From contig DAOORA010000038.1 of NCBI GenBank assembly GCA_035389045.1, positions 1 through 40,186 of the forward strand: a DNA stretch of 40,186 nt. The letters run 5' to 3'. Below are positions 1 through 40,186 of the stretch, in pieces. Each line of letters begins with the position of its first letter. The stretch's first letter is position 1. Made by a program: the position numbers and the translations under genes. The notes under the pieces are model-generated. The model was given only the letters and a program-made list of their open reading frames with translations, ran no database searches and was not told where the DNA came from. Origin of the DNA: Bacteroidales bacterium (GTDB lineage: Bacteria > Bacteroidota > Bacteroidia > Bacteroidales > CAIWKO01).

Positions 1-16
1 TTGGAGCAAGCGTAAC

Positions 17-163
17 CCTGCCCGACTGCGGCAGCGCTTTTTATAGGAGATAATCCCACAGAAATATTTTAATCAGTAACGGGAAATTGTAATATGATCC
101 TATGCAATAAAATCGCGGACTGGGGCAGGCGAGGAAGAAAATGGAGTTTTCGTTCAGACACTA
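17..163. repeat. Imperfect nested inverted-repeat element, possibly a truncated MITE/REP-like element
   Basis: CCTGCCC(17-23)/GGGCAGG(123-129) and ATAGGA(43-48)/TCCTAT(98-103) share one symmetry centre (~73); non-coding; ends in ...GTTCAGACACTA. Confidence 0.3.
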
Positions 164-202
164 CTTATTTTCAGCCCTGAAGGTGTATTTTTGCAATTTT
201 AC

Positions 203-210
203 TACCTTTG
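203..210 (+). promoter_or_regulatory. Bacteroidota primary-sigma -7 element for lptE
   Basis: TACCTTTG (TAnnTTTG) just upstream of in-frame TTG at 224. Confidence 0.6.
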
Positions 211-223
211 TAAAAATTATCTT

Positions 224-736
224 TTGAAAAAAACAGGCTTTTTCATACTATCTTTTTTCACTGTTGCATTGATACTCTCATCATGTAAAGTAAAATATTC
301 ATTTACAGGTGCGTCTATCCCCCCGGAGGTGAAAACAATTTCTATACATTATTTAAAAAATACCGCTGCACTGGTAAAACCAACCTTAAGCCAGCAACTT
401 ACAGACGAAATCCGCAACCGGTTTACATCGCAGACAAACCTGACGCCCGTCAATTCAAACGGCGATTTCGACATCTCCGGCGAAATAACCAATTATGCCA
501 CTTCTCCTGTTGCTATTCAGGGTAATCAGACAGCGGCAATGAACCGTCTTACCGTAACCATAAATATACGTTTTGTAAATAAGTTTGATGAAAATCAAAA
601 CTACGAAACCTCGTTTTCACGTTATGTTGATTATCCGAGCTCCCAGGCGCTATCCTCTGTTGAAAGCCAGATCATTGAAGAAATAATTGGGTACCTGGTC
701 GACGATGTGTTCAATAAAACTGCTGTTAACTGGTAA
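224..736 (+). CDS. lptE: LptE-family LPS-assembly lipoprotein
   Basis: Lipobox ILSSC followed by YSFTGASI, typical of Bacteroidota LptE; start moved from 191 to TTG 224 because the promoter motif lies inside the longer ORF. Confidence 0.8.
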   Translation: MKKTGFFILSFFTVALILSSCKVKYSFTGASIPPEVKTISIHYLKNTAALVKPTLSQQLTDEIRNRFTSQTNLTPVNSNGDFDISGEITNYATSPVAIQGNQTAAMNRLTVTINIRFVNKFDENQNYETSFSRYVDYPSSQALSSVESQIIEEIIGYLVDDVFNKTAVNW

Positions 737-742
737 GCCGTT

Positions 743-1855
743 ATGAACAGAAATGATTTTTTACAATATATTCATCATCCTGACGATATCCGAAATATAA
801 ACGTTAGCGATATAACATACCTTATCGATAAATTTCCATATTTTCAATCTGCCCGCCTTGTTTATTCGGCTTACCTGGGAAGTACCCATGATATCTCATT
901 TCAAGATCAGCTAAAACTTACCGCAGCTCATATTAATGACCGGACTGTACTATATTGGCTTATTTATAATCAGCATGAAGCCCTTACTGCTGAACTGCCT
1001 GAAAGCAAAGAAAATAATGATGGTTTACCAAAAAATGAAACCTTAACCGGTTCAGAAAGTTACCAGACAGAAACACCTGTTTTAACAGAACCTGAATCTC
1101 ATTCATCCGGGCATACTGCCCCCCCATCAGAGCCAGTACCTCAAAAGTTTACGGATGAAATCGCCGTCACGGAAGAGACGGAGAAAGGAATAGTTGTTCT
1201 TCCGGAAGAATCTTCTGTAACGGAAATCGAAATATCATCCGAAGAGATTGTTGCACCCAAAGAACCGGTGCACTTAGTCACTAATACGAGTGATAATAAG
1301 CTTCCAACAGTAGAAATCTCTAAACATCCTGATGGTAGTAAATTAAACAAATCTGAATCTGAAACCACAACTGATGATGAAATAAAAAAAGAAAACTCTC
1401 AGCAGGATAATGTTGCCATCGTTCAGGAACCGCCAAAAATATCAAACGTCCTGTCCCATAAACAACCCGAACCTTTCTTACTGAATATCATTTCAAAAAG
1501 AGTTATAACTGAAAAAAATATTCCTGACCTTAAAAATTCATCCATAAATTCCTTAAGCCAGCAAAAGTCAGCGGTAAAACCCGAAACAGTTCCCGACCTG
1601 ATCGAAAAATTTATCAGGGAAGAACCACGTATTTCAAAACCTAAACGTGAGTTTTTCAAGCCAACGGATATGGCCGAAAACAGCAGCATTGACAAGGAAG
1701 ATATTGTGAGCGAAACCCTTGCAAAAATTTATATTTCACAAAATTTGTATCACAAAGCCCTCAAAATTTATCAAAAATTATATTTGTTAATCCCGGAAAA
1801 AAGTACTTACTTTGCAGCCCAAATTGAAAACCTGGAAAGAAAAATTAATAATTAA
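743..1855 (+). CDS. Conserved Bacteroidota hypothetical protein (acidic linker, TPR-like C-terminus)
   Basis: N-terminal FPYFQSA; C-terminal SETLAKIYISQ..Y.KA..IY.KL....PEKS.YFA; position between lptE and secG. Confidence 0.7.
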   Translation: MNRNDFLQYIHHPDDIRNINVSDITYLIDKFPYFQSARLVYSAYLGSTHDISFQDQLKLTAAHINDRTVLYWLIYNQHEALTAELPESKENNDGLPKNETLTGSESYQTETPVLTEPESHSSGHTAPPSEPVPQKFTDEIAVTEETEKGIVVLPEESSVTEIEISSEEIVAPKEPVHLVTNTSDNKLPTVEISKHPDGSKLNKSESETTTDDEIKKENSQQDNVAIVQEPPKISNVLSHKQPEPFLLNIISKRVITEKNIPDLKNSSINSLSQQKSAVKPETVPDLIEKFIREEPRISKPKREFFKPTDMAENSSIDKEDIVSETLAKIYISQNLYHKALKIYQKLYLLIPEKSTYFAAQIENLERKINN

Positions 1856-1876
1856 TTGATTTAAAGACATTTAACA

Positions 1877-2227
1877 ATGGGACTTTATATTGTAATATCG
1901 ATTTTGATTTTTATTGTTTGTATCCTTTTGATACTTATTGTTCTGGTTCAAAATTCAAAAGGTGGCGGACTGGCATCAAATTTTTCATCATCCAATCAGT
2001 TCATGGGTGTCAGAAAAACAACTGATTTTCTTGAAAAAGCAACATGGACTCTTGCTATTGCATTGTTGGTGTTCAGTCTGGCTTCTATTTTTGTGATACC
2101 CCGCAGTAACAAAGATGCCGTTATTGATACCGAACTCCGTGAACAGGTTGAAAATAACAAACCCGTTGATTATACACCTGCACCCGGACAAGATCAGCAA
2201 AACCAGCAAAATCAGCCCAATCAATAA
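1877..2227 (+). CDS. secG: Preprotein translocase subunit SecG
   Basis: Two TM segments; VLVQNSKGGGL and FLEKATW motifs. Confidence 0.92.
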   Translation: MGLYIVISILIFIVCILLILIVLVQNSKGGGLASNFSSSNQFMGVRKTTDFLEKATWTLAIALLVFSLASIFVIPRSNKDAVIDTELREQVENNKPVDYTPAPGQDQQNQQNQPNQ

Positions 2228-2252
2228 TTTCAGGCTAGTAATTTTCATTCCT

Positions 2253-2291
2253 AAAAGTGTCAGAATGTCACGCATCTTCTGACACTTTTTT
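2253..2291 (+). terminator. Hairpin after secG (intrinsic terminator and/or operator)
   Basis: AAAAGTGTCAGAA(2253-2265)/TTCTGACACTTTT(2277-2289) perfect 13-bp IR followed by T-run. Confidence 0.6.
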
Positions 2292-2343
2292 ATTTTCATA
2301 CAGTAAGACTGTAAAAATGTCAATTCTTTTGTTTTTTTTCTTT

Positions 2344-2359
2344 TTGGCATAATTAATGA
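2344..2359 (+). promoter_or_regulatory. Putative sigma54 (-24/-12) promoter of groESL
   Basis: TTGGCATAATTAATGA: GG at 2346-47 and G at 2358 at correct spacing, but TGA replaces consensus TGC; no CIRCE seen. Confidence 0.45.
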
Positions 2360-2419
2360 CCAACGCAAACGCAAACAAAAAAATAATTAACCAGTTTTAT
2401 AACTCTAAATTTTAAAATT

Positions 2420-2698
2420 ATGTCAAAAAAATTAGGAACCCCTATGAAAGACAGGGTACTCGTTGAACCGGCACCCGCAGAAGAAAAAACAGCAGGAGGA
2501 ATTATCATTCCTGATACTGCAAAGGAAAAACCCCAGAAAGGAACTATTGTAGCTGTTGGTAATGGCAAAAAAGATGAACCCATGACCGTAAAAGTTGGTG
2601 ATGTTGTTCTGTACGGTAAATATTCGGGAACAGAAGTGAACATCGATGGAAAAACATACCTTATCATGAGAGAAGATGATATTTATATGGTCATCTGA
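2420..2698 (+). CDS. groES: Co-chaperonin GroES
   Basis: [37 protein letters not shown]. Confidence 0.98.
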
Positions 2699-2737
2699 CA
2701 CTAATTTTAATATTATAAACTTCAAAAATTCATAACA

Positions 2738-4375
2738 ATGGCAAAAGAAATTATTTTCGATACTAAAGCCCGCGAGGCTTTGAAAACAGGTGTGGATGCA
2801 TTATCAAATGCGGTAAAAATCACCCTTGGCCCTAAAGGCCGTAATGTGATCCTCGATAAAAAATACGGGGCTCCTCAAATTACAAAAGACGGGGTAACCG
2901 TTGCAAAAGATATAGAGCTTAAAGATCCCATTGAAAACATGGGAGCCCAGCTGGTGAAAGAAGTCGCCTCCAAAACAGCCGATCTGGCCGGTGACGGAAC
3001 AACAACAGCTACCGTACTGGCTCAGGCAATCATCAGTACCGGCTTAAAAAATGTAACCGCCGGCGCCAACCCTATGGATCTGAAACGCGGAATTGATAAA
3101 GCAGTTCAATCCGTTATTGAAAACCTCAAAAGCCAATCCGTATCGGTAGGCGACAGTTTTGAAAAAATCGAACAGGTAGCCACGATATCAGCAAACAACG
3201 AAAACGCCATAGGCAAACTGATCGCAGAAGCGATGGAAAAAGTAAAAAAAGAAGGCGTAATTACAATTGAAGAAGCCAAAGGAACCGAAACTGTTGTAAA
3301 AGTTGTAGAAGGTATGCAGTTCGACAGAGGTTACATCTCTCCTTATTTTGTAACCGATACCGACAAAATGGAAGCCGTATTTGAAAATCCTTACATCCTG
3401 ATCTATGACAAGAAGATCTCGGTGATGAAAGATTTTCTGCCTATACTGGAAAAAGAAGTCCAGACCGGGCGTCCCCTGCTGATCATTTCCGAAGATGTTG
3501 AAGCGGAAGCTCTTGCTACATTAGTAGTGAACAAACTCAGGGGTTCCCTCAAAATCGCTGCTGTAAAAGCTCCGGGGTTTGGCGACAGAAGAAAAGCCAT
3601 GCTCGAAGATATTGCAATTTTAACCGGAGGAACACTGATATCTGAAGAAACAGGCTATAAACTCGAAGACGCTGAACTCTCTTACCTGGGACAGGCTGAA
3701 AAAGTTGTTGTTGATAAAGACAACACCACCATTGTCAGCGGTAAAGGCAGCACAGAACAAATAAAAGCCCGTGTGGCACAAATTAAAACCCAGATAGAAA
3801 ACACCACTTCCGATTACGATCGTGAAAAACTTCAGGAACGTCTTGCAAAACTCTCCGGTGGCGTGGCCGTTATTCAGGTAGGTGCAGCCAGCGAAGTGGA
3901 AATGAAAGAAAAGAAAGACCGTTTTGACGACGCTCTTAATGCTACCCGCGCAGCTGTTGAAGAAGGTATCGTTCCGGGCGGCGGCATCGCATACTTACGC
4001 ACCATTGATGCACTGTCAAAACTTAAAGGAGATAATGAAGATGAAGAAATTGGTATTGCCATTATAAAACGTGCTTTAGAAGAACCCCTCCGCCAGATTG
4101 TTGCCAATGCAGGCCTGGAAGGGTCAGTAATCGTACAGAAAGTAAAAGAAGGCAAAGGTGATTTCGGATTCAACGCACAGACCGAAAAGTATGAAAACCT
4201 TTACAAATCAGGTGTTATTGACCCTACAAAAGTTACCCGTATAGCCCTCGAAAATGCAGCATCCATTGCAGGCATGTTCCTGACAACCGAATGTGTTATC
4301 AGCGACATTAAAGAAGAAAATCCTGCTCCACCGATGATGAACCCGGGTATGGGCGGCATGGGCGGCATGATGTAA
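2738..4375 (+). CDS. groEL: Chaperonin GroEL
   Basis: [33 protein letters not shown] tail. Confidence 0.99.
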
Positions 4376-4393
4376 TATCTGAAATTCATAAAT

Positions 4394-4423
4394 AAAAACC
4401 GGTATAATATTATACCGGTTTTT
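4394..4423. terminator. Bidirectional intrinsic terminator between groEL and convergent peptidase gene
   Basis: Perfect 30-bp palindrome AAAAACCGGTATAAT/ATTATACCGGTTTTT. Confidence 0.85.
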
Positions 4424-5083
4424 TTATTGATTTTCTTTGAACTTTCTTAATTTTTCTTTACAATCATCACATACTTCCAGCTTTTCTGCATCAACAGTTT
4501 TTATGGTACCTCCCGCATCTTCCATCAAACAATTTGTACTGGGGCAGTGATCTAATCCGATATTATGGCCAAGTTCATGTAATACAACCTTGTATACGCG
4601 TTCGCGGAAATGTTCTTCGGATTTCATGTTTTTTTTCAGGCGGAAAGTGGATATCACACAGGATCTGCCGGGCATAAACCCCAATCCGAACACGCCCCAG
4701 TCCTCATAAATTCCATTGGTACAGGAAATATCTTTGTCAGTAATGCCTATGATATAATCGTAATTTGCCGGCCTTACTCCTAACAGATAATTCAAGAGCG
4801 TGTCTGCCCGGTATCTTTTACGGGCAGGATAGTAAGCACTCCGGGGCAGGTTTGTTTCTTTCAGAAGGTCAGCTTTAAACCCGTAAAATTTCCTTATCTC
4901 TGCAGCCAGTAAATCACAAAGCTCTTTTCCGGGGCCGTCCATTGACAGTATGGCCACCTTGATCTCTTTTTCTGCAGCAACCGCACGGGAAGGTATTTGT
5001 TTTTGGGTTGCCTCCGGTTTAACCGGACTTTGCGAACAGGCATAAAACAAAACGCCGCAACAGATCATGGTTATTTTTTTCAT
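4424..5083 (-). CDS. Archaemetzincin-family (M54) Zn metalloprotease, probable lipoprotein
   Basis: HELGHNIGLDHC-x4-CLM...CDDC; signal MKKITMICCGVLFYAC from ATG 5083; minus-strand TATATTTG at 5101-5108 supports this start. Confidence 0.85.
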   Translation of the reverse strand: MKKITMICCGVLFYACSQSPVKPEATQKQIPSRAVAAEKEIKVAILSMDGPGKELCDLLAAEIRKFYGFKADLLKETNLPRSAYYPARKRYRADTLLNYLLGVRPANYDYIIGITDKDISCTNGIYEDWGVFGLGFMPGRSCVISTFRLKKNMKSEEHFRERVYKVVLHELGHNIGLDHCPSTNCLMEDAGGTIKTVDAEKLEVCDDCKEKLRKFKENQ

Positions 5084-5146
5084 CTTGGAGTAAAGATAAT
5101 CAAATATAAACCAATCTGCCAAATTGACATAAAATAATGTTCAAAC

Positions 5147-5177
5147 TTTGCCGTCACTGAAATTTCATATACCTTTG
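5147..5177 (+). promoter_or_regulatory. Bacteroidota primary-sigma promoter of the sigma54 activator gene
   Basis: TTTG(5147-50)-N19-TACCTTTG(5170-77), full consensus. Confidence 0.75.
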
Positions 5178-5197
5178 CCGCCGATATATCAGACATT

Positions 5198-6427
5198 ATG
5201 GATATCCAGCAAATTAAACAGCGTTATGGGATCATCGGCAATTCTTCCCAATTAAATCTCGCTATAGACATTGCCAGGCAGGTTGCCCCTACTGACCTCA
5301 GCGTATTGATAACAGGAGAAAGCGGAACCGGAAAAGAAGTTTTTCCACAGATCATTCATCAGTTAAGTGCCCGCAAACACGGCCCATACATTGCTGTAAA
5401 CTGTGGCGCTATACCCGAAGGCACCATAGATTCCGAATTATTTGGGCATGAAAAAGGCTCGTTCACCGGAGCTTACGAAGCACGTAAGGGATATTTTGAA
5501 GTGGTCAACGGGGGAACCATATTCTTGGATGAAATAGCAGACATGCCTTTACCCACACAGGCACGTCTGCTCAGGGTTCTTGAATCAGGAGAATTTATTA
5601 AAGTCGGCTCTTCCAAAGTGCTAAAAACAGATGTCAGGGTAATTGCCGCAACCAATGTTAATGTAACGGAAGCCATACAGCATAACCGTTTTCGCGAAGA
5701 CTTATTCTATCGTCTTAATTCAGTGCCTATTAGCATGCCTCCGCTACGTGAACGGAAAGACGATATCGTGTTGTTGTTCCGGAAATTTGCTTCTGATTTT
5801 GCTGAAAAATATAAAATGCCCGCAGCAATCCTTGATGAAGATGCACAGGAACTGATGATGGCTTACCGGTGGCCGGGCAATATCCGTCAGCTGAAAAATA
5901 TCACCGAACAAATATCCATCATCGAAAAACAGCGTAACATCTCCTCTGTCACGCTTTCAAAGTATTTGCCACAGGCCACCGAAAGCAAACTGCCGGTGTT
6001 GCTCAGGCAGCAAAGCGACAAATCAGAAATCTCTGAACGCGACATCCTTTACAGAGTCTTGTTTGAAATGCGCAAAGACATTACCGACCTGAAACATCTT
6101 GTGGCAGATATTATAAAAGAAGGGAATATTTCTGTAAACATGCAGGATCTGAAAAATCAATTCCTGCAAAACTATTATAACGATCATGTCCAGGCCGACA
6201 CCCATGAACATTCTGTTAAAGTTGAAAAAACAGAAACATACGAAGCAGAACCCATACCATACCCCGATGTTTACGAAGAATCTCTATCGTTGCAGGAACG
6301 CGAAATAGACCTGATAAAAAAAGCGCTTGATAAAAATCACGGTAAACGTAAAAATGCCGCCAAAGAGCTTGGCATCTCCGAACGTACCCTGTACCGGAAA
6401 ATCAAAGAATATAACATTGACAATTAA
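5198..6427 (+). CDS. Sigma54-dependent enhancer-binding protein (AAA+ plus Fis HTH, no N-terminal sensor)
   Basis: GESGTGKE, GSFTGA (GAFTGA variant), FLDEI, RFREDLFYRL, WPGNIRQL, AAKELGISERTLYRKIKEY. Confidence 0.93.
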   Translation: MDIQQIKQRYGIIGNSSQLNLAIDIARQVAPTDLSVLITGESGTGKEVFPQIIHQLSARKHGPYIAVNCGAIPEGTIDSELFGHEKGSFTGAYEARKGYFEVVNGGTIFLDEIADMPLPTQARLLRVLESGEFIKVGSSKVLKTDVRVIAATNVNVTEAIQHNRFREDLFYRLNSVPISMPPLRERKDDIVLLFRKFASDFAEKYKMPAAILDEDAQELMMAYRWPGNIRQLKNITEQISIIEKQRNISSVTLSKYLPQATESKLPVLLRQQSDKSEISERDILYRVLFEMRKDITDLKHLVADIIKEGNISVNMQDLKNQFLQNYYNDHVQADTHEHSVKVEKTETYEAEPIPYPDVYEESLSLQEREIDLIKKALDKNHGKRKNAAKELGISERTLYRKIKEYNIDN

Positions 6428-6438
6428 GCCGGAATTTC

Positions 6439-7566
6439 TTGAATATAGCTGTTAATACCCGCTTGCTGCTGGACAATAAACTCGAAGGAATCGGGTGGTT
6501 CACAAACGAAACGCTTAAAAGAATTGTACTTCAGCACCCGGAGCACACCTTTTATTTTATTTTCGACAGGCCGTATCACAAAAAATTTGTTTTTGCAGAC
6601 AATGTAATCCCTATTATTACCCGCCCGCAGGCAAGGCATCCGTTATTATTTTACCTCTGGTTTGAGTTTTCTGTCCCTAAAATCCTGAAAAAAGTCCAAG
6701 CAGATATATTTGTATCACCCGACGGATATGCATCCTTAGCAGGCAAAATACCTGAAGTGCTGGTGATGCACGACCTGAATTTTGAACATTATCCGCAGGA
6801 CCTGCCCTGGATCATAACCAGATATTATAAATATTTCTTCCCCAGGTTTGCAAAAAAAGCCGCACGCATAGCAACCGTTTCCGGTTTTTCAAAAAAAGAC
6901 ATACAGGACTGCTACGGAATACCCGGTGACAAAATTGATGTGGTATACAATGGTGTCCATGATGACTTTCACGCCGTTTCAAACGAAGAAAAAAACCATA
7001 TTAAAAACCGCTACACCACTGGCTGTGACTACTTTATCTATATTGGAGCATTACTTCCCCGTAAGAACCTGAAGAATTTATTTCTTGCCTTCGATATGTT
7101 CTGCAAACAAAACGACCGGAACATTAAACTACTGATTGTCGGGGCACGTAAATGGTGGACTGCGGATATGGAAAAAACCTTTTCCGGACTTGAACATAAA
7201 AAAGATATAATCTTTACGGGGCGTCTGGAATCAAACGAACTGAATATGGCGCTGGGCGCTGCTCTTGCCCTAACTTATATTTCTTATTTCGAAGGCTTCG
7301 GAATACCCATTCTTGAAGCGTTCCGTTGTGACGTTCCGGTGATCACCTCCAATGTAACATCCATGCCCGAAGTTGCTGGCGACGCTGCCCTGCTGACCGA
7401 TCCTTTCGATCCGGCCTCGGTTGCTGCAGCTATGACAAAGCTATCCTCAGATGCTGACCTCCGCAAAAAACTTATTGATAATGGCCGCAAACAGCTGAAA
7501 AATTTCTCCTGGGACAAAACGGCCGGCCTTTTATGGCAAAGCATAGAAAAAACACTCCAACTTTAG
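6439..7566 (+). CDS. GT4-family glycosyltransferase
   Basis: GIG....E, HDL, TVS.FSK.DI, RKNL, FEGFGIPILEA; TTG start. Confidence 0.9.
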   Translation: MNIAVNTRLLLDNKLEGIGWFTNETLKRIVLQHPEHTFYFIFDRPYHKKFVFADNVIPIITRPQARHPLLFYLWFEFSVPKILKKVQADIFVSPDGYASLAGKIPEVLVMHDLNFEHYPQDLPWIITRYYKYFFPRFAKKAARIATVSGFSKKDIQDCYGIPGDKIDVVYNGVHDDFHAVSNEEKNHIKNRYTTGCDYFIYIGALLPRKNLKNLFLAFDMFCKQNDRNIKLLIVGARKWWTADMEKTFSGLEHKKDIIFTGRLESNELNMALGAALALTYISYFEGFGIPILEAFRCDVPVITSNVTSMPEVAGDAALLTDPFDPASVAAAMTKLSSDADLRKKLIDNGRKQLKNFSWDKTAGLLWQSIEKTLQL

Positions 7567-7643
7567 TTTTATCCCAAAATATAAGGTTTTGAATCTTTTT
7601 GATCCACCTTTTATCGTATATTTGTTTTATAAAATCTTTCATT

Positions 7644-9887
7644 ATGACAACAGGTAAAAAAGCGCTCAAAGTACTCTTATGGATATTTATACCGCTTATT
7701 CTTATTGTTGGCGGAATTGCAGCCTGGTTTTATTTCGGCGATTCAGGCAAACGCAATGCCTTATCCGTGATCCCTGAAGATGCTGTATATATTATTGAAA
7801 CAAACAACCTCACAGAAGGCTGGTCCACACTGAGCGAAAGCAAAATGTGGAAGCACCTTCTTTCCACCGCATTATTTGAGGATATAAACGCCAGCGCCAT
7901 GTCGCTCGACTCTCTGATCAAAGGCAATAAAACTCTCGATATGCTCTTTTCAAACCGCCAGATGGTCATATCAGCTCACATGACCCAACTGACCGATTAC
8001 GACTTTATTTTTGCCATTGATCTGAAAAAAGCATCTAAGATCACGTTCCTGAAAAACTACATTAAAGACATCGTCGGATACTACGATTTTTCTATGGGAA
8101 AAAGAAACTTTGAAGGGAAGGAAATCACAGAACTCAAGGATATCAACTCCAACGACATTTTATCTATCTGTTTTATTGACAATATCATGGTATGCAGTTA
8201 TTCCCCCGTACTCGTTGAAAAATCCATAAAACAAAAAAATGCCGATTTCTGGACACAAAACCCTGAAGTCCGCTTTGTTTCCACTGAGATCAAAGGAAAT
8301 AAGCTGTTTAATTTTTATTTCAATTACAGTCAACTCGACAAATTTCTGAAATGTTATATGTCGGAATCTTCGCCCATGATAAGCTCGTTGAGTGCCAGCC
8401 TGAATTTTTCAGCATTCAATGTGACTTTCGATAATGAGAAAATTCAATGGGACGGATACACCAGTGTTAACGACAGCATACCTTCATACTTTAAAGCACT
8501 TAGCGACATCTCACCCGGAAAATGGAAAGCTTATGAAATTATTTCTGATAAAGCTGCGCTTTACATTTCAATGAGTTTTAACAATTCCGGGGATTTCTTC
8601 GACAAACTCACACAAGTCCTCAGATCAGAAGATACGGCCAAAACACAGGACTACGAAAAAACTATAAAAAAAGTAGAAAAATTTTTAAAGATCGACCTGC
8701 AGGACGATTTTTTCGGCTGGATTGGGAACGAAATCGCTTTTGTTAAACTGCAGCCCTCTGCCAATGCACGCGAAACCGATGCCATAGCCATACTGCATTC
8801 GTCAGATATAAATCAGACTGAAGCAAGTATGGAAAAAATTACAAAAAATGTCCGCAAACGAACCCTGGGACTCTTCAAATTCGATGATACCGAGTATAAA
8901 AATCATACGATCAAATACCTTGAATACGGTTGGTTCCTGAAACTCCTGTTCGGTAAATTGTTCAGTTCCTTCGACAAGCCCTATTATACCTGTGTCGAAG
9001 ACTATCTGGTCTTCAGCAATTCTCCGTCATGCCTGATGGATTTTATAGATGATTATACCGTAGGTAAAACGCTTGTCCATAATAAGAACTTTATGAACTT
9101 CATGGATAATTTTGATACCAAATCCAATATTTCGTGCTTTGTTCAGATGCCTAAAATTTATCAGCATTTATACTACTATAGCAAAAACGATAAACGAAAA
9201 GGAATACGCGAAAACAAAGATGTAATTTTGAGTTTTACACGCGTGGGGCTTCAGTTTACATCTGAAGATGGCATATTTAAAACCAGCTTATATGCTGATT
9301 TTGATGAGGAAGCCGGCTTCGATAGTGAACTCGAAAACATTGAATCTGCTGCAGAAGACATCTATTTTTATGAAATAGACTCGGGTAACTTCAAGGTAGT
9401 TCTTACTGCCAAAGACCTGGCAAAAAACGGTGCAGTTAAGATCTATTATGCCGACAGCACCACCATTAAAGCGGAAGGACGTGTTACAAACGGAAAAATT
9501 GAAGGATTATGGCGTACGTATTACGAAGACGGGCAAATACAAAGTGCAGTGAATTATAAAGAAGGTATGGCGGATGGCATTGCACTTTTTTATTATGATA
9601 ACGAGAAACAGACCACCCGTGTAGAACTCAACTTTGCAGAAGACAAAGTTACCGGGGTGTATCGTGAGTTTTACGAAAACGGCAGCCGTAAGGCCATGCT
9701 GAGTTTTAAAGACGGAATGCCCGACGGAGAAGCCGAATTTTATTACGACAGCGGCGTCATTAAAATCTCAGGAGAATACAAAGACGGTGTAAAGCAGGGG
9801 AAATGGAAACATTACACCGAAACTGGCGAAATTATCAGCAAGGACAAATGGAAAAAAGGCCAGCAAAAGATCAAGGAAAAGGAATAA
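7644..9887 (+). CDS. N-terminally anchored envelope protein (DUF3352-like) with C-terminal MORN-variant repeats
   Basis: Single TM then IPEDA..I; repeated G.W/Y..YYE.G units at C-terminus; TATATTTG at 7617-24 supports ATG 7644. Confidence 0.65.
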   Translation: MTTGKKALKVLLWIFIPLILIVGGIAAWFYFGDSGKRNALSVIPEDAVYIIETNNLTEGWSTLSESKMWKHLLSTALFEDINASAMSLDSLIKGNKTLDMLFSNRQMVISAHMTQLTDYDFIFAIDLKKASKITFLKNYIKDIVGYYDFSMGKRNFEGKEITELKDINSNDILSICFIDNIMVCSYSPVLVEKSIKQKNADFWTQNPEVRFVSTEIKGNKLFNFYFNYSQLDKFLKCYMSESSPMISSLSASLNFSAFNVTFDNEKIQWDGYTSVNDSIPSYFKALSDISPGKWKAYEIISDKAALYISMSFNNSGDFFDKLTQVLRSEDTAKTQDYEKTIKKVEKFLKIDLQDDFFGWIGNEIAFVKLQPSANARETDAIAILHSSDINQTEASMEKITKNVRKRTLGLFKFDDTEYKNHTIKYLEYGWFLKLLFGKLFSSFDKPYYTCVEDYLVFSNSPSCLMDFIDDYTVGKTLVHNKNFMNFMDNFDTKSNISCFVQMPKIYQHLYYYSKNDKRKGIRENKDVILSFTRVGLQFTSEDGIFKTSLYADFDEEAGFDSELENIESAAEDIYFYEIDSGNFKVVLTAKDLAKNGAVKIYYADSTTIKAEGRVTNGKIEGLWRTYYEDGQIQSAVNYKEGMADGIALFYYDNEKQTTRVELNFAEDKVTGVYREFYENGSRKAMLSFKDGMPDGEAEFYYDSGVIKISGEYKDGVKQGKWKHYTETGEIISKDKWKKGQQKIKEKE

Positions 9888-10001
9888 CTCATCATAAAAC
9901 CGGTGTGCTTTGATTCTTTTACCCGGTTTTTAAGGGTTATAAACAGACTCACCCCGGGTATAAATCATAGTTTTAACTGCAGGGCTTCACGCAAATTCAC
10001 C

Positions 10002-10256
10002 TCAAAATCTGAAATATACAATGATCTTCCCGAAATTATCCCTGTCCTTCTCAATTCTGTGATATAAACTCTTTATCTCTTTCTGAGCAAGAAAACGCAA
10101 CACCTTCTTTTTTAGCTGTCCGCTGCCTTTGCCCGGTATGATTTCTATCCGGTCAGTTTTTCTGGCCACGGCCTCATCAATGACATCCCGCAGCGCTTTA
10201 TCGATAAGGCTGCCTTTGTTATATATTTCGTGAAGGTCCAAAACCATTTTTGACAT
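10002..10256 (-). CDS. Smr (MutS2 C-terminal-like) domain protein
   Basis: LDLH, EIIPGKGSGQLKKKV, NFG; minus-strand TACCTTTG at 10279-86 supports ATG 10256. Confidence 0.85.
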   Translation of the reverse strand: MSKMVLDLHEIYNKGSLIDKALRDVIDEAVARKTDRIEIIPGKGSGQLKKKVLRFLAQKEIKSLYHRIEKDRDNFGKIIVYFRF

Positions 10257-10351
10257 ATCATCACGGTTTTTCTCAAAACAAAGGTAGAAGGTTTTTTTTC
10301 TGTGACCAAAGTAATTTAGTTTCATTATTTTTGTTCTAAAATCTGATCTTT

Positions 10352-10696
10352 ATGGAACCGGTAAAATCATTTTTCCCTCTTTCTACATGGGCCTTACGCG
10401 TTGCCGTGCTGGTTTTGATTTACATGATCTTTTTCGGCACGCTGTCGTCACCTGACCTTTACAATATTGACTTCTTAATCGCCGCAGGATTTGCCCTTTT
10501 CGGAGTTTTATTGTTTATAGGGGGCTTTATGAATAAAAGCACCATGACTATGATATGCGCACTGGTTCTGATGCTGGGCTGCGTTTATGAAATAATTATG
10601 CATTACGGATTTCAGAAAGGAAAATTTGTTGCCATTTACTTTGTTCTTGGCGCTGTCAACTTATTCTTTTTTGCAAACGGAAACAAAAAAAAATAA
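10352..10696 (+). CDS. Small 4-TM membrane protein, unknown function
   Basis: Four hydrophobic segments; TATTTTTG at 10326-33 upstream. Confidence 0.7.
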   Translation: MEPVKSFFPLSTWALRVAVLVLIYMIFFGTLSSPDLYNIDFLIAAGFALFGVLLFIGGFMNKSTMTMICALVLMLGCVYEIIMHYGFQKGKFVAIYFVLGAVNLFFFANGNKKK

Positions 10697-10785
10697 TTTT
10701 CCATCAGCAGCAGATTCAGCCATTTTTCAAATCCCCATCCTGACAAAACCAAACAAGAATTAATTAACCCAACAGCAATCCGATA

Positions 10786-11970
10786 TTGAATTCTACAGGC
10801 AACCATAAAGAACGAGCCATACTGATAGGCCTTATTACCCCTAAACAGAACAAAGAAAAAGTATCACTTTATCTGGAAGAACTTTCTTTTTTGCTTAAAA
10901 CTGCCGGTGGTATCCCCGTCGGGCAATTCATGCAAAAACTCGACATGCCTGACCCCAGGACTTATGTGGGCTCAGGAAAAATGACCGAAATTAGTACTTA
11001 TATCAGTGAAAACGATATTAATCTTGCCGTTTTCGATGACGAACTAAGCCCTTCACAGATCCGGAATATTGAAACCGCCCTCAAATGCAGGGTGATTGAC
11101 CGGAATAACCTGATCCTTGATATTTTTGCATACCGTGCCCGTACTTCATATGCCCGTACGCAGGTGGAACTGGCGCAATACCAGTACCTTCTTCCACGCC
11201 TGACCGGTATGTGGACGCACCTGGAAAAACAACGCGGAGGTATAGGGCTCAAAGGCCCCGGCGAAAAAGAAATTGAAACCGACCGGCGGGTGATCAAAAA
11301 CCGAATCACGCTGCTGAAAGAAAAACTGAAACAAATAGACAAACAAAAGATCACCCAGCGAAAAAACCGTAAAGGGATGATACGCGTGGCGCTGGTAGGA
11401 TATACCAACGCCGGCAAATCAACGATCATGAACCTCCTGTGCAAATCTGATGTCTTTGCCGAAGACAAACTGTTTGCCACACTCGACACCACGGTACGCA
11501 AGGTGGTCATCGGCAATCTCCCTTTTTTATTGTCTGATACCGTGGGATTTATCCGGAAATTACCTCATGCCCTTATCGAATCTTTTAAATCCACGCTTGA
11601 TGAAGTTTCCGAAGCCGATGTCCTGATCCACGTCGTAGACATTTCTCATCCTGAGTTTGAAGAACAAATAGAGGTCGTTACGCAGACTCTTGCCGAAATC
11701 AATGCCGGCGCCAAACCTATAATAACAGTTTTTAACAAAATTGATAATTATTCTTTTATTAAACATGATGAGGACGATCTCACCGAATCAGGTCGTCAAA
11801 ATCTTACTTTAGAAGAATTACAGCAGACATGGATGGGAAAAAATTCCAGCCCTTCCGTTTTTATCTCTGCTTTACAAAAATCCAATCTCAATGAATTTAA
11901 AAACCTGATTTACGAGAATGTCAGGACTATGCACGCTAAGATATATCCCTATGATAATTTTCTGTATTGA
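10786..11970 (+). CDS. hflX: GTPase HflX
   Basis: GPGEKEIETDRR, VGYTNAGKST, DKLFATLDTT, DTVGFI, NKID; start codon uncertain. Confidence 0.97.
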   Translation: MNSTGNHKERAILIGLITPKQNKEKVSLYLEELSFLLKTAGGIPVGQFMQKLDMPDPRTYVGSGKMTEISTYISENDINLAVFDDELSPSQIRNIETALKCRVIDRNNLILDIFAYRARTSYARTQVELAQYQYLLPRLTGMWTHLEKQRGGIGLKGPGEKEIETDRRVIKNRITLLKEKLKQIDKQKITQRKNRKGMIRVALVGYTNAGKSTIMNLLCKSDVFAEDKLFATLDTTVRKVVIGNLPFLLSDTVGFIRKLPHALIESFKSTLDEVSEADVLIHVVDISHPEFEEQIEVVTQTLAEINAGAKPIITVFNKIDNYSFIKHDEDDLTESGRQNLTLEELQQTWMGKNSSPSVFISALQKSNLNEFKNLIYENVRTMHAKIYPYDNFLY

Positions 11971-12000
11971 TACCGTGTTGTCGAAATTATTGATCCGTTT

Positions 12001-14115
12001 TTACATTGAAGGTTCTACAAGATACATATCAATAAGCCCTTTGTTTTTGGCTTCCACTTTTCCGCGGTAGGCGCATTTAAAATGATCTTTAACGTATTCA
12101 TACGTGCTGCCTGAAATATTTACCTTCCCGATCACACCCGAAGATTCCATCCGTGAAGCTGTATTTACGGTATCACCCCATATATCATAGGCAAACTTTT
12201 TCGTACCAACGATGCCGGACACCACAGGTCCCGTATGTATACCCAACCTGAGCTCAAAAAAGGGTCTGTTCTCAGCAAGCCGCTCCGTTTTGTATTCTTC
12301 CATAAACCGGCATATCTCAAGGCCGCAACGGACAATATCCACAGGATGGGTTGTATTGGGAACCGGCAGCCCTCCGGCACACATATACGAATCGCCAATG
12401 GTTTTTATTTTTTCGATATGGTATTTTTCCATGATCAGGTCATACGCCCTGAAACAATAATCAAGCTCGGCAACCAGTTTTTCAGGACTCAGCTTCTCGG
12501 AAAATGCAGTAAATCCCTTAAAATCCGTGAAAAGAACGCTGACATTTTCGTAATAACGCGGTTTGGCAAAACCTTCCTTTTTTAGTTCTTCGGCGGTTTC
12601 TTCAGGGAGAATATTCATCAACAGTTTTTCAGACCGGTATTTTTCCGCTGCAATAATGAAATTATCCCGGCGTTTTTGCCTGTAACTCCTTAATATAACG
12701 ACAGCCAGGGCAGCCAGTAACCCAACAACAATGAGCAACGAATTTCTGAAAATCCGCTGCCGGCGCATATCAATAATTTGAATTTGCTCTTCCTGTTTCA
12801 GTATCTCGATCTCTTTCTGCCGCTGATCCGCCTTATATTTATCTTCAGCATCTGCCATGTGCTGGTAAATGTCCGCAGTAAATATGGAATCCTTTTTGGA
12901 CACATAGCGCCTGTAAAATTCCAAAGCCTCCTGGTAATTTTTTTTGGCAGCATATATATCCGAGATCAGCAGGTAATTGTTATAAATATAATCTTTATAT
13001 TTTATACCCTCTGCAATGGCAAGGCTCTTTTTACTGCTTTCAAGAGCTTTATCAAGCAAATTCATATGGTAATAGGCGCTTCCGGTTTCATAAAGCAGAA
13101 TCGACACTATGGATTGTTGTTGGTTTTGTTCGCAGTTTGCCAACGCAGTTTTAAAGTAGTTCAGGGCTGTGTTATATTTTCCTTTCGTTTTATAATATTT
13201 CCCCAAATAAGTATTTGATATGGATATTCCAATATTGTCATTGATTTCCGAAAACAACTCCGCTGCCTTTTTATGATAATAAAAGGCTTTTTCATACTGG
13301 CCGGTCTCAAAATACACCTTGCCCAGGTCATTTAATGAGTAAGCCAATGCTTTGTTGTCATTGCTTTTCCTGTTAATTTCATAAGCCTTTACAAAATACC
13401 CGAGTGCAACATCGTACTGTTTCCAGTCTAAATAGATATTTCCTATACTAGTTAGCAGACTGGATCTGCCTGAGCTTTTATCATTCATTACTTCCGCAAT
13501 TCTCAATGCTTTAAATAAATAATTCAGTGACTGCTTGTAATTCATCTGATCATAATACACATAGCTTATCTCACTCATCACCTGGATAACCCGTGAATAT
13601 AATGAGGCATCATTCATGTCCACATAGATATCCAGAGATCGGATATAAAAACTCATAGCATTGGCATAATCATTTTTATAGTAATAGTACTGGCCGGTAA
13701 GCATTAAATTCCAGGCAAGATTGACAGAATCCCGGATTTCTTTAAAAATGGTTGTTGCCTCAGAAAATGCACTTATGGAAAGGCTATCATTACCCTTCAT
13801 CATATGCAGAAACCCGATCGTCATGTATGATCTGCCGGTCAGGGTGTCATTGTTCAGGTTACGTGAAAGTTTTAATGCTTCCTGAGCATAAATAAAGGAC
13901 GAATCTGCAGAATATGTCAGCGATAACCTGCTCAGCGAAAGCAATATCCTGACCCTCTCCTCTCCTGCCAATCCCGAAAGTTCAGCCTTTAGCTGTTTTA
14001 CTTCCTGCTTTGTCTGGTTTTGGCCATAAGCGGCGGTATTGATACATGTGAAAAAAAACAATATCAAAACAACATTCAGAACGGGAGAAAAAAAAATGTT
14101 ATCCCTGATGTTCAT
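12001..14115 (-). CDS. Class III adenylyl cyclase with signal peptide, TPR array and one TM helix
   Basis: VLFTDFKGFT, EKIKTIGDSYM, YDIWGDTVNTASRMES; K and D purine-specifying residues indicate ATP; TPR repeats; TM LLIVVGLLAALAVVIL. Confidence 0.9.
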   Translation of the reverse strand: MNIRDNIFFSPVLNVVLILFFFTCINTAAYGQNQTKQEVKQLKAELSGLAGEERVRILLSLSRLSLTYSADSSFIYAQEALKLSRNLNNDTLTGRSYMTIGFLHMMKGNDSLSISAFSEATTIFKEIRDSVNLAWNLMLTGQYYYYKNDYANAMSFYIRSLDIYVDMNDASLYSRVIQVMSEISYVYYDQMNYKQSLNYLFKALRIAEVMNDKSSGRSSLLTSIGNIYLDWKQYDVALGYFVKAYEINRKSNDNKALAYSLNDLGKVYFETGQYEKAFYYHKKAAELFSEINDNIGISISNTYLGKYYKTKGKYNTALNYFKTALANCEQNQQQSIVSILLYETGSAYYHMNLLDKALESSKKSLAIAEGIKYKDYIYNNYLLISDIYAAKKNYQEALEFYRRYVSKKDSIFTADIYQHMADAEDKYKADQRQKEIEILKQEEQIQIIDMRRQRIFRNSLLIVVGLLAALAVVILRSYRQKRRDNFIIAAEKYRSEKLLMNILPEETAEELKKEGFAKPRYYENVSVLFTDFKGFTAFSEKLSPEKLVAELDYCFRAYDLIMEKYHIEKIKTIGDSYMCAGGLPVPNTTHPVDIVRCGLEICRFMEEYKTERLAENRPFFELRLGIHTGPVVSGIVGTKKFAYDIWGDTVNTASRMESSGVIGKVNISGSTYEYVKDHFKCAYRGKVEAKNKGLIDMYLVEPSM

Positions 14116-14176
14116 TTATTCAGGCTATATAAAAATTTGAATGTATTGTTTTAGTTACTGTAAAAATAAGTCTTTT

Positions 14177-14208
14177 TTTGATTTTATTAACTTTTTTTAT
14201 TAAATTTG
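14177..14208 (+). promoter_or_regulatory. Consensus Bacteroidota promoter upstream of small peptide 1
   Basis: TTTG(14177-80)-N20-TAAATTTG(14201-08). Confidence 0.7.
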
Positions 14209-14297
14209 CAACAACATAGCGAGTGCCTTGCCTTTGATTTAACATTTTTAAAATATATATTCTTATTTTATAATAATTATTTTAAAATATTATAAGT

Positions 14298-14429
14298 ATG
14301 ATTGCAAAAAAAATTAAACAAAAACCGGCTGTGACTATCAAATATAGTAAAAAAGAAAAAACTCCTGTTGCTGAGAACAAGGAGGTGGTTATAGGGATAA
14401 AACCCACAACCAACCCCCGTACTTTGTGA
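14298..14429 (+). CDS. 43-aa peptide, putative RiPP precursor A1 (not in ORF track)
   Basis: Manual translation MIAKKIKQKPAVTIKYSKKEKTPVAENKEVVIGIKPTTNPRTL*; ungapped paralogy with 14660..14890; own promoter. Confidence 0.75.
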   Translation: MIAKKIKQKPAVTIKYSKKEKTPVAENKEVVIGIKPTTNPRTL

Positions 14430-14539
14430 TGTAAGGTGTATGTGTTGTAATGATTTTTAGAATTATAAAAAAACATTCTTGTCGGGGTTTATTATAATAA
14501 TTGTATGACTGCTGTTATCCAATATTTCAGACAACTGTT

Positions 14540-14568
14540 TTTGTTACGTTAATATTTCATTATCTTTG
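14540..14568 (+). promoter_or_regulatory. Probable promoter upstream of small peptide 2 and the radical SAM gene
   Basis: TTTG(14540-43)-N17-TATCTTTG(14561-68); spacer shorter than usual. Confidence 0.55.
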
Positions 14569-14659
14569 TAAAAACTTATCTTATTCGACACCACCAAAAA
14601 TATAACTTGAACTAATTATCCGGCCCAATTGAACCACTTCACAATAAAAAATCAAAAAC

Positions 14660-14890
14660 ATGAGAACAAAAAACCTAAAACAAAAATTTACAGTTACATT
14701 CGATGATGTCGATTCAGACATGGCGATTGATCTGGAAAACAAAGGTCTTAGCCTGGGTATTAAACCCACAATAAATCCACGAATGCCTCCTTTTATACCC
14801 CCCGTTCCTGTTGTAAAAAAATCAACTACTGCAAAGAAAAAAACTGCTGCAGCACCAAAAAAGAAAATTGTAAAAAAAACAGGAAAATAA
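14660..14890 (+). CDS. 76-aa peptide, putative RiPP precursor A2 with Pro-rich then Lys/Ala-rich tail
   Basis: Shares KQK..VT and ENK....GIKPT.NPR with A1; immediately upstream of radical SAM gene. Confidence 0.75.
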   Translation: MRTKNLKQKFTVTFDDVDSDMAIDLENKGLSLGIKPTINPRMPPFIPPVPVVKKSTTAKKKTAAAPKKKIVKKTGK

Positions 14891-15005
14891 GATCATTCCG
14901 GCTCATCTTACAGCTGAAATATCGAATGGTATTTTATAGGGATATTATATCATTAATGAAATCTCTTTACAATAGATTCCAGTGAGCAATGATTAAGGCT
15001 TGGTA

Positions 15006-16625
15006 ATGGAAATACAGAGCAAACATGCAAGGATCGTATTGAATTGCATGCCACCGGCACAAATCCTTATGCCATCCATTACATTGAATATTTTAAAGGG
15101 CGTCCTGAAACAAAACGGATTCAGATCTGAAATTTTTTATTGGAACTTATTGCTGGAACCTTTTTTTAAACATTGGGACGAAAAGTTTGGTGATGAAAAC
15201 TTTGAATTCGCCCGTTTGCTCCCGTTTGTCTATTGGAAAGCAAANNNNNNNNNNNNNNNNNNNNNNNNNNNNNNNNNNNNNNNNNNNNNNNNNNNNNNNN
15301 NNNNNNNNNNNNNNNNNNNNNNNNNNNNNNNNNNNNNNNNNNNNGTACAGATCAGCCATATGATCAATAAAGATTCTTCAGATTTCAATGAAATACCCGG
15401 ACTGGTATACCGGAAAAAAAAACAACTCGTAATCTCTGAGAAAAAAGAAAGGCAGTACTTCAATCTTGATCATTATCCCGAACCCGATTACGAAGATTTT
15501 TACTCTTTAGTACGTAAGGATCCGGCGAATGAAAAAATGCTGTCTTATCCAGTAGAAGGGTCAAGAGGATGTATCTGGAACAAATGCAAATTCTGTGTGC
15601 TCAACAAGGGTTACAAATACCGGGAACGCGATGTTGAAAGCATAGTTAAAGAAATAGAACTTGCGATTGAAAAATATCACATAGAATATTTCCAATTCAT
15701 GGATAACAGCATCATCGGGGCCGACAAAATGCGACTTGAGTGCCTGCTAAAAAAACTTTCCGTTTCTTATATTGACTGCCCGGATGATTTTAGTCTTGCC
15801 GCCGAAATCATTCCCGCCGGATTGAATGCTTCCTTTTATAAGAAATTGGCGCTGGCCGGATTCAGAATGATGCAGGTCGGCGGCGAATCATTTGCCGATT
15901 CACTGTTAAAAAAAATGAATAAAAAAAATTCTTTTTCCGACAACCTGCTCGCTTATAAATTTTGCCTCAAATACGGCATAAACCCTATCGGTGCAAATAT
16001 TATTACCGGCATTCCCGGCGAAACCCTTAAAGACATAAAAACGTGCATTAAGAACATCCCCTTCCTAAGGTTTTTTGTAAGCAACAGGCAGATACAATTT
16101 ATGGAAAGCCGGTTGGCGCTCGATAAACACTCCGTTTTCTACAGGGAAATAAACGAAAATGAAAAGGAGAAATATACTGATCATTTCTTTTTTAATTACC
16201 TTCCACATTCCTTGATTGCTAAAATGAACCGCTTTGACCTGTTTCATTTCAGTAAAAACAAATCACCAAAGCAAAAAGAATTATGGGATGAGTTTTTTAA
16301 AATACTACAAAAATATCATCGGGCAAAACTTTCTTATAAACTTTACGACTATGGAAATGTAATTCAGTTTGAAGAATTATACAACAATATTAAAACCGAT
16401 GCGGTTGTTTTTGACAAGCCCGAACAATGGCAGATTCTGGTAAATGCAAACTCACAATTGCTTTCCTTTGATGAAATGATGCAATTATTAAAGAACAAAT
16501 ACAAAAACACAACACCAAAAAAACTAAAAACCATGATGAATGAATTAAAATCTCATCATCTGCTTTATTTTGACGAAAATTACAACAAAATAATTGCTGT
16601 CATTGATACGGATTGTCTCCTTTGA
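15006..16625 (+). CDS. B12-binding-type radical SAM enzyme resembling RiPP C-methyltransferases (spans assembly gap)
   Basis: N-terminal MPP....PS..L..LK..L...G; EGSRGCIWNKCKFC (Cx4Cx2C); FMDN, QVGGESF....LKKMNK, NIITGIPGET; start set at ATG 15006 rather than TTG 15000. Confidence 0.8.
   Translation: MEIQSKHARIVLNCMPPAQILMPSITLNILKGVLKQNGFRSEIFYWNLLLEPFFKHWDEKFGDENFEFARLLPFVYWKAXXXXXXXXXXXXXXXXXXXXXXXXXXXXXXXXXXVQISHMINKDSSDFNEIPGLVYRKKKQLVISEKKERQYFNLDHYPEPDYEDFYSLVRKDPANEKMLSYPVEGSRGCIWNKCKFCVLNKGYKYRERDVESIVKEIELAIEKYHIEYFQFMDNSIIGADKMRLECLLKKLSVSYIDCPDDFSLAAEIIPAGLNASFYKKLALAGFRMMQVGGESFADSLLKKMNKKNSFSDNLLAYKFCLKYGINPIGANIITGIPGETLKDIKTCIKNIPFLRFFVSNRQIQFMESRLALDKHSVFYREINENEKEKYTDHFFFNYLPHSLIAKMNRFDLFHFSKNKSPKQKELWDEFFKILQKYHRAKLSYKLYDYGNVIQFEELYNNIKTDAVVFDKPEQWQILVNANSQLLSFDEMMQLLKNKYKNTTPKKLKTMMNELKSHHLLYFDENYNKIIAVIDTDCLL
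15245..15344. other. Scaffold gap (100 N)
   Basis: Run of exactly 100 N. Confidence 0.99.
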
Positions 16626-16709
16626 AACGTTTGAGATTTAATAAATTTCAACGAAATTTGTGCAAGATATATTAAAAAAAACCTAATATTGCAAAAAATC
16701 CGGTAAGAA

Positions 16710-17297
16710 ATGAACCTCGACGCGGCAACATCTTATGCGATCAAACAACTCGAACCCATCGAAAAGACGGTTTATTATTATCATAACGTATACCATGCCC
16801 TTGATGTTTTTAAATCAGTAGCGGAATATGGTCTTTCCGAAAAAATTAACGGAACAGACCTCATGTTACTGAAAACAGCTGCGATTTTCCACGACATCGG
16901 AATTATTAATTCGTACAATGCCCATGAAGAAGAGTCTGTGCGTATCATCCACGAAGTTCTACCCGGATTTGATTACAGCGTCCAGCAAATTGATGCTGTT
17001 GGGAAATTGATTATGGCAACAAAAATGCCCACAAATCCCGGGAATGATCTCGAAAAATTAATATGTGATGCAGACCTCGACTACTTGGGCCGTGAGGATT
17101 ACATTGAAATATCCGACCGGCTGAAACGCGAGATGGAGGTGATCAACAGAAAAAAATTCTCAGCCGCAGAATGGCTTGATTTTCAACTTGGTTTCCTGGT
17201 TGCACACAACTATTATTCTCAGACTGCCCGCTCCCTTAGAAATGACGGTAAACTATTAAATATTATTAAAATTCAGAAATTATTAAAAAAAGTATAA
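16710..17297 (+). CDS. HD-domain metal-dependent phosphohydrolase
   Basis: YHN..H..DV, FHDIG, HEEES, MATK, CDADLDYLG. Confidence 0.88.
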   Translation: MNLDAATSYAIKQLEPIEKTVYYYHNVYHALDVFKSVAEYGLSEKINGTDLMLLKTAAIFHDIGIINSYNAHEEESVRIIHEVLPGFDYSVQQIDAVGKLIMATKMPTNPGNDLEKLICDADLDYLGREDYIEISDRLKREMEVINRKKFSAAEWLDFQLGFLVAHNYYSQTARSLRNDGKLLNIIKIQKLLKKV

Positions 17298-17334
17298 ATT
17301 TGCTTACAAATCATTAACCGAAATATTTAATGCT

Positions 17335-18180
17335 ATGGATAATAAAAATTTGATCCTTGTCCCGACAGATTTTTCTGAAGTTTGTGATAATGCAATAATC
17401 TACGGCGCCGAGTTAGCCAAAATTCTTGGATTTGATCTCTGTATTTTACATATTATTGATAAAAAGACAAAAGCAGTCCTGAAAAAAGAAAATGCAGGCA
17501 TGATTGAAATAGCAGTGAAACTTGACAACATTGCAAAAGCAACTTCAAAAAAATATGGTATCGGGGTGAAATCTATTGCTGAAGAAGGAGACATTTTTAC
17601 CGGCATCGGCAAAATTGCCGCAAAACTTAAAGTAAACCTGATGATCCTGGGCACTCACGGTAAAGTAGGATTAACACAAAAATTCGGAATGAGTTTTGCA
17701 AAAAAAGTGATCGCTACCGTACCTGTCCCCGTCATTGTTGTTCATGAGGCAGCCAGCATCGGAAAAGGATTTAAAAATATTATCTTCCCCGTGAGCACCA
17801 CCGCCGAAGTCAGACAGAAAGTCAAATGGTCTATTCTTATTGCAAAAACTTTTAAATCTACCATCCATCTTTTTCAACTGAACCAGAATGCCGAAGAAGA
17901 TAAAAAGATCATGCAGAATTATCTTAGACAGATCACAAAGGAATTTGATAAAGAAAACATTAAATATACCCATGCAACGGCCGACAAAAAAATCAGTTTT
18001 GCAAAACAGGTGCAGGATTATGCCCATGAAGTTAATGCCGACCTCATAACAGTTATGATCAACCTGGATGTTCTTAATTTTAAATTCGGACCCTACGACG
18101 AAAAAATTATGTTCAACCCTTACGAGATTCCAGTTATGTGTATTAATCCCGTAAAGACTAAATTTGAATATTGGAAATAA
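17335..18180 (+). CDS. Universal stress protein (tandem USP domains)
   Basis: ILVPTDFS, ILGTHGKVG, V.VPVIVV, second USP-like half. Confidence 0.9.
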   Translation: MDNKNLILVPTDFSEVCDNAIIYGAELAKILGFDLCILHIIDKKTKAVLKKENAGMIEIAVKLDNIAKATSKKYGIGVKSIAEEGDIFTGIGKIAAKLKVNLMILGTHGKVGLTQKFGMSFAKKVIATVPVPVIVVHEAASIGKGFKNIIFPVSTTAEVRQKVKWSILIAKTFKSTIHLFQLNQNAEEDKKIMQNYLRQITKEFDKENIKYTHATADKKISFAKQVQDYAHEVNADLITVMINLDVLNFKFGPYDEKIMFNPYEIPVMCINPVKTKFEYWK

Positions 18181-18254
18181 TTTCCATTCCTGTGTTTTGC
18201 CCGGCCATATCTGAATCATTCTTTTATGATTAAGTCTGGTTATCTTTTCTGAAC

Positions 18255-19019
18255 ATGGAAAACAAACTCTCTGTGGTAATTATCACCTTCAACGAAGAAA
18301 AAAATATCGGTCGTTGTATCAGTTCTGTAAAAGATATCGCCGACGATATCGTTGTTGTGGATTCATTTTCGACCGACCGTACCGCCGAAATCTGTATAAA
18401 ATCCGGAGTTCGTTTTATTCAGTGCGAATGGAAGGGTTACAGCGAACAAAAAAATTTTGCCAACTCACTCGCTGAATTCGACTGGATATTCTCTATTGAT
18501 GCCGATGAGGCTTTATCCGATGAACTTAAAGCAAGCATTCTCCGTATTAAAAAAACATACACGTCTCCCGTTTTCCGGATATGCAGAATAACAAATTACT
18601 GCGGAAAATGGATACACCACAGTGGCTGGTACCCCGACATTAAAGTGCGTTTTTTCGACCGCAGGTTTCACCATTGGGAAGGGGCTATTCACGAAAGGAT
18701 CAATGTAACCGTTGAATCTGAAATACCTGTATTACAAGGCGATTGTTACCACTACAGCTATTATTCCCACGAAGGCCACCGCCGGCAGGCCAGGCATTTG
18801 TCTGAACTTGTCGCCCTGGACTTGTTTAATAAAAGAAAAAAAGTATGTTGGCTGAAAGTGCTATTTGCTCCTCCGTTGAAATTTTTTAAAATGTTTTTTA
18901 TTAATTTTGGATTTCTTGATGGTGCGGCAGGATTTTCCATTGCCCGTATTTCTTCAAATGCAGTCTGTATTAAATATGAAAAGCTCAGAAATTTATACAA
19001 AGCGGAAAAAAATAAATAA
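18255..19019 (+). CDS. GT2 glycosyltransferase (KdtX/WaaE-like, LPS core)
   Basis: LSVVIITFNEE, VVDSFSTDRT, SIDADE, GWYPD, GFLDG. Confidence 0.9.
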   Translation: MENKLSVVIITFNEEKNIGRCISSVKDIADDIVVVDSFSTDRTAEICIKSGVRFIQCEWKGYSEQKNFANSLAEFDWIFSIDADEALSDELKASILRIKKTYTSPVFRICRITNYCGKWIHHSGWYPDIKVRFFDRRFHHWEGAIHERINVTVESEIPVLQGDCYHYSYYSHEGHRRQARHLSELVALDLFNKRKKVCWLKVLFAPPLKFFKMFFINFGFLDGAAGFSIARISSNAVCIKYEKLRNLYKAEKNK

Positions 19020-20055
19020 ACGTAATTCACGCATCCTGATAAGCCGTACGGATAGTATAGGCGATGTGATACTTGCCCTGCCAATGGCTGGCGCTATCCG
19101 AAAAGCTATCCCCGGCGCGTATATCATGTTCCTTGGAAGAGCTTATACAAAGGAAATAATCGAAATGTGCGAAAATATTGACGAATTTGTGGATTGGGAT
19201 GTGATTAAAAACCAGGACTATTCAGCACAGGTTCAAAGTTTTAAACAATTAAATGCCGATTATATCATTCACGCTTTCCCGCAAAGACAAATCGCCCAGC
19301 TGGCAAAAAAATCAGGCATACGCAAGCGTATCGGAACCAGCGGAAGGATCTACCACCTGAAATATTGCAATAAAATAATTTTTTTTACCCGCAGAAGGTC
19401 AAAACTGCATGAAGCCCAGCTTAATCTGAAGCTGCTCAAAGCTTTCGGTATAAAAAGGCCATTTTCTCTGCCAGACATCATTAAAAACTACGGTATCACC
19501 CCGCCCAATACCCTTCCCGATCCATACAGGGAAATGATCGATAATACCCGGTTCAACCTCATCCTGCATCCCAGGTCAAAAGGCAGCGCACGCGAATGGA
19601 ATATCAGTAATTATTCCGAATTGATCAGCCTTCTGCCCAAGGATAAATTTAAGATCTTTATCTCCGGTACTCGTGATGATGATGAATTTATCCGTAACGA
19701 AATAATAAACCATCATCCTGAAGTCATCAACCTGGCCGGAAAATTATCCCTGCTCGAATTTATCAGTTTTATCGCCAATGCCGACGGACTCGTCGCTTGC
19801 AGTACCGGGCCCTTACACATTGCTGCCGCATTGGGAAAGTTTGCCATCGGCATTTTCGCTCCCATAAAACCCATGCACCCCGGACGCTGGGCGCCGGTTG
19901 GTGCTAACGCCATACATCTTGTCCTCAACAAAAAATGTAATAAATGCAGAATCAACAAGAATTGTGAATGTATCCAAAGCATCACCCCCGAAATGGTAAA
20001 AAACAAATTGATGGAACTCTTCAAACCTGATGGGGCCTTTGTTGATATTATCTGA
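18976..20055 (+). CDS. GT9 (heptosyltransferase-like) glycosyltransferase
   Basis: RTDSIGDVIL, HP.SKGSAREW, STGPLHIAAALG; start uncertain, ATG 18976 overlaps upstream gene. Confidence 0.88.
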   Translation: MKSSEIYTKRKKINKRNSRILISRTDSIGDVILALPMAGAIRKAIPGAYIMFLGRAYTKEIIEMCENIDEFVDWDVIKNQDYSAQVQSFKQLNADYIIHAFPQRQIAQLAKKSGIRKRIGTSGRIYHLKYCNKIIFFTRRRSKLHEAQLNLKLLKAFGIKRPFSLPDIIKNYGITPPNTLPDPYREMIDNTRFNLILHPRSKGSAREWNISNYSELISLLPKDKFKIFISGTRDDDEFIRNEIINHHPEVINLAGKLSLLEFISFIANADGLVACSTGPLHIAAALGKFAIGIFAPIKPMHPGRWAPVGANAIHLVLNKKCNKCRINKNCECIQSITPEMVKNKLMELFKPDGAFVDII

Positions 20056-20121
20056 AAAACTTTTTCGTTCCGTCACCTAAAAATTTTTAATATTGCCTGC
20101 AATTTGCTTAGTGCGTTTGTT

Positions 20122-20910
20122 ATGTTCAAAAAAATTTGTTTTGGTATTTGCTTGCTGGTGTTCGGCGCCGGACTTGTTTGGGCCGACGAAATTACCCTTA
20201 AAGGAAATTATTACGGGTATAACCTTTACGTTATAAATCCAAGCGTTGGTGAGGGATTTTGTGTTACCGCCGTAATGGTAAATGATAAACCCAGCATGGA
20301 CGAAATCAGTTCTAATGCTTTTGAAATCGATTTTTCACTGATGAAATTAAATATCGGCGATCCGGTTACCGTGGTTATAAAACATAAAAGCAACTGTAAA
20401 CCGGAAATAGTTAATCCCAGGGCGTTGCTGCCTTCCGAAAACGCCGCCGTCATTTCCCCGAAAGTAGATAAATCAGGCACTAAAATTACCTGGAGCATGA
20501 AAGGTGACTTATTGGACGAACCCATCATCATTGAACAATTCCGCTGGAATAAGTGGATAAAAATCGGCGAACTGTCTTCTGCAGATTCTGCGAAAAATAA
20601 TATCTATTCTTTTGACATCATTCCCCACACCGGCATCAATCAATTCCGTATTGTTTTCAATGATGCCAACGAAAATCCCGTATATTCAAAAAACATAAAA
20701 TTTACCTCACGGAATCCTGAAATCATACTGGAATCCACTAAAGTGGCTGATAAACTCATGTTCTCTGCCGATACCCAATACGAAATTTTTGACCTGAAAG
20801 GCAATTTTATTTCTGAAGGCTTCGGGAAAGAAGCGGAGGTTACCGATCTCGAAAAAGGCAAATACTGGCTTAATTATGATAACAAGTCAGTCAGTTTTAC
20901 AAAGAAGTAA
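20122..20910 (+). CDS. Secreted hypothetical protein with possible T9SS C-terminal domain
   Basis: Signal peptide; C-terminal YEIFDLKG...VTDLEKGKYWL...FTKK. Confidence 0.6.
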   Translation: MFKKICFGICLLVFGAGLVWADEITLKGNYYGYNLYVINPSVGEGFCVTAVMVNDKPSMDEISSNAFEIDFSLMKLNIGDPVTVVIKHKSNCKPEIVNPRALLPSENAAVISPKVDKSGTKITWSMKGDLLDEPIIIEQFRWNKWIKIGELSSADSAKNNIYSFDIIPHTGINQFRIVFNDANENPVYSKNIKFTSRNPEIILESTKVADKLMFSADTQYEIFDLKGNFISEGFGKEAEVTDLEKGKYWLNYDNKSVSFTKK

Positions 20911-20984
20911 ATTTTCCTTTTGTACTAAAATATTTAAGGGCTGAGGATTGTTGTATCTTTGCCCGGTATTTCAACTTTATTATC

Positions 20985-22511
20985 ATGGATTCCAAAAAAC
21001 TCTTACTGATCATAATGGATGGCTGGGGCGAAGGTGCCCACAATCCATCAAACGCCATATTTTCCGCTGATACTCCATTTATTAAAAGTTTGTACAACAA
21101 CCCGGATGTCGCTTACGCCCAACTCGACGCTTCAGGACTCGCTGTCGGATTACCCGAAGGACAAATGGGGAATTCGGAAGTCGGACATCTGAATTTCGGT
21201 GCAGGAAGAATAGTGTACCAGGACCTCGTGAGGATCTCCAAAGCAGTTGAAGATAACAGTATTTCTCAAAACCAGTTTCTTTGCGATGCCTACCAATACG
21301 CTAAGGATAATAATAAAGCCATACATTTTATCGGACTGATCTCCGACGGCGGCGTTCATTCACTGCAATCACACCTGTATAAACTATGTGATATGGCACA
21401 GGATTATGGCCTTGAAAAAGTTTTTATCCATGCCATTACCGACGGAAGGGACACGGACCCCCGCAGTGGATTTGGATATCTAACAGAACTACAGGAACAT
21501 CTGAATCACTCCACCGGCAAAATCGCTTCACTTGTCGGCCGCTACTATACGATGGACCGTGATAAACGCTGGGAACGGGTTAAGGCCGGCTATGATCTGA
21601 TGGTACATGGTATAGGCAAAAAATCAGATAATGTGCTGCACGCTATTCAGGAATCATATGATGACGAAATAACGGATGAATTTGTTAAACCGGTTATCAT
21701 TACCGGCAAAGACGGCAAACCGCTGGCGACGATACAACAGGATGATGTGGTGATCTGCTTCAATTTCCGCACCGACAGGCTCCGTGAGATCACTACCGTG
21801 CTCACCCAGAAAGATATGTCCGAAGCAGGAATGAAAACCATCCCCCTGTATTACCTCACCATGACTCGTTATGACGAATCGTTCCGCAACATCAGGATAA
21901 TTTTTGCTAACGAAGATCTGAAAAATTCTTTAGGCGAAATCCTGAGTGTGAATGAAAAAAAACAGCTTCGTATCGCCGAAACAGAGAAATACCCGCATGT
22001 TACTTTTTTCTTTTCCGGAGGCCGCGAAACACCCTTCTATGGCGAAGACCGCATCATGATCCCATCTCCCAAAGTAGCCACTTACGACCTGCAACCGCAG
22101 ATGAGCGCCCCGGAAGTGACAGAAAAAGTGATGGAGGCTATAAACAAAAATTATTACGATTTTATTTGTCTCAATTTCGCAAATTCCGACATGGTAGGAC
22201 ATACCGGCGTTTACAGCGCTATTTTATCTGCGCTCAACACAGTGGATACCTGTGTGGAAAAGGTTATCACTACAGCCTTAAAAATGAATTATTCTGTTAT
22301 ACTGACCGCGGATCATGGAAATTCCGATATGGCGCTAAACCCTGATGGAACACCCAATACGGCCCACACATGCAATCCTGTGCCTTGCTTTTTGTTTGAT
22401 CCAGACTACAAAACACTGCATAATGGAAAATTAGCCGATATCGCCCCTACTATTCTGAAACTATTAGACTTACCCCAACCTGTTGTTATGTCCGGAAACA
22501 TCCTTATTTGA
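20985..22511 (+). CDS. gpmI: 2,3-bisphosphoglycerate-independent phosphoglycerate mutase
   Basis: IMDGWG, GQMGNSEVGH, DGRDT, AETEKYPHVT, DMVGHTG, TADHGN; TATCTTTG at 20954-61. Confidence 0.97.
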   Translation: MDSKKLLLIIMDGWGEGAHNPSNAIFSADTPFIKSLYNNPDVAYAQLDASGLAVGLPEGQMGNSEVGHLNFGAGRIVYQDLVRISKAVEDNSISQNQFLCDAYQYAKDNNKAIHFIGLISDGGVHSLQSHLYKLCDMAQDYGLEKVFIHAITDGRDTDPRSGFGYLTELQEHLNHSTGKIASLVGRYYTMDRDKRWERVKAGYDLMVHGIGKKSDNVLHAIQESYDDEITDEFVKPVIITGKDGKPLATIQQDDVVICFNFRTDRLREITTVLTQKDMSEAGMKTIPLYYLTMTRYDESFRNIRIIFANEDLKNSLGEILSVNEKKQLRIAETEKYPHVTFFFSGGRETPFYGEDRIMIPSPKVATYDLQPQMSAPEVTEKVMEAINKNYYDFICLNFANSDMVGHTGVYSAILSALNTVDTCVEKVITTALKMNYSVILTADHGNSDMALNPDGTPNTAHTCNPVPCFLFDPDYKTLHNGKLADIAPTILKLLDLPQPVVMSGNILI

Positions 22512-22777
22512 GTATGAGCAAAAGCTCAGAATTTTTCCCAATTAAATCATTATCAGGGATTTTCATCCGATACCGGCAATAACCAAAACGCAGCAAAAGC
22601 AGAATATAGTATGATGAATAGAGTGTCTTGAATGGCATACCTGTGATATCAAATAAACTCCATTTGAAAATTTTTGCATTCTTTTACCGTTCCTGTTTTT
22701 TTTTCCGAAAGATTTCTTTAAATAAAATAATTTTTTTACCTTTACATCAATTATTTTTAATCATTCATCCATCTTTT

Positions 22778-25700
22778 ATGAAAAACAAAATATTTTTTTG
22801 CAATTTTATTATGATTGCACTATTGGTGCTATTGTCAAACGCACTGTTTTCAAATACCCCTGAAAAACCTGAAACATCAATCCGGATAAAAGAAAACACC
22901 TATGAAAAACTCGTCCTGGTAAATTCACTTTCAATTCAGGATATTAAAGCCCTTAAAGTAAACACCTCTGCGGGTTTTTTCTCTGAGCTGATCATCCCGG
23001 AATACGGAAGTTCCAACCATATTGGCGACCCCAAACTGCCTGTCATGAAACGTCTTATTGAAATTCCGGTGGGGGCTGCGGTAAAGATCAATATTAAAAA
23101 CTCATCATATACGGATATCAAACTGAACAATCTGGGTGCTTTGTATGCGGTAATGCCCGCCCAACCCTCTCTTTCCAAAAGCGATGACCCGAAAAATATT
23201 GAATTCAGATACAACAAGTCCACCTATAAAACAAATTCATTACTTCAGCACGACCTGGTAACCTTTGATTTTATCGGCAATATGCGGGGCACAAACATCG
23301 GGCGCCTCGATATCGCTCCCGTTTTGTACAATCCGGTAAAAAACACCCTGCGGGTTTATACCTCTCTTGAAGTGGAGATCCTGTTCGAAAATGCCGATAT
23401 CACAGCGACAATCCAACAGAAAGAAATCTATTACTCACCCTATTTTGAACCCTCTTTTGGAAAAATCTTCAACTACAAAACCCTGAACAATAAATCCAAC
23501 CTTACCTCTTACCCCGTTAAATATGTCATTGTTGCAGACACCATGTTTTACAATGCCTTACAGCCCTTTGTACAGTGGAAAACAAAAAAAGGTTTCACGG
23601 TCATTCAGGCTTATACCAATAATCCGGCTGTTGGAAATACCACCACTTCCATAAAATCATATCTGTTAAATCTTTACAATACAGGAACTATAAACAATCC
23701 TGCACCTTCATTCGTGTTATTCGTGGGCGATATTGCCCAGGTCCCTGCATTTAGCGGCACCGAAGGTTCACATGTCACCGACCTCTATTATTGTGAGTAT
23801 ACCGGCGACTTCCTGCCCGAAGCTTATTACGGAAGGTTTTCTGCCACCAACATCGCTGAATTACAGCCGCAAATAGATAAAACACTTGAATACGAACAGT
23901 TTCTGATGCCAACATCCGCTTTCCTCGACTCCTGTGTGATGATTGCCGGACAAGACAATACGTATGGCCCTACACACGGCGATGCCCAGATCAATTATGG
24001 TACCGACACTTATTTCAACGCCGCCCACGGTTTATACTCAAATACATACCTGTATGCCGTTTCCGGAAGCAGCGCAGCCCAGATAATACAAAATGTCAGC
24101 AATGGGGTCTGTATGGCCAATTATACGGCTCATGGCGGTTCTAACGGATGGTCCGACCCTTCGTTCAGCACCAGCGATATCAATATATTGAAAAATGAGC
24201 ACAAATATCCTTTGATGATTGGAAATTGCTGCCTTACCCTCACCTTTGACGATCCCTGTTGCTTTGGCGAAGCTTTGCTCAGGGCAGACCGCAAAGGAGC
24301 TTTGGGCTACATCGGTGGCTCAAACAGTACATACTGGGACGAGGACTTTTACTGGGCTGTCGGATATCGTAATTTTGGTTCCGGCAACCCGCCTCAGCAC
24401 CCGGTGTACGACGCTACCCGGCCAGGCGCCTACGACGCCACATTTCATGATCATAGCGAACCTTTTGGCAACTGGTACGTTACCCAGGGACAGATGGTGT
24501 CTGCCGGAAACCTGGCCGTCACGCAGTCCGGAAACTCAAGCTTTTCTTATTACTGGGAAGTATACCATTTGATGGGTGACCCGTCACTTATGGTTTACTA
24601 TTCGGATCCTCCGCCCATGACCGTATCATACAGCGCACTGATGCCGCTGGCCGTTGCCTCCTTTGATATTACCACCAATGCCCCTTATGCGTATGCGGCT
24701 ATTTCAAAAGGCGGGGTATTATATGGCGCCGCACTGGCGGATTCTCTGGGAAATATCAGTGTAAATCTGAACCCGATCAGCGTGCCCGGTGTGGCCGATA
24801 TCGTTGTCACATGCCAGAACAAAAGACCTTATATCGGAACCGTCGTGGTGGCTTCACCTACAGGTCCCTATGTCTTATACACTAAAAATCATGTCAATAC
24901 CAGCGGCAATGGTGACACACTGGTGGATTACAACGAAAATGTTGTGCTGGATGTTACCCTGAAAAACTATGGAGCCGCTAATGCCGGTAATGTAATTGCT
25001 ACTATCTCGTCTTCCGATCCCTACATCAACATCACCGACAATACACAAAACTGGGGAACAATATCCTCAAATAATTCTTCTACACAAACCGCTGCTTATG
25101 CTTTTACAACAACGGGGTTTGTTCCCGACCAGCATATTGCGGCAATTAATATGGCCATACAGGACAACAACAGCAACACATGGAGTTCTGCTTTTAACAT
25201 AAAAATCAGCGCCCCGGAACTTAGTATCGGCAATTTCTCCATTAATGACTCCCTGGGAAATCATAACCACATGTTCGACCCGTCGGAAAATGCTCAAATA
25301 CTGATCGGCTCTTCCAATACCGGACATAGCAATGCCACTGCCACAACAGGAACACTCACAACAAACAGCCCTTATATTACAATCACTAATAATACTTTTA
25401 ATTTCAACACACTCCATAAAGCAACTACAGCCAACGCTGTATTCGATATTTCCGTGTCTTCTACCCTTCCGGACACGGCCATTATCGAATTCATTTACAC
25501 CTTACAATCCGGGGCTTACAGCAAAGTCAGCTATTTTTATGTCAATGTCGGCCAGGCCATGGAAGATTTTGAAACAGGTGACTTTTCGCGGTTCGATTGG
25601 CAGCAGGGTGGTAATGTACCCTGGATCATCACCAATGTGGCGCCCTATGAAGGTCTCTACAGTGCAAAATCAGGCATCATAAACGATGACCAGACCTCCG

Positions 25701-26296
25701 AACTTTCTGTGTCTATGAATGTGACAACGGCAGACACCATTTCATTCTGGAAAAAAGTCTCCTGCGAAGAAGGATCATTTTGGGGCGGAAGTATTTACCA
25801 CTGGTACGACTATCTGGAATTTTTAATCGATGATGTCTCACAGGACAAATGGGATGGCGACAACGCATCCTTCACCCGGGGTGCATATCATGTAGGCACA
25901 GGCAACCATACTTTCAAATGGGTATATAGTAAAGATTATTCCTATAGTGGTTTCAGCGACTGCGCCTGGCTTGACTATATCATCTTCCCGCCTTCCATCA
26001 AGGTTATCAACTCGGTGGATGAAAACATAATAGAAAATGCTATATTAAATTGTTATCCCAACCCGGTTTCGTCCTTCGCCACTATAAACTTTTCACTCTC
26101 CAGAGCATCCGGCGTCAGCTTAAAATTGTATGATATGAACGGCCGCCTGGTCGATGATATCTTAAACAACAGTTATAAACATGAAGGCACTTACAATATG
26201 CTGATCAACATGGGTAAATTCACGCCGGGCGTCTATCACCTTGAACTTATTAATGATAATAATAAATTTTCGAAAAAGATAGTAGTAATTAATTAA
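22778..26296 (+). CDS. C25 cysteine peptidase, Lys-gingipain (Kgp)-like, T9SS cargo
   Basis: Propeptide QPSLSKSDDP; NYTAHG and GNCC catalytic motifs; TYWDEDFYWAVG; YYWEVYHLMGD; CTD (YPNP...GVY...KIVVIN); start set at ATG 22778. Confidence 0.9.
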   Translation: MKNKIFFCNFIMIALLVLLSNALFSNTPEKPETSIRIKENTYEKLVLVNSLSIQDIKALKVNTSAGFFSELIIPEYGSSNHIGDPKLPVMKRLIEIPVGAAVKINIKNSSYTDIKLNNLGALYAVMPAQPSLSKSDDPKNIEFRYNKSTYKTNSLLQHDLVTFDFIGNMRGTNIGRLDIAPVLYNPVKNTLRVYTSLEVEILFENADITATIQQKEIYYSPYFEPSFGKIFNYKTLNNKSNLTSYPVKYVIVADTMFYNALQPFVQWKTKKGFTVIQAYTNNPAVGNTTTSIKSYLLNLYNTGTINNPAPSFVLFVGDIAQVPAFSGTEGSHVTDLYYCEYTGDFLPEAYYGRFSATNIAELQPQIDKTLEYEQFLMPTSAFLDSCVMIAGQDNTYGPTHGDAQINYGTDTYFNAAHGLYSNTYLYAVSGSSAAQIIQNVSNGVCMANYTAHGGSNGWSDPSFSTSDINILKNEHKYPLMIGNCCLTLTFDDPCCFGEALLRADRKGALGYIGGSNSTYWDEDFYWAVGYRNFGSGNPPQHPVYDATRPGAYDATFHDHSEPFGNWYVTQGQMVSAGNLAVTQSGNSSFSYYWEVYHLMGDPSLMVYYSDPPPMTVSYSALMPLAVASFDITTNAPYAYAAISKGGVLYGAALADSLGNISVNLNPISVPGVADIVVTCQNKRPYIGTVVVASPTGPYVLYTKNHVNTSGNGDTLVDYNENVVLDVTLKNYGAANAGNVIATISSSDPYINITDNTQNWGTISSNNSSTQTAAYAFTTTGFVPDQHIAAINMAIQDNNSNTWSSAFNIKISAPELSIGNFSINDSLGNHNHMFDPSENAQILIGSSNTGHSNATATTGTLTTNSPYITITNNTFNFNTLHKATTANAVFDISVSSTLPDTAIIEFIYTLQSGAYSKVSYFYVNVGQAMEDFETGDFSRFDWQQGGNVPWIITNVAPYEGLYSAKSGIINDDQTSELSVSMNVTTADTISFWKKVSCEEGSFWGGSIYHWYDYLEFLIDDVSQDKWDGDNASFTRGAYHVGTGNHTFKWVYSKDYSYSGFSDCAWLDYIIFPPSIKVINSVDENIIENAILNCYPNPVSSFATINFSLSRASGVSLKLYDMNGRLVDDILNNSYKHEGTYNMLINMGKFTPGVYHLELINDNNKFSKKIVVIN

Positions 26297-26303
26297 AATT
26301 ACC

Positions 26304-29300
26304 ATGAAAAAACTATTTGCTTTATGGATTCTGATCCATTTGTGCAGCTATTCGTTTGCACAAAACTGGGTCAATATTAATTCTGCCACCCCGGTAGCGG
26401 CAAAAGTTTCACTCACTTCGGCAGACATCGTCAATTCATCCTTCAATGTTGACATTAAAGGATATTTTAGCCATGATATCACCACCCCTCATGGCCAGAA
26501 AACAATATTAAGTTTGGATAATACAACGCCGATTCTCGAAGCCGGAGCCCCCGACCTGCCTAAGGTTACAACATCGCTTATCATCCCAGACGATAGCAAT
26601 ATGGAGGTTGAGGTTACTTACTCAAACTATACAGAATATCAGAATATTCATATCGCTCCATCAAAAGGAAACCTTACACGGGATATCAATCCGGCAACGA
26701 TTCCATATACTTACGGCCCTGTTTACAGCCAGAATCAGTTCTTTCCCGGAACACTCGCCGCCCTGAAAGAACCTTATATCTTAAGAGATTTCAGAGGACA
26801 GACCGTGATTATATATCCCTTTCAATACAATCCGGTAACCAAAACCCTTCGCGTTTACCACAACATTGGCGTAAGTTTGCACACAGCACCGGGCACAGCA
26901 ATTAATCCTTTTATCCGCACCCAGCCCCTTTCAAAAATTGAAAAAGAATTCAGCAGTATTTACAACAGTCATTTTCTGAATTACCACAACAATCATAAAT
27001 ATACGCCTCTGGATGAACACGGCAACATGCTGATCATTTGTGCTGATGCCTATATGAATGCCATGCAACCCTTTGTTGACTGGAAAAACGATGAGGGTAT
27101 CCCTACTGTGATGGTAAGTAAAACTACGGCAGGCGCAACGGCCTCAGCAATAAAGACTTATGTCACCAATTATTACAATGCCAACGGGCTGACATTTTTA
27201 TTGCTGGTAGGCGACGCAGCCCAGGTTCCCACATTCACCGTTTCCGGCGGCGGCTCTGACCCCTCCTATGGTTATATCTCTGGCAACGATCACTACCAGG
27301 AATTTTTTGTAGGCCGTTTTTCGGCTGAAACCATAGAACACGTAACCACACAGGTCAACAGGACGGTCAGGTATGAAAAAACGCCATCCGTAACCCCGGG
27401 AAAATTTAACCATGCTGTCAATATAGGTTCGGATCAGAGACCCGGTGATGACAACGAATACGACTATCAGCATCAGCGAAACCTGGGTGCCTTGATGATG
27501 GGATTTACCTATACCAGCCGGGCAGAATTATTTGACGGCAGCCAGAGTGGACTTGATGCCAGCGGCGATCCCTCTGCGGCTATGCTTTCTACCGAAGTAA
27601 ACAACGGGGCAGGCATCATTACTTACACCGGACACGGTTCCAATACAGCCTTTTCCACAACAGGCTTTTCTAATACAAATGTCAACGCATTAACCAATAC
27701 AACGCTCTGGCCTTTTATATGGTCGGTAGCCTGTGTAAATGGAAATTTTGTTAGCACAACCTGCCTGGCAGAAGCATGGCTCAGGGCAACCAGCGGTGGT
27801 CAACCCTCTGGAGCCATCGCCACACTGATGTCAACCATCAATCAAAGCTGGGACCCGCCAATGGAAGGACAGGATGAAATGGTGGACATCCTCACCGAAA
27901 ATGCAGGCACAAATATTAAACGCACATTTGGCGGCCTCTCGGTAAATGGTATTTTTAAAATGAATGACACCTATTCCGATTACAACATGACCGATACCTG
28001 GACGATCTTTGGCGATCCTTCTTTAATGGTCAGGACCGACGACCCCAAATCCATGACCGTTAGCCACACCTCTTCAGTACTGATCGGAGAAACCAGCCTG
28101 CTGGTAAACTGTAATGTCAATAATGCCTTTGTATGCCTTACCGTAAACCATCAGATTATCGGCACAGGTACTATTAACGGAGGATCTGCAAATATTACTT
28201 TCCCTTCATTAGCCTCTTCCGACAGCATTTTGGTTACGGTTACTGCATTCAATTATATTCCTTACCAGGGAAAAGTAGCCGTAATTGAACAACTCCTGAC
28301 CAATAATGCTCAGGCTTACAGTATTATGAGCCCTGCACAAAACTATAACTGCACCGGTTTGACCGCTCAGCCCCGCATGGTAATCCGAAACATGGGCGCC
28401 AACAATCTCACATCCTTAAATACTACCTTTATTTTCGATGGCTCACCATCTTATGTCACCTGGTCAGGAAACCTGCCCAGCTTCGGCACAGACACTATTA
28501 CTTTTCCCGGTATTACACTCAGTTCCGGTTTACATAATATTATTGCATATATATCACAACCTAATGGCAATGCCGATGTATATACATCCAATGACACCCT
28601 TAAAAAAACCGTAACGGTGAATAATCTGCCTGTTACAAGTTCTTTTGTTGCAGATAAAGTCAATTCCTGTACCGCTCCTCTGACGGTTCAATTTACCAAC
28701 AACAGCGCCAATGCTGTTTCGTACCTTTGGAACTTTGGCGACGGAACTACCAGCACCGACCCCAATCCAACACATCAGTATACCACGCTGGGGGTGTATG
28801 ATGTAACACTCACTGCCGATGCCGGAGAATGTGGAAGCGCGGTAAATACTGAAACAGAATACATTGTTCTCGGGGCAATCCCTCCGGTACTCAGTGATAC
28901 ATCCTCATGCGGGCCAGGCAGTTTTGTACTGACTGCCGGCGGAACCGGAATAAAAAACTGGTATGATGCTGCCAGCGGAGGAACACTGCTTTATACGGGA
29001 AACACATACTCAACGCCGGTGCTGAACACAACTACCACATATTATGTGGAACAAACCATGCTGCCCCCTCTGGAATACGGAGGAAAATTTGATACTACCG
29101 GCGGTTCATCTTTACATACCAATAACAGTTATTGGCTGGTGTTCAATTGTACTGCCCCGGTTACCCTTAAATCCGTCAAAGTATATGCAGGAGCAGCCGG
29201 AAACCGTATCATACAGCTTAGGAATAGTGCCGGTACCATACTACAGGCTGACACCATTAACGTACCAGCCGGTGAAAGCAGAATAACCCTCAATTTTAAC

Positions 29301-30032
29301 GTGCCTGTCGGAAACAATATGTCACTGCGCTGCGGCACCACTAACCCCAATATGATCAGAAATTCCGGTGGTATCACTTTTCCGTATGATATCGGCGGCA
29401 AAATATCCATTACGGGATCCAATGCCACCACCGCTACCCGATACTATTATTTCTATGATTGGGAAATTACCGGCGAAACCTGCGTGAGTTCACGGGCGCC
29501 GGTTACCGCATATATTAATACCGCCGCACCTTCGGCTGACTTTTCTTTTACGGTAAATAACAGCACTGTTGATTTTACAGACCTGTCAACCAATGCCACC
29601 ACATATTCCTGGGATTTCGGTGACGGTAACACCAGCATTCTGGCCAACCCGACACATACTTATGCCGCCTCGGGGTCCTATACCGTTCAGCTTACTGTTA
29701 ATAATGGTTGCGGGACAAACACCGTCAGCAAAAATGTGGTGATAAATGCCACTGCGGTCATTGAAGAATCTTCAATCGAAAATGTGAACATCTTTCCCAA
29801 CCCGGCTTCTGCTCATACCGTCTTTTTTTCATTTGAATATCTTTATGAGCCGGTCACTATCACTATTTTTGATATTCTCGGCAACAGCATCGACAAAATC
29901 GAACACATAAATCATAGCAACGATCCCGTCACCATCACATACGATATTGATCATCTTCAATCGGGAATGTATTTTGTCGTGTTCAATAACAAGAACAAAA
30001 ACCTGATAAAAAAACTGGCCATAAATAAATAG
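26304..30032 (+). CDS. C25 cysteine peptidase, Arg-gingipain (Rgp)-like, with PKD/Ig domains, T9SS cargo
   Basis: Propeptide APSKGNLTRD; YTGHGS, VACVNG, STINQSW.PPM.GQDEM, DTWTIFGDPSL; two W.FGDG PKD motifs; CTD (FPNP...SGMY...KKLAINK). Confidence 0.92.
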   Translation: MKKLFALWILIHLCSYSFAQNWVNINSATPVAAKVSLTSADIVNSSFNVDIKGYFSHDITTPHGQKTILSLDNTTPILEAGAPDLPKVTTSLIIPDDSNMEVEVTYSNYTEYQNIHIAPSKGNLTRDINPATIPYTYGPVYSQNQFFPGTLAALKEPYILRDFRGQTVIIYPFQYNPVTKTLRVYHNIGVSLHTAPGTAINPFIRTQPLSKIEKEFSSIYNSHFLNYHNNHKYTPLDEHGNMLIICADAYMNAMQPFVDWKNDEGIPTVMVSKTTAGATASAIKTYVTNYYNANGLTFLLLVGDAAQVPTFTVSGGGSDPSYGYISGNDHYQEFFVGRFSAETIEHVTTQVNRTVRYEKTPSVTPGKFNHAVNIGSDQRPGDDNEYDYQHQRNLGALMMGFTYTSRAELFDGSQSGLDASGDPSAAMLSTEVNNGAGIITYTGHGSNTAFSTTGFSNTNVNALTNTTLWPFIWSVACVNGNFVSTTCLAEAWLRATSGGQPSGAIATLMSTINQSWDPPMEGQDEMVDILTENAGTNIKRTFGGLSVNGIFKMNDTYSDYNMTDTWTIFGDPSLMVRTDDPKSMTVSHTSSVLIGETSLLVNCNVNNAFVCLTVNHQIIGTGTINGGSANITFPSLASSDSILVTVTAFNYIPYQGKVAVIEQLLTNNAQAYSIMSPAQNYNCTGLTAQPRMVIRNMGANNLTSLNTTFIFDGSPSYVTWSGNLPSFGTDTITFPGITLSSGLHNIIAYISQPNGNADVYTSNDTLKKTVTVNNLPVTSSFVADKVNSCTAPLTVQFTNNSANAVSYLWNFGDGTTSTDPNPTHQYTTLGVYDVTLTADAGECGSAVNTETEYIVLGAIPPVLSDTSSCGPGSFVLTAGGTGIKNWYDAASGGTLLYTGNTYSTPVLNTTTTYYVEQTMLPPLEYGGKFDTTGGSSLHTNNSYWLVFNCTAPVTLKSVKVYAGAAGNRIIQLRNSAGTILQADTINVPAGESRITLNFNVPVGNNMSLRCGTTNPNMIRNSGGITFPYDIGGKISITGSNATTATRYYYFYDWEITGETCVSSRAPVTAYINTAAPSADFSFTVNNSTVDFTDLSTNATTYSWDFGDGNTSILANPTHTYAASGSYTVQLTVNNGCGTNTVSKNVVINATAVIEESSIENVNIFPNPASAHTVFFSFEYLYEPVTITIFDILGNSIDKIEHINHSNDPVTITYDIDHLQSGMYFVVFNNKNKNLIKKLAINK

Positions 30033-30058
30033 GCACTCAAAAACAGATCTGATAAACA

Positions 30059-30098
30059 AAGAACGAGGCTGTCTGAATTTTAAGACAGCCTCGTTCTT
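30059..30098. terminator. Bidirectional hairpin between convergent genes
   Basis: AAGAACGAGGCTGTCT(30059-74)/AGACAGCCTCGTTCTT(30083-98) perfect 16-bp IR. Confidence 0.85.
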
Positions 30099-30122
30099 CT
30101 ATGCAATGTTAAAAAGTTGACA

Positions 30123-31562
30123 CTAATTCAGCTTAACTCCAAAAGTAAACACAACATTATGCGAAGCCAAAGAATTATTTACAGGGGAAGGTACCAGACT
30201 GTATAAATATATTTTCTCTTTCCACATCGAATAAATGTATGCTATATCAAAGAAATATTTATTAAACCTCAAACCGACACCTCCGCTAAATGAATGTCTT
30301 GTCCCGTCATTAATTTCTTTTGATGCATAAGGATTTGAACTAAAAGTATAGCCGCCCCTGAAACTCGCGATATCGTATTTTATTTCAAATCCAGCCCTCA
30401 CATTTGACTGGTAGGTGTACAGATTGTTTATGGCTTTGTTTTCTTCACTGAAACGATAGGTAGATGATCTTAAACGGGCATTTCTGTAATCCACAAATTC
30501 ATATTCCCCTGAAATAAGCGCAAATTTCTTTATAACAAAGGCCACACCGCCATTCACCCTGAACGGAGTGTTAAGCTGATAATCAAAAACGCCCTTGGGT
30601 GATTCAGAAGAATACCTTGTCCCATCATCATAATTTGCTTCAATATCAGAGTTCCACCTGTCTTTCATCGAGTAAAACGATGGTGTATGAATGGAAGCAC
30701 CGATGCGTACCCAATCCGTGATTTTATAAATGATGCCAAACTTAAAGTTAAATCCGCTCCCCTGTGTTTCAAGGTAATTATGGTACTCCATTTTCTTAAA
30801 ATCTGCAAGAGTATCACCTTCATCCGTTTCTTCATAAATAGAGTTTTCAGTATACCTGACAAACGGGAATCCAACAGTCCCACCGATATAAAGTTTGTCA
30901 TTGAGGTTACCGCCAACGGTCAGCACCATTTCATTGCCCGATCCCGACGCCATAACACTCTTGCTCTGAAGCACACCGCCCTGGAGTACGGGACTTATAT
31001 AATTGGTCAATCCGCCTGAAGTGTCAATTAAATAGGTATTAAAGGCGAGTTTAGTATCAAATTCTCCAAGTTCCTGTGGCTGAATGCCCTGTGCTTTGTC
31101 GAGAAAATCATCCATTATTGAATTGGTTGAGTTAGCGCCTTCATAAAAGCCATTATAGCTATAATTATTTAAACGATTGAATCCGAATCCTATCTGTATC
31201 CCTTTACATACTGATTCTTTCTTGGGTGTAAATGCCAGCACCACGCCGGCATTATTCAGGTTAAATTTATATTTCAGATCATCGGTCGAATTATTATTGT
31301 ATTTCGATTTTACGTTCACAAAATAATTTGACGGAGTCAGGGTTAATTCTTTTCCGCTGTATATTCCAATACCTGCAGGATTGAGGCTCAGGGAAGAAAA
31401 ATCCCCGCCAAGAACGCCAAAAGCGCTACCCATGGCTAATGACCTGGCCGTCCCCCCGTAATTAATCTGTGAATACCTGAGTGCATCTACTTCATTTTGT
31501 GCGACAACTTCCCCGCTTATCATGATCACCAGAAATCCGGTGATTAAAAAAATCTTTTTCAT
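30123..31562 (-). CDS. OmpP1/FadL-family outer-membrane beta-barrel
   Basis: Signal peptide; DALRYS...GTARSLAMG.AF..LGGD.S....NPAGIG; C-terminal beta strand. Confidence 0.8.
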   Translation of the reverse strand: MKKIFLITGFLVIMISGEVVAQNEVDALRYSQINYGGTARSLAMGSAFGVLGGDFSSLSLNPAGIGIYSGKELTLTPSNYFVNVKSKYNNNSTDDLKYKFNLNNAGVVLAFTPKKESVCKGIQIGFGFNRLNNYSYNGFYEGANSTNSIMDDFLDKAQGIQPQELGEFDTKLAFNTYLIDTSGGLTNYISPVLQGGVLQSKSVMASGSGNEMVLTVGGNLNDKLYIGGTVGFPFVRYTENSIYEETDEGDTLADFKKMEYHNYLETQGSGFNFKFGIIYKITDWVRIGASIHTPSFYSMKDRWNSDIEANYDDGTRYSSESPKGVFDYQLNTPFRVNGGVAFVIKKFALISGEYEFVDYRNARLRSSTYRFSEENKAINNLYTYQSNVRAGFEIKYDIASFRGGYTFSSNPYASKEINDGTRHSFSGGVGLRFNKYFFDIAYIYSMWKEKIYLYSLVPSPVNNSLASHNVVFTFGVKLN

Positions 31563-31602
31563 GGTTATAAATGGTTTTATTTATCTTTATTAACAGTCTG
31601 AA

Positions 31603-33504
31603 TTATCGTTTCCCTGTATTTGAACGTGAAGATCCCGAACCGGACGAAGAACCCGAGCTGCTGTTAGATCTGGACGGAGAGCTATAACTACCGCTGTTTC
31701 CCGAATTGGAAGGTGATGAATAATTACTCCTGCTGCCAGAATTTGAAGGCGTTGAACTGCTCTTGCTACCCGAATTCGAAGGCGTTGAATAGCTTGGTTT
31801 GCTTTCTATATTCGATGGTGCTGAATAGTTGGAATTGTTGTTGCTGTTAGAGGGTTTTGTATAATAATTTCCTGAATTTGAAGGTTTGTCATAGCTCGAA
31901 TTATTATTCTGAGGTGTTTTATTATAGTTGTTGATATTCGAATTGCTGGAATTGTTATTACCCGGTTGTTTGTTATAGTCAGGAGGGTTGTATGTTTTGG
32001 GAGCGGTATACTGTTGTTGAGGTTTGGACTGATTATTATAATTCGGGTTGTTATAAGGTTTTACATTATAGTTTTGTTTCGAACTATTATCCTGTATAGG
32101 TTTTTGATAATTGTCGGAGGGAACAACCGTATTGCCTGTGTTTGTATTAGGTTTGACGTAGCTATTGTTATTTGGCTTGGAGTAGTTGTTGATGTTCGAA
32201 TTGGGTTTCACAGTATTGGTGTTCTCCGGTTTTGAATAGTTGTTGATATTCGTATTGGGTTTCACAATATTGGTATTTTCAGGTTTTGAATAGTTGTTGA
32301 TATTCGAATTAGGCTTTATGATATTGGTGTTTTCAGGTTTTGAATAGTTGTTGATATTCGAATTGGGTTTCACAATATTGGTATTTTCAGGTTTTGTATA
32401 GTTGTTGGTGTTTGAATTAGGTTTCACAACGCCGGAACCGGTATTTATGTTATTATTTTCTTTTCCGCTAAAATTGCTGTTGTTTATAAGGGAGCCGTTG
32501 CTGGAAGGTTTCTCTGTTTTACCGATTTGTTCTTTGATAGTATTTGCGGCATTAATGCCTGTGTTGGGCTTTGTATAATTCTCTTTACCTGAATTACTCA
32601 AATTGTTAATGGCTGCAGGATTAATGAAACCTGTTGAATTAACGTCAGCAATTTGGTTTTGTATATATTTATCGCCAAAGGTCAGGTTCGTCCTTGATAT
32701 GGTGTTGGTTGAGCCAACCAGTTCATCCCTGTGGCCGTAATAGTATGAATTGTTATCCCAGCTGTTAAAATAATAGTCCGGTGTATATCCCCAATAGCCA
32801 TCATTGTATCCATTCCAGTAGCCGTCCCAGTAACCATTGTTATAACCGCTCCAGTAGCCATTCCCGTACCCCCAGCCATAATTCCAGCCATGATGGCCCC
32901 AGCCGTATCCACCGCCCCAGTAGCCATAATTTCCCCATCCGCAACCATGCCAGCATGAATTATACCAGGGACGATAATAATAAGAAGGCCACCACCAGTT
33001 ATATCCGGTATAAATGCTCACCCCCCAGAAAAAGGGATCATAATTGTACCAATAATAATTTGTATAATAATTATCATAATATCCCCAGCCCGGATTGTAG
33101 TCATAAAACCTTCTTATGCGCGAGGAATATTCGTAATCATAATAATCATCATAATAATAATTATTAGTTACGTAAGTATTTCCGTCTCCATCAGCATAGG
33201 TTTCCGAATTGGAATAATCCGGATTCTGTGAGGTATAATTATCAATATTATTATTGCCCTCATAGCTTCTGTTTTCTGCTGAAACATTTCCCTGATCGTT
33301 GTTGGCACCATTTGTCGAAATATCGGATGTGTTAGGCGCGACAGTCCTTGCGGGCATATCCTTGTCAGCAGCAGCGACAACGGCAGTGGCTGGTTTGGCC
33401 CCATATACATCATCATTCCCATTATTCGACTGATAGGTGGTCTTGCACGAAACAAAGAACGCTGCCATCGCAAAGAAAAAGATTATTTTAACAAGTGTTT
33501 TCAT
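31603..33504 (-). CDS. Low-complexity lipoprotein (Y/W/G-rich core, N/S/P-rich tail)
   Basis: Lipobox FVSC; DDVY; YSSRIRRF; GYWxGYxxGY repeats; divergent from proS. Confidence 0.75.
   Translation of the reverse strand: MKTLVKIIFFFAMAAFFVSCKTTYQSNNGNDDVYGAKPATAVVAAADKDMPARTVAPNTSDISTNGANNDQGNVSAENRSYEGNNNIDNYTSQNPDYSNSETYADGDGNTYVTNNYYYDDYYDYEYSSRIRRFYDYNPGWGYYDNYYTNYYWYNYDPFFWGVSIYTGYNWWWPSYYYRPWYNSCWHGCGWGNYGYWGGGYGWGHHGWNYGWGYGNGYWSGYNNGYWDGYWNGYNDGYWGYTPDYYFNSWDNNSYYYGHRDELVGSTNTISRTNLTFGDKYIQNQIADVNSTGFINPAAINNLSNSGKENYTKPNTGINAANTIKEQIGKTEKPSSNGSLINNSNFSGKENNNINTGSGVVKPNSNTNNYTKPENTNIVKPNSNINNYSKPENTNIIKPNSNINNYSKPENTNIVKPNTNINNYSKPENTNTVKPNSNINNYSKPNNNSYVKPNTNTGNTVVPSDNYQKPIQDNSSKQNYNVKPYNNPNYNNQSKPQQQYTAPKTYNPPDYNKQPGNNNSSNSNINNYNKTPQNNNSSYDKPSNSGNYYTKPSNSNNNSNYSAPSNIESKPSYSTPSNSGSKSSSTPSNSGSRSNYSSPSNSGNSGSYSSPSRSNSSSGSSSGSGSSRSNTGKR
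32183..32429 (-). repeat. In-frame 54-bp tandem repeat, about 4.5 copies
   Basis: TAGTTGTTG recurs at 32183, 32237, 32291, 32345, 32399; encodes KPENTNIVKPNSNINNYS-like units. Confidence 0.92.
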
Positions 33505-33604
33505 GGTTTAACCTCCAATTTTTTTGTTTATTATGTTTACTTTTTTTTTAGTTTTGTCAACTTATTCTATGTAGTTTTTTACAAATTTTATACCACTTTT
33601 CATT

Positions 33605-35080
33605 ATGGCTAAAGATTTTATCACAAAAGAAGAGAATTATTCGCAATGGTATAACGATCTGGTCATAAAAGCCGATCTTGCCGAGAACTCTGTGGTAAGG
33701 GGATGCATGATCATTAAACCTTACGGATATGCAATCTGGGAAAAGGTACAGGCGGCGCTGGATAGTATGTTTAAAGAGACAGGACATTATAATATGTATT
33801 TTCCAATATTCATTCCAAAGTCATTTTTCAGCAAAGAAGCCAGCCATGTAGAAGGTTTTGCCAAGGAATGTGCTGTGGTGACCCATTACCGTCTTAAAAA
33901 CGCCCCCGATGGTAAAGGTGTAGTAGTAGATGAGGATTCAAAGCTGGAGGAAGAGCTTATTATCAGGCCCACTTCAGAAACAATCATCTGGGATGCTTAC
34001 CGCAACTGGATTAAATCATACAGGGATTTGCCCATCCTTGCCAATCAGTGGGCCAATGTTGTTCGCTGGGAAATGAGGACCAGGCTCTTTTTACGTACGA
34101 CAGAATTTTTATGGCAGGAAGGCCACACTGCCCATGCCACTGAAGAAGAAGCTGTTGCAGAAGCGGAAAAAATGCTCAACGTATATGCCAATTTTGCCCA
34201 GGACTGGATGGCCATGCCTGTAATAAAAGGGGTAAAAACAGCTAATGAACGGTTTGCAGGGGCGATAGAGACCTATTGTGTTGAAGCATTAATGCATGAT
34301 GGTAAAGCACTGCAGGCGGGGACATCGCATTTACTGGGACAGAATTTTGCCAAAGCTTTTGATGTGAAATTTTTAAATAAAGAAAACAAACTGGAATATG
34401 TCTGGGCCACATCATGGGGTGTTTCAACAAGGCTGATGGGCGCTCTTGTAATGACACATTCCGATAATAACGGTCTCGTGCTGCCTCCGAAACTAGCACC
34501 TATTCAGGTTGCCATAGTTCCTATTTTCAAAACACAGGAACAGCTTTCGCAGATAAGAGAAAAGGCGCTGAACATTAAAAAAGCCCTTGAAAAGAAAGGT
34601 ATTTCCGTTAAATTTGATGACCGGGACACCCTGACACCCGGCTGGAAGTTTTCTGAATATGAATTTAAAGGGGTTCCTGTGCGTTTGGCCATAGGCCCGA
34701 GAGATCTGGAAAATGAAACGGTGGAGGTTGCCCGTCGTGACACATTGGAAAAATCTACTTTTCAGCTCACTGATATCGACAGCAAAATAGCCAACCTGCT
34801 GGAACAAATTCAAAAGAACCTTTTTCAGAAGGCACAGACATTCACCGATGATAATACCTACCATGTTAACAGCTGGGAAGAGTTTAACGATGTCCTTGAA
34901 AATAAAGGCGGGTTTATATATGCCCACTGGGACGGAACAGCAGAAACGGAACAAATGATCAAGGAAGAAACCAAAGCTACTATAAGGTGTATTCCATTGG
35001 ACAACCCTAAAGAACCAGGAAAATGTATTTTTACGGGAAATCCCTCCGGGCAGAAAGTTATTTTTGCAAGGGCATACTAA
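33605..35080 (+). CDS. proS: Proline--tRNA ligase (archaeal/eukaryotic-like type)
   Basis: [42 protein letters not shown]-terminal FARAY. Confidence 0.97.
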
Positions 35081-35132
35081 CATTTGAAGATTTTTATTAT
35101 ATTTGCTTAATTAATTTATAAATTTAAATATC

Positions 35133-35567
35133 ATGGCAGGAGTAAACAGAGTAATACTTGTCGGGCATCTTGGCAAAGACCCTGAAATCAGAACATTTGA
35201 AAGCACGTATGATCCGAACAAACCTAATAAAGTTGCAAAATTTTCATTAGCGACAACTGAATCGTACAAAAACAAAGACGGGCAGAGAACCGATGTAACA
35301 GAATGGCATAATATTGTTGTCCGAAGGGGTTTGGCTGACGTTGCAGAAAAGTATTTACGAAAAGGACAATTGGTGTATATTGAAGGAAAAATTAAAACCA
35401 GGAGTTATGATAAAGACGGACAGACAAGGTATATCACTGAGATAGAAGCCGAAAATATGACCATGCTCGGCGGTAAAAAAGAAGCAACCGATGTTTCGCC
35501 GGATAATATCCCTGATTCAGCAGAAACCCCGCAGATACCTGCCGGAGATGATGACCTGCCTTTCTAA
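35133..35567 (+). CDS. ssb: Single-stranded DNA-binding protein
   Basis: VNRVILVG.LGKDPE, TEWHN, DDDLPF tail; TATATTTG at 35098-105. Confidence 0.97.
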   Translation: MAGVNRVILVGHLGKDPEIRTFESTYDPNKPNKVAKFSLATTESYKNKDGQRTDVTEWHNIVVRRGLADVAEKYLRKGQLVYIEGKIKTRSYDKDGQTRYITEIEAENMTMLGGKKEATDVSPDNIPDSAETPQIPAGDDDLPF

Positions 35568-35592
35568 AAACTTCTAATCACTAAAATCCGCA

Positions 35593-36942
35593 ATGGATTT
35601 GCTTAATATTATTTCCTTTTTATTGCTGGGCTTTTTACTAAAGCCAGTGACCGCAGGTGTTGTTACCGGTTTTGTATTTGTTTTTCTGTTATTGATATGC
35701 AGCGCTCTTATTTCGGGTTCTGAAATGTCATTCTTTTCGCTGGACCCTAAAAAACTTGATGAGCTGAAAAGCAGGAAAAAGCATAAACATCAGCTTGTAT
35801 TACAGCTGATACAACAGCCTCAAAAACTACTTGCAACAATATTGATTTCAAACAATTTTATCAATGTCACCATTGTTATAATCTCTACTTACATCACAAT
35901 AAATCTTTTCGACCTGAGCGGGCATTATATCCTGAGTTTTCTGCTGGAATTCGTTATTGTTACGGCCCTGATCCTTCTCTTTGGCGAAATGCTGCCCAAG
36001 ATTTATGCAAGCCAGAATCCCGTTGCTTTTGCAAAATTCATGGCCAATCCCATGAAATTCCTGATAAATGTTTTTCATCCGCTCAGCTATATAATGGTAA
36101 GGTCAACAGGCATTATAGAAAAGAAACTTGCCAGAAAAAAGCAGGTAATCTCTTTGGATGATCTTTCCGACGCCATTGAAATCACTTCGGACGACAAAAC
36201 CCAGCAGCAGGAACGAAAAATTCTCAGGGGCATAGTCAAATTCAGCGACATTGAGGCAAGGGAAGTGATGAAACCCCGTATTGATGTGGTGGCTGTTGAG
36301 TATCATATTAAATTCGGGCAATTGATAAAGTTTATACAAGATGCGGGATTTTCAAGAATTCCTGTTTATCAAAAGACCTTTGACCAAATAATCGGTATTC
36401 TTTATATCAAAGACCTTCTTCCATTCATACATATGGATGATTCCTTTGAATGGCAGACCCTTATACGTCCTCCTTTCTATGTTCCTGAAAACAAAAAAAT
36501 AAATGATCTGCTCAATGAATTCAAAGAAAAAAAAATTCATATGGCGGTTGTGGTTGATGAGTACGGCGGAACGTCAGGCATAGTTACCCTGGAAGATGTA
36601 ATTGAAGAAATTGTTGGCGAAATCAGTGATGAATATGATGAAGATTCGGAAGATGTGAACTTTTCAAAAATTGACAATAATAATTACATCTTTGACGGAA
36701 AAACCTCACTGAATGATTTGGCAAAAAAAATAAATTTCAGCGATGAATTTTTTAATGATGTAAAAGGAGAATCAGAATCTGTTGCGGGTTTGATACTTGA
36801 AATTACAGGAAAGATCCCTCAGAAGAACGAAACCATTCAAATAAAAGACCTGATTTTTACTATATTGTCCTCCGATATCCGTCGTATCAAAAAAGTAAAA
36901 GTTACCATCAAAAACTTAAATGAAGAAGATCATGAAGAATAA
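35593..36942 (+). CDS. gldE: GldE-like CNNM/CBS/CorC-HlyC membrane protein
   Basis: SALISGSE..FFSL, FGEMLPK, FSRIPVY, VVDEYGGTSG; ssb-gldE-gldD order. Confidence 0.85.
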   Translation: MDLLNIISFLLLGFLLKPVTAGVVTGFVFVFLLLICSALISGSEMSFFSLDPKKLDELKSRKKHKHQLVLQLIQQPQKLLATILISNNFINVTIVIISTYITINLFDLSGHYILSFLLEFVIVTALILLFGEMLPKIYASQNPVAFAKFMANPMKFLINVFHPLSYIMVRSTGIIEKKLARKKQVISLDDLSDAIEITSDDKTQQQERKILRGIVKFSDIEAREVMKPRIDVVAVEYHIKFGQLIKFIQDAGFSRIPVYQKTFDQIIGILYIKDLLPFIHMDDSFEWQTLIRPPFYVPENKKINDLLNEFKEKKIHMAVVVDEYGGTSGIVTLEDVIEEIVGEISDEYDEDSEDVNFSKIDNNNYIFDGKTSLNDLAKKINFSDEFFNDVKGESESVAGLILEITGKIPQKNETIQIKDLIFTILSSDIRRIKKVKVTIKNLNEEDHEE

Positions 36943-37531
36943 AACCCGTAGCTTAATATGCATGCTTTTTATTTTTATGATTTTTTCTTCCTGCAACAAC
37001 ACGGACTACATTCCCAAACCACGGGGCTATTTCAGGATTGCCCTTCCTGAAAAAAAGTACAAAACATTTGACACTATTTATCCCTATTGTTTTGAATATC
37101 CTGTTTATTCCACTATCCAACCTGATGAAGACTTGGGTGCTGAACCCTATTGGATCAATTTAGACTTTCCTTCTTTTAAAGGCAGCCTGCACATCAGTTA
37201 CAAAGCGGTTACCGGCGACAGCATCCTGTATCAGTATTTTGAAGATGCCCGTACTTTTGCCAACAAGCATATCGCCAAGGCCGATGCTATCGAACCAAGA
37301 GTGATCGTCAATGATAAAAACCAGGTGTATGGGCTGATCTATGATATCACTGGGTCGGGAGTTGCCTCAACCTATCAGTTTTGTGTAACCGACAGCGCTG
37401 CACATTTTTTAAGAGGCGCTTTATATTTTAATACTTTGCCGAATAATGATTCCCTCTCGCCTGTAATTGATTTTATAAAGACTGATGTTGATCATTTCAT
37501 TCAGACTCTTCACTGGAAAAAGAAGAGCTAA
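36932..37531 (+). CDS. gldD: Gliding motility lipoprotein GldD-like
   Basis: Lipobox FSSC; PKPRGYFRI; QF.VTDS..HFLRGALYF...PN.DSL.P; start 36932 or 36920. Confidence 0.88.
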   Translation: MKNKTRSLICMLFIFMIFSSCNNTDYIPKPRGYFRIALPEKKYKTFDTIYPYCFEYPVYSTIQPDEDLGAEPYWINLDFPSFKGSLHISYKAVTGDSILYQYFEDARTFANKHIAKADAIEPRVIVNDKNQVYGLIYDITGSGVASTYQFCVTDSAAHFLRGALYFNTLPNNDSLSPVIDFIKTDVDHFIQTLHWKKKS

Positions 37532-38298
37532 ACACAGAGAAAGTCCATCACCTTTTCGAGGAATGCCTTTGGTTGATCGGCATGTATCCAATGCCCTGCA
37601 TTTCCGATCATTTCAATTTTGGCTGAAGGAAAATATTGATAAATGATTTTTTCATCTTCCGGCCTGATCAAATGTGACAATTCTCCTTTCAGGAATAATG
37701 CCGGTTTAGAAAATGTTACTTCTTCAAAAACAGGGACCATTAATGATTCCAAATTTTCTTTGATCACCTCCAAATTCAATTTCCAGACATAATTACCCTG
37801 TTTGTTTTTAGCAATATTCTTCAACACCAACTGGCGATGCCGGTCATCTTTAACAGATGTTTTTAGACGATGATCTATCTCCGTATAAGACTTACAACCA
37901 GCCAAATCCAGACATATCATTGCTTTCAATAAGCTACCCATACTTTTGTTTCCTGAATATCTGCGCGGAGCGATATCTTCGACGATCAAACTGCTGAATA
38001 GCTCCGGATATTTCAGCGATGCGGAAATCGCCACGCGTCCACCAAGTGAATGACCGATAAGCACTGCAGAATCATAATTGAGCGTGTGATACAAATCAAT
38101 AATATCTTTAGCCAGCACCTCCATGTTGAAATCCTCACTGTGGGGTGAGTTGCCATGATTGCGAAGATCGGGTAAAATGACTTTGTATTTTTCGGATAAT
38201 TTTTTTGCTGCCGGAATAAAACTATCCGACATTCCAAGCAATCCGTGAATCATGATTACCGGATATCCGCTGCCATACTCCCTGTAAAAAAGTTCCAT
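37528..38298 (-). CDS. Alpha/beta hydrolase (YbfF-like esterase)
   Basis: HGLLG, DLRNHG.S, GHSLGG nucleophile, AGHWIHA. Confidence 0.9.
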   Translation of the reverse strand: MELFYREYGSGYPVIMIHGLLGMSDSFIPAAKKLSEKYKVILPDLRNHGNSPHSEDFNMEVLAKDIIDLYHTLNYDSAVLIGHSLGGRVAISASLKYPELFSSLIVEDIAPRRYSGNKSMGSLLKAMICLDLAGCKSYTEIDHRLKTSVKDDRHRQLVLKNIAKNKQGNYVWKLNLEVIKENLESLMVPVFEEVTFSKPALFLKGELSHLIRPEDEKIIYQYFPSAKIEMIGNAGHWIHADQPKAFLEKVMDFLCV

Positions 38299-38300
38299 GC

Positions 38301-39641
38301 TTACAAGAGTTCGCCTGCCAGATTTGCCAATTCTGACCGTTCGCCCTTTTCAAGCTGCACATGAGCATAAATAGGATGATACTTAAGTTTATCTATCAGG
38401 ACAGACAATCCGTTGCTTTCGGAGTCCAGGTAAGGTGTATCAATCTGAAATACGTCGCCGGTAAAAATTATTTTTGTGTTTTCCCCCGCTCTTGTAATAA
38501 TGGTTTTAATTTCATGCGGTGTAAGATTCTGGGCTTCGTCGACGATAAAGAAAATATTTGAGAGACTCCGCCCCCTTATATAAGCCAATGGCGTGATGAC
38601 CAGCTTGTCTTTTTCCAGCGCTTCGGTAATGTTTTTGAACTCTTTATCACGTTCATCGTACTGGTGTTTAATCATTTTCAGGTTGTCAAACAAGGGTTCC
38701 ATATATGGGTTGAGTTTGGAATTGATGTCGCCCGGTAAATACCCTATATCTTTATTACTCAGCGGGACTACCGGCCGTGCAAGGTAAACCTGTTTGAAAT
38801 CTTTCTTTTGTTCAAGGGCTCCTGCAAGTGCAAGCAGCGTTTTTCCTGTACCGGCAATCCCCTGAAGGGTAACAAGTTTCACTGCGGGGTTGAGAATGGC
38901 ATGCATGGCAAATACCTGTTCGGCATTGCGCGGGCTGATGCGGTAGGCTGAACGTTTTTCAATACGTTCGACCAACCCGTTTAACGGGTTAAAAAAAGTC
39001 AGTGCAGAGCTCCTGGTGTTTTTCAGAATAAAATAATGGTTAGGGATAGGGTCTTTTAGTTTAATATCTTCAGGAAGACAATAGCCCTTTTCATATATCT
39101 TGTCAATTACTGACCCCGGAAGGTTTTCAATCAGTGTTTTTCCGGTGTACAGCGAATCAATATCCTTAATTTTTCCCGTTTCAAAATCTTCTGCAGTAAT
39201 ATTCAGCGACTTTGCTTTCAGACGAAGGTTAATATCTTTCGTGACCAAAATTACTTTCCTTTCGGGATATCTGTTCATCAATGCAATTGCTGCATTTAAG
39301 ATGCGGTGGTCCGGCTTATCTTCTCCAAAGATCTTACAGGCATCTGTTTCTCCCCTGCCATTTATTACCACCATAAATTTCCCATAATGCTTACCATCAA
39401 GCGGTATCCAGTCCTGCAAGGTAAAATCAGCCGAAAGCGTATCTATAATACGGATAAACTCACGCGCTTCAAAGTTTTTAATATCATTTCCTTTTTTAAA
39501 ATTATCCAACTCCTCGAGAACTGTTATCGGAATAGCGATGTCGTTATCTTCAAAGCTACGGATTGAGTTGTGATTGTAAAGGATCACAGAAGTGTCGAGT
39601 ACAAAGATTTTCTTATCTTTTCCCGCTTGTTTTTTGGGCAT
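38301..39641 (-). CDS. PIN-PhoH (PhoH2-type) protein
   Basis: FVLDTSV PIN start; GIAGTGKT, RGRS, DEAQN, TGD..QID; minus-strand TAATTTTG at 39670-77. Confidence 0.92.
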   Translation of the reverse strand: MPKKQAGKDKKIFVLDTSVILYNHNSIRSFEDNDIAIPITVLEELDNFKKGNDIKNFEAREFIRIIDTLSADFTLQDWIPLDGKHYGKFMVVINGRGETDACKIFGEDKPDHRILNAAIALMNRYPERKVILVTKDINLRLKAKSLNITAEDFETGKIKDIDSLYTGKTLIENLPGSVIDKIYEKGYCLPEDIKLKDPIPNHYFILKNTRSSALTFFNPLNGLVERIEKRSAYRISPRNAEQVFAMHAILNPAVKLVTLQGIAGTGKTLLALAGALEQKKDFKQVYLARPVVPLSNKDIGYLPGDINSKLNPYMEPLFDNLKMIKHQYDERDKEFKNITEALEKDKLVITPLAYIRGRSLSNIFFIVDEAQNLTPHEIKTIITRAGENTKIIFTGDVFQIDTPYLDSESNGLSVLIDKLKYHPIYAHVQLEKGERSELANLAGELL

Positions 39642-40186
39642 AGTATTTTCCTCACATTTTATTGCGAAGCAAAATTACTTTCAAATTCCAGAAAAAAATC
39701 ATAAACAGCACTAATTTACTGACATCGTTGCGTTAATAAATATCATATTCAATCTAAATAAAAATCAAATTTGATGGAGTGTTAAAAAAGTATATTTTGG
39801 CACTAAAATGTTATCATTTTAAAAATATTTAAAGGTTAATACTTTACACTTAAGATATATAGATAATTATCAATAAATAAATATAAGTATACATTTGTTT
39901 TTGTTATTGTATTTATGTTTATATTTTTCACTAAATACCAGGTATCGTATTCTCAATCTGGGTTTATAGAATACTATTACAAGTGATTGTTAATCAGACT
40001 TTTACATATATAAATTTTATATTAAAAAAAACGCCAGCACAAGAATATTAAACATAAATCTTGTCTGCTTCATTTTAAAATATTTTCAGTGAATTACACT
40101 TTCATACCAATTGTAACATAATTAATAGTATTAATATTAATTAACATTTATTTTAGAAATAATTATTGCTTATCTCTTTCTTTTTT

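Follow-up and report, generated by a model that had tools for sequence, protein, structure and literature searches.

What do two short peptide genes directly upstream of a radical SAM gene encode, and what does the enzyme do to their products? Cobalamin radical SAM enzymes alkylate unactivated carbons, which is among the hardest reactions known on peptides, and to our knowledge only a handful of their peptide substrates have been defined. The window analysed here is the whole 40,186-nucleotide stretch of contig DAOORA010000038.1, from an uncultured Bacteroidales bacterium. The features of the locus are the following.

14201-14208, + strand: TAAATTTG, a Bacteroidetes-type -7 box (TAnnTTTG), 97 nt upstream of pepA
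14298-14429, + strand: pepA, a precursor-like peptide of 43 aa with a variable, Lys-rich N-terminal part
14394-14426, + strand: C-terminus of pepA, G33-L43, GIKPTTNPRTL
14561-14568, + strand: TATCTTTG, a -7 promoter-like box, 99 nt upstream of pepB
14660-14890, + strand: pepB, a precursor-like peptide of 76 aa whose leader has a conserved K-[FY]-T-V-T-F
14756-14782, + strand: pepB motif, GIKPTINPR
14783-14887, + strand: pepB tail, Pro-rich and Lys-rich
15006-16625, + strand: radical SAM gene of class B (cobalamin) type, start MEIQSKHARIVLNCMPPAQ... set by homologues
15245-15344, no strand: scaffold gap of 100 N within the enzyme gene
15570-15596, + strand: codons for C-I-W-N-K-C-K-F-C, the CX4CX2C [4Fe-4S] cluster motif
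16413-16622, + strand: winged-helix-like domain at the enzyme's C-terminus (residues 549 to 618, approximately), which may serve in peptide binding

The two peptides align without a gap over their first 42 columns, 18 of which are invariant (M1, K4, K7, Q8, K9, V12, T13, E26, N27, K28, G33, I34, K35, P36, T37, N39, P40 and R41). Judged by this alignment, pepA and pepB are paralogues that share the segment G-I-K-P-T-(T/I)-N-P-R. An earlier note on this DNA had described two plus-strand reading frames, gap-free with 18 identities, 5' of a radical SAM gene, and both are indeed present as described. The leaders comprise only 32 residues, and variable residues precede the single invariant glycine, Gly33. 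There is no tail on pepA, which stops two residues past the motif. The Protein Atlas model of pepB has a pLDDT of 0.44, with no usable feature match and all structure matches at TM < 0.5, and the peptide is probably unstructured.

The enzyme gene is interrupted in the assembly. Its open reading frame begins at 15000/15006 and ends at 16625, and the apparent 541-aa product is an artefact of the 100-N run. The full protein (P0001, 618 aa when counted from its called start) has 65 residues before the gap and 426 after it, which means that the gap hides 127 codons rather than 33. The region of the B12 domain falls within these 127 hidden residues.

The pair of peptide genes recurs 5' of the orthologous enzyme in four more species. 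Since both the pair and the motif recur across species while third codon positions vary, the likeness between pepA and pepB is not due to chance. All ten peptides retain G-[IV]-K-P-T-[TI]-N-P-R, with G33, K35, P36, T37, N39, P40 and R41 present in every one; M1, K4 and K9 are likewise invariant in all ten. Third positions within the motif vary freely, and arginine is encoded as CGN or AGR. A DNA or RNA element was considered as an explanation for the motif and rejected, because the third-position and CGN/AGR changes preserve the protein sequence. Between species, residues 33-43 of pepA have a pS of 0.67-1.05 (one close pair excepted, at 0.22) and a pN of 0-0.15, and the pepB motif has a pS of 0.43-0.88 and a pN of 0-0.05. 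The nine motif residues are kept by both paralogues while leader and tail drift, and the motif is under strong purifying selection. Decay of a pepB duplicate was also rejected as the origin of pepA, as its orthologues are exactly 43 aa long in all five species and have an invariant C-terminus.

Peptides and enzyme also share their distribution. The same trio occurs in five species of one uncultured Bacteroidales genus. Among 21 genomes of the family, five have the enzyme, the same five have the motif, and the remaining 16 have neither. Each of the five carriers has two motif copies, on the contig and strand of the enzyme and just upstream of it. Within the genus, 5 of 16 species are carriers. 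A search of the 4.46-Mb genome with the back-translated motif gave exactly two matches, and the control pattern, read backwards, gave none; in a sample of 401 genomes from across the order the motif was found in one, G000 itself. A sixth species of the genus (G396) keeps the cyclase, HD and Usp genes at the syntenic site. It lacks the peptide genes and retains only the last 66 codons of the enzyme gene (64% identical), preceded by stop codons. From this arrangement, a single deletion apparently removed both peptide genes and the greater part of the enzyme gene. Peptides and enzyme are inherited and lost together. This shared presence and absence points to an undescribed enzyme-modified peptide system, as far as sequence can tell.

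The peptide-enzyme link that these comparisons suggest is strong, and it has a limit. The earlier note had proposed GIKPxxNP-type peptides near homologues as a check, and every close homologue of the enzyme (57-67% identity) whose upstream DNA could be inspected has the pair. At 50-51% identity, the enzymes at L009 and L095 are each accompanied by one peptide only, about 100 aa long and without the motif. The pairing advanced in that note stands for the five of 21 genomes and the 57-67% homologues, and gives way to other peptides at about 50%. At L095, peptide and enzyme are kept together amid different neighbours. A Lys-rich tail is the only feature common to pepB and the L009/L095 peptides, and the L009 peptide, used as a query, matched only itself.

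The earlier note could not place the motif in any described RiPP class, and the searches made here brought up none. Neither peptide matched Pfam or NCBIfam at E<=1, and when 1.84 billion proteins were searched exhaustively with a profile, six representatives came back, all of them these peptides. A word-indexed protein search with the two-peptide profile recovered, among seven candidates, only the two of the window; the orthologous small reading frames are evidently left uncalled in most records. The strings KPTTNPR and KPTINPR were absent from the literature searched, which did not extend to subscription-only papers and supplements, and GVKPT or GIKPT strings appeared only in unrelated papers. 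By title and abstract, the publications listed for B12 radical SAM RiPPs of Bacteroidetes/Bacteroidota describe no like system, and those listed for TIGR03975 are metagenome surveys of biosynthetic gene clusters.

Is the enzyme of a kind that could act on such peptides? The best family for P0001 is TIGR03975 (rSAM_ocin_1). Residues 1-604 align continuously to model positions 6-599 (of 606) at 209.7 bits, which does not reach the curated cut-off of 281.85. A full-length homologue of 67% identity (P0002) scores 211.1 bits, and eight of the nine homologues scanned are below the cut-off (171.8-223.4), P0037 alone passing at 382.7. The Radical_SAM domain (PF04055) is clear, with 64.6 bits against 29.5. 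The Pfam B12-binding domain (PF02310) stays below its threshold of 32.1 bits, at 23.9, and its match covers only the last 50 of 121 positions (71-120), so that cobalamin use by the enzyme is not secured. The genome has a cobalamin riboswitch (94.4 bits). All 31 homologues compared retain the cluster cysteines C268, C273 and C276, whose CX4CX2C spacing is non-canonical. CxWxxCxFC is present in 35 of the 36 proteins P0001-P0036, the exception being a 325-aa fragment (P0018). In a quick tree of 39 rows, from which P0018 and P0030 were left out as fragments shorter than 480 aa, a long branch with 100% support sets the CX4CX2C clade apart from the CX7CX2C proteins and from the protein that passes TIGR03975.

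The AF2 model of the enzyme (pLDDT 92.1) predicts, in order, an N-terminal helical part, a Rossmann/B12-like domain, the radical SAM barrel and a C-terminal domain. Its best fold matches, which span 370-509 alignment columns, are without exception cobalamin radical SAM enzymes: TsrM (E 7.9e-15), OxsB, MgmA (9ccb, E 1.7e-12), TokK and CysS. A profile search of PDB sequences returned the same set. The C-terminal domain (pLDDT 93.5) resembles many winged-helix proteins and regulators (Z 8-10.3; best Foldseek E 0.012), a generic winged-helix result with no structure of a RiPP recognition element (RRE, a PqqD-like winged helix) among the matches listed, which does not argue against such a role. A prediction of the complex between enzyme (alignment A3) and pepA (alignment A5) scored 0.01 against a mark of 0.32 in a run without controls, and speaks neither for nor against the pair. 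The B12-type maturase of the earlier note is partly supported by the end-to-end match to TIGR03975 as best family and by the cobalamin radical SAM fold, and is qualified by the two sub-threshold scores (209.7 against 281.85 bits and 23.9 against 32.1) and the CX4CX2C motif. The matches and the model suggest a radical SAM enzyme of class B (cobalamin) type that is TIGR03975-like.

Several known systems resemble the cassette in part. TIGR03975, the 'RiPP maturation radical SAM C-methyltransferase' family of PoyB/PoyC and the proteusins, is similar in its N- and C-terminal extensions, its domain layout and its adjacent small peptide genes. The enzyme here differs in its sub-cut-off score and its CX4CX2C motif, that of PoyC being reported as Cx7Cx2C in a review (PMC11285071). 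Unlike proteusin precursors, the peptides here have no NHLP or Nif11 leader (no NCBIfam or Pfam match at E<=1), and no epimerase, N-methyltransferase or protease stands beside the enzyme, in contrast to PoyB/PoyC-type systems. A second comparison is the clavusporin system of Streptomyces, which, in the accessible part of its description, consists of MpcA, the B12 radical SAM enzyme MpcB and the DUF5825 protein MpcC, with MpcB beta-methylating KPSVGITITVPFR seven to eight times (PMC10849626). The precursor is likewise short, and its Cys-free core is rich in K, P, T, I, V and R. According to the same text, precursors of a 'long' type, which have a follower, exist side by side with a 'short' type (PMC10849626). 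However, the mpc cluster as presented there also encodes a DUF5825 partner, an S9 peptidase and an MFS transporter (PMC10849626), and the cassette here has no counterpart of any of them. The Mpc follower is also acidic, whereas the tail here is basic, and the phylum differs; the comparison covers precursors and gene content.

A third comparison is with Bacteroidota clusters with GG-leader peptides (L097, L012, L019 and L074), whose enzymes, at about 33% identity, belong to the same CX4CX2C clade and also have a small peptide gene directly upstream. Their leaders end in GG, whereas the peptides here have a single invariant Gly, and neither pepA nor pepB matched the NCBIfam model of GG-Bacteroidales precursors at E<=1. 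We take this precursor family, with its leader ending in Gly-Gly, to be TIGR04149. At L097 there is a C39-peptidase ABC exporter, and at L097, L012 and L017 an outer-membrane beta-barrel gene. Neither kind of gene stands beside the cassette here, and Peptidase_C39 (PF03412) was not found in G000, a 96.3%-complete genome. The methylases of methyl-coenzyme M reductase (MCR; MgmA/QCMT) belong to the same fold class and C-methylate a side chain of a ribosomal polypeptide that stays in the cell; Mmp10 is another protein-modifying class B methylase of this target. Their substrate is a large folded enzyme subunit, in contrast to the dedicated small peptides here, and in sequence the resemblance is slight (TIGR04014 gives 50.9 bits, where its cut-off is 360).

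The surroundings of the cassette are also informative. Its neighbours are housekeeping or signalling genes (cyclase, HD and Usp), and the sizes of the reading frames at L089, L090 and L092 match those of the window's neighbours. No protease, exporter or immunity gene was found in any of seven distinct contexts, nor any protease or transporter among the neighbours in the window, L009 and L095. Genes elsewhere in the genome could serve leader removal and export. Three features of the locus go beyond its first reading: the lack of a co-travelling protease or exporter, the enzymes of about 50% identity with other peptides, and the scaffold gap.

The reading that we prefer, at about even chances as a whole, is a self-contained three-gene cassette of two paralogous precursors, each with its own promoter, and one class-B-type enzyme that would modify both post-translationally by methylation within the motif. 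Its parts differ in strength. From the genomic comparisons, pepA and pepB are very probably the substrates of the enzyme. Given that they are, the modified site probably lies within the motif, and methylation is slightly favoured as the chemistry; C-methylation by the enzyme is plausible. The enzyme would bind both peptides by their N-terminal parts, with its C-terminal winged-helix domain perhaps making the contact. A 5'-deoxyadenosyl radical would then take a hydrogen from an unactivated sp3 carbon within G-[IV]-K-P-T-[TI]-N-P-R, and methylcobalamin would donate a methyl group to that carbon, leading to one or several C-methylations. The product of pepA would be short and terminate in the modified segment, while in that of pepB a cationic Pro/Lys tail would extend beyond the same segment.

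Several observations sit uneasily with this cassette model, and each has its own alternative. The lack of a protease or exporter in all seven contexts makes an intracellular modified peptide a live alternative. It is in line with this that no C39 domain was found in the genome, whereas relatives of the enzyme at about 33% identity have a C39-ABC exporter and outer-membrane barrel beside GG-leader peptides. The enzyme would then modify small, basic, disordered cellular peptides whose Lys-rich tail might bind nucleic acid or the ribosome; MCR is modified in a like manner by class B radical SAM methylases. This is rather unlikely, despite the Lys-rich tail being all that pepB and the L009/L095 peptides have in common, the housekeeping and signalling neighbours, and the place of the protein-modifying MgmA among the top fold matches. 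The patchy distribution (5 of 16 species in the genus) and the one clean loss are more in keeping with an accessory trait than with a core cellular protein. In addition, pepA is tail-less and ends two residues past the motif, paired paralogous short precursors are typical of RiPPs, and RiPPs commonly rely on generic proteases and exporters encoded elsewhere. At the other extreme, the small reading frames may not be substrates at all, being unrelated small proteins or regulatory uORFs that share an insertion while the true substrate is encoded elsewhere. The whole neighbourhood is syntenic in the genus, so that adjacency alone is weak evidence. This alternative is nevertheless very improbable: peptides and enzyme agree in presence and absence across all 21 family genomes and share a strand, G396 lacks the peptide genes along with most of the enzyme gene, peptide and enzyme stay together in the different neighbourhood of L095, and the search of 1.84 billion representatives turned the peptides up nowhere else. 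Selection on the motif at the protein level likewise argues against a regulatory uORF.

Two further alternatives accept the peptides as substrates and concern the site and the nature of the reaction. The conserved part of a RiPP is often its recognition sequence and the variable part its core, the reverse of the preferred reading, and many RiPP families conserve the segment that the enzyme binds. G[IV]KPT[TI]NPR could thus be a docking element, with the chemistry in the N-terminal part, as in follower-type systems, or in the Pro/Lys tail of pepB. Bottromycin has a follower peptide and three B12 radical SAM methylases. Reviews, in their accessible parts, name these BotRMT1-3 and mention proline methylation. 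M1, K4 and K9 are invariant in all ten peptides too, and the motif-less peptides beside the L009/L095 enzymes (50-51% identity) mean that the substrate-binding part may have co-evolved. Docking is unlikely, however, as a pN of 0.41-0.48 between distant species outside the pepA motif leaves few constant target residues there, and as both paralogues retain the same nine residues while leader and tail drift. Comparably unlikely is chemistry other than methyl transfer, such as a C-C or C-N cross-link, epimerisation or another radical rearrangement, perhaps with cobalamin unused. The B12-binding domain under the Pfam threshold and the long, fully supported branch of the CX4CX2C clade are in its favour. 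OxsB and PbsB (class B) and AprD4 (class-B-like) catalyse non-methylation reactions, and in the accessible text of one report PbsB makes a C-C cross-link (PMC12257519). Against this, the best family, matched end to end, is by name a RiPP C-methyltransferase, the motif has no Cys or aromatic residue for known types of cross-link, and the characterised peptide-acting class B enzymes are mostly methylases in the accessible portions of reviews.

A bolder reading, and quite an unlikely one, combines elements of these. A distinct CX4CX2C branch of class B enzymes would modify the invariant K-P-T-x-N-P-R, which lacks Cys and aromatic residues, in a new family of ribosomal peptides, and would do so with no dedicated protease or exporter. 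The cationic products would not be exported but would work within the producing cell, with nucleic acid or the ribosome as possible targets. If so, RiPP-like modification would serve cell physiology rather than warfare, possibly through side-chain chemistry on Pro, Thr, Asn or Arg so far unseen in peptides.

The locus has wider implications. Two short peptides and one enzyme make up a minimal, synthesisable test bed with an invariant nine-residue candidate target. Natural controls are available in the paralogues with and without a tail and in the relatives of about 50% identity with different peptides. Methylation of Pro, Thr, Asn, Lys or Arg would widen the substrate rules of the enzyme class, chemistry other than methylation would be new, and an intracellular product would blur the boundary between natural-product biosynthesis and protein modification. 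The host range is a few uncultured Bacteroidales from sludge and digesters, and the ecological weight of the system is therefore probably small.

The promoters ascribed to the peptide genes follow the Bacteroidetes -7 consensus, TAnnTTTG. This box lies 80-103 nt upstream of pepA in five of five species and 71-111 nt upstream of pepB in four of five, and was found within 200 nt upstream of the enzyme in none of the five; across the window it occurs at a background rate of 0.67 per kb per strand. An Rfam scan of 14050-15100 gave no match at E<=1, and a scan for terminators on the plus strand after pepA or pepB gave none that was convincing. Among assembled RNA contigs, pepA, the cyclase gene and most of the enzyme gene are without cover, which, for contig data, is not evidence of silence. 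In three metatranscriptome runs, contigs extend over positions 3205-3509 of L088, from the 3' part of pepB to the start of the enzyme gene.

Two small paralogous peptide genes, pepA and pepB, precede a radical SAM enzyme gene in the window, and the three form a cassette flanked by signalling genes:

12001-14115, minus strand: TPR-adenylate/guanylate cyclase gene, one flank of the cassette
14298-14429, plus strand: pepA, 43 aa, MIAKKIKQKPAVTIKYSKKEKTPVAENKEVVIGIKPTTNPRTL
14660-14890, plus strand: pepB, 76 aa, organised like pepA and extended by a tail rich in Pro and Lys
15006 (ATG), plus strand: radical SAM enzyme gene, 115 nt after pepB, its start chosen from homologues
15245-15344: 100-N run interrupting the radical SAM gene, reading frame kept by chance
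16710-17297, plus strand: HD-domain gene, the other flank

A gap-free alignment of the two peptides spans 42 columns and has 18 identities, the number that the earlier note had given. The window's own full-length enzyme, P0001, was recovered by protein search and has 618 residues. Since 65 of these lie before the run of N and 426 after it, the gap hides 127 codons, including the enzyme's B12-domain region. The 541-aa open reading frame in the window was rejected as the true enzyme, being an artefact of the 100-N gap length at a place where P0001 has 127 residues.

An enzyme-profile scan of 185,579 species genomes returned 79 loci. The earlier note had proposed looking for motif peptides around homologous enzymes by six-frame translation, and such a scan found the shared segment G-[IV]-K-P-T-[TI]-N-P-R (residues 33-41, hereafter the motif) at one of the 79, L010, beside an enzyme 57% identical to the window's; both peptides are present there in the same order. 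A metagenome scan added 13 loci, and the pair occurs in seven (L088, L089-L094) of the 10 that had upstream sequence and were inspected; L096 and L099 (enzyme 3′ end only) and L100 (a 28% partial match) were left out. The L088 peptides are exactly identical to the window's. Merging identical copies leaves five versions: the window with L088; L089; L090 with L091; L092 with L093 and L010; and L094. In all five, pepA is exactly 43 aa long and ends in G[IV]KPTTNPRT[LI], while pepB spans 74-83 aa and has a Lys-rich tail after G[IV]KPTINPR[TM]P. The L089 pepB (3082-3333) reaches 83 aa because about 10 residues of its leader strand segment are duplicated internally (FVVTYHNVEE / FVVTFNNVGEE). Residues M1, K4, K9, G33, K35, P36, T37, N39, P40, and R41 are invariant in all ten peptides. 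When 1.84 billion representative proteins were searched exhaustively with HMMER, a profile of the ten peptides retrieved six, three each of the pepA and pepB types.

Most third codon positions of the motif differ between versions, and Arg alternates between CGN and AGR. Expressed as proportions of differences under Nei-Gojobori counting, pS is 0.67-1.05 (0.22 for the closest pair) and pN 0-0.15 across pepA residues 33-43, and the corresponding values for the pepB motif are 0.43-0.88 and 0-0.05. Between distant pairs, pN reaches 0.33-0.48 in the leaders and tail. This contrast indicates that selection acts at the protein level, most strongly on the shared segment.

Peptides and enzyme are also inherited together. 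The enzyme (E<=1e-30) was detected in five of 21 family genomes sampled, all from one genus (the window's genome and four of 15 other species). The same five genomes contain the back-translated motif, each in two copies that lie a few hundred bases upstream of the enzyme gene on its contig and strand; none of the remaining 16 has it, and a reversed-pattern control gave no matches. Among 401 genomes sampled evenly across the order, the motif was found in the window's genome only. According to the earlier note, peptides occurring mostly without the enzyme, or homologues without the peptides, would speak against the pairing; neither pattern was seen in the 21 family genomes, where motif and enzyme are either both present or both absent. 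The syntenic locus of G396, an enzyme-less species from the same genus, still has the divergent adenylate cyclase together with the HD-domain gene (73% identical) and the Usp gene (78% identical). A minus-strand remnant situated between the cyclase and these two genes (L120, G396:C20, ~3815-4012) consists of only the last 66 radical SAM codons, at 64% identity and preceded by stop codons; no trace of the peptide genes was seen at this locus. The site looks like the scar of a deletion that took most of the enzyme gene along with the peptide genes. As the cyclase and HD genes are direct neighbours in G396, the cassette may have been inserted between them.

The earlier note had assigned the enzyme to the B12-type maturases of TIGR03975, an assignment that stands for closest family and fold and falls short on both the TIGR03975 and B12-binding cut-offs. 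Among NCBIfam models, TIGR03975 ('RiPP maturation radical SAM C-methyltransferase') is by far the strongest match and aligns end to end, yet P0001 scores 209.7 bits, below the cut-off of 281.85, which eight of nine homologues scanned also miss. Pfam Radical_SAM matches P0001 at 64.6 bits and Pfam B12-binding at 23.9 bits (threshold 32.1), the latter over the last 50 model positions. A confident AlphaFold model built from 31 sequences (pLDDT 92.1, pTM 0.90) has as its best structural matches the cobalamin-dependent radical SAM enzymes TsrM (E 7.9e-15), OxsB, MgmA, TokK, and CysS, followed by AprD4, MiaB, and RimO, and a profile search of PDB sequences agrees. Of the 36 proteins P0001-P0036, 35 share the cluster motif C-x-W-x-x-C-x-F-C (CX4CX2C), and the one that lacks it is a 325-aa fragment; more distant matches have CX7CX2C or CX3CX2C. 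The CX4CX2C form differs from the Cx7Cx2C described as the special motif of PoyC in a review (PMC11285071). The last 124 residues are predicted to form a helix, three strands, and a winged helix (pLDDT 93.5). This domain matches many winged-helix proteins (Z 8-10), and the fold search returned nothing specific; as the matches are generic, a peptide-docking role is only a suggestion. The window's genome has a cobalamin riboswitch. On another of its contigs, L122 (G000:C27, 3808-9750) comprises four tandem class-B-like radical SAM genes (506, 510, 482, and 481 aa), none of which reaches any NCBIfam cut-off; their best partial matches are HpnJ, BchE, and ApyD.

Under the mechanism considered most likely, the enzyme would bind both peptides, and a 5′-deoxyadenosyl radical together with methylcobalamin would serve to methylate the invariant segment at one or more of its unactivated carbons. 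The peptides are probably the substrates; co-inheritance with the enzyme makes it unlikely that the small ORFs are not. If they are, modification within the motif is a fairly good prospect, the rival being that the motif is a docking element and the chemistry takes place elsewhere. On the same premise, methylation has a somewhat better than even chance. The clavusporin system (PMC10849626) offers a close functional precedent: its Cys-free K/P/T/I/V/R core receives 7-8 beta-methylations from a B12 radical SAM enzyme, and precursors of both a long and a short type occur side by side. A different chemistry also has a precedent in PbsB, a B12 radical SAM enzyme that makes a C-C cross-link (PMC12257519). 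The product might instead be a modified basic peptide kept inside the cell, as the lack of export genes in the cassette would suggest, although its patchy, accessory distribution argues against this.

A TAnnTTTG box, which we take to be the Bacteroidetes -7 promoter element, precedes pepA in five of five species and pepB in four of five at a distance of 71-111 nt (window background, 0.67 per kb per strand), and the 200 nt before the enzyme gene contain none in any of the five. It is thus probable that each peptide gene is served by a promoter of its own and that the enzyme is transcribed by read-through from pepB. Contigs from three activated-sludge metatranscriptome runs cover L088 from the 3′ part of pepB to the enzyme start (3205-3509) and also cover the HD and Usp genes at 99-100% identity. 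Being assembled from RNA libraries that possibly contain DNA, they give only a weak hint of transcription.

The cassette is of a known kind, in that it combines a ribosomal peptide with a radical SAM maturase of the class B type. Membership of TIGR03975, the proteusins, and the GG-Bacteroidales precursor family is rejected, as a defining feature tested failed for each. The databases and literature searched hold no description of the peptide family with its invariant KPTxNPR segment, of the two-paralogue, two-promoter layout with a basic follower tail, or of the export-gene-free setting with a sub-threshold CX4CX2C enzyme branch, and the suspicion that the motif is foreign to described RiPP classes is borne out to that extent. 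Many radical SAM peptide cassettes are uncharacterised; the distribution of this one is limited to a few uncultured Bacteroidales from sludge.

The pairing does not extend to all related enzymes. In L009 and L095, whose enzymes are 50-51% identical, one upstream ORF of 97-107 aa (L009 3526-3819; L095 58-381) replaces the pair. These peptides have a Lys-rich tail and a common P-[PI]-K-G-[FY]-E element and lack the GIKPT motif; they are a candidate second substrate family, equally unannotated, and a search with the L009 peptide matched only itself. The window's cyclase, HD, and Usp genes recur in synteny at L009, where the HD-gene orthologue gives a weak phosphodiesterase-like match, and in L095 peptide and enzyme are kept beside very different genes (SPOR/outer-membrane protein, aminotransferase). 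In a quick tree (39 rows, two fragments dropped, careful search unfinished), pair-bearing enzymes form one clade (SH-aLRT 98) within a 17-member group (100). The window's subclade has no barrel, exporter, or GG-leader genes beside the enzyme, and no C39 domain was found anywhere in the window's genome (96.3% complete). Among enzymes of ~33% identity, a crude look at 56 loci placed GG-leader peptides directly upstream in L012, L019, L074, and L097. A neighbour scan of seven such loci (15 proteins out of 57 ORFs listed) showed a CarboxypepD_reg/OMP outer-membrane beta-barrel gene and a C39-peptidase ABC exporter in L097 (842-7570), a second radical SAM gene and an ABC transporter in L019, and an outer-membrane beta-barrel protein gene in each of L012 and L017. 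These neighbours link the enzyme clade at large to classical exported RiPPs.

Follow-up and report, generated by a model that had tools for sequence, protein, structure and literature searches.

Among B12 radical SAM enzymes, BotRMT1-3 methylate Pro, Val and Phe, and the target of Mmp10 is Arg. A figure legend of PMC12931638 gives PoyB and PoyC as B12 radical SAM methyltransferases, and BotRMT1-3 are also listed in that paper. We analyzed a 40,186-nucleotide stretch of Bacteroidales DNA, henceforth the window, in which a gene for a cobalamin-type radical SAM enzyme (rSAM) is directly preceded by two small genes, S and L. A preliminary description of this DNA had called attention to S and had not seen the link between the two small genes and the enzyme.

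Comparison with described systems

The cassette resembles the proteusin-type systems (PoyB, PoyC; TIGR03975), which pair a precursor peptide with cobalamin radical SAM C-methyltransferases, in that TIGR03975 is the best family of the enzyme from end to end, in the cobalamin radical SAM fold, and in the small peptide genes directly upstream of the enzyme. It differs from them in several respects. The S/L enzyme falls under the family cutoff (211 vs 281.85) and forms its own long-branched clade; S and L have no NHLP or Nif11 leader, are much shorter and have a Pro/Thr/Asn/Arg core; and an epimerase, a protease and a transporter are absent nearby.

We also compared the cassette to the double-glycine-leader loci of other Bacteroidota (L036, L037, L046, L050, L061 and L039). 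The enzymes encoded there belong to the same family (30-36% identity) and share the Cx4Cx2C motif and the C-terminal domain, and a small ORF immediately precedes the enzyme gene. The abundance of Pro, Val and Ile in their peptide cores is a further likeness to S and L. However, their peptides end the leader in ...GG and some lie near an ABC-transporter gene, whereas S and L have neither, and no sequence similarity between these peptides and S or L was detected.

With the bottromycin-type systems the locus would share the action of a B12 radical SAM enzyme on a short, ribosomally made peptide, as proposed here for S and L, and the long C-terminal extension of L past the core could act as a follower. 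Unlike those systems, the S/L locus has no YcaO, hydrolase or other bottromycin genes, S has no extension, and the sequences are unrelated. A further comparison is with the methylases of methyl-coenzyme M reductase (MCR), MgmA/QCMT and Mmp10. MgmA is among the best structural matches of the modeled S/L-linked enzyme, and these methylases act on side-chain carbons of Gln or Arg; the S/L core has Asn and Arg. In contrast to what we propose for S and L, they act on a large MCR subunit rather than on a dedicated small peptide from an adjacent gene. These methylases come from archaea, and the NCBIfam score of the S/L-linked enzyme is low in this comparison (51.7 bits).

The cassette fits no described precursor family. 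In the literature we found no description of the S/L family, nor of the sequences KPTINPR or KPTTNPR, although a mention in a supplementary table is still possible. B12 enzymes go unmentioned in the accessible part of PMC10352776, which deals with RiPP mining in Bacteroidales.

S is a conserved 43-codon gene

The S gene lies at positions 14298-14429 on the plus strand. As the preliminary description stated, the frame from the ATG at 14298 to the TGA at 14427-14429 reads out MIAKKIKQKPAVTIKYSKKEKTPVAENKEVVIGIKPTTNPRTL (43 aa). The gene had also been called hidden. Such a gene is easily dropped by gene callers, but the frame does appear in the ORF list at a minimum length of 25 aa. The product of the window's own S is already present in a large protein collection, and one 43-aa orthologue already carries the NCBI name "hypothetical protein". 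Searches of S against Pfam and NCBIfam returned matches far under the cutoffs (PARP14 KH, 17.6 bits; AdhE, 12 bits), which were rejected.

To find orthologues, we first identified relatives of the neighboring enzyme and then examined the DNA that precedes their genes. The preliminary description had made its claim of a conserved gene depend on homologues with an intact frame. Such homologues occur in G001, G002, G008 and G013, four related members of the same genus in which S has 43 codons each time and the C-terminus is NPRT(L/I), and on eight metagenome contigs. The same four are the genomes, out of the five related ones with the radical SAM enzyme, in which both S and L are intact. The eight further loci were found by a scan of metagenome contigs and every one has a 43-codon S and an L; they are not independent, because most have peptide sequences identical to those of the genomes. 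Overall, the frame of S is intact and exactly 43 aa long in five of five genomes having S and in eight of eight metagenome loci (13 copies). Across five species the S frame alone is open in all, and the alternative frames contain stops.

The S frame is under purifying selection. Comparison of G008 with G001 by the Nei-Gojobori method gave pS 0.62 and pN 0.06, and the excess of synonymous change recurs in the orthologue pairs among G001, G008 and G013 (pS 0.55-0.62 vs pN 0.05-0.06), in agreement with the protein-level selection suggested in the preliminary description. For the core of the S orthologues the values are pS 0.64-1.0 vs pN 0.04-0.17.

L is a paralogue of S that shares its N-terminus and core

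The L gene (14660-14890, plus strand) starts 362 nt beyond the start of S and encodes a 76-aa paralogue with the same N-terminus and core followed by a Pro- and Lys/Ala-rich tail. In a single BLASTP comparison, residues 1-41 of both peptides aligned without gaps, with 18 of 41 identical (E 1e-9). Residues 14-25 of S have zero identity to L in this alignment and are thus fully diverged, as previously noted. The shared core (14394-14420 in S vs 14756-14782 in L) has eight of nine residues identical, and five of these eight use different synonymous codons, again as described (S: GGG ATA AAA CCC ACA ACC AAC CCC CGT; L: GGT ATT AAA CCC ACA ATA AAT CCA CGA). Between the two cores, pS is 0.82 (6.0/7.3) and pN is 0.05 (1.0/19.7). 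The orthologues of L in G001, G002, G008 and G013 have 74-83 codons, with pS 0.37-0.80 vs pN 0.08-0.32. S, though tail-less, is more strictly conserved than L. Judged by these codon patterns, S and L are genuine small protein-coding genes under protein-level selection.

The core G(V/I)KPTTNPRT, a putative modification site, corresponds to codons 33-42 of S (14394-14423, plus strand) and combines conserved columns with third-position variation. In an alignment of the 10 codons of the core, G(V/I)KPT(T/I)NPR(T/M), across 10 genes, the numbers of columns varying at codon positions 1, 2 and 3 were 2, 2 and 10. Position 38 is Thr in every S and Ile in every L, which suggests that the two copies have specialized. 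Beyond the core, S stops after two residues and L continues with a Pro-rich stretch and a Lys/Ala-rich cationic tail. S and L also have in common a conserved N-terminal segment, M-I-x-K-x-V-K-x-K-(F/Y)-x-V-T. Neither peptide has a double-glycine motif, and no known leader family (NHLP, Nif11) in Pfam or NCBIfam matched S or L at meaningful scores.

The preliminary description proposed an old duplication conserved as a peptide and not as a DNA or RNA motif. This proposal is upheld by the collinearity of the paralogues, the third-position variation, a pN far below pS, and the lack of an Rfam match or notable fold (see below).

Two variants of the peptides deserve mention. In the L gene of G002 (L016 4030-4281; also protein P0007), a ten-residue VVT(F/Y)xNV unit is tandemly duplicated (FVVTYHNVEE / FVVTFNNVGEE); the duplicated unit sits within the conserved N-terminal segment. 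In G005 (L020 3837-4130), whose enzyme is 52-56% identical, the gene upstream of it encodes just one peptide, Lys-rich and 97 aa long, in place of the S/L pair. Its N-terminus (MKAKKVKSNK) is similar to that of S and L, it has VNAVNPAPQ at the place of the KPTxNPR core, and its resemblance to L is in the tail only (E 0.005). Because this peptide lacks the KPTxNPR core, the "invariant core" is not universal.

Precursor peptides are usually disordered, and so is L in its Atlas model (pLDDT 0.44). A search of the ESM Atlas with L gave no usable match.

Promoters, RNA structure and transcription

The Bacteroidetes promoter consensus consists of TTTG (-33) and TAnnTTTG (-7). A match to it precedes S on the plus strand at 14177-14208 (TTTG at 14177-14180, a 20-nt spacer and TAAATTTG at 14201-14208) and ends 89 nt before the ATG, which agrees with the promoter placed about 90 bp upstream in the preliminary description. 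L has its own match on the same strand at 14540-14568 (TTTG, 17 nt and TATCTTTG), at the same distance from its ATG. Because both promoter matches lie about 90 nt before an ATG, the duplication appears to have copied a whole small transcription unit. The pattern TTTG-N17-21-TAnnTTTG occurs at 6 sites per 40 kb vs 2.0 expected, and 6 sites were reached by none of 100 shuffles; two of the six occupy equivalent positions ahead of S and L. A TAnnTTTG -7 box is found upstream of five of five S genes (80-103 nt) and four of five L genes.

The region 13900-15240 matched nothing in Rfam at E ≤ 1. Neither the two 5' UTRs nor the sequences past the two stops gave a notable RNA fold relative to shuffles (z -1.1 to +1.2), and a scan for sigma-70 promoters and terminators returned low-value matches only. 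A weak inverted repeat overlaps the core on the minus strand (14412-14386), and its codons differ between species.

Part of the stretch was found in nine public sequencing runs; the alignments cover runs X2 and X4-X6. Contigs of three RNA libraries, from three studies of activated sludge in 2018, match at 100% identity over 14752-15056, 14752-14936 and 14784-14934. They take in the 3' end region of L together with the spacer, and one reaches the start of the enzyme gene; none lies over S, and contigs cannot show absence. These contigs give a weak hint that L is transcribed, as they may derive from contaminating DNA and do not show strand or ends. Two of them, from different studies, end at 14934-14936, about 45 nt past the stop of L, where a DNA run continues. 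The coincidence hints weakly that a transcript ends near 14934-14936; no terminator-like fold was found at that place.

The downstream enzyme

The enzyme gene lies at 15006-16625 on the plus strand. The ORF list gives a TTG start at 15000, and the ATG at 15006 agrees with the start in relatives. Its 541-aa frame is broken by a run of 100 N at 15245-15344. Intact orthologues have 627-633 aa from the start codons used for alignment (640 aa from the first in-frame start in G008), so the run should represent about 370 nt. On the metagenome contig L097, which has S and L identical to those of the window, the enzyme can be aligned with the G002 copy along the full 632 residues of the latter; the enzyme gene of the window is thus probably intact in the organism.

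We compared the enzyme with NCBIfam, Pfam and solved structures. The G002 copy matched TIGR03975, "RiPP maturation radical SAM C-methyltransferase", with 211.1 bits (next family, 67 bits). Its residues 10-617 align to positions 1-598 of the 606 in the model, the best match by >140 bits. The curated cutoff of 281.85 bits is missed by the copies of G002 (211.1) and G005 (223.4) and by that of the window with its N (149.1). Pfam detected Radical_SAM (1.3e-15) and, only weakly, B12-binding (0.0072), and the sequence matches in the PDB were CysS and TokK. The AlphaFold model (pLDDT 92.2, pTM 0.89) has as its best Foldseek matches among solved folds TsrM (2.4e-17), OxsB, MgmA, CysS and TokK, all of them cobalamin radical SAM enzymes. 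With a B12-binding domain and a radical SAM barrel in its predicted structure, the enzyme is a cobalamin-dependent (class B) radical SAM enzyme. The canonical spacing of the radical SAM cysteines is Cx3Cx2C. In this family we observed the motif C-x-W-x-x-C-x-F-C (Cx4Cx2C) in 43 of 43 aligned members (residues 282-290 in G002).

The C-terminal ~100 residues are modeled as a winged-helix domain of three strands, three helices and a hairpin. In a separate model of this domain (pLDDT 88.7) the elements are E58-65, E68-75, E78-85, H88-99, H104-114 and H120-132, and the full model has the same order. A strand-strand-strand-helix-helix-helix order is the strict RRE definition given in the introduction of PMC12710340, and the modeled domain agrees with that order. 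Structure searches with the domain returned generic winged-helix regulators only (best Foldseek E 2.8e-3; VIA Z ≤ 9.4). The resulting lists of solved structures contained no RRE-bearing protein and are no evidence against RRE identity. No PqqD match in the enzyme was found in Pfam at E ≤ 1, and the best PDB sequence match of the domain was the radical SAM protein 5wgg over residues 32-93, at a non-significant E of 0.15. Because the order of elements matches, yet the structural matches are generic winged-helix proteins and PqqD does not match, we call the predicted domain RRE-like in topology and not a proven RRE.

Gene order, co-occurrence and neighborhood

The order S, L, rSAM is constant in every locus, and 115 nt separate L from the enzyme gene. 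In all seven metagenome loci with enough DNA, the rSAM gene is found downstream. We searched for the enzyme in 61 genomes and found it in six, namely the genome of the window (G000) and 5 of the 17 other members of the genus; none of the 43 genomes outside the genus has it. A profile of the peptides, searched in 23 family genomes, gave credible matches (E ≤ 4e-12) in the same six enzyme carriers and in none of the 17 others. The match in G005 is circular, as its sequence is inside the profile; it was not recovered with a profile from which that sequence had been left out. Two further matches, in G007 and G021 (E ~0.73), lie inside frames of 525 and 392 aa and were taken as chance. This co-occurrence is suggestive only and is not statistically independent, because it comes from one genus of related genomes, several of which are incomplete (68-98%).

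One genome of interest is G010 (L094, G010:C20, 3812-4012), in which a 55-66-aa 3' remnant of the rSAM gene lies next to the HD and Usp genes and S and L are absent. The remnant without S or L points to the loss of the three genes together. The flanking TPR-cyclase of G010 is only 38% identical to that of the window.

In the window, S is flanked by a divergently transcribed TPR-adenylate/guanylate cyclase gene (12001-14115, minus strand). Beyond the enzyme gene lie genes for an HD-domain protein (16710-17297, plus strand), which weakly matches a cyclic-nucleotide phosphodiesterase, and for a tandem Usp protein (17335-18180, plus strand), with glycosyltransferase genes also near. Cyclase, HD and Usp genes flank the cassette in all carriers, and the three may form a cyclic-nucleotide signaling neighborhood. 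By Pfam, no leader peptidase or exporter gene was found beside the cassette or elsewhere in the 40-kb window. The other genes of the window are housekeeping genes.

We also observed a pair of C25 (gingipain-family) peptidase genes on the plus strand at 22628-26296 (1222 aa) and 26304-30032 (1242 aa). Both peptidases bear type IX secretion C-terminal sorting domains.

Distribution of the family and its distant relatives

When the family profile was run against 5.8 billion proteins in a word-indexed search, 11 clusters were returned, all from Bacteroidales/Bacteroidota metagenome genomes and none with a Pfam domain. Among 1.84 billion representatives searched exhaustively with HMMER, a 43-position profile had seven matches, six of which are the S/L family itself. 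The seventh (P0012), a 2927-aa acidic repeat protein matched over 15 weak stretches, was rejected as summed repeat noise. The family is thus confined to a single genus among the 1.84 billion representatives, and its ecological reach is small.

The enzyme family is broader. We collected 46 distant homologues with 27-36% identity from Bacteroidota, Thermodesulfobacteriota, Nitrospirota, Theionarchaea and others, and judged by eye that candidate precursor ORFs lie near 20 of them. The upstream DNA was checked for 44 loci, and in seven of them the ORFs carry a double-glycine or NHLP-like leader or a core rich in Gly; two further loci were found separately. One ORF upstream of a distant homologue scored 43.8 bits on the NHLP leader model (cutoff 50.9).

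At 11 of these 20 distant-homologue loci we noticed a conserved, shared Cys-rich ORF of 64-89 aa, with an end resembling ...CGCCCAYANYCPNK, about 2.5 kb downstream on the opposite strand (L031, L034, L035, L038, L042, L049, L051, L053, L058, L060 and L062; Nitrospirota, Syntrophorhabdus, Desulfobacterales and others). These ORFs likely form a separate precursor family.

We built a quick maximum-likelihood tree, in which the S/L-linked enzymes group as a clade apart (SH-aLRT 100, stem 0.73). Each precursor type pairs with its own rSAM clade in this tree, with the GG-linked and Cys-rich-linked enzymes elsewhere; such a match does not by itself show co-evolution, because kin share labels.

Function of the S and L peptides

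We propose that S and L are probably ribosomally made substrate (precursor) peptides of the downstream cobalamin radical SAM enzyme. The proposal draws on the strict gene order, the shared carriers, the joint loss in G010, the match of the enzyme to a RiPP-type family and the RRE-like order of its modeled C-terminal domain. The position of the wider enzyme family beside candidate precursors also points this way, and the disorder of the L model is consistent with it. The proposal is weakened by the lack of a known leader type, a GG site, and an adjoining peptidase or exporter, by the score of the enzyme under the TIGR03975 cutoff, by the merely generic winged-helix matches of the C-terminal domain, by co-occurrence drawn from one genus, and by G005, which keeps the enzyme with a core-less peptide. 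A complex prediction of the G002 enzyme with G002 S (score 0.01, mark 0.32) speaks neither for nor against binding.

If S and L are substrates, the RRE-like winged-helix domain of the enzyme would dock a conserved part of the peptide, the strongest candidate being the N-terminal segment M-I-x-K-x-V-K-x-K-(F/Y)-x-V-T, and the variable middle of S and L (residues 14-32) would serve as a spacer. The B12/[4Fe-4S] core would then alkylate at least one residue of G(V/I)KPT(T/I)NPR(T), with C-methylation as the likeliest chemistry. Because S ends after the core and L has a tail, there may be two products of one enzyme.

Other explanations account for part of these observations. S and L could be stand-alone small basic proteins (nucleic-acid- or ribosome-binding, accessory or immunity factors) that the enzyme leaves unmodified, the linkage being that of an inherited three-gene island. 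We consider this unlikely, though it agrees with several features of the locus: each gene has its own promoter, a recognizable leader, protease and exporter are all absent, a single genus supplies all the co-occurrence, and the Lys/Ala/Pro-rich tail on L and on the 97-aa protein of G005 is reminiscent of those of DNA-binding proteins. Stand-alone proteins would leave unaccounted for the strict gene order beside a RiPP-type enzyme and the loss of peptides and enzyme together in G010. They would also have to be reconciled with the peptide-recognition-like domain predicted on the enzyme, with distant homologues that adjoin obvious precursor peptides, and with the stricter conservation of S, the copy without a tail.

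Alternatively, S and/or L could be cis-acting regulatory leader or arrest peptides, with stalling on the Pro-rich KPTxNPR/PP tuning downstream expression. The focus of amino-acid conservation on a short Pro-containing motif, the fixed length of S with the motif beside the stop codon, the 115 nt between L and the enzyme gene, and the RNA-library contig that spans from L to the 5' end of the enzyme gene would all suit this explanation. Yet what comes after S is a stretch of about 230 nt and then the promoter of L, with no structural gene, and the UTRs and the stretches past the stops contain no terminator, anti-terminator or significant fold. Such a role would also leave unexplained why the N-terminus is conserved and why L has a 35-aa tail, and G005 keeps the enzyme without the motif; we regard regulatory peptides as improbable. 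It is less probable still that the 43-codon frame is untranslated and owes its conservation to a DNA or RNA element or to chance. RNA contigs were found with none over S, and the weak inverted repeat does lie over the core, but the codons that form this repeat vary among species and Rfam has no match. Moreover, variation in the core is concentrated in third positions across the 10 genes, pN is far under pS, and all 13 copies seen keep an open frame of exactly 43 codons while the other frames have stops.

Taking S and L as substrates of the enzyme, we tentatively extend the proposal to a new class of ribosomal product, which we put forward as a possibility and would not yet call probable. It would be a two-peptide system with no known leader type, in which a divergent enzyme alkylates KPT(T/I)NPR and the short and the cationic-tailed peptide act together, in one uncultured Bacteroidales genus of sludge and digesters. 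As part of this same tentative extension, the target would be a Pro, Thr, Ile, Asn or Arg in a context undescribed for B12 radical SAM enzymes.

A 43-codon frame easily lost by gene callers is thus a selected gene with a testable partner. If the enzyme modifies S and L, the locus would be a minimal three-gene cassette of two substrates and one cobalamin radical SAM enzyme that is directly expressible and assayable. It could then reveal new B12 radical SAM chemistry at a short, invariant core and a form of precursor recognition that operates with no known leader.
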